A stretch of DNA of 64,000 bases, from NCBI GenBank assembly GCA_951406725.2, contig OX597815.1, positions 141,112,001 to 141,176,000 on the forward strand, read 5' to 3'. This document shows, piece after piece, positions 1 to 64,000 of this stretch. Under the pieces are notes generated by a model. That model was given only the letters and a program-made list of their open reading frames with translations. It was not told where the DNA came from and searched no databases. The DNA comes from Octopus vulgaris. Lineage: Eukaryota. Position 1 is the first letter of the stretch. Each line of letters begins with the position of its first letter. The translations under genes were made by a program, and so were the position numbers.

Positions 1-199
1 GAATCTGCTTCAGTATGGTACGGGAGAGTGTCACTGTTCAAAGAATTTGGCTCCCCAAATGCATATCCCCAGAGGATAAGTGAAATACAAAAGCGTATTC
101 ACAACTCCGTTGGGACACTTGCGAATAGCTATACCTGATGAACTATTCGTCACCACAACTCTGTACAAAGCGATGGTGACTGTTGATTACATCGAAATG

Positions 200-1630
200 C
201 AGGAGACTGATGTAATATTAGGCACTGATAAAATGAGCTTAAACTAAGCCACAGGTTCGGATGGATTTCCATTAGTCCTCTTGAGTAAATGCAAAGAGGC
301 TCTAGCAATGCCGCTATACATCCCATTCCAAAGCTTCCTTACAACTGGGAAACTTCTCAGAAAGTTAAATGAATGCATAACATGTTCTTCCCGTAAGCTA
401 AATGTCAGCTAAATCATGGAACACTTTGTCTGGAGGGAGTTGATCACATTCCCAGCCATGAAGAAACTACCTTACACAGCTCCAGCATCATGACGAATGG
501 GCGTTGAAATAACTAATGAATAGCTCAAACATGGATATGCTATATCTCAATTTTGGAAAAGTCTTTCATAAAATTGGGCATGGCATGGTATGTCACAGAC
601 TACGGAGACTCAGCATAATGCAAAACTGGGAGAGTGTTTACATAACTTCTTAACAGACAGAAGCCACGCTGTGGAAGCTATTGGATCATTCACCAAGAAG
701 ACTGTAATTGCAAGTGGGTTCTGTCTGTGAACTGTCTTGAGATATGCCATCTCTTAGAGAGACAGCAAACGAAACTAAAATTCTACAAGCACTAAATGAA
801 CCTCTTGAAGCTAACCTTCTACAGAGAGACCTGGATGCCATTTATAAAAGACTTGCAGAAAACCGCATAAAATTTAATGCAAAAGTATCCCAAGCCTTCC
901 TCCAACACCTAGCTTCTGCTAACATACCGCAAGAAAGATATTTCAGTACTGTGCGTGATTTGGGGATTGGTATGAGCAACAACGTCTGGTTTCACGTGCA
1001 TATCACGAAGATTGTGGCAATGTGCAGGAGAATGGTCGGATGAATTCTGTGAATTTTCAGATCAAGTGACCAGCAAACTAAAAACGGAACTTGAGTTCAG
1101 CGGTACTATACTTGCAAGATTTCATCATTGGAACAGCTGAGTTACTGGGAGAGATGGCAAGGTCTACGACCCTACTATTTGGAGCGAAGACGAGAGATAT
1201 ATGCAGAGATATACGTATGGAAGATCCTGCAGGTGTTGGCAAAGACCTTTAGCATTGAGAGATATGCCAGCCACCGAACGAGACGTCACTGCTCGGTTCT
1301 AAAGGTCCCAGCCATCCCACTTGGTGTGACGACCGTGAACTGTAATTTCTTGGGATTCAACAGGCCATGAATATTTAATACCTTGCCAAACATCTGTCAG
1401 ATCTGTATGGAGTGAGGGTAGATTCTTTTTAAGAAACAACTTGACACCCTGCTGTCAAACGTTCAAGAAGAGCTTACATCACACAAGAAACTCAAAAGAA
1501 GGCAGGAATATTGAACACCTGCCTTCACCCACAGCCAATCACATAAGAATGTTCATTGCAAAGGTGATGATATTGGCGATGCACAGCATGGCCACAGCCA
1601 GTGGGCTGAAAGGCATGAACGAATAAAAGA
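200..1630 (+). mobile_element. Degenerate CR1-group non-LTR retrotransposon, RT region to 3' end
   Basis: Broken RT-region peptides (ATGSDGFP resembling A.GPDG.P; LQRDLDAIY...FNAK; VRDLGIGM; SYWERWQGLRPYYLERRREIYAEIYVWKIL) with many stops and frameshifts; ends in a stem-loop and AATAAAAGA. Same family as 57658-58205. Confidence 0.85.
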
Positions 1631-3210
1631 TTAAATGATAAATCAACAAGCGAAAGTTTTGTTTAATTTTTCAGTTACCGTGTGCTTAAGTTTTGAAATA
1701 AAATATAACAGAATTAGATTCCATACTGTCCTACAGCAAGAAAAAAATCAAGTCTTCGAAATAAGTTGAAACAGTTAGATTAGAATTTTTCGGAAGAAAC
1801 ACATGTCTCCAGCTGTCTTAGAAAATTATAATGCAAAAATTCTACTGAGTTTTTTGTACATATTCTTCGTGTCAATAATAGTCAAAATGTCTCAGCAGAA
1901 TGAAATATAGGACAGAATAGAAAAATGCCCGTACGAAGACCGCTAATGAATAACGGAGTATTTGTCAAAAATGACAACGTTGACTTTGATGAATATGAGA
2001 AGACTTAACCATGGTTGAAGCAACCTCTCTTTTCATCTAATACCCAGTAAACACTCAAACTTTTCAATATTTATTCAATTTGTTTTATATCGTAGCGACA
2101 TGAAACCATTGTATATTTCGCCCTGTTTTTTTTTTTTTTTTTTTATTATAAAGGTTAAACTCACAACCCTTTGATTTGTCACTCAGAATAGATTTATCAA
2201 TTGAAATGTGAAATTGAACCCCTACAGTCGATGTTGCTGTTGTTATTTATTTCTACGTCATTTCTTGAGTCATTGAGTATATTTATTAATAAATACGTTC
2301 TAATCAGGAAAATCCACCCACATACTATATCATGCATTGCATTCTGAAACGAACCACTATTCATTTATGAGATTAGTGTGTGAGTTCTTGGAGATTTGGC
2401 AGTTATTTAATGGAGATGGTTCAAATACGGGAATATTTTTCATCAGATATTTTCAAATTACTTTCTCAGCAAATGCTTTAATATTGAAACATCTCTTACT
2501 AATCCACATGTAGTTACATCTTATGTTGCTACTTGTTCTATTTCAGATAATCATAGCTATTGCACAAATACAAGACATAAGCAAATAATATTTATTAACT
2601 ACGTTTTGCAGGTGACGTTCTACGAGTTAATTCCCACGAAAATTCTGAACAATAGCCTCTGTACAAAAATCTATTGCTACAAATAAACAGATTGGAAGGT
2701 AATATAGACTAATCAACGTATCGAATAATTATCAGATTTCTTGATTTGATTGCATGCGGCACATCGTCTTCTCGTCCTATATGTTGTAATTTAGATTCGA
2801 AAAATATAAACATCAAATTGTATATATACACACATGTATGTATATATGTATGTATGTACTTATGTATGTATGTATTTATGTATCTATGGACGCAGTCAAG
2901 CGACTGAAATACGTGAGAATGTAAAAGGATATATGCATATATAGATTATTAAGGTGGCTATCCGCAATTTCAAAACCAAAAGGCACAAATACAAACATCA
3001 CTAAAGTGAAGTTGTACCTTACATTGTAACGATAAAACAAAGAGCCATATCAAGTACTGGATTTTTCTTCTCATTTATATGCTGCATATAAATTGATATA
3101 GACACGCACACATACATACGCGCACGCAAACACACACACACACACACACAGAAACCAATACACATATATTCAGACATATATACATACTCACACACACAAA
3201 CACACACTCA

Positions 3211-3264
<54 letters not shown>

Positions 3265-3268
<4 letters not shown>

Positions 3269-3472
3269 CGTGACCGACCAGGCTATCAGATGTTGCTACA
3301 CATCGCTGGTCACAATGCGCTACGCATTGTTTTAGCCTTCAAATGACGCCACCCCGCTGGCTAAGCGAGCAGGCCAACAGAAGAAAGAGTGAGAGAAAGA
3401 TGTGGCGAAAGAATACAGCAGTGATCGCCACCACCCCTGCCGGTGCCTCGTGGAGCTTTAGGTGTTTTCGCT
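3265..3472. repeat. GC-richer ~210-bp interspersed repeat embedded in (TA)n, unclassified
   Basis: Sharp compositional block (atcaccgtgaccgaccagg...ggtgttttcgc) flanked on both sides by (TA)n; no ORF. Confidence 0.55.
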
Positions 3473-3489
3473 ATATATATATATATCGT

Positions 3490-3660
3490 TAGCCACTACG
3501 CACATTTTTTTCTCTCCTTGTTTTTTCTGTCCCTTTCTGTAGAAGAGCGTAGGCTTAAAACGTAAAAGACTTTTTCTATTCCTGAGCGTTATACTAATGC
3601 ATCTGTTTGTTTTGTACACCATCTGTTTTCGTCTTTTGCCTTTTTCGTAAACTCTCACTA
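3490..3660 (+). mobile_element. Family-A short repeat, probable solo Penelope pseudo-LTR with hammerhead-like motif
   Basis: Close copies at 16148-16318 (-), 16656-16757 (+, partial) and 57160-57348 (+); 3' end abuts TA-rich repeat; motif CTTT-CTGTAGA-A-GAGCgtagGCTT-AAAA-CG-TA-AAAG at 3533-3568. Confidence 0.75.
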
Positions 3661-4359
3661 TATATATATATATATACACACATAACAGTTATAGGCATAT
3701 ATATGCGTGTGCGTAAGTATGTGTGTGTGTGGTTTTGTGTGGACGCGCGCGTGTGCGTGCGTGTATGTCTAAGTATATGTGTATATTTATATGTGGGTGC
3801 ATTTGTACGGATATATGTAAATCCACGCAAGATTAATTCTTTTGTTATCGCATACTAAGATTAATTAATTCAATGCAGTCACACGTATAATTTTCAGGAA
3901 ATCATGCCTATAAATTAGAAAGCAAAGAGACTGGAGCAATATATCAATATGCCAATTGGCTACATCCCTCTGTGATATTAAATGGCCGAAAGATATATTC
4001 GCACCGGGAAGTCACTTTGTACGTAACGTCAAACAGAATCACCACCCGGACTTTCCTATATATTGGTGAATGAAAATATTATGGTACGATAGGCAAAAAA
4101 CGCATTTTGTCTCTACTTCAAAGTCTCAAAGAATTATTCTCTAATGTGAAGTTGACACCAATGTCGTTCTCACACAATAATCTCTAAGATATGAAACTTA
4201 CCTACGCATTCTACTAAAGGTACTCATTTCCGTACAACTTGAACTTCATAAAGCTAACTCACCATACCGAACTAGTGAGTAAATGTCTGTAAGCAAACGA
4301 ATAGCAAAGCAAGTTGAGCAATTCATATCAATGATGAAAGTTATATGCATCAAATTTGA

Positions 4360-4886
4360 TACTAAATGTAGATACTGATTCACGTTCTGGGAGACCTGCA
4401 ACTAGCAGAACTGAGAAAAACTTCGCAGATGTGCGTGCTGCTGTGAGGGGAAATCGTCGAATCACCATCCGTAAGTTATTAGAGGATGTGCAGATTAATT
4501 ACGGTTCAGTTCAGTCCATTATCTTTGACGTTTTGGGGGATGAGACGGCCAAAACTGCTTTCAGTTAACCAAAAAGACACGCCGGCTTCAGTTGCACATG
4601 CTCTTCTTGACTGTGTCGAGAAAGATGAAAACACTTTGAAAACTTTTGTGTAGATATCACCAAGATTTTTTGCAAAATTTTCGCTATCATGGTCAATGCG
4701 ACGATCTCACGCTACACATCTTCCTTCTATGCACTGCTAGCAACAGCAGAAGTAAGCAAGAACGTTAAAACTTGGAGCAGATGCACAAAAGAGTTCAAGA
4801 TCTATCTGTGCCAAGCAGTTTTATTGTGTGTGCGTTAGCTTCGTTACTTTGGCAAGAGTCCTGATACTTATTGATTAGACCACATA
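4360..4886 (+). mobile_element. Mariner transposon relic (HTH fragment plus right TIR)
   Basis: DSRSGRPATSRTEKNFADVRAAVRGNRRITIRKL...INYGSVQSII matches the mariner transposase DNA-binding region; mariner-like TIR ctgatacttattgattagaccaca followed by TA. Confidence 0.8.
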
Positions 4887-4898
4887 TATATCTGTATG

Positions 4899-4969
<71 letters not shown>

Positions 4970-4973
<4 letters not shown>

Positions 4974-5553
4974 GAAATATGTTACAAAAAGAAAATAGAA
5001 AATACACGTGGTAATGTAAGAGGGAAGTAAGAAAATAAACGAAAATGCACATTGTAAATAAAAAAGTAAAGGCTCTTTATGAAAAGTTACGAAAGATATA
5101 TACAATTAGATGAACTGAGGTAGGAATAAAAGTAATAAAATCATTATTTAAAATGATTAAAGAAATTCAAGCATACCGGCAGTTTTGTAAGTTACGAATC
5201 ATTGCTTTGAATACAACTATTCATTGCTTTGAAAGCACACCGATTAATGAACGGTGTCAGGTTTAATAGTTCCTGAGAAAAAGATTATTTGTAAGGGAGG
5301 TAAGTAGTTCTGGATTTGGTGCAATTAGGTTGGATATAGAATTGTAATGTGAATGGTGTAGGGGATGTATGGATGTTAGTGGTATTAATTGACAGGTTAG
5401 TAGTGTTCTGTATTATGTTATGTGTTCATATTTAGTTGGGGAATATATTTCTTGTTGAAAGTTGCCTCTTTATTCTTTCTTTGTGGCATTGAAGTCTTAG
5501 AACACCAAATCCAGAACTACTTACCTCCCTTACAAATAATCGTTTTTCTCAGG
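4970..5553 (-). mobile_element. Probable PLE pseudo-LTR remnant with ~50-bp inverted duplication
   Basis: 5272-5321 is the reverse complement of 5503-5552 (1 indel); degenerate hammerhead scaffold at 5166-5211 (-); abuts (TA)n at about 4970. Confidence 0.5.
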
Positions 5554-6457
5554 GCTGCTTGTTTATTTGTTTGTTGGGTACTCTGTAATTTTAATTTCAT
5601 GTGTAATGCTTGTAGTATAAAATCTTTAGCTGTTCATGTATTCAATTCTGTGGCTGTGTAGCATATTCTGTGCGACATATAGTTATTTAAATGTTAATGT
5701 AAACGTTATCATAGAACTCAGTACGTTGTTTAGAAAGGATAGATACATTTATTATATAAAATATGTGAATCTAGCCCGCTATCTGAATAAGGTTTCTTGT
5801 TAAACTGTAACTCAAGGAAAAACATCAGATTATTTGTAGGAATGAAAGAAGATACTTTTTAGAATGCAATTAAATCAAGGTAATTGAAACTAAAGCTACA
5901 AAACAAAAAGGGAACAAAATAAAGAAACTATAGATAATGATACCTTGTGGAAGTTTCCCGAAAACAAGTTCAGTATTACGATATGTCTAACAGAAGTTAT
6001 TGAATTAAGAATGAATAAAATGAACAGGCCTGTAAGGAAATAAATAAATGTATTAAGACAGAAGGAAATGGTAAAGGTAACGATTTTTTTTCAAATGGGT
6101 GTTTAAATGATTGATGTATTGCCAAGTTGATAAGACGCTACAAGTGTTAACAGTCTTTTTATAATAACAAAAGAATATTTTTGTAAAATGTTTTCAGCGA
6201 TGCAGTTTCTTATTATTGAATATATAATTTGTAAAGAATATTTAATTTTGAAGAAAATAGCTGTCCATACACAATATTTTATCAACCACGGAGACAAGCG
6301 CGGCGCAAATTTCCTACATAGTTTATTTACTTTCGAGTTGCAAGATACGATAAGAACGAACATCCAGTGCAAAAAACTGATCACTGCTGTTTGGAGAATG
6401 CCAGTACTGAAGCCATGAGAATTTTATATTTCGAGGGTGTGTGTGAGTGTGTGTGTA

Positions 6458-6506
<49 letters not shown>

Positions 6507-6819
6507 GAAAGAGAGAGAGAAAGAGAAAGAGAGAGAGAGAAAGGGAGAGAGAAATAGAAAGAGAGAGTGAGAATATGGAAATAAAATCCAGATGTTTGTC
6601 ACGAGAGTGTAACAAATGGAAGTGAACTAGACATTTTTGATAAGTATATAGTTTACTGATTACTAAATATATATGCATATTTTCTTCAATATTTAAATCT
6701 TTAAAAAATTATATTCTACTTGTAACGAAGGTACTAGTTTTTACACAAAGATACAAACATTTCTCGTTTGGATATATGTTGTCAAAAATATGCTGCATGT
6801 TGAAATTGAGATATGTTTT

Positions 6820-7140
6820 ATAATCCGTGACTTTACAATTGGGGGGATAAGGGGGCCATAAATTGGGACTACCGATGTCGTAGAAATTCTCCGGCAATCC
6901 TATTTCCGGAGTTATAACGAGGAACTGGATCATGTTGTCACACACATGGACTTGCAGCCACTACCTTCTCCATCTAGGTTGTAATACAGTCTCCAGAGGC
7001 TTCACATAGCCATCACAATTAAGTAGGACGGAATGGCGTCACACTCACTGGGGACAATCCTGCAGGCCATCACAGTGTGAAGGAAATTGGTTCCATGATA
7101 TGTGATAGATCACATGGATTGTAGGTAGGCTCTGATTATT
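6820..7140 (-). mobile_element. Tc1/mariner (maT, DD37D-like) transposase relic
   Basis: TNFLHTVMA...ENFYDIGSPNLWPPYPPNCKVTDY is a degenerate WPPNSPDxNPLDY motif; related to 31640-32320. Confidence 0.7.
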
Positions 7141-7209
7141 GTAGAACTGGTCCTGGGATATATACATATAATATTGCCTCTCTCTCGCTCTTTCTCTCTC
7201 TCTCTCTCA

Positions 7210-7282
<73 letters not shown>

Positions 7283-7308
7283 GGGTTATTGGTTTAATGT
7301 GGGTTTAT

Positions 7309-7369
7309 GTGGGGTTATTGGTTTAATCACTGATGACCCGACCATGGAACAAATTGTATGAGTTATATG

Positions 7370-7413
<44 letters not shown>

Positions 7414-7474
7414 CATATAACTCATACAATTTGTTCCATGGTCGGGTCATCAGTAATTAAACCAATAACCCCAC
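7309..7474. repeat. Near-perfect 166-bp palindrome centred on (TA)n
   Basis: Arms of about 62 bp (gtggggttattgg...gagttatatgtt and aacatataactc...ccaataaccccac) with one mismatch, around a self-complementary (TA)n core. Confidence 0.95.
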
Positions 7475-7906
7475 GAAGCCTCTTTGGTGAAGAGGTTGAT
7501 TTACTGGATACAATGCGGGACGAAAGAACCAAGCATATGAAATGGCGAAGGAACTCAAGTGAATTAAAGGCCCATTATGAATATATATGTAATATTCCGT
7601 GCAGTAATCTCTAGGGCTTAGAGAAATTGTGTTGCTTCTGAAGGCGCAGTAAATTCGCTGTGAATGAGGGGCCTATGATCTTTGCCTAAGCATCATTATA
7701 GCAGAAGGATAAATCGTATATAAAATCCACTACTGGACTAAACCAGGTAATTTACAATTTCGTTGCCTCTGGGCTTCCCAGAATTACTAGTATTAGCCAC
7801 TGACGTTTGTATAAGCTGCACTCGACTTCAAACACTTGCATAGGCATTGCTGATACATCTGTCAGTTATGTGCATGTGTCTCTGTGTGTTTCTGTGTATA
7901 TACATA

Positions 7907-8210
7907 CTGAGAAATCTGCAGCTACTCTATCCAGATTACAAGGTCATCTTTATACCTCTAATTATTGGGGCACTGTGTTATATAACATACTGTCTAAATA
8001 CCAATCTAGAGAAATTTGGCTTCTCAAAATCAAAAAGGAGAAAGCTGATTCGAAGCGTACAGATTCACGCTATCACTCGAACTATAAAAATTTGTAAAAG
8101 CTTCCAGAAATTTATCATTTAAGTAGGATGAGCTTGTTTAGATATATGAGTATGTCTAGATCTGCAAGTATATGCATGGGAAGACATATAAAACAAAACA
8201 AACAAATCTA
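7907..8210 (+). mobile_element. 3' end of RLE-type non-LTR retrotransposon (second family)
   Basis: LRNLQLLYPDYKVIFIPLIIGALCYI...LIRSVQIHAITRTIKICKSFQKF matches the C-terminus of restriction-like endonuclease LINEs (PIIIGALG motif); followed by (CATA)n. Homologous to 23010-23445. Confidence 0.75.
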
Positions 8211-8782
8211 CACGTATGTATACATATATACACACATACATAAATACATACATACACATATACATACATACATACATACATACATACATACATACATACA
8301 TACATACATACATACATACAAAAATAGCCAGTTGTTGATGCTGAAATTCCGATGGAGGAGTCTTGGATCTAGGTTAGAAAACGGCCTTTTCTCTATTAGC
8401 AAGAAATCTTGAAATAAAACTGAATAATGGCATTCATAAATACGTATGAAATGCAGTGAAGCGGGACGACATAAAAATAGGAAATAGAAACAGAACACAA
8501 AATAGGGACGGAACATGCTCATTCATTCAACAATTATAGACAAAAGAAAATCACAATTCCGATAAATTTCGATAATATTCTTCAAATTGACGGTATCAAA
8601 ATCAGAAGCTGCTGGGGGTATAAATAAGCGGAGGTGATTAATTAACTCAAACAGAAGAAAAAAAAAATCAATTACAATAACAAAAATCGGCGACGACTCT
8701 AGCCGGGAAGGTGAAAGATACGATTTATAAGTAGAACGGAGAATACAACCCCCACCATATATATATATATATATATATATAT

Positions 8783-9030
8783 GGTGATTGTCCACTCCTT
8801 ATGCAGAGATTCAGCAACTCTCATACTTGCACCTTAGATCCATCATAGCGCTTGATGTGGATTTTTAAACCAGATAATGTACTGGAAAGATACCCATATA
8901 GATTGCATATCTGATTTGGACCAGCAGGTGATGCAGTTAAGTTCTGATCATTGTGGATATTAAAACGTCTTTTGATGCCTCTGTTAGATTTGCAGACCTT
9001 ATGGCACATAGGGCATTGAATGGCGTGAAC
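8783..9030 (-). mobile_element. 3' end of probable RTE-clade LINE with C-terminal C2H2-like fingers
   Basis: CPMCHKVCKSNRGIKRRFNIH and ICNLYGYLSSTLSGLKIHIKR are degenerate CxxC..S..GL..H motifs; short 3' UTR runs into (TA)n. Confidence 0.55.
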
Positions 9031-9166
9031 AGATATATAGGTAGAGTAGTTGGTGTAGGTTCATTTTACGAGGGTCTGCAAATTAGATTTGAGCCCAGCA
9101 ACAGAACAGCATGGTCTGTCACATACTGTACGCACTAAAAAGTCGCCGTGATTCACCTTCTCGATC

Positions 9167-9215
<49 letters not shown>

Positions 9216-11858
9216 GAGGTGTGTATGGAAAGCTTTGAACGTTCAAGGCGTTTGAGCCTTGAAGTCATGTACCATATTTCTTTTTTTAGGCTCAAGACTT
9301 TACATACACCCCCGTATGCACACACACACACACTCACACACACACATACACTTATGTATATGCATTTACACTCACACACACAAACACACATCCATATCTT
9401 CACAAATCAATCTGTATTTCAACATTACCTTCACTGTTGCTCTCTGTTCCTAAATAGTCAATATCACCAATCAATTAATCGTTTCATATTTTTTAAATAC
9501 AGTGGCTATGAACTCTATTTATAACACTGTTCATAATGACTTCTACACACGGGCACACCTGTGGAATATTAAGTAATTTTTGTAGGTCCGATGCACAATG
9601 TCCAAGGATTTTCCACTTGTTCAATTACTTTTGCAAAAACGTATATGAATGTTGTGCTGGTGTAAACAGCCGATGTACTTAGCTGCGATGTTTATTCGAG
9701 GCAATTTTCTTTTCATTGTTGCATGAATTGCAATACAATCAATTCTAGTAATGTTGTTATATTTTCGAAAGGTGTCCCGTACTTCCTGGTCAGGTTTAAT
9801 TGCACTACCTTCGAACATTCAAAGCCCTTGGTGATGAATGTGATTCATAAACTAGGTATAAAAAGAATCCCGTTAACTTTCTTTCAAAGCTAACTAAATG
9901 TGAAAGATATTTGTGCCTGGTGATAGACCAAGACAACATGATAGTACGTTTTATCAAATATATTTGCAATTACACTCACTGTCTTTAATCTCAAGATATT
10001 CCTCTATGTCATGAAACTTTGGCGGCATATAATTTAATCTGACTGTTTTCACAACCTCATAATTTGTTTGCTTCGTGGCTATGGTTACATATTTCTGAAA
10101 CATGATTAATTTTCTACCTTCTCTTCACCAAATGTTATCAGCCACACCAAAAGGAATATATTTCTGTTTTGGAATATTGGAGTATTTCCTAATCTCTTTT
10201 AGATGGGATTAAATTCCCCATACTTTGTTGTTTGCGGGTACTTAATTTTATGGTTTCTTGCAATAGGGGAGATATCACTTCTTTGCGACGATACTCATGT
10301 ATCTTATGCTTTCTTATTATCATTTGTTTATTTATCCCACTTCAAAAACATTTTCCAGATTTCGTGTTCCATATTAATTCTCATCTACCCTGATTCCATG
10401 TTATTTTGCATATTCAACATTTTGTATTTTATAAATTGTTTTTTAATAAATATTTTCCTTCTATTGAATGTCCATTACGTAATGGCGGCTAAAATTATGT
10501 CAGCATAAAAATCTGACCGCTTACAACATGGACGGTGCTTTTTCCTACCCACAAATGTCATAGGAGTTTGTCATAGCTGATTACCACAGAAGCAAGCAAA
10601 ACAACAGATGTTCAATTTTCCATGTCGATTGAACTCCTAAAAGTTTTACTGCCTCCATCAATGCATGAAAAGAAAAGTAGCTAATATGACAATCATAGTA
10701 TTGGTATATATTTATGACATATGTGTTGTACCGCTAAGCTTATATTATAAAATAGTTGCGTATTTAAAGAAATAATTATGTAGTGTTACATCCTACATGG
10801 TACATAAATCGTGATATATGATGGAGAATTCTACCCCAAAATACAATTTTCCTTGTTCCCACCTCAGACATTCCATATATGTCATACGTATATGCATCAT
10901 CCTCAAAATGAACCCCCATGGTGATTAGTACGCGTAGCAACGGAAATTAATGTTCTTAGAAGTCAAGAATTTTATCTTTAGTTCAGCTTGAGTCACTGGA
11001 ACGCGGCTTTAAGCATTCTATATGTGCAATGTTAAATTCAACATTACATATGAAAATAAAAATAAAATAAGAATATATAAGCTTCCTTATGGAACATTGT
11101 TGTAGGTCACATTTCTGCTATGGTATTTAAACATTAAGAATGAATTAATAGATAAAATTTACCATTTGTAATATCGAGGATGCAGCTGGTAGAGTCAAGT
11201 GTAGGTCTTACAGGTTTAAAAGGAGAGATACGCAATCCAGTTAAAATACTGACAAATATCATCCCTGTCGCCGTATCATACACTCATCGGTAAAAGAAGA
11301 GCATGTATGTTAAAAATATCAAAACTAAGTTTATATGGAATTTATAGAGATAGTCCTGTCCCTGTAAGTGTGCATGTATGAAAAACTCAGGTTGAAGCTC
11401 GATATCAATTATGTTGAGCAATGGAGGCAATGACAATTGTCTGTTAATTGCTTTGTGAGTGAATCTCATTGTAAGGTTTCAAATATATCAACTAAGGACC
11501 GACCTTTCATTTCAAAAGGAGCGGCCATTAGACTTTTGTTTTGCTTAAACTGTTAGGAGTTAAGTGCCGCCTCAAAATCTGAATGAAGCTAAACTAAGTA
11601 TATGCATACCTCATCGTCATGATTAAGTGATCCACTTAGTAAAGTGGGATGCAGGAAAATATCATTATTTGTATATGCTCTAATCTGCTTGTATATGATC
11701 CACACATGTTAGGAAAACCAGCTCAGTGAAAGGAACAGTGAAATTGAAAGGATCATTGATAGGATATACGAATTTTGGTGTCAGTGCAACCGTGTACAGA
11801 GTATAAATATTTATGTATGTTTATGTATATTATGTATGTGTATGTATTTATGTATGTT

Positions 11859-11899
<41 letters not shown>

Positions 11900-12641
11900 A
11901 TATATATATATGTATATATATATGTATATATATATACATACATACACACGCACACAGATAAATAAATATAATATGCGCAATTGGTAGTTAATTGTATTCG
12001 CAAGAATTCAGAAGAGAAAACAAAGAAAGTGATTACCCTATTGAGAATAGATCACGAACATATAAACAATCTAGTAGGAGGTTTCTGCAACTGCAAAACT
12101 TTCTTCTAAATGATCATAATACACATAGAGGAAAAAATACTAGGTACGATATAATGCATAAATAAGAAAAATGTTTAAAGTAATCAACGCTTGTGAAGCA
12201 GACGAAGAAACATCACGATAAACTAAAGACTAAAACCTAAACTGAAAATTGTATTAGACAAGAGAAATAGGTATTAAGAAGCATTCGATACAAGACATAA
12301 AGAGCGAAAAAGTGACGGAGGCATAAGTGGATACTGAAAAGACGTATCGTTCTATATAAAGCCGTATAGAGAATTCTAAGAAAATCCAACAACTTTTGCT
12401 TACGTGTTTCAGTTATTGGATTGCGACCATGTTGGGGCATAACGTTGAAATGCTTTACCTGAATAAATCGAGCCCAGCACTTTTTTTTATTATGTCTGGT
12501 ATACATTCTAACATTTACTTTTAACAAACCACCACCTTACGGGGATATAAATAATTCATGAACCGTTGTTAAGCGGCAGGAGGGGTGTCAAGCACAGGTG
12601 CACACACACGCATTTACGGATATACATACATACATACATTC

Positions 12642-12709
<68 letters not shown>

Positions 12710-12714
<5 letters not shown>

Positions 12715-12863
12715 ATCCAAACATGAAAACACAAAGAGAAAATACAACAACGGGAGGACGTGGAACATGTATAGTGTTATTGGACGCTCAGAAAAGAAGG
12801 AAAGAAGGAGCGTTTGACGTTTCGAACGGAGCACTTCATCAGAAACATAAGAAAAGGAAAGAT

Positions 12864-12866
<3 letters not shown>
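12710..12866 (-). mobile_element. Family-B solo pseudo-LTR-like repeat inside (TA)n
   Basis: Flanked by (TA)n on both sides; its end (gttaatccaaaca.gaaaacaca) recurs at about 16414-16437; carries a hammerhead motif. Confidence 0.75.
12811..12847 (-). ncRNA. Minimal type I hammerhead ribozyme
   Basis: Minus strand reads UGUUU-CUGAUGA-A-GUGCuccGUUC-GAAA-CG-UC/AAACG: stem I, canonical core, GUC cleavage triplet, palindromic loopless stem III (ACGU). Confidence 0.75.
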
Positions 12867-12924
<58 letters not shown>

Positions 12925-13816
12925 TACTTATCCAAACTTGTGCAGGAGAGATTCACTACGTTGTGATCAAGTAACCCTGTGTTACGTGCATCTATTAGGA
13001 ATTCGATAGTTACAGCCTAGTTTTATCTTTTAGAAACACCCCTGGATCACATGATTGATACCATGTCGCTAAATCATGCACAGATATTCTATGTATATAT
13101 AGGAATCCTAAAAGCTCAAACCTAGTATTTTCTGTATCTCGTTGCAGTCAATGACTTAAGGTTTTGTTTCACTTTAGGCTCCATTTTTTTCATTCTTTTC
13201 CCTAAGAAATTCTTGTTAACAACTGTGCAAGTTTCTCGTCGATTTTTCTGCAATGGTCGACATACTTTCAGCAAATCTCTTGCATTTAATGCTGATTTGC
13301 GTCACCTGTGAATTTACACACATTGATTACTTAGCCTTCAACATCGTCCTTGCTCGTACATCCACAAGAAGATTTTATTTGTGATTTTGCCTGTTTGTGA
13401 TCGTGGTATAATCGATAAATAATTGTTTTAATAGGGGCTGCAAACTGTCAACGTAATAAAAGTTTTTGAATTGATCACAACTTGTAACACTCTGCACGAG
13501 AAACATGAATGATGTGAAAACATCGGATTCTCGAACGTCTCCTGTTTGCCATGGTATCGAAAATGTTTTCGCAAAAACTCTTATAATAAATATATTATTA
13601 CGTCAGCATACATTCTGCACATTTGTGAGAATTTATAATTGTCCTGGATACCTTTAAGCGTTCATATGTTCTGGGCGCATATATATTTGCTACATATAAC
13701 CAGACTAGAAACAGATGCAGATTGCCTTGGTTTGCTTTCACAAATTACTTATTTGCACAGAAACACACCCACATATATCTCATGTCTGACATATATAAGC
13801 TTTTGCATAAGAAATG

Positions 13817-13914
<98 letters not shown>

Positions 13915-14016
13915 ATATAAACACATACATATATACATATACGCACATACATACATAATGCATATATATAAATATATACATTTAAATAAATATATACATA
14001 TACATACATGCATACG

Positions 14017-14049
<33 letters not shown>

Positions 14050-14782
14050 GTATATATATTACCTATATGTATACATACATACATATATATATATATATGT
14101 ATATGTACAGCACATAACATATAGTCGCAATTACATATTTGCAAATATATCACACGCACATATGATTTTTATATATTTAGATGTACAAATCTTGCAACTG
14201 ATGTTTATTTTTGACAGAAGTATTTACTTAGTTTATGTAATCCTAAATATATTGGATATTGACTTACTCAATTAAGCTTACGAAAATATTTTCAAGTGTT
14301 TTCCTAACTATCTCTGCATATATGCTATATGAAATCAATTTGAAAATATTTAGACAACCTCTTGGTGTTGCCCATGGTTATTTGCTAATGGCATACTTCC
14401 ATGCCATGTATTCGAAAAACAATTTTTTTCTTTGCATTTATTACACAAATAATATCTACTGGGAGTTATAAAATGTTTCGCATAAGTATTTCTTCTACTC
14501 TGTACGGAATTTCTTGATACAATTATTTTTGTTAATGATATTTTATCTATTTTAGATAGAATATCCAAATGTTGTGTTATGATAGCTTGTTCGCAGAATA
14601 ATTTCCATGTTATTTAACATTTTTCTAAACAAATAATATATACGTAAACCTGCAATTTAGGTAGAGTAAACCTTCAAAAGTTATATGATTTACACTTGTA
14701 TATCTTCATATTTCTCGAAGGGAAAAAGAACGGTTTACGCAGAACCGCCTATCAAATCGGCTGGTAGAAATGGTACATATAT

Positions 14783-14991
<209 letters not shown>

Positions 14992-16091
14992 TTGGATATG
15001 GCTCGTAGAACCATATACACTGTAACATGTACGATCGCACACACGTGTATAGACACATATACACATCTAATGTTGATTTCAACAGAAACGATGAACAATA
15101 CCATCATAAGGCGTCGGCACAGATGGCAGTTGTCCAGGGGTCTCACGTGTCTCGGGTACCCAATTCTGATCTATATATGACGTAGCATGATGTCAATAAA
15201 CAAATAAATTCTATAGGATACAATATACCGATTTCCTCCGGGGGCGTACTGTGCTACCGTGTCGTCTCTGACGGAGAATAATACACTCTGATGCATTCAG
15301 TGTCGCCAACAACGTCTTTTTAGGTGGGAGATCACAGCTGAGAGTCCAATCGACTCTTTCCAGTTTGCATGTGTGTCAAATTCTTATGAATGTTCTAAGC
15401 GTAAGTGCAACATTATTGGTAAAAAATGTAGCAATGTCTTTATTTTTTATATAATTAGAGGGAAGGACTAGGGAAAAACGTGAAATAAATCTTAGAATTA
15501 ACGAAATATGTATGGCACACCCGTCATAGTGTGCAATAATACAAAGAACAACACATTGTTCAGTTTTTATTATTCGACACAAGTACAAGTGTTCGTATTC
15601 GACATATATGCTTCTATCTATCATGGTACCTGTTTTATAATTGCTTCTTCAGAGGGAGGTGGCCTTGATATCACTCAATGTATAGGGTCTTCATAGGAAT
15701 CCCAAGAATCAGCTTCAAGCAAACTTTGTATTTTTGAGTACAAAAGCAACATCCAGCAATTTATAAAAAATTTAATTATGAAGAGCTGCATGCAGCTGTT
15801 CAAACTTTCGGTCACGAATACAAGAAAAATCAGGAAACTAGAAAATGAGAGGCATATATATTTGATCAGATAAATTCATGTCATTTGTCTAACTATTCAT
15901 AAAGACAAACGAAAGCTATTGACTTTTCCATCTGTATCGCACGATATTGTTTCTTATCACTAAGCTATACATCAGAAATGCATGGAAAACACACACACAC
16001 ACACACACACATACATACATATATATATATATATATGTATACGTATGTATATGCATATATATATGCTTATGAGTATATATGTATGCATATA

Positions 16092-16137
<46 letters not shown>

Positions 16138-16147
16138 AATACATAAA

Positions 16148-16318
16148 GGGAAAGTTTACGAAAATAAACAAAAGACGAAGGCAGGTGGTGTACAAACAAA
16201 CAGATGTATTAGTATAGCGTTCAGGAATAGAAAAAGTCTTATACGTTTCGAGCCTACGCTCTTCTATAGAAAGATACACAGAAAAAAACAAGGAGAGAGA
16301 CAAGGAGAGAAAAAAGAA
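16148..16318 (-). mobile_element. Family-A pseudo-LTR, antisense copy
   Basis: Reverse complement of 3490-3660; hammerhead-like motif at 16238-16273. Confidence 0.75.
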
Positions 16319-16424
16319 GAGATGTGTGTATGTATATATGTATGTATATGTGCATATATATGCTTATGAGCATATATATGCATATATTGGTGTGTATATA
16401 TATATATATATAAAGTTAATCCAA

Positions 16425-16657
16425 ACAAGAAAACACAAAAAAAACGAGAAAAAAAAGAAAAAAAAAGAGAAAAAAAGAGAGAAAAAAAGAGAAAAAAAAG
16501 AGAAAAAAAAAGGAGAAAAAAGAGAAAAAAAAGAGAAAAAAGAGAAAAAAAGAGGAAAATAGACAAAAAAAAGAGAAGAAAAGGAAAAAGAGAAAAAAAG
16601 AGAAAAGAAAAGAGAAAAAAAAGAAAAAAAGAGAAAAAAAGAGAAAAAAAAGAGAGA
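16425..16657. repeat. Polypurine (A/G) low-complexity tract
   Basis: Almost exclusively A and G in irregular A5-9GAG units. Confidence 0.9.
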
Positions 16658-17530
16658 CTTGTTCTATTTATATTCCTGAGCGCCATACTAATACAATTGT
16701 TTGTTTGTATTCCACCTGCCTTCGTCTTTTGTTTATTTTCATAAAGCTTCCCATTATACATATATAGGCATACATATACGTGTGTGGGGAAGATGGGTAG
16801 AAAACAAAGCTTATAACAAACGGAATTCGTATAAAAGACATGAACCATCCTATCACCTACATGGAAATCAGAACGCCGAGATCAGAAAACGAAGACGTCG
16901 TAACACAGTTCCGTTTTTAGGGAGAAAATACCAAAACCACGCACCGGACACGATAATACACAAAATGTAATTAAACACACACAAGATATAGACCCGACGA
17001 TCATAAATTTGTCAAATAGGAACCTCAACAAGCATGAGATGAAACTCCTATTAAAATGTTTCGAATTTACTCCGACACCCACCCCTAATCTCATTGAATT
17101 AAAATTTGATATTGAACACTTCAGCCGTCACCTCCGCCTTATAGAATTCTTAAACAATAAAGATTTAAATGATGAATCAATAGTCAGAAATGAATCCCAA
17201 TTCACCCCCTACAAGGGAAAGGACAAATATTTAGACGCGTATATAGACTTGACTTCGAAATTTCCCCTAAATACCCACGGATGCAATCAAAACCTTCGTG
17301 AAAAAGAAAAGGAAGCCTTACAAACATTGAAGAATGACAACTTAATCCTCCTAAAAGTAGCCGATAAGGGAGGGGCAATAGTAATCATGGACAAGGACTA
17401 TTATAAAAATAGAATATTGGAAATGTTAACAAACCAAACCTACTACAAGGAAGAACCAAGACACCCAGAAAAAAACTATATTGAATAAAATCAGAAGACT
17501 AATCAATGAGTTGCAAGAATCCTTCAGAGA
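16656..17530 (+). mobile_element. Penelope-like element 5' part (partial pLTR plus N-terminal ORF), truncated
   Basis: IINLSNRNLNKHEMKLLLKCFEFTPTP...NLREKEKEALQTLKNDNLILLKVADKGGAIVIMDKDYY has the NLS/F.PTP and DKG motifs of the PLE RT N-terminus. Confidence 0.88.
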
Positions 17531-17716
17531 CAAGGAGAAAGTACGTGGAACAAAGAGGGGCTGCAATAAGTTTGGAGCACTTGCAGAAAACAGCACTCCT
17601 TGGTACCTCTCGAATACTCCGGAAGGTGCTCGATATATAAGAGGTGCTATCTTAATTCAGTGGTAGTGAACAGCTGACACTATAGTACATCTCCGGCGTT
17701 AGAAGCTGTGAAAAGC

Positions 17717-17783
<67 letters not shown>
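17530..17783 (+). mobile_element. R4/Dong-type RLE element 3' fragment with (TAA)n
   Basis: YVEQRGAAISLEHLQKTALLGTSRILRKVLD resembles the C-terminus IQKIVLTSTAHILRKTL of the 44-kb element; short UTR then (TAA)n at 17719-17783. Confidence 0.75.
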
Positions 17784-17785
<2 letters not shown>

Positions 17786-18668
17786 CCAGCAGGACAACTG
17801 AAAAAAACAACTGTAGAAAATTGAACGATCTACTGTTTTCTGTGAGTAATTTCAATTTCCCTCAAAATAAGTTAAGGAACTTACATATCTACAGCTCATA
17901 CAAACGTACACCTAACAAGAAAAATTAGAAACATAAATATCTCCAATTTTGTGTGAACATTTAGTAGTCTCTCATGACTATAAGAATGTGTAAAATTGCC
18001 TTTTAAATTGCCTTTTATTGTAACAACACAATTAAATGCACGATAAAAAATTATGGAAGTAAGCACCTGCTAATATATACATACAACTGAATTCAGAAAT
18101 TAAAAAAATATATACATAACATTGAATTCAGAAATTTTAAAAAATCATCCACGTTAACATCAGATAATATGTGTGTGTGAGTATACATATACATATACAT
18201 ATGTATGTGGAAAGGAAGAAAAGGGAAAGAAAAAAATAAATGTAAACAAGTTTGACCTTTTACTGACCATTAATGTCTCCACCATCTGCTGAATCTATTT
18301 ATAGACCCATAGAACATGACCTCTTTAACCAACCATTCCCCCACACAATGGCAGCAGTGGTGATGATGGTGGCTGTGACTACACATAAAACAATATCATT
18401 GATGATGATGATGGTGATGGTGATGTTGATGATGATGATAATGTTGATGGTGGTGATGGTGATAGTAATAACAATAATAACTGACAGATCCCTTTTTTTT
18501 CTTTTCTTTCTCCGTATTTTATTCTCATTATTTCGAACTAATACAGGCAGAGTGAGCCTTTTATGAGTTTAAAAGAGGAAGGGAAAAGAAGGAAGGAAAA
18601 AGAGGAAGAAGGAGATAGGGAGAAAGAGAGAGGAAAAAAGGAAGAGAAGTTTTGTCTCAACTTAGTTG

Positions 18669-21600
18669 GTTAGTTAATTTTTTGGCTCAAAATGCAAAAA
18701 GCAAGGCCATGTAGGGGGACATGGAGTTATGTACAGGGTGGTGTTCATGTAAAGAGTTCAGGCCACTTGAGGTCAAGGGAGACTTTGAACGTCGGCATCT
18801 TCACTATCTCTTCTGGCAGCTTATTCCACGGATCCGCAACCCGGACGGAGAATGCCCCTCTCCTTCGATTGAGATGAAATCGTCGCAGATAGAGCTTTTC
18901 GGAATGACCCCGCAGCTGACGCTCTGGAGCAGGCGTGAAGGAACAGCTCTTTCGAGGAGGTTACACTTTCCGCTTATGATGTTGTGAGCAAGAATGAGAT
19001 CTCCACGGCGTCGTCGTTTTTCTAGAGAATAAAGGTCGAGCGTCTTCAGCCTTTCTTCATAAGACAAATTTTTGAGACCAAGAACCATGCGGGTAGCCAG
19101 CTTCTGGACTCTTTCGAGATGCTGTATGTCTTTGAGGAGATACGGAGAAGAGGCTTGAATCCCGTACTCCAATATGGGTCTCACCAGCGTGACATAGAGC
19201 GGTAGAAATATGGCTGCTGTGAGCATTCCGAATGACCGTCGAATCAAGAACAGAATTCCGCGTGCTTTGTTGGCAGCATGGACGTACTGGGCCGAAGGCG
19301 AAAAGGAGGAATTCAATGGGATACCCAGGTCCTTTAACTGATCGGTCCTCTCCAGCAGCAGACGACCCGGCTCAAAATCAAGTTGAGTTGCAGGAGTAGA
19401 GCCAACAGGCAGATGATAGCACTTTGACACATTCAGACACAGGTCCCATTCGTTAGATCATTTCCAAATTTGGTGGAGGCATCGACGAAGATCCTCTATA
19501 TCACCGCGAGGAGCGACCAGTTTGACATCGTCGGCAAATAGAAGGTCGTCGGGCAAGTCATTTATGAAGACTAAGAACAATAAGGGCCCAAGCACTGAAC
19601 CTTGAGGCACGCCACTGCTCGCACTGCAGAGTCGGACCGCGAACCATTAACTTGGACTTGGAAGGAGCGATCTGAGTGGAAGGCACCAACCCATCGTACG
19701 ATATCCGGATGGAAACTATATGCTTGAAGCTTGACAAGTAATAGGCGGTGGTTTACCGAGTCAAAAGCTTTGGCAAAGTCCAATAAAACGATGTCAACAG
19801 CATCACTATCATCATGGATACGCGTCACCAATTCTTCCATTACTAGTAAATTGGTCAAGCATGATCTCTTCGGCACGAAGCCGTGTTGGGAATCAGAGAT
19901 AGAGGCTGTGTTTTGGAGGTGGAGCATCATACTTTTCTTAAGGATGGTTTCGAACATCTTGCTGATTATTGATGTAAGGGAAATCGGTCGGTTGTTAAGC
20001 GGGTCTTCGCGGCTCCCTTTCTTGAAAATTGGGCAGATTATCGCTGTTCTCCAGTCCGCAGGTATAACACCCGTCGCAAATGACATATTAAATAGACGTG
20101 TTAAGGGCTCGCAGATGACCGGAGCCAACGTTTTGATAACCCGTGGATGTATGCCGTCAGGGCCGTGACCCTTGTTGACATAGAGGCATTGAATAACGCG
20201 TTCGACTTCGTCCCGCGTGATGTCCAATCGAAGCATTGGAGGTACCGATCTATCAAATGGAGGGGGTTCACGACCATCATCTTGTTTGAAAATAGTTGAA
20301 AAAGGGTCCTCAATCGATACGCCTGTTGAGTCTACCAACGTTGCAATTTGGTTGTTGAAGCGAGAATTCCGTTGGACATGAGCAAAGAAGGTTTTTGGAT
20401 TGCTACTGGCGTTTGCCGCGATTTTGTATTCATATCTGAAGCGTTCTTCCTTTTCAATTTTCCCGGCTCGGTCTCGTTGAGTTTTGTACACCTCAAAAGC
20501 TGCAGTCGAATCCAGATTTTTGAATTCCGCCCAAGTAATATCTCTCAGTCGAAGTTCTCGTTTAACCTTCTTCGTCACACAGGGCTTGTGTTTCTTCTTC
20601 TTGTGAAGCCCAACGGGAACTGCCTGGTCAGTCAACCAGATTACATATGCTTTGAGGGATGACCATAGTTCGTCAACTGGGGACAAGGTCATCAGGGATC
20701 GCCAGTCCAGAAGCGCGGAAGCCTCGGTTAGAATTTCAAGATTAATTGCAGAGAAGACTCTACGTGGCAGCGAAGTAGTCGGGGGCGTAGAAAAAAGTTG
20801 TGTGCATGACGAACTTCAGGACCGCATGATCACTCTTGGCAAGAGGGACGCACACAGATACGTCTGACACTGATCTTGGATAGCGGGAGCATACCAGATC
20901 CAGCATAGATGGCTGCTGCCCAGACCGATGCCTTGTCGGATATTCAACATGTTGCGATAGAAAACAATCTTCAGTCACGTCAAGAAGGACCTGGCCGAAC
21001 CGGGAAGATGATGTACAAATTGATGCGGGTCAACCGATCGTGGGAGCGTTGAAGTCTCCTAATATCAAACAGTCATGAGAAGCTGAAACGAATCTTATCG
21101 CTTCGAGTAAATGAGCATCGTCCTGGGGGTCGGCAAGAGGCGGCCTGTAGACAGCTAACACGGGCAGGCAAAACCCGGATAGGCTCAGCTTGCAATAGAC
21201 GGCATCGAATTTTGTTGTAGGTTGAGCCTTAGTGGGTAGAATACCGCTGGACGGTTTGAGATCAGATTTAACATACACAGCAACACCTCCACCTCGCCTT
21301 TTTTGTCTGTCACATCTGAAGAGGGCGTAGCCCTGTAGGTGGATTTCCGAGTCCTTTACTGCTGGAGTCAGCTAAGTCTCAGTGATAGCTATCACATCAG
21401 GGGAATCACGCATGGCCAGTGTAAATAGTTTGCTGAACTTTGGAAATAAGGAGCACGAGTTGGTATAGACGATGTTGAGCTGTGAAGTTTGAGGGGCGGG
21501 AATTGCAGAACAAGCAGAATGAGGGGTATCAGAGATAGCATCGTTGACGGGGGTATCTACTTTACTTCGATTCGCCCTCAATTCACTTTCCCTGTCAGCA

Positions 21601-22698
21601 CTACAGCATGCGACCAGAGGTAGGACTTGATTATTTGTCCATCTTGGATGCGTAAACCCTTCTCTCCCATCTGTTTTTCATCTTCAGTTCGGATATTAGG
21701 TTTCTCCGGCGAATTCTCTCTCTCAGTGAGTATTCCTCGCGAAAACCCAAATTGGGGTCCTCCCAGGCATGCATCTGAGCTCTGTTCAGAAAGGTTGAAG
21801 CCTCCTGATCGGAAGAAAAGATTACTCTTATTGGGCGTGGTCTAGTGTCTGAGGTTGAGTTCGCTTGGAATCTTCCTAGCCGAGCAACCTTATGGTTACT
21901 GATATTTTCGTTGACAGATAACAATTCTTCAACTAAAACGGAAACAAAATTTATGTCTTCTTTTAGGCGGTTTATGCCTGTATCACAGGTGGATTCAGCT
22001 TTACCATAAATGATTGCTGATGGTCTTTCTGTTCTCTACTATGAGCTGCGGCATTCGATTCTTCGTTGGATGATTTCGAAAGGGTGGTTTCATAGCCATC
22101 AGACTTATGTCGGCCTTTGGGGTCGATCAGAATGGGTTTAGTGGTCATAACTTTCCCGCCTGGTTTGGAACTGCAGTGCCTCTTCTTCCGTTTGGGGGAG
22201 CACCTCTCCCCAGATGAACTCACATCAAGATCGTTCAGAATTGGTTGAGCAATAGCATTAATGGGAAGAACAAGTGAGGGAGAATCCAAACAGATTTTAT
22301 TGTGAGCAGGTTTCGAAGCTAAATTTGCCCCACTTGAGTTTTGACTACGTTTCTTCTTTTTGGGAGAACAATGGTCTTCAGGTGGGTTTGGGTCTACGCT
22401 CCTCAAATTAGGTTGGGGAACCTCCGGGACCGAAAAGGCAGATGAGGAAGAATCCGCACAGGAACGATCATGTGCGGAAACGGCCGCCGGTTCCTTCGCC
22501 TTCTTTGGCCGCTTCGATTTTGTTCCCTTCGGTTTGGACATCTCCAGGGAAGAAATCAAGGGTGGCTCTGCGTCAATAGGAGACTGTTTATTCAGTAAAT
22601 AAGCAACAACAGACTTTAGGTGCTCGACCTCTTGTTTGAGCAACAGCAACTGCTCGTTGAGATGACCGTTGGTAGGACCATCATGCTGATGAGTAGCC
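18669..22698 (-). mobile_element. CR1-clade LINE, ~4 kb, 5'-truncated in ORF1, disabled
   Basis: ORF1 remnants 21631-22698; APE endonuclease (YTN, ITET*L, GGGVAVYV, VYRPP, GDFN, LDLV, SDH); RT ([28 protein letters not shown]); (AACT)-like tail; CTTAGTTG direct repeat at 18661-18668 and 22699-22706. Confidence 0.93.
18804..21581 (-). pseudogene. ORF2 APE endonuclease-reverse transcriptase of the CR1 element, fragmented
   Basis: ORF pieces 21372-21581, 21030-21278, 20760-20978, 19571-20692 and 18804-19430 are collinear parts of one pol protein split by stops and frameshifts. Confidence 0.9.
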
Positions 22699-23009
22699 CT
22701 TAGTTGCTTATATCTATCTGGAAATTTATCAATGCATTGTAATACAATCTGTTTACATATTTATCTTAATTTGTCCTTCAGCTCCCTTATCATTCTTCAA
22801 CTTTCCTGCGGTACCAATGTATATCGATGTTATTATCTAAAATATATTTCGAACTGCTGCAAATTAACTTCTGCTGTATTTATTTGATCACAACATTTCA
22901 AGGTACACTACAACTTGTCACCTTAGAGCAACTAAGCTTCTTGGTTGACTTTCCGATGCCTAACGGAGTCTTTTGAACGTAATGTCGATTTAACCACTCT
23001 TAAGAATTT

Positions 23010-23445
23010 ATGTATGTATATCTCTTCTATGTTTTGATTACTATGAATCTTCCACTGATGAAGCCGGTTTTCAACACAGATACAGTACTCAATATTCGGG
23101 ATGTAGTTAACATAGTTTAATTCACTTTTGGAATTGAGAAAAGTCTTACATATTTTTACCTTTCCACTCACAGATTGCACTTGAATATATGAATTAGCCG
23201 GTCGATTTCTCTTTTTGAAAATCCCAGTTTATCAAGTTTCTTCTTTAAGCGTTTACCAACAAAAGCTAGTGCTCAAATTACTATTGGTATGAGTATGAAT
23301 TTATAGTCTGGATATAGAAGCTGGAAGTTTCGAAGCAATTGTCCGTAGATGTCATCTATTTCTTTGATTTTCAAAGAGATATCTATATCTGCAGAGCAGC
23401 TGAACTCTATGACGACACATAACTTTGCCCGCTGCTTTAAACATG
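23010..23445 (-). mobile_element. 3' end of RLE-type non-LTR retrotransposon (second family)
   Basis: CVVIEFSCSADIDISLKIKEIDDIYGQLLRNFQLLYPDYKFILIPIVI...QSVSGKVKICKTFLN; CATA repeats on both sides on its sense strand. Confidence 0.8.
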
Positions 23446-23544
23446 GTATGTTTATATGTATGCATATATGTATGTATGTATTTATGTATGTATGCATGCA
23501 TGCATATATGCATGTATGTATGTATGTACGCATGTATGTATGCA

Positions 23545-23612
<68 letters not shown>

Positions 23613-24649
23613 GAGAGAGAGAGAGAGAGAGAGGTACAGAAAGAGAAAGAGCGCATTAAGTTACGTCCCCCGTGGGTCATGGTTATTGTACTTAAAATCC
23701 ATCGAACCAGTAAGCTGTGAGTATTTGCATCGATATCACAGCATAATATTCTATTTATTTTTTTAAGCCCCGAGAGTCTTCCAATTAGAGGAAATCAATA
23801 CGAATGGGATTTTATTGATTTCTAAATTCTTATTAAACATAATTACTATCCTCTCCATATATTAGAAGTCTCTGCAACAAATCGCTATTAGTATCCTAGC
23901 ATTCAGTTGAATTTCGCTTCAAAACTATACAAAATCTCGTTAGTTGGTTATTTTCGTCATAAATTGCTTTTGAGTTTTTCCTTGATTATCGAAGAATTTT
24001 TTTAATTGAGCACGAATTTTGCGAATCTTTTTACTGTTTTTTACAAAACTAAACTTGGATGACGTATGATAGCATCCCATTTGGTAGAATAAACGGTGGA
24101 TGTTGGTGATATACCGGGTTATCAATTATTTAGTTGCGAGGCGTAGACAGAATGCTATAAGTAACATACACTCGTAACGGAGTTCAGCATGTATGATTAA
24201 GATAACGATATTTCACTAACATCACAGTTATAAGACAGTTCAAATAGGATAAGAAAATGTTGTTTTGATAACAAGATGAAGATATCTGTGGAAGTGAAAT
24301 TAAGAAGTCATGTTTATCTTAAGAATGTTATTTCGTTTCTTCATACTAGGTTGACTGTATTCTCTCATTGACAAAGGCTTGACTATAATTTCATAAGTTG
24401 TATGCAGATAAATCTTTAGCTAATTAATTTTCCATGAAAGTTCGTACTGATAAATATCAAGAGAAGAACTGGATTCAACACCATTCACTCATTTACAGAA
24501 AATCTAAATATATAAAATGAATTTATCACAACATAATAGTAATAGGAAAAATTGTAATATTTAGCATAAAGAAGAATAGCCTTTTTTTAAAGAAGTCTGT
24601 CGCTAGAATGACGACAGGAAACACTTTCTTAACTAGTTCCTCAAAACCA

Positions 24650-26110
24650 TCTCTAAAAAGATTGAGAAAAGTTCACTGACTGCATAATAGCGTCGGACAT
24701 CCAATGCTTCGGACTTACCGCAGCTGATATACATCAACATTTGCCCATCATATTGGACATCTACCTCTCTTTCCATTTACAAACAGACATTTACAAACTG
24801 ACAACGGGTCTTTCGGGTCTACTAGCCATCACTTATATCAACCATCTGGAACGTCGAGCACTCGATATCTGCCGCTTATGCACCTCCTTCACCAGGTACG
24901 TAGATGACATTCTCATACTCACATCCTCCTATGAAGAGGCCGACAGAATATTCACGTCGTTCAATAACATGTACGCGATTATAAAGTTCACTACAGAACA
25001 TCCCGACATCATTGGATCACTATCACTACTTGACTTTAAACTGAATATAACGGAAGACGAGGAGATTCACACCGAGTTCTTCAGGAAAGCATCCAGTAGA
25101 GATATGTTTGTCCAATACAATTCAGCGCTTCCACTCGGTGCCAAAATAGGATACGCCAGAAATGAACTTGCACGCATCCAGGGTAAGTGCAGCAGAACGG
25201 AGGACAAGGTGACCCACGCTACACACTTCGTAGATATATTTAAAACCAACGGGTACCTTAGATCCATTATAAATTGGCTTCAGTACTCAAGACGACAACA
25301 CGTCGAACACAGAAAACCCAGCAACACATGCTTCCTTAAAATACACCATTTTCGCGAGAGGATAACTACAGCCATCCGAAGAGCCATAAGAAGAGAAGGG
25401 TTGGACATACAACTAGCCCATTACGGCTCTCCTCTGAGAAGCCATCTCGCAAAGAAACGAACGAAGGACATCAATCAATGCACACCAACAAACTGTCCCA
25501 TCCGTGACACAGATTTATGCCAACGGGTAAATGTTTTGTATAGAATACAATGTAACAAATACAACAAGTTCTATGTGGGTAGCACAACAAGACCGTTACA
25601 CGTCCGCATCAAAGAATATCTGAACACGATATCCTCTTCTTTCAGAAAACATCTAGACAAATCCCGGAACACGGACAAAAGCATAGCAGTCACAAGTGAG
25701 GCCACTGAAAAAAATTTGGGTAATTTAAGAATTAAGGAAGCTATACTCATACACAGACTAGGGCCCCAAACTAACAACAGGCAAGAGGTTGGTAATCTGG
25801 AGGGGTAGGTTCATTATTGATAACATGCTCATGTATTATTTATAACAAAAAAAAGAGCAGAAAAAAGAAGAGAAAAAGGAAGCTGCAAGTATAATACATA
25901 ACTAAGAAGCAGCGCTACAGATGTGCCAGCACACACAAGATTGAGATATGGCCGACCTCACGCACTTCTCATGAGGAATTCCGAAAGGATCTTCATGACA
26001 CCTCTGCTGAGACGCTTCAGGAAAAAAGAAAAGCCGTTAGAGAACAGATTATATCGTCGAGTCCATCAATTCCTAGGGATATCTGAGGAAGGAATTTTAT
26101 TACGAAATAT
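24650..26110 (+). mobile_element. Penelope-like element, RT C-terminal half plus GIY-YIG and 3' region
   Basis: Contains ORF 24741-25808; hammerhead-like motif in the downstream untranslated region at 25968-25994. Confidence 0.9.
24741..25808 (+). pseudogene. PLE reverse transcriptase-GIY-YIG endonuclease, 5'-truncated
   Basis: RYVDDILI catalytic motif, IKFTTEH..LSLLD, FFRK thumb, Cys linker (CTPTNCPI..LC), VLYRIQC..FYVGSTTRPLHVRIKE..KEAILI GIY-YIG; the GxxMG motif appears deleted. Confidence 0.88.
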
Positions 26111-26885
26111 TATCAGACTATGGATGGTTAAATTACAAAAGGTATATAGCCCATTGTTGTACCATTCGAAACATTTTATTCTTTATATATATATATATAC
26201 ATACAATTTTTTATAACTTATCATTGGATGTAGTTTGTCTGATGTCGCTTGGTCAGATAAGGTATGTTCAAATTTTTTAAGTACTCTCAAATTAGAAATC
26301 TTGAAATACTGTACTGAAGAGCGAGAATGATAAAGTGGAAATGTAGTTTTTGCATTTTCCACATCTGTCTAACTGTGAATTCGTTATTTTTTTCTCCTTG
26401 CCTACGTGGGGTGTTGGGTATTGTTGTCTGGGAGATTTTCTTATGGTAGAGAAATAGCTAGTTTTAGCTGCTATTTCTAAATTTCGGTATGTAGTGAAGC
26501 AATTGTTTTTGCTGAACCCTTATTATAATTATACTTATAATTATAAAAAAATTTAAATTTTACCGATAATTTTTCTTTTAACATGCCGAACTACTTGGTA
26601 AGATTATTAATTATCAATTAATTAATTACTCTTACCCTTTATTATTATTGATATATATATTAGTCAGTAAATGGTGGGGGGGGGGGTGTTAATCGCACGT
26701 GGAGAAATGATAGGACAGGAAAAATAATAAGGTAGAATGCTAAATTGAAAGTAAATTTTAATAAAAATGGGTGTATGAAAAATTAAAAAAGAAAAAAAAT
26801 CAAATCGGTTTTCATTGCAAGGCAAATTTTCAAGATTGGAAGGGGAACAAAATTATTTTTCAATTGAAGAAGAGGAAAAAGAAAT

Positions 26886-27175
26886 TTACAATGATTTCTT
26901 CAAATTCAGAGCCTTCAAGTAAGAAGAGTTAGGGCATGCACATTTTTTAACTGATGGGGGTGAATGTAGTGTGTGAAGTTTGGCGTCTGTTAAGAGTTTT
27001 TTCAAAGATTTATGTTGCCTTTTGCATTTAAGGATTTTATGTGTATTGATAATATTATTCATGTTTGGGTCTGTGGACAGTAAGGGGGGGTTGTATGATT
27101 GTGGTGTATGCTTCGGTGTTTTGGGGGTTACCAAAATCGCATCAGGAATGAATATGCACAATGTTTTGGGTTGAG
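26886..27175 (-). mobile_element. PLE thumb/linker fragment (Neptune-like)
   Basis: LSTDPNMNNIINTHKILKCKRQHKSLKKLLTDAK...VKKCACP resembles the RQPKNLKxLL..KC..C linker that precedes GIY-YIG. Confidence 0.6.
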
Positions 27176-28987
27176 CCTGCTAATCATAAACGTAGCGATT
27201 TTTTGCAGCAGCAATGAGTTGTTTGTTTAATTTTGTAAACATGAACCAAAATTTCTGTTTAGACTCATTAATCTTAGGTTCCTTTGCCTGAAGAGACAGC
27301 TGGATCCAATCACTGTAGTGTTTCAGGATTTCCTCACATTAGTCAATCAAATGAGGATATATATTTTCTAAAAAATGATGTTTTCCGACACAGAACACAC
27401 CAACTATTAGCTAATTCATGTTCAGCTGAAAGGTAGTAAGAATGAATATGCACGTTCCTTCATATAGTAAAAAATAGTTTCGTTTTTTAATTTCCTGAGA
27501 TTTATAAGCTAGAGATCAATGATACTCTGAATGTTTTTATCAGATCCAAGATAATCCGCTGCAAATATTACTGTTAGTAATTATACGAAAGCAATATTAT
27601 ATAAATGTTATGGACAAGAGGTAAAATCAACTCTTGTATAGTGATATTACTCTGTCTCAGCATAGTAATATCAGGAGCAATAAAACAATTGAATATTGAC
27701 CTACCAGGCCATTGCACTATTCATAAGTTTTGACGTATCTTTGATCCAAGAATTTTACGATTAAATGATCACAGAAACCATTAAGTTGTATCAAAAGAGT
27801 GATCATATGCAATGAACCATTAACTTAGCTAAATCATCAGTACCAATGTAATAACTTTAACATCTTCATTTCAGTAAACATCAGTATTATTTCATTTGTC
27901 AGAATCGGATGTTCTGTGAGAGAATTCTAACAACTATTTTACTCTCGTTCCTTATTCCTCATAATCGGTTCAATGTTCTTTGAACTAAGCCAGTGAATTA
28001 GGCCGAGGAAAATATTGAATAATCAAACCCAATCTTACAATATATTAATTAAAATCTAATAGCGTTAGTGGTCTCCATATACATGATGATCTCTTCAAAG
28101 ACATTGTTTTATAGTCTATATACGAATTAATAAATTGAAAATAAAGGCAACTACTAATAAATTGTGTAGTGAGCGGAAATGACTTGAAAGAATTCTTTAC
28201 GCTAGAGAAAGTGTAAATCACTTAAGTTATTAAGCAAATCAGCTTGTTGCTACTTTAGATAAATACTCTACTTTTAATTAACTTATATCAATCTAAATCC
28301 TCAGACTTCAATAGATGTGGTGATATTTGTCACCTAGCTCTCTTCAAAAGAATTACAACGGCAGTTAAAGTAACTTATTTTCCTAGGAGAGGTGCGCAGA
28401 TATCGAATCTATGCAGATCTTATAGTGACATATTCTAACTGTGCCCGGCGATTCGTATACACTGTTAGAAAATTTACCAAATTATCGGGATAATTAAAGC
28501 AAATTTAATATAAATACTCTCATTATATTTTCTTCATACCACCCTCATTTTTGCCAGTTTCCAATTTTAACACCTTACCTGGTGTCTTACGCAACCAATC
28601 TCTCTCTACTAAATTTCTCTACTTTTAACTATTTTACCATTTTATCACAATTTCATTTATTAACCTGAGGAAAGCTAACTAACAGTCTTTCAAAACTTTC
28701 TAAGATTCAGTATAAAGCTAACCGTACGTGTTACAATTGACCGGGTGTGTTATCCCTACTTACGTGTTATAAGTATTTGGGCATTTAATGGTGATTGTGT
28801 ATGATAAAATTGATGAATGCGTTAAAAGTAATATGGTATGTAAATCAAATGATACTATTTTTTAATGGTAACAAGGTGAGTTATTAGAACAAATATTCCA
28901 ATTAGCAACAGATGAATGCGAAGGGCCCATTCTTAGATAGTAATTTCAATATGTATAGAAAACGTCCTACTATTAATGTTATGCACA

Positions 28988-29078
<91 letters not shown>

Positions 29079-30767
29079 TCTTTGATCATTTAACTAGTTC
29101 ATCTTCAAAGATGCGGTTATGTTGGGATGTCGAAGGTATAACTGTCATAACTTAGTTTCAGAAATCAAATAAGATCCATAGACGTTTCTTTCAAAATTTA
29201 GCGCATTGACTGCCATTTGTGTTTTATTAATATTTTTTGGGCTTTGACAAGTGTTTTAGGATTTAAAATAATATATAGTATTTAAATTTTCTTCATATGT
29301 GAATTATTTTGGAAATTATGATAATTTTTTGGGAAAAGCCCCAAATAGTGATCATAGAATAAAGGCATATTTATCCTCTTCTATTCGATTGCAATAATAA
29401 ACATGTTAGTTTTCTTTAAAACTATAGTACCAAAAGCGAATGTGTATGAAATATCAATGAATGATATAGATGGGAAATGAAAGAAAAACAAAAACAAAAA
29501 CAAACGTTTTCAAACAGTCAATATTTTTGTAGTTCAAAAATTGCGATTCATAGTATAAAATGTCCTCTAGAATTAACGAGATCTAATAATGATTAACTTC
29601 AACTACTAAATATTGTTAAGCACACTTCTGCATATGCAATATACATAAGCAATTCACTTTAAATACAATGAACAACCGGTAGTGAGACTGTTTTTAACAG
29701 ATCCCCAAATGGGTCTCATGACAGTCAATGGGTTAATAGTACACAGTACCACCTGCAATTATGATACGTAAAAATATAAATTGTAAATATAAAAAAAAAC
29801 GAAGATAGAAAATCATTGGAAAAAAATTAAAACGGAATAATTCATTGAAACACATTACAATACGTATAGATACTTTATCTGCGTATGTAATAAGCAAAAT
29901 AGTCGAGAGTGAACACTGGACAAGCAAAGGTGAAATTCACAAAATATATATTATTTTTTTGTTTTCAATATGTAAAAATGACTGCATAGTTTAGAGCAAG
30001 AGAAAAGGTGTTCTAATGTAAGCTGGGCGAATGACAAATAACTCAGCAGTTTCAATCGTGAAGTGAAACCCTATCAATAACATTGATTATTTGAGTGGTA
30101 TTTTTTTTTTAAATAATAAAACAGTATAAAGCATTTCGATCGCCAAAATATTCCGGGCCATAACATCTACGTATGTGATAAGCAAAAGGAAACGTGCTGA
30201 AGTGTTTGAAAGAAAATTACAGCTGAAAAAGGGGGAAAATAAAATATGGAATCATTTATTTTTCTTCATAAAGTATTTCATGGTCTAAGCTCTTTCTTTT
30301 ATATATCTGTATTTGATACGTACATAATCTAAAAGATTGTAACTGTTTTTTTTTTTTCAAGTGATATTCATCTGTAAGACTGTAATATTTATTAAATTGC
30401 AGGCATGTTCTTTTGCTTCTTAAAACGAAATAATATGCAACACAACATTAAATCTTCAAAGAGGTATTTTAGACACATAAATGTGCGCGCGCACGCACAC
30501 ACACATACACGCACAAACACACACATATATATATATATATATATTGATAAACATATACCTATATATAAATAATTTACAAGATAAGGGAAGAAGAAAATAT
30601 ATATATAAATATATATTTGTATTTTGTGTATATATATAAATATATATACACCAAAATTTAGACGTATATAAAAACATATAGACATATACATATGTATATA
30701 TGTACATATATGCATATACACGAATATATGAACATACACATACATGCATATATACACATATACATAC

Positions 30768-30804
<37 letters not shown>

Positions 30805-31153
30805 AATGTGCGTGTGTGTGGGTGGGTGTATTTATGTACGTATATATATAGTTCTGTTAGTTGTTTTTCTGTGTTTGTGTGTGTGTGTGTTTACTAAATT
30901 ACTATATGGGAGCTATAAGAAAATACAAAAAAAAAGAACACAAGAGGGGTGAAATATAGTGAAAGAGAAGCAGAGACATTCAGAAGCAAATGCAAAGGAA
31001 ATCACCAGGGAGAATTACATTAAATTCAAAGACTTGATCGCTGGAACAATGTGAATGTAAAACTGCTGCTGTTGGCGGCGATTGATTTAATAACAAAATG
31101 AATGCATGTAATAATATATATGAAAATGTAAAGAGAACAACTAATCTAATAGG

Positions 31154-31170
31154 AAAATAGAAGAATACGT

Positions 31171-31248
<78 letters not shown>

Positions 31249-31270
31249 GCAAAAACAGCAACAACAACAA
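31154..31270. repeat. (TAA)n/(CAA)n microsatellite
   Basis: Directly visible. Confidence 0.95.
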
Positions 31271-31429
31271 TTATAATAACGATGATGAGAAAAAGAAAGA
31301 GAAGTGGCAAGAGGAGAAGAAGAAAAAGAATGGTCGGGGGTGAAGTAGCAAGAAGATATTAGTAAGTAGTAAGTTTGAAAACAATATAGATAGTTTGTGA
31401 TGTGATAAAGGAAACGAATAATGCTTGTA

Positions 31430-31485
<56 letters not shown>

Positions 31486-31639
31486 GTACAGAGAGAGAGA
31501 GAGAGAGATAAAGAGAGAGAGAAAGCTAAAGAGAGAGAGATAAAGAAAGAGAGAGAGAGAGTAGATATATACATGTTACGATGGTTAAAATTTCTCTATT
31601 TTATATTTTAATTTCGCTCATGCGTATTTTTTCTTCTTG

Positions 31640-32320
31640 ATTTTGTTGACTACACACTATAGTAGGGTCTGTTGGGCACCGTCTGTGAGAAAAGAACACG
31701 ACGACGCAATTCACTCTGCCAGAAATTTGGAAATGACATGTTGTACTGCTTGGCATTCACGCCAGAAGCTCCAATACGAAAATGTAAGAGTGCTTGGATG
31801 TCAATCTGAGGACATGTACCGAGAGTTATAAAAGTCAAACATCCAGTCAACATCATAGTGTTTGGAGTGATCACTAGTGGTGGCGAGGTTATGCCTCCAT
31901 TTATCTTCTCCCTCAACACGGAGGCTAACATCAAATGCCTGGAGGATGTAGTGCTGCCTTGAATAAAAGAGGGTGGCTGCTGGAAGACCATATGTGTGGC
32001 AACAGAACTTTGCACCATGTAACACACACCAGTAGGAGAACACAGTAATTGCTGTCAGGCAATCTTTGTAACCATATTACCCCTAACATCTGTCTACCAA
32101 ACTCCCCAGACTGCAAGCCCCTTGATTATTATGTGTGGGGCGCAGTTGAGCCGGAGACCAACAAAACACCTTGTAACACCAAAGATGAACTGAAAGCAAG
32201 GATTATGTTAGCGTTCACCATGTTAAACAAGGAGACCGTCCAGAGGAGTTGCAGTAGATTCCGAAGTTGTCTGAAGAATGCGGTAATGGTAATTTTATTG
32301 AATAAATTTTCTATTTAGTA
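31640..32320 (+). mobile_element. Tc1/mariner maT-like (DD37D) transposase relic
   Basis: KVKHPVNIIVFGVITSGGEVMPPFIF...YVWQQNFAP...PNSPDCKPLDYYVWGAVE..TNKTP...CSRFRSCL. Confidence 0.85.
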
Positions 32321-33750
32321 CAATGACATATGTCGCTGCCTCTATATCAACACTGATTCACGTGAGAGGCTATCTACAATCATATTCATTGTGCAGGGTG
32401 CGCAGCTACAACAAACTCTTTGAGTATGTAAAATAAATATGTTAGGGAAGTTGTTCATCCGGGGAAAATGTTTATGATAAAATGCTACTTACACACGGAG
32501 AAAGGGTGGTATTTTCTCTTAGTCGGTTTAGAGCCCCTTGTGTAGCTGTCCATAGAATTAAAACAACTGGCGTGTAGTGTTTCATTGTATAATAGGGTAG
32601 CAGTATCAAAAATCTTTACCCAAAGACAGGTTGGAGTTTCTTCTGCTAAACACTGTAATGAAGTGGCAGAAAGCTGCATTAAAGTAGGTCCGTTTTTTAA
32701 TTTGACTCCTAAGAGAGCTTGGAAACTTTGAGAACAAGTTTCTAAGTTTATTGTCAGGACAAGGAAATAGATATTTTAAGGTTGTTTATTATTGAGACCT
32801 TGTCGTCACGAAAAGTCAGGTTATGGGTTAGATCTTTGCAAAACGTATCGACTATGTGATCATTTATCTCTCTCAATATTGCCTAATAATAATCTCTTTA
32901 GTGGCAAAAGTTAGTCGAGGGGAATTTCTTATCGAGTAGGTTCGAAATGAAAACCCATAAAGCTTACACATTTCACACTGGTAAAGACACCCCTTTCGTT
33001 AAGTAAATGGAGCTCTCTTTGTCAGGGCCCTTGGTGCAAGGCAGCCTCTTTCTGAAAATCAAGGCTTTTCTGGATGCATGATAATGCTTATACCCTCATT
33101 TCTATCGTTAGTCGGGGTCCTAGCAAAATCCATTGCCCTCTGATAGGCCTTGACCTGCACCTGCCGCTACACATGCAAACCCTCTGATGACCTCGCTAGT
33201 ATCGCCTCAAATTGTAAGGTCGGAATCTTTTCTAGCGTCATTTTTTTATCCTACTTATCAGCCATGCGCTTACCAGGTTGATATCCTGGGTGGAACAGTT
33301 GACATTTGGTTTAGAGGCAAATTTGATTTAAACCTTTGATTGTTATAAAGACACATTTTTGCTAGTGTTTTGTCCTCACATCGATTACCTACATGGTTAT
33401 CATTATAAAAGGCTTGTCTGCAATGCTGTTGTTTAGTAACTGCGTATGTATCTTCAGCTTCTCGATACAAGTTGTTAGATTTGTCTGTTAAAAAGTTAGA
33501 CACTATCAGGCATCATAGGTCTACGAAAACCTGTCCTAAGTTTACACTGGAAAATCCAGAGAATTTACAGAATTTTATCTACCGGAATATAATGTCCGAG
33601 ATGTGTTGAAAGTCCTAGATCTTTGGTATCCTGGGTGTGAATTGATTTGATCTCAGGCTCTGCGGGTAGTTTAGTTTGGTGGAAGGTATATGTTGGTCCT
33701 CCTGATATAGGTTTGATGCGTATGTTGAGGTTAAAGAGAGGGTATTATAA

Positions 33751-33950
<200 letters not shown>

Positions 33951-34984
33951 ATGGCCGTGAAAGAAGATTAATGGTTGAAAGCTCTGCAAAGTTTGAAAAA
34001 ATTCGTTATCCCAACGTTTATTCAAATGTTTATACGTGTAATGTGTTGTACCGTACTTTTATAAGCTATCTAATAAATTTTTGTGACGTTTGCTTCTTTC
34101 AAATTCAGCCCTTCGTGGTCTGAAATTGCTTTTCATTTTCAAATTGACCATATTTGAAAGAAATGATAGCGTCGGATTCTTCAACAAACAACAAGATAAA
34201 AAAACAAATTGATAAAACGTCCCTATTATTGGCTAAAACAAACATTAACAGCACCAGCACCAGCATTACTACACAGCCAGTGTCATTCGAAACGACAACA
34301 ATAACAACAACAAATTAACAACAGCAACATCAAGGCAAACGAGAAAGAACCTCTACGGAAACACAAATGTGAGTACAGCCTGAAAATTTTTAAATGTCCG
34401 ACCAACATATGCCAACATATTCCACCTCCGCCACCACCATCAGAAGAAAGATCTTCCCTAATGTTTTTCTCCGAAATCACCATCCCGAGCGATCAATTAA
34501 ACCAGGTAAAACACATGATGACGAAGCAATGAAAACACATAAATTTTAAAATCCTGTTCTCCGTCCAACAGGAGACAAAATCAAAAACGGGGAATTATAA
34601 AACACTTAATTCGAAAACTAAGGAATTAAAAAGGCGACACAAAAAGGAAAGAAAATGACTAATTCCAGTAAGCAATATCAAAAGTTACTTCGCCAGTGAG
34701 AGAGTGTGATATGGTAGAGGTAAGATACTTTACGAAAGAAGGTGCGATAAAAACATACGACGACGATGCTGAACATTTAAGAAATGGTGCTCATACCAGT
34801 TTACTTTGGCTGAAGTGTCTAAAAAATTAAAATAATTGGACAATATATCAGAAATCGACGTGTGCTGGTTGGTGTCGTTAGTTCTCTTCTATGTGGAAGA
34901 GAAAACCAGAATTCTGCAAATACAGTGGCTACGGAAACAGAACTAATCAGGGTACGGCACAACTTTATATGACACTAGAGTCAG

Positions 34985-37290
34985 TATTACTTGTATGGTG
35001 ATTTGAATCCCCTTAAGGCACCTAGTGCACTTGGATTGGGAAATGTCACAGGACTTGTCTCTGACACCATTTTCTGGGATTTGTATTCGTAACAGTCTTG
35101 CCATTTTTCACACAGTTTCCAAAGCAACATTTTCGCTACCATATCATGTTGCTACCACATCCTGTGTTGGCTTTAAGCAAGTAGACGGCAGTCATTCTCA
35201 TTGATTTCGTCATATCTAGTACAAATTCGGCAATAAAGATATTTGCACAGTTCTAAGGATAAGCCACGAATTTGTGGTCAAAGAGTCATCTTGCACTGCA
35301 ACTATACTGCTCTCACTTCCCTTTTTAAGTGTTCCTGCTTTTAATCAGTCCCACCAAAGTTCTGCTTCTTTATCTCCTCCTCTTACATCCTGCTTCGTTT
35401 TCTTCTTGTCTTCTTACTTTCAATAAGTCCTCATATTATCACTTACAATTCCATTAGAAATGTTGATTCACTTTCGGTTTATTGTTGTTGTTGTTGTTGT
35501 TGTTTTTGTTGTAGTATTTGGGGATTCTTGTGTCGCTGGTTTTAGGGAGTATGTATGTTATCTCTAAGGCTAATTAGCTTGGAGTATTTTCGGTTTTTCC
35601 GATGATATCAGAGAGACATTTAATTAACTGACAGTGAGATGATGAGTATCTATTAAGCCAGAGGTTTGGAATTTTATCATGTCCAGGAGACTTCTACATG
35701 TGAGTTTTATATAGAGCTTGAATTGGTTTCTGTATTGTTGCATCGTCCCATCTGTGTTCTTCAATCTCAGTCATTTTTCTTCTTTCCATACCTATCCTCT
35801 CTCCATACCCATGCTGAATTCCTTTCTGTCGCTCAATGCTTTTCCAAAATGTCATTACTTCTTTTATACCAGGTGGGTCTTTCACTTCGATCGACTACTT
35901 CCCTTACTCTCTGGAGAATTTCTTTTAGCATCAGTTTTATATATTCTATTTTGTCTGCAAAATTTGTTTCTTTTTTCATGCTTAAGTAAGTGTTAGACCA
36001 TAACCTACATTTTATGCTTAACAGTCTTTTGCTCTCACACGTTTATCAGATTGTATTTTTCCTTTATCTTTCTAGCCGTTGTCGTCTTTACATTATAAAT
36101 TTTGCAAAGTTCGTCTAAGATCGATAATTCCCTCCGGAAGCTCTCGATTTCCTTATTCAAGCGCTCTTTCTACCTTGATGGCTCATCTTTTCTCTGAACT
36201 GTTTTTTAATATCTTGACACCTATCTTCTTTGTGGTAGCAATAGCTGTTGAGTATAAAAGATGGTTTAATGAGGTTAAAACTTTCTCCGTTTCAAGGAGA
36301 AGTTGCTTCAGGGCACATTAATAAATTTTGACCGTGCAGTGGTTTGATTTGGCGTTCTGAAACTTTGGTAATTGATCTCTCATTCGAATCTAGATATTTA
36401 GAAATACCTAGCTCTCTCAGGATGTCGTTTTCGCCTCAAGTATTTTCTCTCTATTGGCTTCAGTGTCTGCGTCAGACACTGCAGCTTCAACTTCATTCCT
36501 ACTTGTTATTTTACTTTCAGTTCGACGAACTACTACTTCAGATTCTAAACTGTCTAAATCAACATCATGTTCAGGGGTGTTTTTATCAACAGGTTGCATA
36601 TTTACCTGTTCGATATTCCAAGTGCTTGCAGCTTACGCTTCAGCTTGATTTTCTGAAATGGTGGGGACATTATTTTTTATTGTCTCTAATTCCGTCGGTG
36701 CTAGATATTTATTACGTACGATGTCTCTGCGTACTTTGGTTATTTTGTTTACACCAATATAACCACGGATGTCATCCTCTATCATTTCTCTCCAAGTATT
36801 GAAACACAACTGAGTTTTATTGCCCTGGTTGGTTCAGTGCTGTGTAAAATGAAGTCATTACTTGCTCATACTCCTCTTTGTCCATCTACTTTTAGTGGTC
36901 TTTGTACGTTTGTTTTATTTGCTGTGTCTTAAAGTGTCACGATTGATTTCTCGGTTCTGATTTTCCTCAAGAACATTTTCCGAAGAGTTTGCCCCAATTT
37001 TCAGCTTTTCGACCTCGGGTTGTTTCCTCCCTAGGGGACGCAACCCTTGGCGACCCAAATGATGGACGATGCAGAATAATCAGTTTCTAGTTGGCAATTT
37101 GCATTAAGAATGCATTTTAACTTTAGTAGCAAGGAATGCTTTTCGTCATAACTCTAGACAGATTTGCTTCATCAAGCTTGGAGGGGGTCTACCTTCATTT
37201 AGATGGGATGAGCTGCGTTGGCCATTAACACAGTATTCACATCCCGAAGCGGTTTTTTGAGCTTCTTTCTTTTTATATTACTTGGGAAGT
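34985..37290 (-). mobile_element. Decayed, internally deleted R4/Dong-type element including its 5' region
   Basis: N-terminal GRQGLRPLGRKQPEVEKL aligns with GQQGPRYPVGNQTGVEKF of the 44-48 kb ORF; DPPGIKEVMTFWKSI aligns with DPPKIEEVEEFWKKV; C-terminal LKAGTLK, AVQDDSL and HDMVAKMLLWKLC remnants. Confidence 0.8.
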
Positions 37291-38093
37291 TCAAACTTCC
37301 CGTATTGTATTGCATCAGTATGCCTTGTTTTGGGGCTTGTGTTTCAGTTTTTTGTTTTATTAGTGTGTGTATTGTCAGCTGAACGTGTTGCGAGTTGTGT
37401 TCTTCATTTGGATAACGGCAGCAACATTGAGAGATGGGTCCGTCTGTTCAGTGTTAACTTTTTGACAGATCATAGCCTCCTGCCACATCCTGGACCTTCG
37501 TTGGTATCACAATTGCCCAATGTATACAGAACGAAATTCACCGCTATTTCCTGAAAGATGTATCAACGAGTAGTGCGTAGTCCTTTCAAGAGATTAAAAA
37601 GAAATTAAAGAAACTTGTTGCAACTTTCATAAATTGCTTTTAAATACAGTGCGCCTGATACTTCTTTGTTTTGTTTACTTATGGAGGCCTCTGCGTATTC
37701 GTGTGTAAATTGTATAGACACAAACATTATATTGGTTGATGTATAATCAAGGAATAACAATGTGCATATGTGTATAATGGGAATGCATACATATGAGCAG
37801 TTCTAGTACTCATAGTTTCGTTCACAATTCCGAGGTAAATATTTGTCTCAGCCCCTCCCTTTGTTTACACTTCCACCCATAAATAGTGCTGCAACAACGC
37901 AGTTTTGATATCATGATTCCATCTGTTATTAACCAAATTTTTAAAACTCGTTGATTTTCCTAGTATTACGAAGTAGATTTCTTTCGCTTTTCAGTTGTTT
38001 CATAAATGCAGCTTGATGATGCTCTCAGATTTCATCTTTCCTCCAAGGGAGCTCCTCCAGAATTTCAGCGATTGTGCCTTAAGTAGAAAGGAT

Positions 38094-38147
<54 letters not shown>

Positions 38148-38183
38148 CACCACTGCCACCACCACCACCACCACCACCACCAT

Positions 38184-38260
<77 letters not shown>

Positions 38261-38277
38261 TTATTGTTGTTGTTGTT
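38094..38277. repeat. (TAC)n-(CAC)n-(TAC)n-(TGT)n compound microsatellite
   Basis: Directly visible. Confidence 0.95.
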
Positions 38278-38459
38278 CAACATTTGGTAGTTTCAGGCAA
38301 ATTTCTGCTGCATCACCTGCTACATTTCTGTGTTACTGGGGTGTGTTCAGCATTGAGTGTTCTTTTTTGTTGTTGAGGAGTATTGCGTTAGATTCTTTGT
38401 TATGGTGTCTGGTGCAGTCTTCTGGATTACCAACACGCTGGTTTTATTTATTTTATTAG

Positions 38460-38917
38460 ATATTTGCTATATAGAAAGTGTCTTGTGTTTAGGGATTGTA
38501 AGATTTGCGTTGTATTATTAAATTCATAGTGCCTTGCGTGGGATGTAGGCTGTTCCGAGTAGGGCTACTTTTTGGATGGCATGTAGTATTGAGTGTCCAG
38601 GTATAGCTTCTAAACTGTCATTCATGCATTTTTATCGTGCCTAGTGTGCAATTATTGATTTTATTGTTTTCACCTTCATGTCCTACATCTTGAATACTTC
38701 AATTTCGATGCCTTTGTACTTTGACAATTTCTCTACTTCTTTTTGGGCAATATTTTGGTCAGGAGGGACTGCACTGTCTAATACTCAACTGGTTCTTTTT
38801 TCCAGTCCTTGGTTATTATATCAGGGTGATTAATTTATATTTCTTTGTCAGATGATTGTCATATCATGTACCTTGTTTTGTACAAGCTTATACCATTTAT
38901 GTTTTTATGTTGTAGTG

Positions 38918-38920
<3 letters not shown>
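38460..38920 (-). mobile_element. R4/Dong-type 3' fragment
   Basis: RLE remnants (HPDIITKD, VPPDQNI..KEVEKLSKYKGIEIEV, IQKVALLGTAYI); 5' break abuts (TTA)n at 38920-38995. Confidence 0.8.
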
Positions 38921-38995
<75 letters not shown>

Positions 38996-39199
38996 GAGCA
39001 TCTTCATTCAATTCTGTTTCCATGTGTTGCTGCGTGCCTTCCTGACACCTAGCGCAGAGGCACGTACTATATAGATTGGTAGGCCATTAAAATGACCTAC
39101 CAGATTGTTCATTTGCAAAGTCATGTGATACACCAAAAGGGTATGAAAGACAGAAAGGAAAAAGGTAAAAATAAAAATACAAAAATGAAACAAACATAA

Positions 39200-39630
39200 G
39201 CGCAGGAGAGGCTGTATGGTAAGTAGCTTGCTTACCAACTACATGGTTCCCGATTCAGTCCCACTGCGTGGCACCTTCGGCAAGTGTCTTCTACTATAGC
39301 CACGGGCCGGCCAAAGCCTTGTGAGTGGATTTGGTAGACGGAAACTGAAAGAAGCCCATCTTGTATATATATGTGTTTGTGTGTGTGTCTGTATATATGT
39401 ATAAGTTTGTGTTTCCGCGTTTGTCCCTCCACCATCGCTAGACAACCGCTGTTAGTATGTTTTCGTCCCTACAACCTAAGAGTTCCTATTTCTTAAGAGT
39501 CCCTAACAAAAATAGACCGATAGAATAATAACTAGTCTTGCAAAGAATAAGTCCTGTGGTCGATTTGTTCGACTAAATGCGGTGCCCCAGCACGACCGCA
39601 GTCAAAATGACTGAAATAAATAAAAGAATA
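39200..39630 (+). mobile_element. Full-length tRNA-derived SINE
   Basis: Head with A-box-like GGCTGTATGG and B-box-like GATTCAGTCCC, conserved body, internal (TG)n, 3' stem-loop CAGTCA-aaa-TGACTG and A-rich end; other copies in the window. Confidence 0.85.
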
Positions 39631-39679
39631 TAAGACTACAGAAGATAAAGTGGGTAAAAAGGAAAGAAAATTCCAGAGA

Positions 39680-40012
39680 CAATTTTCTTCTGAATACATG
39701 TGACGTACCCGTTAAAGCAATCTGTTGCACCTCCTGCATGGATGGTAAGCTATGGATCATTATTAAATAATTTTCAGTTCCTTTGTTGATCATTCCAAGT
39801 GCTCCTACAATCACTGGTATTGTAATCGTCTTGTGATGCCCCATCTTTTCGATTTCGATTCGCAAATCTTTGCATTTTCTGAGCTTCTCAAATTCTTTTC
39901 CCGAGATGTCATTATCACAGGATATGCTCATGTCAATCAATAAACAAACATTAGTGTTTTTGTCATTCACAAAAATATTTGGTTTATTTGCTTTGATGGT
40001 CCGGTCTGAACA
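39680..40012 (-). mobile_element. R4/Dong-type 3' fragment
   Basis: DRTIKANKPNIFVND...LIDMSIS...KEFEKLRKCKDLRIEIEKM...TIPVIVGALGMI...LTGTSHVFRRKLS, close to ORF 43987-44877. Confidence 0.88.
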
Positions 40013-40074
40013 TACCGAGAAGACTACCCGCCTGATAAGCGCAGGAGTGGCTGTATGATAAGGAACATGCATCA

Positions 40075-40508
40075 CAATCGTATGTGTGCAACATCGTGAT
40101 CTCGTATCAAGATAAATAGCGCATCACCTTGCAGATGGAGCCCAGTTATAATTTTCTTCTGGTCAAGTAGCCTATTCAGCTCAAAAGGTCCCTGAATAAG
40201 GATTGTTTATGGATGTTAAGGGTGAATTATCCAAACCTCTAAGAATTCCTTTCAACAGCCGGCTATGATGCTCCCCAACTACTTCTGCTCATGATCAGAG
40301 ATGCACATATCTTCAGCCACTATATGACATGCTCAACTGGTTAAGATCAAACAACTGACAAGCAAATCTGTGTTATTAAGCAGAATATTTGTTGTATTTG
40401 CCCATCTTTTATACCAAAACAAAACAAAACAATGTACATAATAACGTTTCCAATCAGTTAAGATCAGATTCCATGAGAGCCACTACCTGGTACTGCATCA
40501 GGGCATTT
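40075..40508. repeat. Unclassified interspersed repeat abutting (TTA)n
   Basis: 40386-40508 recurs at 58562-58673; both end gggcattt and run into (TTA)n. Confidence 0.7.
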
Positions 40509-40970
<462 letters not shown>

Positions 40971-41478
40971 CACCATAGTATTGATATTACTGCACTTGTT
41001 AATCACTATCATTATAAGAGTTATCATGATTGGCAGTAGTCGAGGTGGTGGTGGTGGCAGCGATGGTGATGGTGCTAGTAGCCTTTAAATCAAAAGTTGA
41101 CTCAAGAATCAAAGACATACCAATCAATGACAATCTGGAACTTTTCAAAGAGGTACTTGACTGCAGTAAACATTATCTAAATATACAATATTTTATTGCT
41201 GGAATATCATTACTTGAAAGTTCGTTACTTACTATTCATAACATATAACATGGAATATGTAATATCACGACTCATCGTATGAATCAATGCTGGTTGTTAT
41301 CGGCGTAGTTTATCATCATGTCAAGCCTTATTAAGCAGGTATCGAATTAAAATTCTTCTAGCCATGGTCATTCCGTATTTTAGAGATAAGTCGACCCTAC
41401 GTCATCGAATGTGCCTTTTCCTCTACCATGAAAGTAAAATATTAAGTGAAGGTGATCTGACCCCTTTTTTTAAACAAG

Positions 41479-41656
41479 ATAATTGACAGCAGTTGTAAAT
41501 ACACCTGACTCTGTTTGAAAATTAGTCGTAAGGTTGTTCTTTTTTTATCTAATCTTAGAGATTTTGTATCGGAAGATAACATATTCGTACAGTTCATGAA
41601 TAGCGCATATCTAAAGAAATTTCTGCTACAAATTTTGCGTTGCATCTGTTGATCTT
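41479..41656 (+). repeat. ~180-bp direct repeat, copy 1 (copy 2 at 48888-49094)
   Basis: Collinear high similarity; copy 1 lacks a 26-nt segment bounded by agt microhomology. Confidence 0.85.
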
Positions 41657-42140
41657 GGCACTGATGGTATAATGGTGGCAAGGTTTTGTTGCTTTTCTGT
41701 ATTGGGTTTTGTGCAGCTAAAAGTGTGGGCCTGTTTTCATCAGCTGCTGAGGACAGAAAGCACTTAGGTGGTTCGTCACGTGACAGATTGGAACACTTGA
41801 GAGTGCCGCACTTTTTCTTTTATTTGGCAGTTTGTTTAGGTTGGGATGGCTTTGAGTTTCCCTTGATTTTATTTGCATTAATATTTACATATCTATATAC
41901 GACCACTTTTCTAAGTGCATCTTGTGAAACAATAATTTCCTTTTGTTATCAAGCAAAGTAGCAACCACCAACAGCTGAGTATCCCTTTATCTGTCGTTAA
42001 AGATTTAATACTTTAATGCATACTGTTCTTTCTTCTATTCCATTGATAAATACATATACACACACGTATTTATATACATATGTGTGTGTGTACATACATC
42101 TCTCTCTTTCTCTCTTATATGTATATATATATATATATAT

Positions 42141-42296
42141 ACCGGAGTAAACACATAAATGTGAAACAAGGTGGAAAAAAGAGTACTCAAATACCAGTGG
42201 TAGAGTAATATGATTTATTTAAAAGCAGCAGAAAATTCAATAAAAACCTGTTACTCTGAGTTTCACGTTCCCGTTCGTCGGAAAGTTTTTGCTAAA

Positions 42297-42298
<2 letters not shown>
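42141..42298 (-). mobile_element. Family-C solo pseudo-LTR-like repeat between (TA)n and (TCTA)n
   Basis: Complex ~160-bp block within microsatellites that contains a hammerhead fold. Confidence 0.7.
42242..42290 (-). ncRNA. Type I hammerhead ribozyme, U4C core variant
   Basis: AAAAACUUU-CCGACGA-ACGggaaCGU-GAAA-CUCaGAG-UA/ACAGGUUUUU; all three stems pair, with one stem I mismatch and one bulge. Confidence 0.7.
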
Positions 42299-42376
<78 letters not shown>

Positions 42377-42392
42377 CTCTCTCTCTCTCTCT

Positions 42393-42442
<50 letters not shown>

Positions 42443-42444
42443 AT

Positions 42445-42610
42445 ACCGTATACGCTTGTAAGGAACCCTCGTGTATATAGAACCCCCTAATTTTGAGGCT
42501 TAAAATTTGGAAAAAAGGTTTTGTATGGGATTATAATACTATCCCTGTATAAGAAAATTCCATATTTTTTTAAACCTAATTTTTTGAAAAAATTGGTTTC
42601 TCATACGACA
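42445..42610. mobile_element. Possible pogo/Tigger-like MITE remnant
   Basis: Starts TACCGTA with subterminal repeated ...gaacc/cc motifs and T-rich spacers; degraded. Confidence 0.35.
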
Positions 42611-43745
42611 TATTCCAGACATACACCCGTCAAGCGGTATCTGACTATGTCTTCATCTAATATTTTCATCGAGATTAGCGAATAGTGCTATGTAGTACAG
42701 TGTTGCATTTGATGAGGGACGTCGAACTGGTGGAAGCAAAGAACATCTTCTTGACAGAAACAACAACTGTCAAAATATTTAATGTAGAAATAATAATAAA
42801 TTCAGATGACAAACCCCGAGCTATGATCGAAAACTTTGATATTAGAATATACTTCTGAAAGAATAATAATATGTACTAGCTCTACTCGTGGAAATTCCAC
42901 AGTAAATACGGAATGTTTGAGATGGCTGTAAGTTTATATGGAGTGTCAAAATGAATGACCCTTTATAAACCGTATACTCTGCATTATTTTCATTTAAAAG
43001 CACATTTCAGTCGTTCTGGATAAGGCTGTAATTGAGGTAGCACGACTTTATATTCTCTCAGCAGTTCAGAGTTTCAGTTATAAATCTAAGAGCTTCACAA
43101 TGATTGCGGTATATATTGATGTCACCAATGCTTTCAACCATATGTTTACATTTGTTTTGACGTTCCCTCACATTCTATATTCTTGAACAATTTCTCTTAT
43201 CTGTTTTAAATGCTCACTCTATACTCTTTAGTTCATATTTTTTCTTTCTACACACAGATCCGCCCATGATTGTTCAAGTGATTCGACTCCCGGCTTCTCT
43301 TTACGTCGCTGCCTATACAGTCTCATTCTTCCTATTGTTAGCTTACATCGCCTGTCATCCTTATTCTATAAACACATATCACTTTTAGCGCCAGCTGACA
43401 ATATATAATTGCACTTATATGTATGCCTTATGTGATACACACTATAAAAATGTAGTTGAATTAAAAAAGAAAACTGCTCTTTTATTATCCACTCACCACC
43501 GCCACCCCCCACAACGATCACCATGACCATCATATCAGTAACAAAGCTCAGTATAAGTTGTTTGTCAACCAAGATTATATCAACTCATTTCAGTCAGTTG
43601 TTTGTTTATATCTACTTTTCTTGTGAATACAATGTTCGAATAACAAATTTTAATAAGAATAATAACATTTTTGTTATTTTTAAAAACATTACCTCTTTTA
43701 CTCAGTCATTTTGCTTTCATTGATAAATCCATCTGTCTCTGATAA

Positions 43746-43829
<84 letters not shown>

Positions 43830-43986
43830 CATTGTCATTTACTTTTAATCTGCATGTTTGATGCAATCACCTGCCGGGGCACACCCAGCGCCCTAGGGCA
43901 AGTGAAGGTTAAGAGTTGTTGAAATATAGCTGAAAGCTTGGGGAGGGAAGTAGAGAAATATCTCCATGTAATACAAACACAAACAT

Positions 43987-44877
43987 TTACATTGATAGGG
44001 TTTTTCTAAGGATGTGGGCAGTACTTGTTAGCACAATCTTTTGGATTTCCTTGAGACATGGTTTTCCAGGGATATTGTCTAGGTGTTTCTGACATCCCTT
44101 TTTTATCATACCTAGGGCACCTACAATAACAGGAACAGTTTTTGTTTTAAGATTCCACATCCTCTGTATTTCGATTTCCAGGTCCTTATATTTACTAAGT
44201 TTGTCAAATTCCTTGACAGATACATTTTTATCAGTGGGGACGCTTACTTCTATTAGTCTGCAGGTATTTTCTTCCCTGTCTTTAACAATTATGTCTGGTC
44301 GATTAGCCTTGATCGTTCTGTCAGTGTTGACTGGAAAATCCCAGAGGATGGTGACATCTTTACCTTCAACAACTGGCTGAGGATGGTGTTCATACCAGTT
44401 AGCAGGAGTGTCGGATTTGTAGTGTTTACATATCTTCCAATGTATATACTGTCCTACTCTATCGTGGCGATTTTTGTATTCGTTTGGTGTCAGCACAGGA
44501 CATCCCGAAACGAGATGGTCTATTGTTTCGTCAAATGTGTCACAGAATCTGCATTTAGGGTCAGTACCGTTTCGGAGAACGTTAGCCTGGTAATTTCTGG
44601 TAAACAAGCTTTGATCTTGTGCTGCCATTATGAAGCCTTCAGTCTCTGCTTTCAATCCAGAACTCTTCAGCCACTGATGGGTTGATTCTGCCCATTTGAT
44701 TCTGCCCATTTGATTCTGCCCATTCTTTTTTGCAGTCTGCCTGATTCGCTTTGCTTGCTTGGTAGCAGTGGTTTCTGGCTCTTCACCTGATTCAAGGTTA
44801 ATGCCTAGTTCCCTTTCGAACTTATAGGCTTCCTTGACAATAGAATGCAGCTTTTTGCTGCTTTCGTGTTCACACAA
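43987..44877 (-). CDS. Retrotransposon ORF C-terminus: CCHC zinc knuckle plus restriction-like endonuclease
   Basis: CRFCDTFDETIDHLVSGC, RHD, RPDIIV..IEVSVP..KLSKYKDL, VPVIVGALG; continues the upstream ORF after a frameshift near 44875. Confidence 0.92.
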   Translation of the reverse strand: MCEHESSKKLHSIVKEAYKFERELGINLESGEEPETTATKQAKRIRQTAKKNGQNQMGRIKWAESTHQWLKSSGLKAETEGFIMAAQDQSLFTRNYQANVLRNGTDPKCRFCDTFDETIDHLVSGCPVLTPNEYKNRHDRVGQYIHWKICKHYKSDTPANWYEHHPQPVVEGKDVTILWDFPVNTDRTIKANRPDIIVKDREENTCRLIEVSVPTDKNVSVKEFDKLSKYKDLEIEIQRMWNLKTKTVPVIVGALGMIKKGCQKHLDNIPGKPCLKEIQKIVLTSTAHILRKTLSM

Positions 44878-47812
44878 ATCGCAGCATCCAGTCTTTTGTA
44901 CTAGATAGGTACCTGTTCATTCCTACAGTAGAGGTCTTATAGCACAGCTCCAATTGCATCATTCCTCTCCCCCCGCTGCTTCTAGGTAGGTACAAGCGGT
45001 CTACATCTGCCTTAGGGTGGTGCATGCTCCTGGATGTCAGTAACTTTCTTGTCTTCCTGTCCAAGCGTTGGAGTTCCGTAAGGTTCCAGTTAATGATGTT
45101 AAAACTGTACTGGACTACTGGAAGTGCCAGGGTGTTAATGGCCTCAATGCAATTTTTGGAGTTCAGTTCAGTCTTCAGTACAAGCCTTATTCTCCTATAG
45201 TACTCCTTTCTTATTTTTTCCTTCATAGTAGCATGATGTATACCATCTCCTTCGTTGATTCCTAGGTATTTGTAACTTTCTTGTGGGTCAAGTTCCTTGA
45301 TGGTAGTGTCAATATCTAATTTAACAGAAGCTGTTTGCCTGAGCTTGCCTCTTACAAAAGTTGCTTTAGCACACTTATCAAGGCCAAAATCCATTCCGAT
45401 ATCATTGCTAAACTCTTTAACAGTTGTTAGCAGCCCTTCTAGCTCTTGGTCATTCTTGGCAAACAGCTTTAGATCGTCCATATAAAAAAGGTGGTTTATT
45501 AACTTGCTAAAAACTTTGTACCCATATCTGGCACTATCCAATTCGTTTGAGAGTGGGATCAGTGCCATGCAAAAAAGTAATGGAGAGAGGGAGTCACCTT
45601 GAAAGATGCCTCGTTTGATGTTGATGTTGTTGGACTGGCTCATCCCATTACTATGGCTTAGAAAGAGACGTGTGTTCCACATGGTCATGCTATTCTCTAA
45701 GAATTTTGAGACGTTAGGGGAGATCTTGTATATCTCAAGGGCCTTGAGTATCCATTTATGTGGGACACTGTCATACGCTTTCCTGTAGTCTATCCATGCC
45801 ATACTTAGGTTTTTGTTTTTGCTCCGGCAATTCTCTACAATCATTCTGTTTATGAGCAATTGGTCTTTGCACCCATAAGAGTTTCTTTTACAACCTTTTT
45901 GAGCTTGTGGAAGGATAGAATTTTGTTCAAGGAAAGCGTACATTCTCTCCGTTATTATGGATGTGAGGATTTTGTAGGTGGTGTTGAGACATGTTATTGA
46001 CCGGTAATTCTTTGGGTTTTTTGTGTCTTCGGTTTTAGGTAATAGGTAGGTGGTTCCTTCAGTCAGCCAAGCAGGTATTTGCTCTGGGTTCTGAATGACA
46101 TCAGACAGAGATGCAGCGAGATGTTCGTGTACCTCTGTCAAACAATTCAGCCAGAAGTTAGGGATCCGATCCAGTCCTGGGGTTTTCCATTTATGAGCCT
46201 TCCTAAGGACACACCTTAGCTCCTCTATTCCTATTGCTTCCCATTTCTGTTCTTCAAGTTCATCCAGTCTCTCTTTCTCACGTTCTATCCAGTCAGCCTC
46301 AGCATTAAACTCTTTTTCGTTGCTCCATACCTTCTTCCAGAACTCCTCCACTTCCTCAATCTTAGGTGGATCTTCTATGTGTATTTTATTTTTGCCAATT
46401 TCCCTATAAAATTTCTTTGCATCTGTCTTAAAAAATTTATTTTGTCGATAAAATTTGTTTCTTTTGTCATACCTTCTAAGCCGTTGAGCTTTCAACTGTA
46501 TCCGTTGTTTCAACAGTTCCTTAGTTGCAGGGAGGTTTATGAGATCTTTGATTTTATATTTTTGCTTGATTTTTCTAGCTTTTCTCGGCTTAATATTCAC
46601 TCCTCTAGCAAGCTCATCGAGAACTGAAACATCCGCCCGCAGAGATTCAATCTCTTTTTGTATCGCTACTTTCCATTTAGGAGGTTCCTTGACATGCCTG
46701 GCCTTTTTCTTTGTCATCTTAATACCTAGTTGGGTAGTTACTACTTTATCAGTGGAATAAATGAGATTATTTAAGGTTGTCAAATCATTCCCCTTATTTC
46801 TTAAGATCTGTCCTAGGGCAACGTTATATGTCATGATTGTGTTGTTATTTCTTGTGCCATTTGAAAACTTTGGTAGTGGTTCTCTATTAACCATGTCAGT
46901 GAGCTCAATCTTGCCGAGTTCTCTCATAATGTCCACTTTTGCTTCCATAATTTTTTCTCTATTATTCACCTCAAATTCTATGTCATATCTATTTTGGTTT
47001 TCTTGAGGAAGGTCTACGTACTCCTCTTTTTTCAAATCGCTCGTTTTCGCTATTCTTTGTTTAACTTCCCCATTGGGAAGTTGATTTGCCGCTTGTACAC
47101 TGGCTTCTGTGCTACTGTTACCTATTTCGTCTACATTGTTGCTGTTTTCTTTTGGTCTACCATGAGCTATTAGTGTCCTAATTTTGTCAATTTCAGCGTC
47201 AGTTAGTCTTTTGTTTTTAATTATATCTCTGCGTACATTACTTAATTTATTTGCGTCTATATATCTACGTACGTCATTGCCTACTGAATTTCTCCATGAG
47301 ATGTATGTTTGTACACTGAGGTTATTGTTTGGGTTTAGTTGGGCTGTATAAAAAGCTTTCAACACATCTCTATAGTCCTCTCTGGTCCATTTTATACGTT
47401 TTGCTTTAGGTGGTATTTTTGGTGGTGTCACTACAAGTCCAGAGTTAGAAGTATTCTGGTTCTGGTCACCTGGTAGATCGTCTTTTTGAGAGTTTGTTCC
47501 AGCAGCAAACTTTTCGACCCCAGTCTGGTTCCCTACTGGGTAACGCGGTCCTTGTTGTCCCGGGCGATGACCGATCCGGCATGATTTTTGGCTTGTTTTC
47601 ATTAAATGATTGACGGCGACATCAGAGGGGTCCATTTTTTCAGAGTCAACTTTTTGACAAGACGCCGCTTCTGTGACGGTGACAGGGTCAATTTTTTGAC
47701 AAAACACCGCTTCTGAATTCTCCGAATTAATATATTGTTCATATCGAACTCGCATAAGACTTACAGATCGAAATTCGCCTCTATTTCTTTTGGTAGTCAT
47801 GTTTCCGGGCAT
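44870..47812 (-). CDS. Retrotransposon ORF, N-terminal region plus reverse transcriptase (980 aa, frameshifted at the end)
   Basis: KTPGLD, NYRSITCL, QKGC, WIDYRKAYDSVPH, GIFQGDSLSPLLF, YMDDLKLF, YKYLG, RLYLPRSSGGRG. Confidence 0.92.
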   Translation of the reverse strand: MPGNMTTKRNRGEFRSVSLMRVRYEQYINSENSEAVFCQKIDPVTVTEAASCQKVDSEKMDPSDVAVNHLMKTSQKSCRIGHRPGQQGPRYPVGNQTGVEKFAAGTNSQKDDLPGDQNQNTSNSGLVVTPPKIPPKAKRIKWTREDYRDVLKAFYTAQLNPNNNLSVQTYISWRNSVGNDVRRYIDANKLSNVRRDIIKNKRLTDAEIDKIRTLIAHGRPKENSNNVDEIGNSSTEASVQAANQLPNGEVKQRIAKTSDLKKEEYVDLPQENQNRYDIEFEVNNREKIMEAKVDIMRELGKIELTDMVNREPLPKFSNGTRNNNTIMTYNVALGQILRNKGNDLTTLNNLIYSTDKVVTTQLGIKMTKKKARHVKEPPKWKVAIQKEIESLRADVSVLDELARGVNIKPRKARKIKQKYKIKDLINLPATKELLKQRIQLKAQRLRRYDKRNKFYRQNKFFKTDAKKFYREIGKNKIHIEDPPKIEEVEEFWKKVWSNEKEFNAEADWIEREKERLDELEEQKWEAIGIEELRCVLRKAHKWKTPGLDRIPNFWLNCLTEVHEHLAASLSDVIQNPEQIPAWLTEGTTYLLPKTEDTKNPKNYRSITCLNTTYKILTSIITERMYAFLEQNSILPQAQKGCKRNSYGCKDQLLINRMIVENCRSKNKNLSMAWIDYRKAYDSVPHKWILKALEIYKISPNVSKFLENSMTMWNTRLFLSHSNGMSQSNNINIKRGIFQGDSLSPLLFCMALIPLSNELDSARYGYKVFSKLINHLFYMDDLKLFAKNDQELEGLLTTVKEFSNDIGMDFGLDKCAKATFVRGKLRQTASVKLDIDTTIKELDPQESYKYLGINEGDGIHHATMKEKIRKEYYRRIRLVLKTELNSKNCIEAINTLALPVVQYSFNIINWNLTELQRLDRKTRKLLTSRSMHHPKADVDRLYLPRSSGGRGMMQLELCYKTSTVGMNRYLSSTKDWMLRFV

Positions 47813-47969
47813 AACTGTGTAGTGACTTTCTAAATTCAGTGACCAATTTGCTCTTTTTTGCGTTTGTTCGTGAAAAATCGCTTTGTTTTTGTTTTGTTTT
47901 CGTCCGCGTAACGTGGTTTTTCTTTCTGTGTGTACGTGTGAGCGCGTGTAAGCATTATTTATGCTTTAT

Positions 47970-48065
47970 AATTAAAATGTGTACATGTATGCACAAACAG
48001 TTGCATGTACACCTTATCATTAAAATGTGTACGTGTATGCATAAACAGTTGCATGTATACTTATT
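47970..48065. repeat. Two ~48-bp tandem repeats in the putative 5' UTR of the Dong-type element
   Basis: attaaaatgtgtac.tgtatgca.aaacagttgcatgta.ac(c)ttat present twice. Confidence 0.85.
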
Positions 48066-48257
48066 TAATTGATTAATTAATTAATCAATTTATGTACTTA
48101 CTGTCTTTCAAGAGCTCTGATGTTCGCTTCTATTTCTTATGCATGTCACATGGAAATATTATGCATAAAAGAAAGAAAACCATACTATATATGGCAATAA
48201 TAGTTCGGACTTTTTAGTTACTTTGCCTTAAAAGAAAATTATTATTATTATTATTAA

Positions 48258-48314
<57 letters not shown>

Positions 48315-48339
48315 CATTATTATTATTATTATTATTATC

Positions 48340-48388
<49 letters not shown>

Positions 48389-48887
48389 CTTTTCCTGTCC
48401 ACCCATCAATGTGTTTGTCAATGTGAATAGATAGATAAATAGATCGGCAGATAGAGGATATAGAAAAAAAAAACATGAATATTAAAATGTTATCTTCTTC
48501 TTAGTCACAATAACGTATGATGTTTTCAATTTCCTTTTGCTATACACTTTATATGTCGCCCTCCATCTCCCTCTCTCTCTCTTCTTTTCTCTCTCTCTCT
48601 CTCTCTCTTTCGATATTTCTTTTTCTCTACTTTTTCCTTCAACAAAGTGTTTAACCATTCTTCACGTCGTTATCGTTTCTCTTCCTCTTTCACTTCACCT
48701 CTAAATACCCCTGACCACAAGGTATATTAATGCATCGGCTGGGAATAAAGCCATTTCTCTCTATTTCGCCTCTCGCTGTTTCTCTCTGTATCTATCTTTC
48801 CGAACAACACCCCTCTGCTAAACATTGCATTTCTAACCACCTTTCTCTATATGTCTCCCTTCAACTAACTTTTAAACCACGTCATAA

Positions 48888-49094
48888 ATAATTGACAGCA
48901 GTGGAGACTAAACTGTTGAACCAGAAGTTGTAAATACACGTGACTTTGCTTGAAAATTAGTCGGAAGGTTGTTGTTTTTTTTATCTAATCTAAGAGACTT
49001 TGTATCGGAAGATGACACATTCGTACAGTTAATGAATATAGCACATATCTAAGGAAATTTCTGCTACAAATTTCGCGTTGCATGTGTTGATCTT
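48888..49094 (+). repeat. ~200-bp direct repeat, copy 2
   Basis: Matches 41479-41656. Confidence 0.85.
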
Positions 49095-50361
49095 AAAGAC
49101 AGATGAAATTCGGCTAAGTATTTCGCCCGGCGTCCTTATGTTTCTGCCAGTTCGCTGCCTTATAGCGTATAAATATATAGAATCTATATATTAATACGCT
49201 AAGACTAAAATGTGTTAAGCTATATTATAGATGCTCATTAATAATAATAATAATAATGGTATTCTGTATAATCAAGTTCTCGAAGACTCACAGCCTAATA
49301 ACTTAAAATTGAGCCATCTTCTGAGACGTACAAAAGTGTGAGATCTGCTTCCTACAACATATTTTTAAAAAGAAAAGCAAAACAAAGTGCTATCTTTCAG
49401 AAAGTTTCTTTAACATCTGGTAATATAGAAGTGAGCGTATTCCGTTAATATCTAGACCTAAAGCGTAAACGAATATAAGAAGAGATACAATGGAAAAAAA
49501 AAATGAATAAAGGTTAAAGAAAAAACTGGTGAAATAAAAGACTTAGCTATGAATGCAGTTTATGAAAGAAGACATGCTCAGTATATTGACTTAAGACTAC
49601 CACTAAAGGAAGTAGAACAACGGACTGAAAAGACGAAATAATGCAGGTGCCGATGAGTGAAACAACGATCCGTTTGTTGAAGAGAAGGATGAAAATATTG
49701 AAACCATGATGGAAGAAATTAGAATCGAACATCCGAAAGTAATCAGAAGAAGAAATTGATAAACATCACAAAGAAATATAAACATAAAATATTCTGGTGG
49801 AAGGAGTTAGGGAAATGTTGCCATCAAAGATATTCTCAACACAATTAAGCCTAAATTATCTGATCTTAATCAGCTTATACGTTAGCCAAATCAAATTTTT
49901 CTACCAATAAAAAAATGAAGTATCCATCAGTCGCATAAAATACCTAAATGGAAAGAAATGCTATCAAAAAGTAGTAGAGGAAACATTTGGAAATTAGCAA
50001 GAGAATGGATGGAAGAAAAAGGTAAAGACAAGGAAAAGTTAAACAAGACAGAAGACATTCCAAATAGAAGAGCATCTTAATTGGAAAACACAAGTCGGAA
50101 CACAAGAATGCAAAATAAAAGAAGAAAATATTATATGAAAGAGAATCTATCTGAAAAAATGGTGTCAGTTTAGCGAGAGATACAAAGAAGTCAATAGTAG
50201 TTAATAAAGCACCGATTTAAGTGTCGGATGAGCAATTTTGAAGAGGGGGCAATTGTGGTGAAATATTAGTGTCGCATTGTTTTTATAAAATGCGTGTATG
50301 ATTTATATTGTGGGCGGATAGCACGGAGTTTAAGTCTTGTGTGTATCTTAAAGGCGATGCC

Positions 50362-50438
<77 letters not shown>

Positions 50439-50619
50439 GGTGGCTTTCCCCTCGTTATCGAGTATGGCCATTGCACGAAGCTTAATCAATGTTGTTATCG
50501 TGCAATGCCTGTGCAAGACATTTCTTTTTATAGTGTGGAAAGACTGTGCACTGAGTCAATCCCACTCAATAAGCAACAGCAGCCATAATCTAAAAAGAAG
50601 AACAAGTCAACATCATCGG

Positions 50620-50990
50620 TAATCACTGAGCCGCAGGTTTTATGTCGGAGTTATCCCGGTAACCTGAGTTACCTTCTCCTAGAAGGATGCCCTAACAAAG
50701 GCTGGGAGTCCTTCAGTCCCAATGGTTTAACCGCGCGATCGGGTATTCAGTACGATTATTTCTATGTCCCCGTGCATGATACAGCCTCAAGATATTTTTG
50801 GGATGGCCGTTGACTGTCAAGCGTTCCTCCGCCCTTTGATGGGTTTTGTTCTTCATCCCGCAGGGTGTCCAATAAATACCCTCCTCACCAAGGAAGCTTG
50901 GTGGGGTTGCCGATTTAGTCGCCGACGCCCCGACCATGCACCAGGTTGTACTGGTTACATGTTACCAGTAGCACTCGAAAGTGACTTGAC
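50620..50990 (-). mobile_element. GC-rich, hairpin-dense non-coding element, possibly an RTE-type 5' UTR or SINE
   Basis: Several short stem-loops; agcctttgttagggcatccttctaggagaagg recalls RTE 5'-UTR motifs; starts at a (TG)n/(TA)n tract. Confidence 0.45.
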
Positions 50991-50994
50991 ATAA

Positions 50995-51036
<42 letters not shown>

Positions 51037-51058
51037 ATATATATATATATATATATAT

Positions 51059-51430
51059 ACGAGCAGGACGTTTCCCACAATCCAATGGACGGTGATGAGT
51101 TGTCAAACATTTAAACCAGATTTTCTCATAAAAAACTTGTCCAACCGTCCCATAGGCCTCTCCTTTGAGAAACACTAATTTAACCAAAATTTGAGACTCT
51201 GTGCATTTTCTCGCATACACGTAGTATGGATTGCAACAGCTGATGCACTTGCGCGTACGAATGCACGTTCCCACGGCTTTATCGATCGCGTTCTCGCCTG
51301 GAATCCTTTTTGTAATTTTTCAAGATACATACCAAATTTGAGCGCAATCGCATGGAGAATGCCCGAGATCCTAGAAGAGACACATACAGACAAACAGACG
51401 GACAGAACGGTGTGTATATATAATAAAATA
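51059..51430 (-). mobile_element. Non-autonomous Helitron/HINE-like element
   Basis: Minus strand: TA-rich start, (CTGT)-like microsatellite, ctcaaatttggtatg motif, ends CTCG|T. Confidence 0.55.
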
Positions 51431-51436
51431 TAAGGT

Positions 51437-51494
<58 letters not shown>

Positions 51495-51597
51495 TGTGTG
51501 TGTCTGTCTCTTTACTTGTGTGTGTGTGTCTTTGCTTGTGTGTGCGTTTGTATGTATCTATCCATATACTACACTATACTATACAATAATATAATAT

Positions 51598-51669
<72 letters not shown>

Positions 51670-51830
51670 GAATGTATGTATCTATATTTATCTATATTTA
51701 TATGTGTGTGCATGTATGCATGTATGTATGTATATGTACAGATTGATAGTCGTATACACAAATTGAGAAGCAGAGTGATGTATTTGTCTCTCTGTCTCTC
51801 TATCTGTCCTTATTTTTGTACGTAATATAG

Positions 51831-52065
51831 TCTAGTGTTATATATATATTTGTGAAAATGGCAGACGTTGTCTCACAAGCAGTTGCGCAGGCAAAGTATT
51901 AGTAAATGTAGTTGGATTGACCTGAAAATTTGCACACCTATGTGCTGGGGAGTGTGCATGGCAAGTTTCAGATTGCTCAATTGTAAGGCGTGGCCTCTAG
52001 GGCAAAATTCCTCATCTTTAAAATGTGGCCCGAGTCGACCCGAATGAAATCGGGTTGTAACACTA

Positions 52066-52066
<1 letters not shown>
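51831..52066 (+). mobile_element. Non-autonomous Helitron
   Basis: Starts TC, internal tgaaaatttgcacac motif, 3' hairpin ACCCGA-atgaaa-TCGGGT seven nt before terminal CTAG followed by T. Confidence 0.7.
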
Positions 52067-52124
<58 letters not shown>

Positions 52125-52132
52125 TACATGCT

Positions 52133-52166
<34 letters not shown>

Positions 52167-52184
52167 CATATAGTAGTAGTAGTA

Positions 52185-52263
<79 letters not shown>

Positions 52264-53741
52264 ACAAACCGCATGCCTTCCATTCTAAACACACTCGCAA
52301 GACGCTTTTAATGCATTTAAATAAAGGATTTAGCTTTGCATTGCCTGTTCATCTAATGCTCGTGTGGAAAATATGAGAATCACCATCATCATCGTCATCG
52401 CATTTACAACAGTTTATACAGACTGCATCACCAAGCGTATAATCACAATTGTAGCAATGTCTTTAGGGAATAGAAAAATGTGTTAGTACACGACATCTGT
52501 TTTGCAGTGTTATAATATTTGGTTTGTAAGCTGTTTTTGTTATTTTACTGTTTGCATTGTGCAGTTTATAAGCAATATAGAATTTGTGTTACTTTGCCTG
52601 GTGACGTTAGATTTTCGTAAGTAGCCTGTTATTAATGGCATGCGTTTTGCTGTCGGTCGCTGAGTGTGCAGAAAATGTATTACACTTTTTAAGGGATTTT
52701 CGGGTAGACCTCTGCGTTGTTTAGTCGTATTTTCGGGTGGTCGTTATATACATACATAGATAGTGTGTTGTGGCAGAAAGAATATACATACATACATACA
52801 TACATACGTACACATACACAGACATGTGCATACACACAATTGCTCACACACACACACACACAGAAACACACACACAGACAAACACATACGCACATATGTA
52901 TACATATATGTATCTATATATGTCTTTCTCTCTCTCTCTTTCTCTCGGTGTATATATAACTTAGGTGCTGAGTAAGTTTTTTAGTTTGATAATATATGAA
53001 TTCTGCTGTATATATTTGACCTAAGAATGAATTTGTGTCTATGTGTGTGTCTGTGTGTATATATGTGTGTCTGTGTGTATGTGTGTATTTGTGTATGGGA
53101 AATGTAATGAAAAACTGAAGATTTCTTTAAACATTTGTTTGTTTCAGATGCGAACACATTTGTAACCGAGTAGCATTTTGCTTTCTACACACTTCCAGGA
53201 GCATTTATTTTCATAACCAATGTAACGTCTTCGAGTCTCTTAAGATATTTTCCATAACAGATTTACGTGAAGTGTCTAATACAAAAATAAAATAAGCTAT
53301 AATTTTTTTGACCCTAATTATCTCTTTCATTTTGATTCAATGATTTTGTGCTAGAGATGGCAATAAAATATGTAATTGATCATTCACAATGATTTATGGC
53401 TCATGTAATACTAAAAGTTCTACTTTATAGTGTGGTTTTCGGCGTCCATATTAATATAATTATAACTTATAGGGTTACTTAATCTGTAAGTTAATATTGT
53501 TGGTAAGGAGGAATTACAACCGTGTTTCGTGGTCTGCTACCACAACAGCTTCTTTATAGGATCCAGTTAACTCAAGACATCATCAGGAGAAACCACGTCC
53601 GGTTTCGGCCCCTACTCCTCTACCGTTTTGACGTGGAGGTGTCTTCACCTCTGCGGTTGGGTGCATGTCTTCTTTCTTCTTTTTTCTGTTCCCTGGACTC
53701 TTCGATGTATGGTCAGCGAGTGTCAGCCGGTGACTTTAAAT

Positions 53742-53915
53742 ACCTGTGAGCAGTTCCCATGAGCACTATCTTTTGAATTTTTGCCATTTTAGGGTTTCCT
53801 GGTATCTGACCTAGGGAGCAATCAGCTCCTTTTTACTATCATTCCCTGAGCATGTATGACAACAGGTATTGTTTTAGTCTTCAGGTTGCACATTTTGCTC
53901 ATTTCTATTTAAAAA
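53742..53915 (-). mobile_element. R4/Dong-type 3' fragment
   Basis: MCNLKTKTIPVVIHAQGMI...QIPGNPKMAKIQKIVLMGTAH; abuts (TTA)n. Confidence 0.75.
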
Positions 53916-53921
53916 TATTAC

Positions 53922-53955
<34 letters not shown>

Positions 53956-53993
53956 ATTATTATTATTATTATTATTATTATTACTACTACTAC

Positions 53994-54048
<55 letters not shown>

Positions 54049-54059
54049 ATTATTATTAC

Positions 54060-54094
<35 letters not shown>

Positions 54095-54097
54095 GCA

Positions 54098-54157
<60 letters not shown>
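53916..54157. repeat. (TTA)n-(TAG)n compound microsatellite
   Basis: Directly visible. Confidence 0.95.
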
Positions 54158-54158
<1 letters not shown>

Positions 54159-55000
54159 AAAAGTGGGAAAAGAAACAAATATTTTAATATCTATGAAACT
54201 GTAGTTCACAAGGAAAACGTCTAGAGACCATGACGTAGATGTATGTCATGAAAGAGGAATTTAGGAAGTTATACTGACCTTTACATCCTCAAGGAGTGCT
54301 CCCGACAATAAGATTTATCAAGATAAGTAAAAGAATAAAATTACCAAAACATCAACCACCCCACCAAAAATGCAACGACATAAAAAAAGAAAACTAAAAC
54401 CACGTGTTAATTTAAAGTGTAGGAAGTTATTTCTACTGGTATTATTAAGAAATGATAAAATAATTTCACGCTTGGTTGAAAAGTGTCTCTTGTTCTGCAA
54501 AAAATGTTATTTCCATATGTATCTCTTTTCTGTCTCCGCAAAGTGAATGTAACGAATATGTTGGGTTAGATGCACTGCAGAACCCATACTTTCTCTTATA
54601 CGACATTTCGCCTAGGCCTCCTGTCATCATACCAAAACGAGAGTAGGGAGTGCTTGGGAATGGCATTTACGACAATTTCCCCTCTTCTGCTGAATCTTCA
54701 ATTAATTTTTGGTGTGAATCATAGAAGCACTGCTTAATGCATTCACAGGAAGCACATGGAAGGATAAAAAAGGTTTTGGGTAAATATCCAAACGTTGCAA
54801 TGTGCATGCGTCCCTACTAACTTCTACATATACATACATACAAACATACAGATGGCCAGATAACCGAACAGATGGTGTTGTGGATTTCCACTTCGGCATC
54901 TGAAACTCAGAGTTTTATCTTGGCTATTGAGTAAATTTAACATATTATTTTATATATATATATATATATATGTATAAATATATATGTATATATATGTATG

Positions 55001-55031
<31 letters not shown>

Positions 55032-55060
55032 GTATGTATATATATGTATGTGTATGTATA

Positions 55061-55113
<53 letters not shown>

Positions 55114-55164
55114 GTATATTATATATACATATATATAAATATATATATATATATAGGTATATTT

Positions 55165-55350
55165 GTGTTTGTGTCTGTATTTGGCTCTTCATTACCACTA
55201 GAAACCATTGTTGGCTTTTTTACGTCCTCATAACTTAGTAATTCGATAAAAGTGACGGATACAATAAGTATTAGGCTTAGAAATGTCCTGGTTTCGATTT
55301 GCTTGAATAAAAACCCTTCAAAGCGGTGCTCCAGCATAGATGCACTCAAC
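55165..55350 (+). mobile_element. SINE 3' half, decayed
   Basis: Aligns to 39400-39620 (cgtcc, aataagta, gtcctgg..cgatttg, gcggtgctccagca). Confidence 0.7.
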
Positions 55351-55751
55351 AAACAGAAACAAATAACGTAATAAAATAAAAGAGTATATACATAATATAC
55401 ATGTATATATGTATGTATACATACACACGCACAAACACCCCACATACACACGCAAATATATATAGAAAGGTACATACATGTTTACATACAAATCTCGGTG
55501 ACTACATATATACGTAACCATGATGTGTTCAGATCACAAAAAAGAAAGAATACAGAACACATAGTATAGTATACTCACAGATTCAAGGAGATACATGCCT
55601 GAAAGGTAGTATAGTGCATATGAATGCAATGAGATATTTGACGGTTTTATTGTTCAACGTTGGATTTCGAACTGAAATGTACGATGGAAATATTTTTGCT
55701 CTACCCACTGAGATATGAATATAAATATTGATAACTACCTATCTACCCCCC

Positions 55752-55836
<85 letters not shown>

Positions 55837-55859
55837 CAAACACATATATGGTTTTTTAT

Positions 55860-55911
<52 letters not shown>

Positions 55912-55915
<4 letters not shown>

Positions 55916-56049
55916 CCGTGTCAGGGAACAGGTCGCGGATTTTAGCGACGAAAATATTTTGACAAATTAAACTTAAATGTTGAAGTGAATCGAACGGTTT
56001 TGTGTGTTTCTTAAATGGCTTACAAACACCTTCCACGATGCAATTGTTA

Positions 56050-56052
<3 letters not shown>
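55912..56052 (+). mobile_element. Short insert in (TA)n with hammerhead scaffold (possible solo pLTR, family D)
   Basis: TGTCA-GGGAACAG-GTCGCggattttaGCGAC-GAAA-ATAT-TT/TGACA at 55919-55964. Confidence 0.5.
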
Positions 56053-56106
<54 letters not shown>

Positions 56107-56120
56107 ATATATATACGTAT

Positions 56121-56284
56121 ACGACGGGCTTCTTTCAGTTTCCGTCTACCAAATCCACTCACAAGGTTTTGGTAGACCCGTGGCTAAAGTAGAAGACACT
56201 TGCCCAAGGTACCACGCAATGGGACTGAAACCGGAACCGTGTGGCTGGTAAGCAAGCTACTTACCACACATCTACTCCTACGCC
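56121..56284 (-). mobile_element. tRNA-derived SINE 5' half
   Basis: Reverse complement matches 39200-39360 (ggtaagtagcttgcttacca, ttcagtccc, gtgagtggatttggtagacggaaactgaaagaagccc). Confidence 0.88.
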
Positions 56285-57159
56285 TGGCTATTTACCACAC
56301 ATACACTCCTACGCCTATATATATATATATATTATATGCACAAACTCACACACACAAACACGCACACATACACACACATACAAACACACATACGTTTTCA
56401 TAATGTATTTCATTAAATTCATAGCTAAAAGCTTTAGTCGTACACCGTTTTGTCGATCTCATTTATTGTAACAGTCTCACATTTTCTTTTAAGTCATTCC
56501 ATTAACTCCTTTGCAAACTGTATATGTTGTTATTCTCCTAAAACGGACTGCACAATTGCACTCATTACACAAAAAGATATTTCCATTAAAATACTATAAA
56601 TATTCCACGGTTTTATCATATCATGTCATATGTTTATTCTCTGCTTTTCTAATGAACCACATGTGTAAATGTATTTTGATTTAGTTATCATTTATGGATA
56701 CAATTAAGCATGTTTATTTCTTTGTGCCTGTCAAATATTGCATATATATATATATATATATGTATGTATATACGTATATGCATGCGTGTCCGTGTATTTC
56801 TTCGTATGTGTGTGTTCCTGTATATGTGTGTGCTGGTGAATTCGTGTGTATATTGTGTGTGCTTGCGTGAAAGTGTGAATGTTACAGTGCATTTCTATTG
56901 GTTTATATATGATAAATGTGCATTGAAATTAGTACATGTTAATTTAAACGATGTCGATTTCTTTTGAATTCATACATCATTATTTCATTGTGAAGTAAAT
57001 AAGAACGGTAATTTCTATGCAGATTGAAACTGCTGGCGGGTGGGCACAACCGCCAGAATTTCTACCTACATAAACACAATGTGCAGAAAGGTATGTTTAC
57101 ACGCCCACAACAAAGAATGTTTATATTCTCTCTTTACCTCTTTCAGCTTCTAATTTAGC

Positions 57160-57346
57160 TCCTACACGCATTTTTTCTCTCGTTGTTTCTCTCCTTGTTT
57201 TTTTTCTGTGTATCTTTCTGTCGAAGAGCGTAGGCTCGAAACGTAAAATACTTTTTCTATTTCTATTCCTGAGCGCCACACTAATACATTTGTTTGTTTG
57301 TACTCCACCTGCCTTCGTATTTTGTTTATTTTCGTAAACCTTCCCG

Positions 57347-57348
<2 letters not shown>
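57160..57348 (+). mobile_element. Family-A pseudo-LTR copy
   Basis: Matches 3490-3660; motif TTT-CTGTCGA-A-GAGCgtagGCTC-GAAA-CG-TA/AAA at 57215-57248. Confidence 0.78.
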
Positions 57349-57380
<32 letters not shown>

Positions 57381-57384
<4 letters not shown>

Positions 57385-57660
57385 TTGGCTATTCTTTCTA
57401 CTTAAAAGGGAGATCCCAGTAAAACCAAAGCACTTAAAAACCAAACGGCGCAAGCAAAAGAGAAAGAAACGTCCAAAATCATTCTATATTAAGTCACCTA
57501 CGGACGTACGTTTCGGAATTAAGTTATTGCAGAGCATAAAAATTAAATAATTAATTTTAATACACAGTTATTATTAATTGAGACGCAAGTATTTATAATT
57601 GAAGAGTCCTACGCTGAGGAGGAAAATAGTCAGGTAAGACATAATTATTTAACTTTTATG
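57381..57660. mobile_element. Family-E inverted pseudo-LTR pair with a split hammerhead
   Basis: 5' half of a hammerhead on + (57608-57660), 3' half on - (57497-57552), overlapping by an 18-nt inverted repeat. Confidence 0.7.
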
Positions 57661-58205
57661 ATGGTCCTCTGGCAGACGTTCGTCCTCAGCCGCCTGGATT
57701 ACTGCTCACAGCTATGGTCACACACCAGTGTAAAATTAACAGCGGACCTTGAAGCAATCCAGAGAAGATTCACAAAGAAGATCGTCTCTTTGCAACAGCT
57801 CAGCTACTGGGAAAGGTTGAAACAGCTAAGACTCTACTTCCTGGAGAGAAGACGGGAGAGGTATGCAGTAATATATGTCTGGAAGATCCTGGAAGGAATT
57901 GTGCCAAATATTGGCATTGCAAGCTACACCAATGCTAGAACGGGACGACACTGCATAGTACCAAAGATCCCAGCAATGCCATCACGCTTCAGGACCAGCT
58001 TCTGCAATAGCCTGTGTTTCAAGGGGCCATAGCTTTTTAATATTCTCCTAAAGAGTCTGAAGAACTGCACAAAGTAGATGTAGCGGTTTTAAAATCAAAG
58101 ATGGACATCTTCCTGTCGAGAGTCCCAGATGAACCTACCTCACGGCAAGAGATGCAAATGAGAGTAGCTATATCAAACTCCATTCTTCACCTGAGCTGAA
58201 ACGAG
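57658..58205 (+). mobile_element. CR1-group LINE 3' fragment
   Basis: LWQTFVLSRLDYCSQLWS...LEAIQRRFTK..LSYWERLKQLRLYFLERRRERYAVIYVWKIL; ends gagctgaaac, then (TA)n/(TG)n. Confidence 0.88.
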
Positions 58206-58232
58206 AGAATATATATATATATATATATATAG

Positions 58233-58265
<33 letters not shown>

Positions 58266-58689
58266 TATGTACTATCTCTGTATATACCGCACTGATAATG
58301 TAGGGTGTATTGTTATGCAAAGTCAGAAATCTAATCTGGGATTATCCAATAATTTTTTGCTAGTTTATTTGTTCCTTTTGTCTTTTCTCCTGGTGCTGTA
58401 TCAATACTTGATGTGGTTTATGAGTTTGACTGCTATGTCAAGCATGGTGGTATCCTTTAGATGCCCTTAATTGTGATTTTAATAATAACTATTACTATAA
58501 CGTTTTTATTTCCATGCTGGCCACTTGATATGATCGGTATTTTAAATAAAAATCTTAGACTTATTTGCTGTAGCCCATTTTTTACCAAGACAAATCAATG
58601 CACATGATAACAGTTCCAATCAGTTAAGACCAGATGCAATGAGCAGCACTGACTGGTACTGCATTTGGGCATTTTATTATTATTTATTA

Positions 58690-59820
58690 TGAAAGACTCT
58701 CGGATAGTCCTTAATTACCGGTTATTGAAATGAGGCAATAACAAATCACTATATGTTTCAAGTAGTGCATTCTCCTGTGACTCAAAAATGCGAGCTGTAC
58801 ACAAAAATGCTGTCTTCTGGATCACCTCGAGCCTGACAGCAGCTCCAAAATTTTTAATATGTTTTTCAAAGCCTTTGGAAACTGCTGCTAATACCCCAGT
58901 TACCACCATATCACCATTACTTTCGTCATACACCATAACTTTCCTATCTCGTCCCGCAGTGGCTGATATTTCTCAATTTGTTTTTCTGTTTCCTTGCCTT
59001 TCACTCTCGAATCGCCTGGAATTGCAACATCTATTATCTATACTTCTTTTCCATCTTTATGAATGTGCACAATATCTGGTCATCTTGCCTCTCTGACTTG
59101 GTTGCACTGCATGTTACGATCCCAGAGTATTTTGTAATGTTCGGTTTCCATTACTCTCTCTGGCTTGTGTCCATACCATTAGCCGGCTCTATTAAAGTTT
59201 GCTTTGCCGCACAACAGCCAGTGGACATATCTTGCTACACTGTCATGTGTCCTTTTCTATTCGTGTTTTGCGAGCATACAGCACTCATTATACTTCCTCA
59301 TTTCTCAGAGCGTATCGTACACTTTGGCGAGTCAGTGTTTTATGAATATAATATTTGGAGTTGTTTGTTATGAGAGCTTGTTCTTGAGAGCTGCACACTA
59401 ATGCCACAGTGGGCCCTTTTGAGTCTCCTTAGTGCAACCATTGCCAGGTTCTATTACAACAAATTTCATCTTTATTTTTCAAGAACTAACTCTGCATTTT
59501 CTTGTCCTGCTAAATTTTCTTTATCTGCTCACTCTGGTCTTTCTTGAATTGTGATGAATCTACATCTTCGTTCACTTTTAATGTTCCCTGCATTTTGACA
59601 GCTTCAATCATTTCTTCTTTACACCCTTTGCCGTATCAAGCCAGACTATTCTCCTCTTCCCTTACACAACCTTCACAACACACTAATCCTCGTCTAGCTT
59701 CTTTCTTCTTTATATACAATCTTTACATATCACTTTTGGGTGTAGTTCCATGTTCATTGTCATTAATTTACATGCGTTCCGGTCTATCTTTTATAATTCA
59801 TGCTTCTACCAATATTCTAT
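58690..59820 (-). mobile_element. Decayed R4/Dong-type element, 3' part
   Basis: AAVRLEVIQKTAFLCTARIF, AQEQAL and RRGLV remnants; TTA-rich tracts at both ends. Confidence 0.8.
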
Positions 59821-59864
59821 TCATTTTATTATCATTATTATTGTAGTTATCGTTGTTGTTATTC

Positions 59865-62212
59865 AGTTGTCTTATTTTTATCACGTGCTGTCAGTGCACT
59901 ACAGAGCACAGCTCTGTGTGCATTGGGTATGCGTTGTGGTTTGTAGTTATGCTCTTAGTTTTACTGTATTGAAAATGTTTTACGTGGGATATGTGCGTTG
60001 CCTAGTAGTGCTATTTATGTACGTTACATATACTTGTTAATCTTGGTGTTTTTTTATGAATTTGCCTGAATATTTTTATCTTACCTAATGCGCCTACTAT
60101 GATAGTATTTTTTTCTGTTTTTAGACTCCACATTCGAGTTACCTTTATTTCCAGATCATTGTATTTTGAATGTTAATCCATTTATTTTAAAGAAACCTTG
60201 TTATCTGTTGGTATTGATGCATCGATTAGAACGCTTTGTTCTCTTGATTATCTCTGACAACTATATCTGACCTATTGGCCTTAATTTCTCTATTTGTGTG
60301 TATTTCCCAGAGTATGGTTACTTTCCCATCTTCTGTGTGAAAGTTTCTGGCGTGTGCCTTCACCATCTTTTATATGTTGTTATTGATAGTGTTGTCATAG
60401 CTTCTAGAGTATATAGATCCCAACACTGTTGTGTCTCTGAATATTTCCCTTCTTAGCCAGGACTGGGTAGCCAGAGACAATATGATTTGTTGTTTCTTGT
60501 CTATCTCCACTTATTCAGCATCTATGTGTGTGTGTGTTTTTTCCTTATATGTTTTTGGCAATTTCTGGTGAGAAGGCTTTGGTCATGTGCTGCCACTAAA
60601 AATCCTTCAATCTCTGTTTTGATTCCTAAGCTCCTCAGCCATTGTTGGGATTTTACTCTGTTTATTTCTTATGCGTTTAATTTAACCCATTATTTGGCAT
60701 GAAGCGGCTTCTTGGCATCGTTTTATTATGATGTGTTGCTTTTCCAGATTTAGTTTGAATTCCAGTTGTTTTACAGCTTTTATTGCTTCTTCTTTTTCTT
60801 CGTAGTTCTTTGTTATTATGACTTCTTTTTTTGTATTTATCAGCTTCCTTAAAGTCTGAAAACAAGTTTTTGTTTTGTTCGTGTTTTGTGGCTATTTGTG
60901 GCTATGGTGGTTATTTTGTAACAATTTTTTAAATGTTTTGTAATACTTGTGTAATGCTTCTACCACCTTCCATACGTTGTATATATAACTTTTCTATGAT
61001 AGATTTTGGTGCATCCTAAATCCTGTCATCATTCTTCTTGTTTTCCTGTCTATTTTGATTCGTTCATTTAGAGTCCAGTTAAGGATATTGTAGCTGTAAC
61101 TTATAACTGGGTCGGCTAGAACGTTGATACATATTTTTTTTTTCCGCATTGAGCACTATTTTCAGTATTAATGTAAATCATCTATGATATTCTTTTCTTA
61201 ATTTCACTTTCATTTGCGTGTGTTGTATCGTATCTTGTTTATTCATTCCTAAGTATTTGTATGTGTGGCTTTTGTCTAATACGCTTATTTGATTTGACTA
61301 TCTAGTGCGATGTTTCCTCTTTTAAAGGTTGCTTTGGCACATTTTTCTGTGACAAATTTCAATTCTTGTACAGCGTGTAGTAATGATTCGAACTATTTAT
61401 TATTTGTAGCGTACAGTTTTAGATCATCCATATATAAGTGATGGATAACTGTTTTGGCTTAACTGTTGTATCCACATCCAGTTCTGTTTAGCATATCAGA
61501 TAAAGATGTCAGTGCTCAGAAGGAAAGGAGTGGAAAGAGCGTGTCTCCCCGGAATATTCCTCTTCCAGTGGGGATGACTTTGGTTTTTATGAGTCCCTCT
61601 TTTGTCTGGAGGTGTAGCACTGTATGCCATGGAGTGTTTTATATATTTTATGATTATTGAAACTACCTTGTTCATGGCTAGTGTTTCTATGATCAATGTG
61701 TAGGGAATACTATTAATTGCCTTTTGGTAATCGATACAGGTCATACTTAGACCCTTCTTTCTGCAGCTGTCCTCAGTGCAGGCCTTATTGATCAGTAGCT
61801 GGTCTTTACAGCCGAATGAGCCCTTTTGGAAACAGGTTGTTTCGGTCCCGATGCTTGCTCATTCTCTGCGATATTATTACAGTAATGTCTTTGTAAATTG
61901 TAGGGAAAGAAGTTATCGGTTTGTAATGTTGTGTGTTTGCCGTATCAGTGGATTTGGGAATATGGATAGTTTTCCCTTCCTTGAGACATTCAGATATTAT
62001 CTCTGGCTCTGTTAGTATTTCATTAAATTTCTCAACCAGCTTTTTATGTGTTCCTGTCAGGTATTTTAACCAGAAGTTGGGGATCTTATCGTGCCCGGGT
62101 GCCTTCCTTTTACTTAGTCTTTGCAGTGCATGGGTGACGTCTTCAGTTGTTATAGGGGTCCAAAGTTATTCAGTTATTGAGTTCGTTATTTTGATAGAGC
62201 TTTTCTGAGATC
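59865..62212 (-). mobile_element. Decayed R4/Dong-type element, RT to 3' end
   Basis: KAPGHDKIPNFWLK, CIDYQKA, GIFRGDTLFPLL, LYMDDLKLY, YKYLG, KPLHAK, QWLRSLGIKTEIEGFLVAAHDQSL; 5' break at (TTA)n 62214-62267. Confidence 0.88.
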
Positions 62213-62267
<55 letters not shown>

Positions 62268-62329
62268 GTTTTTTGTTGTTGTTGTTGTTGTTGTTATCAT
62301 TATTATAGGCCAGATGTTGAGCAGCAAGT

Positions 62330-62470
62330 CGAAAGGGAAAACTTCTATATTTTATAATATATCAGAAGAGTTAAAAGGCTATGTCGATCTAAGCTGGATT
62401 GAAGGAACCTGATAAGAGGAATCAATGTGTTGGTTGTAGGTGTGATACGTTACTACGCAGCAATTTTTAG
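62330..62470 (+). mobile_element. R4/Dong-type thumb fragment
   Basis: YIRRVKRLCRSKLD*RNLIRGINVLVVGVIRYYAA aligns with YYRRIRLVLKTELNSKNCIEAINTLALPVVQYS. Confidence 0.6.
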
Positions 62471-62969
62471 AGAAGGGGAGTGTTAATTACATCAACCAAA
62501 ATTTGAATCGTTCTTTATTTTTTCAACCCAGAACAGGTGATAGGAAAAGTTGTCCTCGGTGCAATTTGAACACAGAACGTAATTAACTAGAAGAAATAAT
62601 AATGGTTTGAAATTTCGGCAAAAGACCAGCAGCTTTGACAGGAAGGGTCTAGTCGATACTATCAACTGCAGTACTTGACTGGTACTCCATATTGCCCAAG
62701 CTAGATGGCTGAGATGAGAAGTTTAATAACAATACGTATAAATATAAGGTTATCAGATACGTATAGTTTCGTGTTTATCGAATCCGATACATAACTAATG
62801 TTTTGTTTTAGTTTTTGTTTTCTCAACAGGAAATATTATAAACGAACTCACAGCCATAGGATTTAGAAATTGTATCGTGAAGTTTCGCGTGCGAATGCAG
62901 TAATTTAATTTGTAGATATTCCTACTCTACCGCAGGTTACCCTAATCATAATGAAAATTCTGAATGCAG

Positions 62970-63033
62970 TAATAATAATGATAATAATAATAATAATAAT
63001 AATAATGATAATAATAATAATAATAATAATAAT

Positions 63034-63101
<68 letters not shown>

Positions 63102-63190
63102 TGATGATGAACATGATGATATGAATGCAATAATAATAAAAATAATATTAATAATGATAGCAATATTAATCATATAAATGATAATAACAA
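62970..63190. repeat. (TAA)n/(TGA)n microsatellite
   Basis: Directly visible. Confidence 0.95.
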
Positions 63191-64000
63191 TAAAATTTGC
63201 AGTTACTAATATTGCTATTGCCGTTGTATTGCTTTTGTTATTCTTGTTGTGTCATTAATTTATGTGACGTTTGCTATGAATATCAAACCAGAAGCATTTA
63301 AAATTACAAGTCATTTTTAAAGAAATAATCGTTATAAAATAAATTTATCTTAGAGTTATTTATTTCGTTGTTTGTTTTAAGATATCCGATGAATTAGCAT
63401 TGCGGTGAAGGTGGTGGAACCTGCTATATTATCGCTAGTTCAATTAAGCAGTCTAGTCAAAAGAATTTCTTTTCATGACAGAGATCAAATTTAGGAGAAA
63501 ATAAAGTATAAATTATGTGAAAAGTTTGACAGAGGCAGTAATACTAATTTTGTATAGATCAAACTTCGTGTCTTAGTTGCTAGTTAATATGACAAATTAT
63601 TGGAAAGGTTAATATGTGGCAGCAAATTTATTTTCAACTCTCGCCTATTGTAGAATTAATTTTTTTAATGGGTGATATTTGTACAACGTAATTTTCAAAT
63701 ATTCGTTTTTCTTTGTTTATCATTTAGTCCTTCATAATGTGTTTTCTATAAAACGTTCAGATGTTATCTGAAGGATTTGAATTCATAATTCATTTTCTCA
63801 TTTTCGTACTTGTGATATTTTCACTTGTGATATTTGTCTCTAGAAAAATATCTCTTCATGAATTTCTTAATTTAAAAGAGACATATATCAGTACAGTTGA
63901 GATAAGTATATATATATCAGTAGATATATTCTATTAATATTTTGCTTCTTGTATAAACTATCACTTGGAAATTTATTCTTTATTATTACTATATATTTTA

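Follow-up and report, generated by a model that had tools for sequence, protein, structure and literature searches.

Penelope-like elements (PLEs), as the consulted parts of PMC8557442 describe them, form partial tandems, carry an inverted 5'-truncated copy at the 5' end, show a bias towards microsatellites and have a hammerhead ribozyme in the repeated part. According to an excerpt of PMC11167929, a protein of a PLE was seen in vitro to cut the two target strands and to extend them. The type-I hammerhead ribozymes (HHRs) of metazoans, in the portion of PMC4209133 on which we rely, have a 6-bp helix I and a helix III of 1-2 bp with a palindromic loop, and act as dimers; the same portion mentions pairs of HHRs whose members lie on opposite strands at a distance of 100-700 bp. 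It has been proposed that animal retrozymes are Penelope derivatives of a non-autonomous kind (PMC7229834; bioRxiv 10.64898/2026.07.22.740005; both cited from part of their text). Outside of this group, a twin-priming model has been proposed for the 5' inversion of LINE-1 (PMC10760644), a model that is itself unproven.

The locus discussed here lies in a stretch of 64 kb from Octopus vulgaris (a piece of contig OX597815.1), which we call the window; its features, between 57155 and 58209, are collected in Table 1. Here the two halves of a hammerhead ribozyme stand on opposite strands, each in one arm of a repeat that we designate E. In our opinion, the region 57382-57660 is probably one dead, rearranged copy of repeat E, the 5' part of which was turned round during insertion in a manner resembling twin priming. 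The locus looks like an ordinary Penelope-type insertion scar, and the split ribozyme like its by-product.

The two arms and their surroundings

Table 1. Positions of the repeats, arms and duplicated segment around the split hammerhead, in window coordinates
Feature	Position	Strand	Remarks
Repeat family F, 5'-truncated copy	57155..57347	+	at least 40 genomic copies at 95-97% over query 156-348
(TA)17 microsatellite	57348..57381	.	separates repeat F from the minus arm of hammerhead repeat E
Main (3'-side) arm of hammerhead repeat E, unit 357-529	57382..57553	-	93.1-94.8% identity (173 nt)
18-mer, first copy, apical part of stem II, unit 358-375	57535..57552	-	pattern search
Inverted 5' arm of repeat E, unit 268-375	57553..57660	+	93.5-95.4% identity (108 nt)
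18-mer, second copy	57643..57660	+	last three bases ATG (57658-57660) common to the LINE fragment (microhomology)
LINE-like element, 3' fragment, 5'-truncated, with C-terminal RT-like ORF	57658..58209	+	39 other copies at 96% over 57658-58191

The first-pass annotation had quoted two half-ribozyme strings, and both are indeed present. On the + strand, 57608-57660 reads CCTACG CTGAGGA GGAA ... AATTATTTAACTTTTATG, that is, the 5' strand of stem I, the box CUGAGGA and the 5' strand of stem II; on the - strand, 57552-57497 reads AATTATTTAATTTTTATG ... TTCC GAAA CGTACGTC CGTAGG, which comprises the 3' strand of stem II, GAAA, CGUACG, the GUC site and the 3' strand of stem I. The same annotation joined the halves at an overlap of 18 nt. 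The duplication holds, while mapping of the arms adjusts its length to 18-19 nt. Searched as a pattern with one Y and at most one mismatch, the 18-mer has exactly two sites in the 64-kb window, against a mean of 0.00 over 100 shuffles of the window. It was this pattern search that revealed the inverted repeat; a repeat-pair search on 56500-58500 listed 25 pairs, all of them matches between TA repeats.

Head to head, the two arms abut at 57552/57553, where they share about 1 nt; in unit coordinates their overlap is 19 nt (357-375). The inverted arm does not repeat the main arm; it is the stretch of RNA just upstream of it, turned round. At its outer end the plus arm joins the LINE fragment through a 3-nt microhomology, ATG. 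To the left of the insertion is (TA)n and to the right the LINE fragment, and these flanks show no readable target-site duplication. In the whole window repeat E is represented only by the two arms and by an isolated fragment of 42 nt at 26462-26502, which has 85.7% identity to the 3' region of the repeat and lies 31 kb from the locus.

By inspection of the sequence, (TA)n tracts are found at the 3' ends of repeat E and of its neighbours. The 3' end of repeat F reads ...CCTTCCCGT and is followed by a TA-rich tract in five of the five copies shown; repeat F is a third (TA)n-seeking family, and the (TA)17 tract is a target or tail tract common to repeat F and to the minus arm of E. A hammerhead-like string in repeat F, in the left flank (57218-57243, CUGUCGA-AGAGC-GUAG-GCUCG-AAAC), was considered as a further hammerhead and rejected, since its first box is CUGUCGA and not CUGANGA. 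On the other flank, an ORF at 57547-58032 overlaps the LINE-like fragment, which lacks about 77 nt internally, at 58191/58192, and is followed on its 3' side by a (TA)n(TG)n tract. The LINE-like family has a very high copy number (4013 first-look candidates in the genome), and (TA)n follows its 3' end in three of four other copies.

The contiguous hammerhead and its split copy

The check set beforehand for the joined hammerhead was a search of the genome for it as a contiguous repeat, and many contiguous copies were found. The genome (2.8 Gb, 227 contigs) was searched with window 57440-57700, and scoring of the best 40 of 1928 first-look candidates gave 79 matches. These matches break at 57553, and at the other loci the two pieces have the opposite relative orientation to that in the window, with an overlap of about 18 nt. 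A strict motif pattern identified a contiguous hammerhead of 90-93 nt in 10 of the 20 loci returned.

The proposal that the joined halves have a type-I layout is borne out by the Rfam type-I model, Hammerhead_1 (RF00163), which aligns end to end with one contiguous copy, L010 (model 1-45 of 45): CCUACG CUGAGGAG [58 nt] CGAAACGUACGUC CGUAGG. All core positions and the putative three-helix type-I arrangement are thereby accounted for in contiguous copies. The score, 21.6 bits, is below the gathering threshold of 34 because helix II is 58 nt long; the E-value is 0.2 when 9.3 kb are searched and 0.0031 for a search of 141 nt. Stem II had been described earlier as 4 bp capped by an AU-rich insert of about 50 nt. 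The 58-60 nt between the core strands are instead predicted to form a single long imperfect hairpin of about 60 nt, with a folding energy of -14.2 kcal/mol. The fold of the whole contiguous motif has no extra stability relative to shuffled sequences (z=-1.24; 21 of 200 shuffles fold as well). Among the loci retrieved, the core is intact in 31 of 35 de-duplicated family copies, and 20 of the 35 also keep the 6-bp helix I and the CGUACG palindrome; the free core position N7 varies, being G, U or A. To judge by these sequences, a family with the joined hammerhead really exists.

The halves in the window belong to this family. They carry CUGAGGA, GAAA and GUC, in agreement with the core CUGANGA ... 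GAAA and the NUH triplet, and each is one base off the commonest base per position in 14 contiguous genomic copies of 91 nt. An exact 22-mer of the 3' half has 88 genomic sites (the window and 87 others) and one of the 5' half has 55 (the window and 54 others), while the reversed controls have 0 in both cases. Evidently the half-ribozymes are not chance look-alikes. What the window does not have is three helices on one strand, a feature that is present in the contiguous copies. Its halves are on opposite strands, hence the window copy is not a ribozyme gene, and neither strand of it would now be able to make self-cleaving RNA. Rfam at gathering thresholds finds no hammerhead in the window, nor does its permissive mode in 56500-58500, which is expected because the motif is split between the strands.

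It could still be asked whether the two strands cooperate. The first-pass annotation suggested that bidirectional transcription might assemble a trans-acting enzyme-substrate pair. In such a natural split ribozyme, stems I and II would hold divergent transcripts together, and the minus-strand RNA would be cut at GUC. Both halves retain an intact catalytic core, and bare halves of 53 and 56 nt are predicted to co-fold in the hammerhead pairing (-17.5 kcal/mol, compared with -5.6 and -1.7 alone). However, folding in silico supports the pair only for these minimal halves: the hammerhead pairing is absent from the predicted folds of transcripts of 208 and 171 nt. In the fold of the 208-nt transcript, CUGAGGA pairs instead with UCCUCAG of the LINE (57683-57690). 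Indeed, GCTGAGGA of the ribozyme 5' half (57613-57620) is exactly complementary to TCCTCAGC in that part of the LINE fragment. Further, the locus belongs to a large set of decaying copies (its arms are at 93-95% to the reference copy), breaks hit the ribozyme at chance rate, and a short palindromic helix III is reported, in the part of PMC4209133 cited here, to need a second copy for activity. We regard a natural split ribozyme at this locus as extremely improbable.

The first-pass annotation also spoke of an event captured mid-ribozyme. Arm starts fall within the 92-nt ribozyme in 15 of 79 cases, with 15.8 expected (60 loci found by the 3' probe); 5' ends are not enriched there, the capture within the ribozyme has no particular significance, and the idea that stem II is a hot spot of truncation or inversion is rejected. 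The window break lies inside the ribozyme by chance. That two other loci, L002 and L008, break in the ribozyme as well is due only to how they were selected, namely by similarity to the junction of the window. A real hot spot of arm starts is located at unit 464-512 (49 nt), with 31 of 79. Six of the 79 arm starts are at unit 388-396, the 3' base of helix II.

Origin of the inverted arm

Repeat E is a non-coding, AT-rich unit of about 600 nt with the ribozyme at unit 323-414 and the predicted cleavage site after GUC at 407; unit coordinates refer to one natural copy, L012:1234-1835. A 22-mer from its 3' region has 931 genomic sites, hence there are at least 931 copies, and this 22-mer is ten times commoner than those from the ribozyme halves, which means that most copies are 5'-truncated. 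Ordinary copies extend to unit 599 and have a tail of about 100 nt. The 3' ends are at (TA)n in the window, in L002, in L008 and in a copy on contig C4. Among the first 100 listed sites of the 3' probe, neighbours within 1.5 kb are head to head in 23 cases, tail to tail in 0 and direct in 10, and 8 of the 10 direct neighbours are spaced by 577-602 nt, as in a partial tandem of pLTR type. When 20 loci were taken in listing order regardless of structure, 11 had an inverted arm joined straight to the 5' end of the main arm, and the same was seen in 8 of 25 further loci that seemed single by the 3' probe. A first all-against-all BLAST, run without a low-complexity filter, was swamped by microsatellites.

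Repeat E behaves like a Penelope-type element, a conclusion supported by its (TA)n sites, its partial tandems and its head-to-head inverted 5'-truncated copies. Of the Penelope-style origin assumed at the outset, the Penelope-type habit of the repeat and the inverted 5' arm in the window are upheld; the place of the break within the ribozyme is fortuitous. Two copies on C4, 2.9 kb apart, were considered as a Penelope unit and rejected, for they belong to a segmental duplication of mixed repeats. This is a 2.9-kb tandem duplication with 98.7% identity, seen when L021 and L022 are joined (4439-7364 and 7372-10308 of C4:31204000-31220000), and a single copy of the hammerhead repeat lies in it together with a LINE-like fragment and a GIY-YIG-like ORF fragment.

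For LINE-1 5' inversion, twin priming was proposed, reportedly by Ostertag and Kazazian in 2001. As in that case, the inverted 5' segment of the window is adjacent to the 3' segment in RNA coordinates; the breakpoint shows a small duplication and the joints show microhomology. Unlike LINE-1, the enzymes were likely an RT with GIY-YIG and not the L1 ORF2 protein, and the window has neither poly(A) nor a readable target-site duplication. Inverted-arm end and main-arm start are at unit 375/357 in the window; the same layout recurs in L002 (341/340), L008 (330/332) and L094 (521/508), in all three cases without a LINE. The overlap of 19 nt in the window is larger than the 1-2 nt at L002 and L008, two loci retrieved by likeness to the window's own junction.

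Under the 5' inversion that we favour, a first cDNA would have been primed at the (TA)n tract and would have stopped at unit 357, within stem II. The other target strand, beside the 5' end of a LINE that was present beforehand, may have annealed via ATG just after 375; a second cDNA would have been primed there and copied from 375 to unit 268, and the two cDNAs would then have been joined. In the head-to-head pairs that are seen more often, with two arms extending into the 3' region, both strands would have primed at RNA 3' ends. The layout of the insertion also fits a protein of Penelope type that in vitro cuts and extends the two target strands (PMC11167929). Several features speak against a 5' inversion: the main arm ends at 529 directly at (TA)n, without unit 530-599 and the tail; LINE sequence is found on one side of the insertion only, thus the target was not simply "inside a LINE"; a target-site duplication is not readable; and the overlap exceeds that at L002 and L008.

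The position of the LINE allows other explanations. An ordinary head-to-head pair may have come first, with a LINE inserted later into the plus arm at unit 375 and the remainder of the arm lost. Pairs in which the two arms extend into the 3' region are the usual form, the 3-nt microhomology at the truncated LINE 5' junction is what LINE end-joining would give, and the LINE family also ends at (TA)n. However, within the window there is no remainder of the plus arm beyond the LINE, and it would be left to chance (about 1 in 8 on an arm of about 330 nt) that the end of the plus arm lies no more than 19 nt from the start of the minus arm. L002 and L008 have the same layout without any LINE. We consider this order of events unlikely, though it deserves to be taken seriously.

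Alternatively, the cDNA may be chimeric: an RT working on LINE RNA would have switched template at AUG to the repeat RNA, copied it from 375 to 268 and joined the minus-strand copy of the same event. The LINE and the plus arm are both sense on the + strand and are joined at microhomology, and both families use (TA)n sites. Yet this requires two RNAs and two primings in one event, there is no other LINE-repeat chimera among the loci examined, and L002 and L008 need no LINE; in our opinion such a chimera is improbable.

It may finally be supposed that a canonical minus-strand copy suffered a later DNA inversion with staggered breaks, or that the assembly is in error. Staggered breaks can yield an inverted duplication at the breakpoint of an inversion, and structures of this kind do trouble assemblies, as the cited part of PMC8557442 notes. 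The family-wide excess of head-to-head neighbours, 23 to 0, nevertheless points to the insertion process and not to random inversions. As to the assembly, the junction 57552/57553 is bridged in run X1 by a short-read contig of 137 nt (57496-57632, depth 48, one differing base), X1 being possibly the assembly's own sample. The junction 57660/57661 is crossed by no listed contig of any run and is thus known only from the assembly. Runs X2, X3, X4, X9 and X15 have no contig over 57555-57571, and X14, the one run tried that was presumed to be RNA, gave 0 contigs; these gaps carry no evidential weight. A later inversion or an assembly error is, we believe, very improbable.

Relation to Penelope-like elements and retrozymes

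If repeat E is moved by an autonomous partner, candidates are not lacking in this genome. For a GIY-YIG-like fragment there are 4649 first-look candidates, and the listed matches often form pairs, minus followed by plus. One full-length Penelope-type unit, L052:1-7494, has an ORF of 1311 aa with a long low-complexity insert rich in N, S and T. It contains a partial tandem (1239-2906 equals 5823-7494) and an inverted arm (1-1084 equals the reverse of 4897-5981), and its 3' end is at (TA)n. The nearest Atlas clusters to its ORF are of RVT_1 with GIY-YIG (score 0.97), which we treat as a lead only. Pfam gave 0 families for the 1311-aa ORF, for the LINE fragment and for the GIY-YIG-like piece. A comparison of repeat E with eight other GIY-YIG loci, a tiny part of the 4649 candidates, found neither similarity nor the motif; Rfam detected no hammerhead in three long-ORF loci or in the pLTR of one of them, nor any in the full-length L052 element, and no sequence link between repeat E and the full-length L052 element was found.

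Repeat E resembles endonuclease-positive PLE units with a pLTR, as the portions of PMC8557442 and PMC4209133 at hand describe them, in its partial tandems, its inverted 5'-truncated arms, its (TA)n target and the hammerhead in the repeated part. It differs from them in having no ORF and no similarity to an autonomous element among those compared, and the inverted arm of the window continues the main arm upstream instead of repeating it, which is the rarer form.

With the animal non-LTR retrozymes, as the cited part of PMC7229834 presents them, repeat E shares a non-coding and AT-rich sequence, a type-I hammerhead, direct tandems and the presence of PLEs in the genome. Its helix I of 6 bp and its helix III of 2 bp, the latter capped by a palindromic tetraloop, likewise match the retrozymes in the excerpted descriptions. 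On the contrary, its unit of about 600 nt exceeds the roughly 150-450 nt reported in those descriptions, and its helix II is a hairpin of about 60 nt whereas theirs is of about 4 bp. Its copies are mostly single, 5'-truncated or head to head and not in the long arrays of the retrozymes so described. Taken together, repeat E likely derives from Penelope-like elements and is non-autonomous, in other words an animal "retrozyme", and it would likely be moved by the RT/GIY-YIG elements that are abundant in the genome, a partnership that we infer.

As a single locus, the split hammerhead matters little, being a dead insertion scar. The family of repeat E gives some genomic support to the notion that in Penelope-type integration both target strands can serve to prime cDNA, as reported in vitro (PMC11167929). 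Usually this priming would occur at two 3' ends and give head-to-head pairs; occasionally it would be internal on the same RNA and give the layout of the window. Repeat E also adds a variant with a long helix II and a unit of about 600 nt to the hammerhead-bearing retroelements of animals. If the split ribozyme were true after all, Penelope-type 5' inversions would be one route by which genomes make two-piece ribozymes. Motifs of half-ribozymes on opposite strands would be an expected by-product of Penelope-type insertions.
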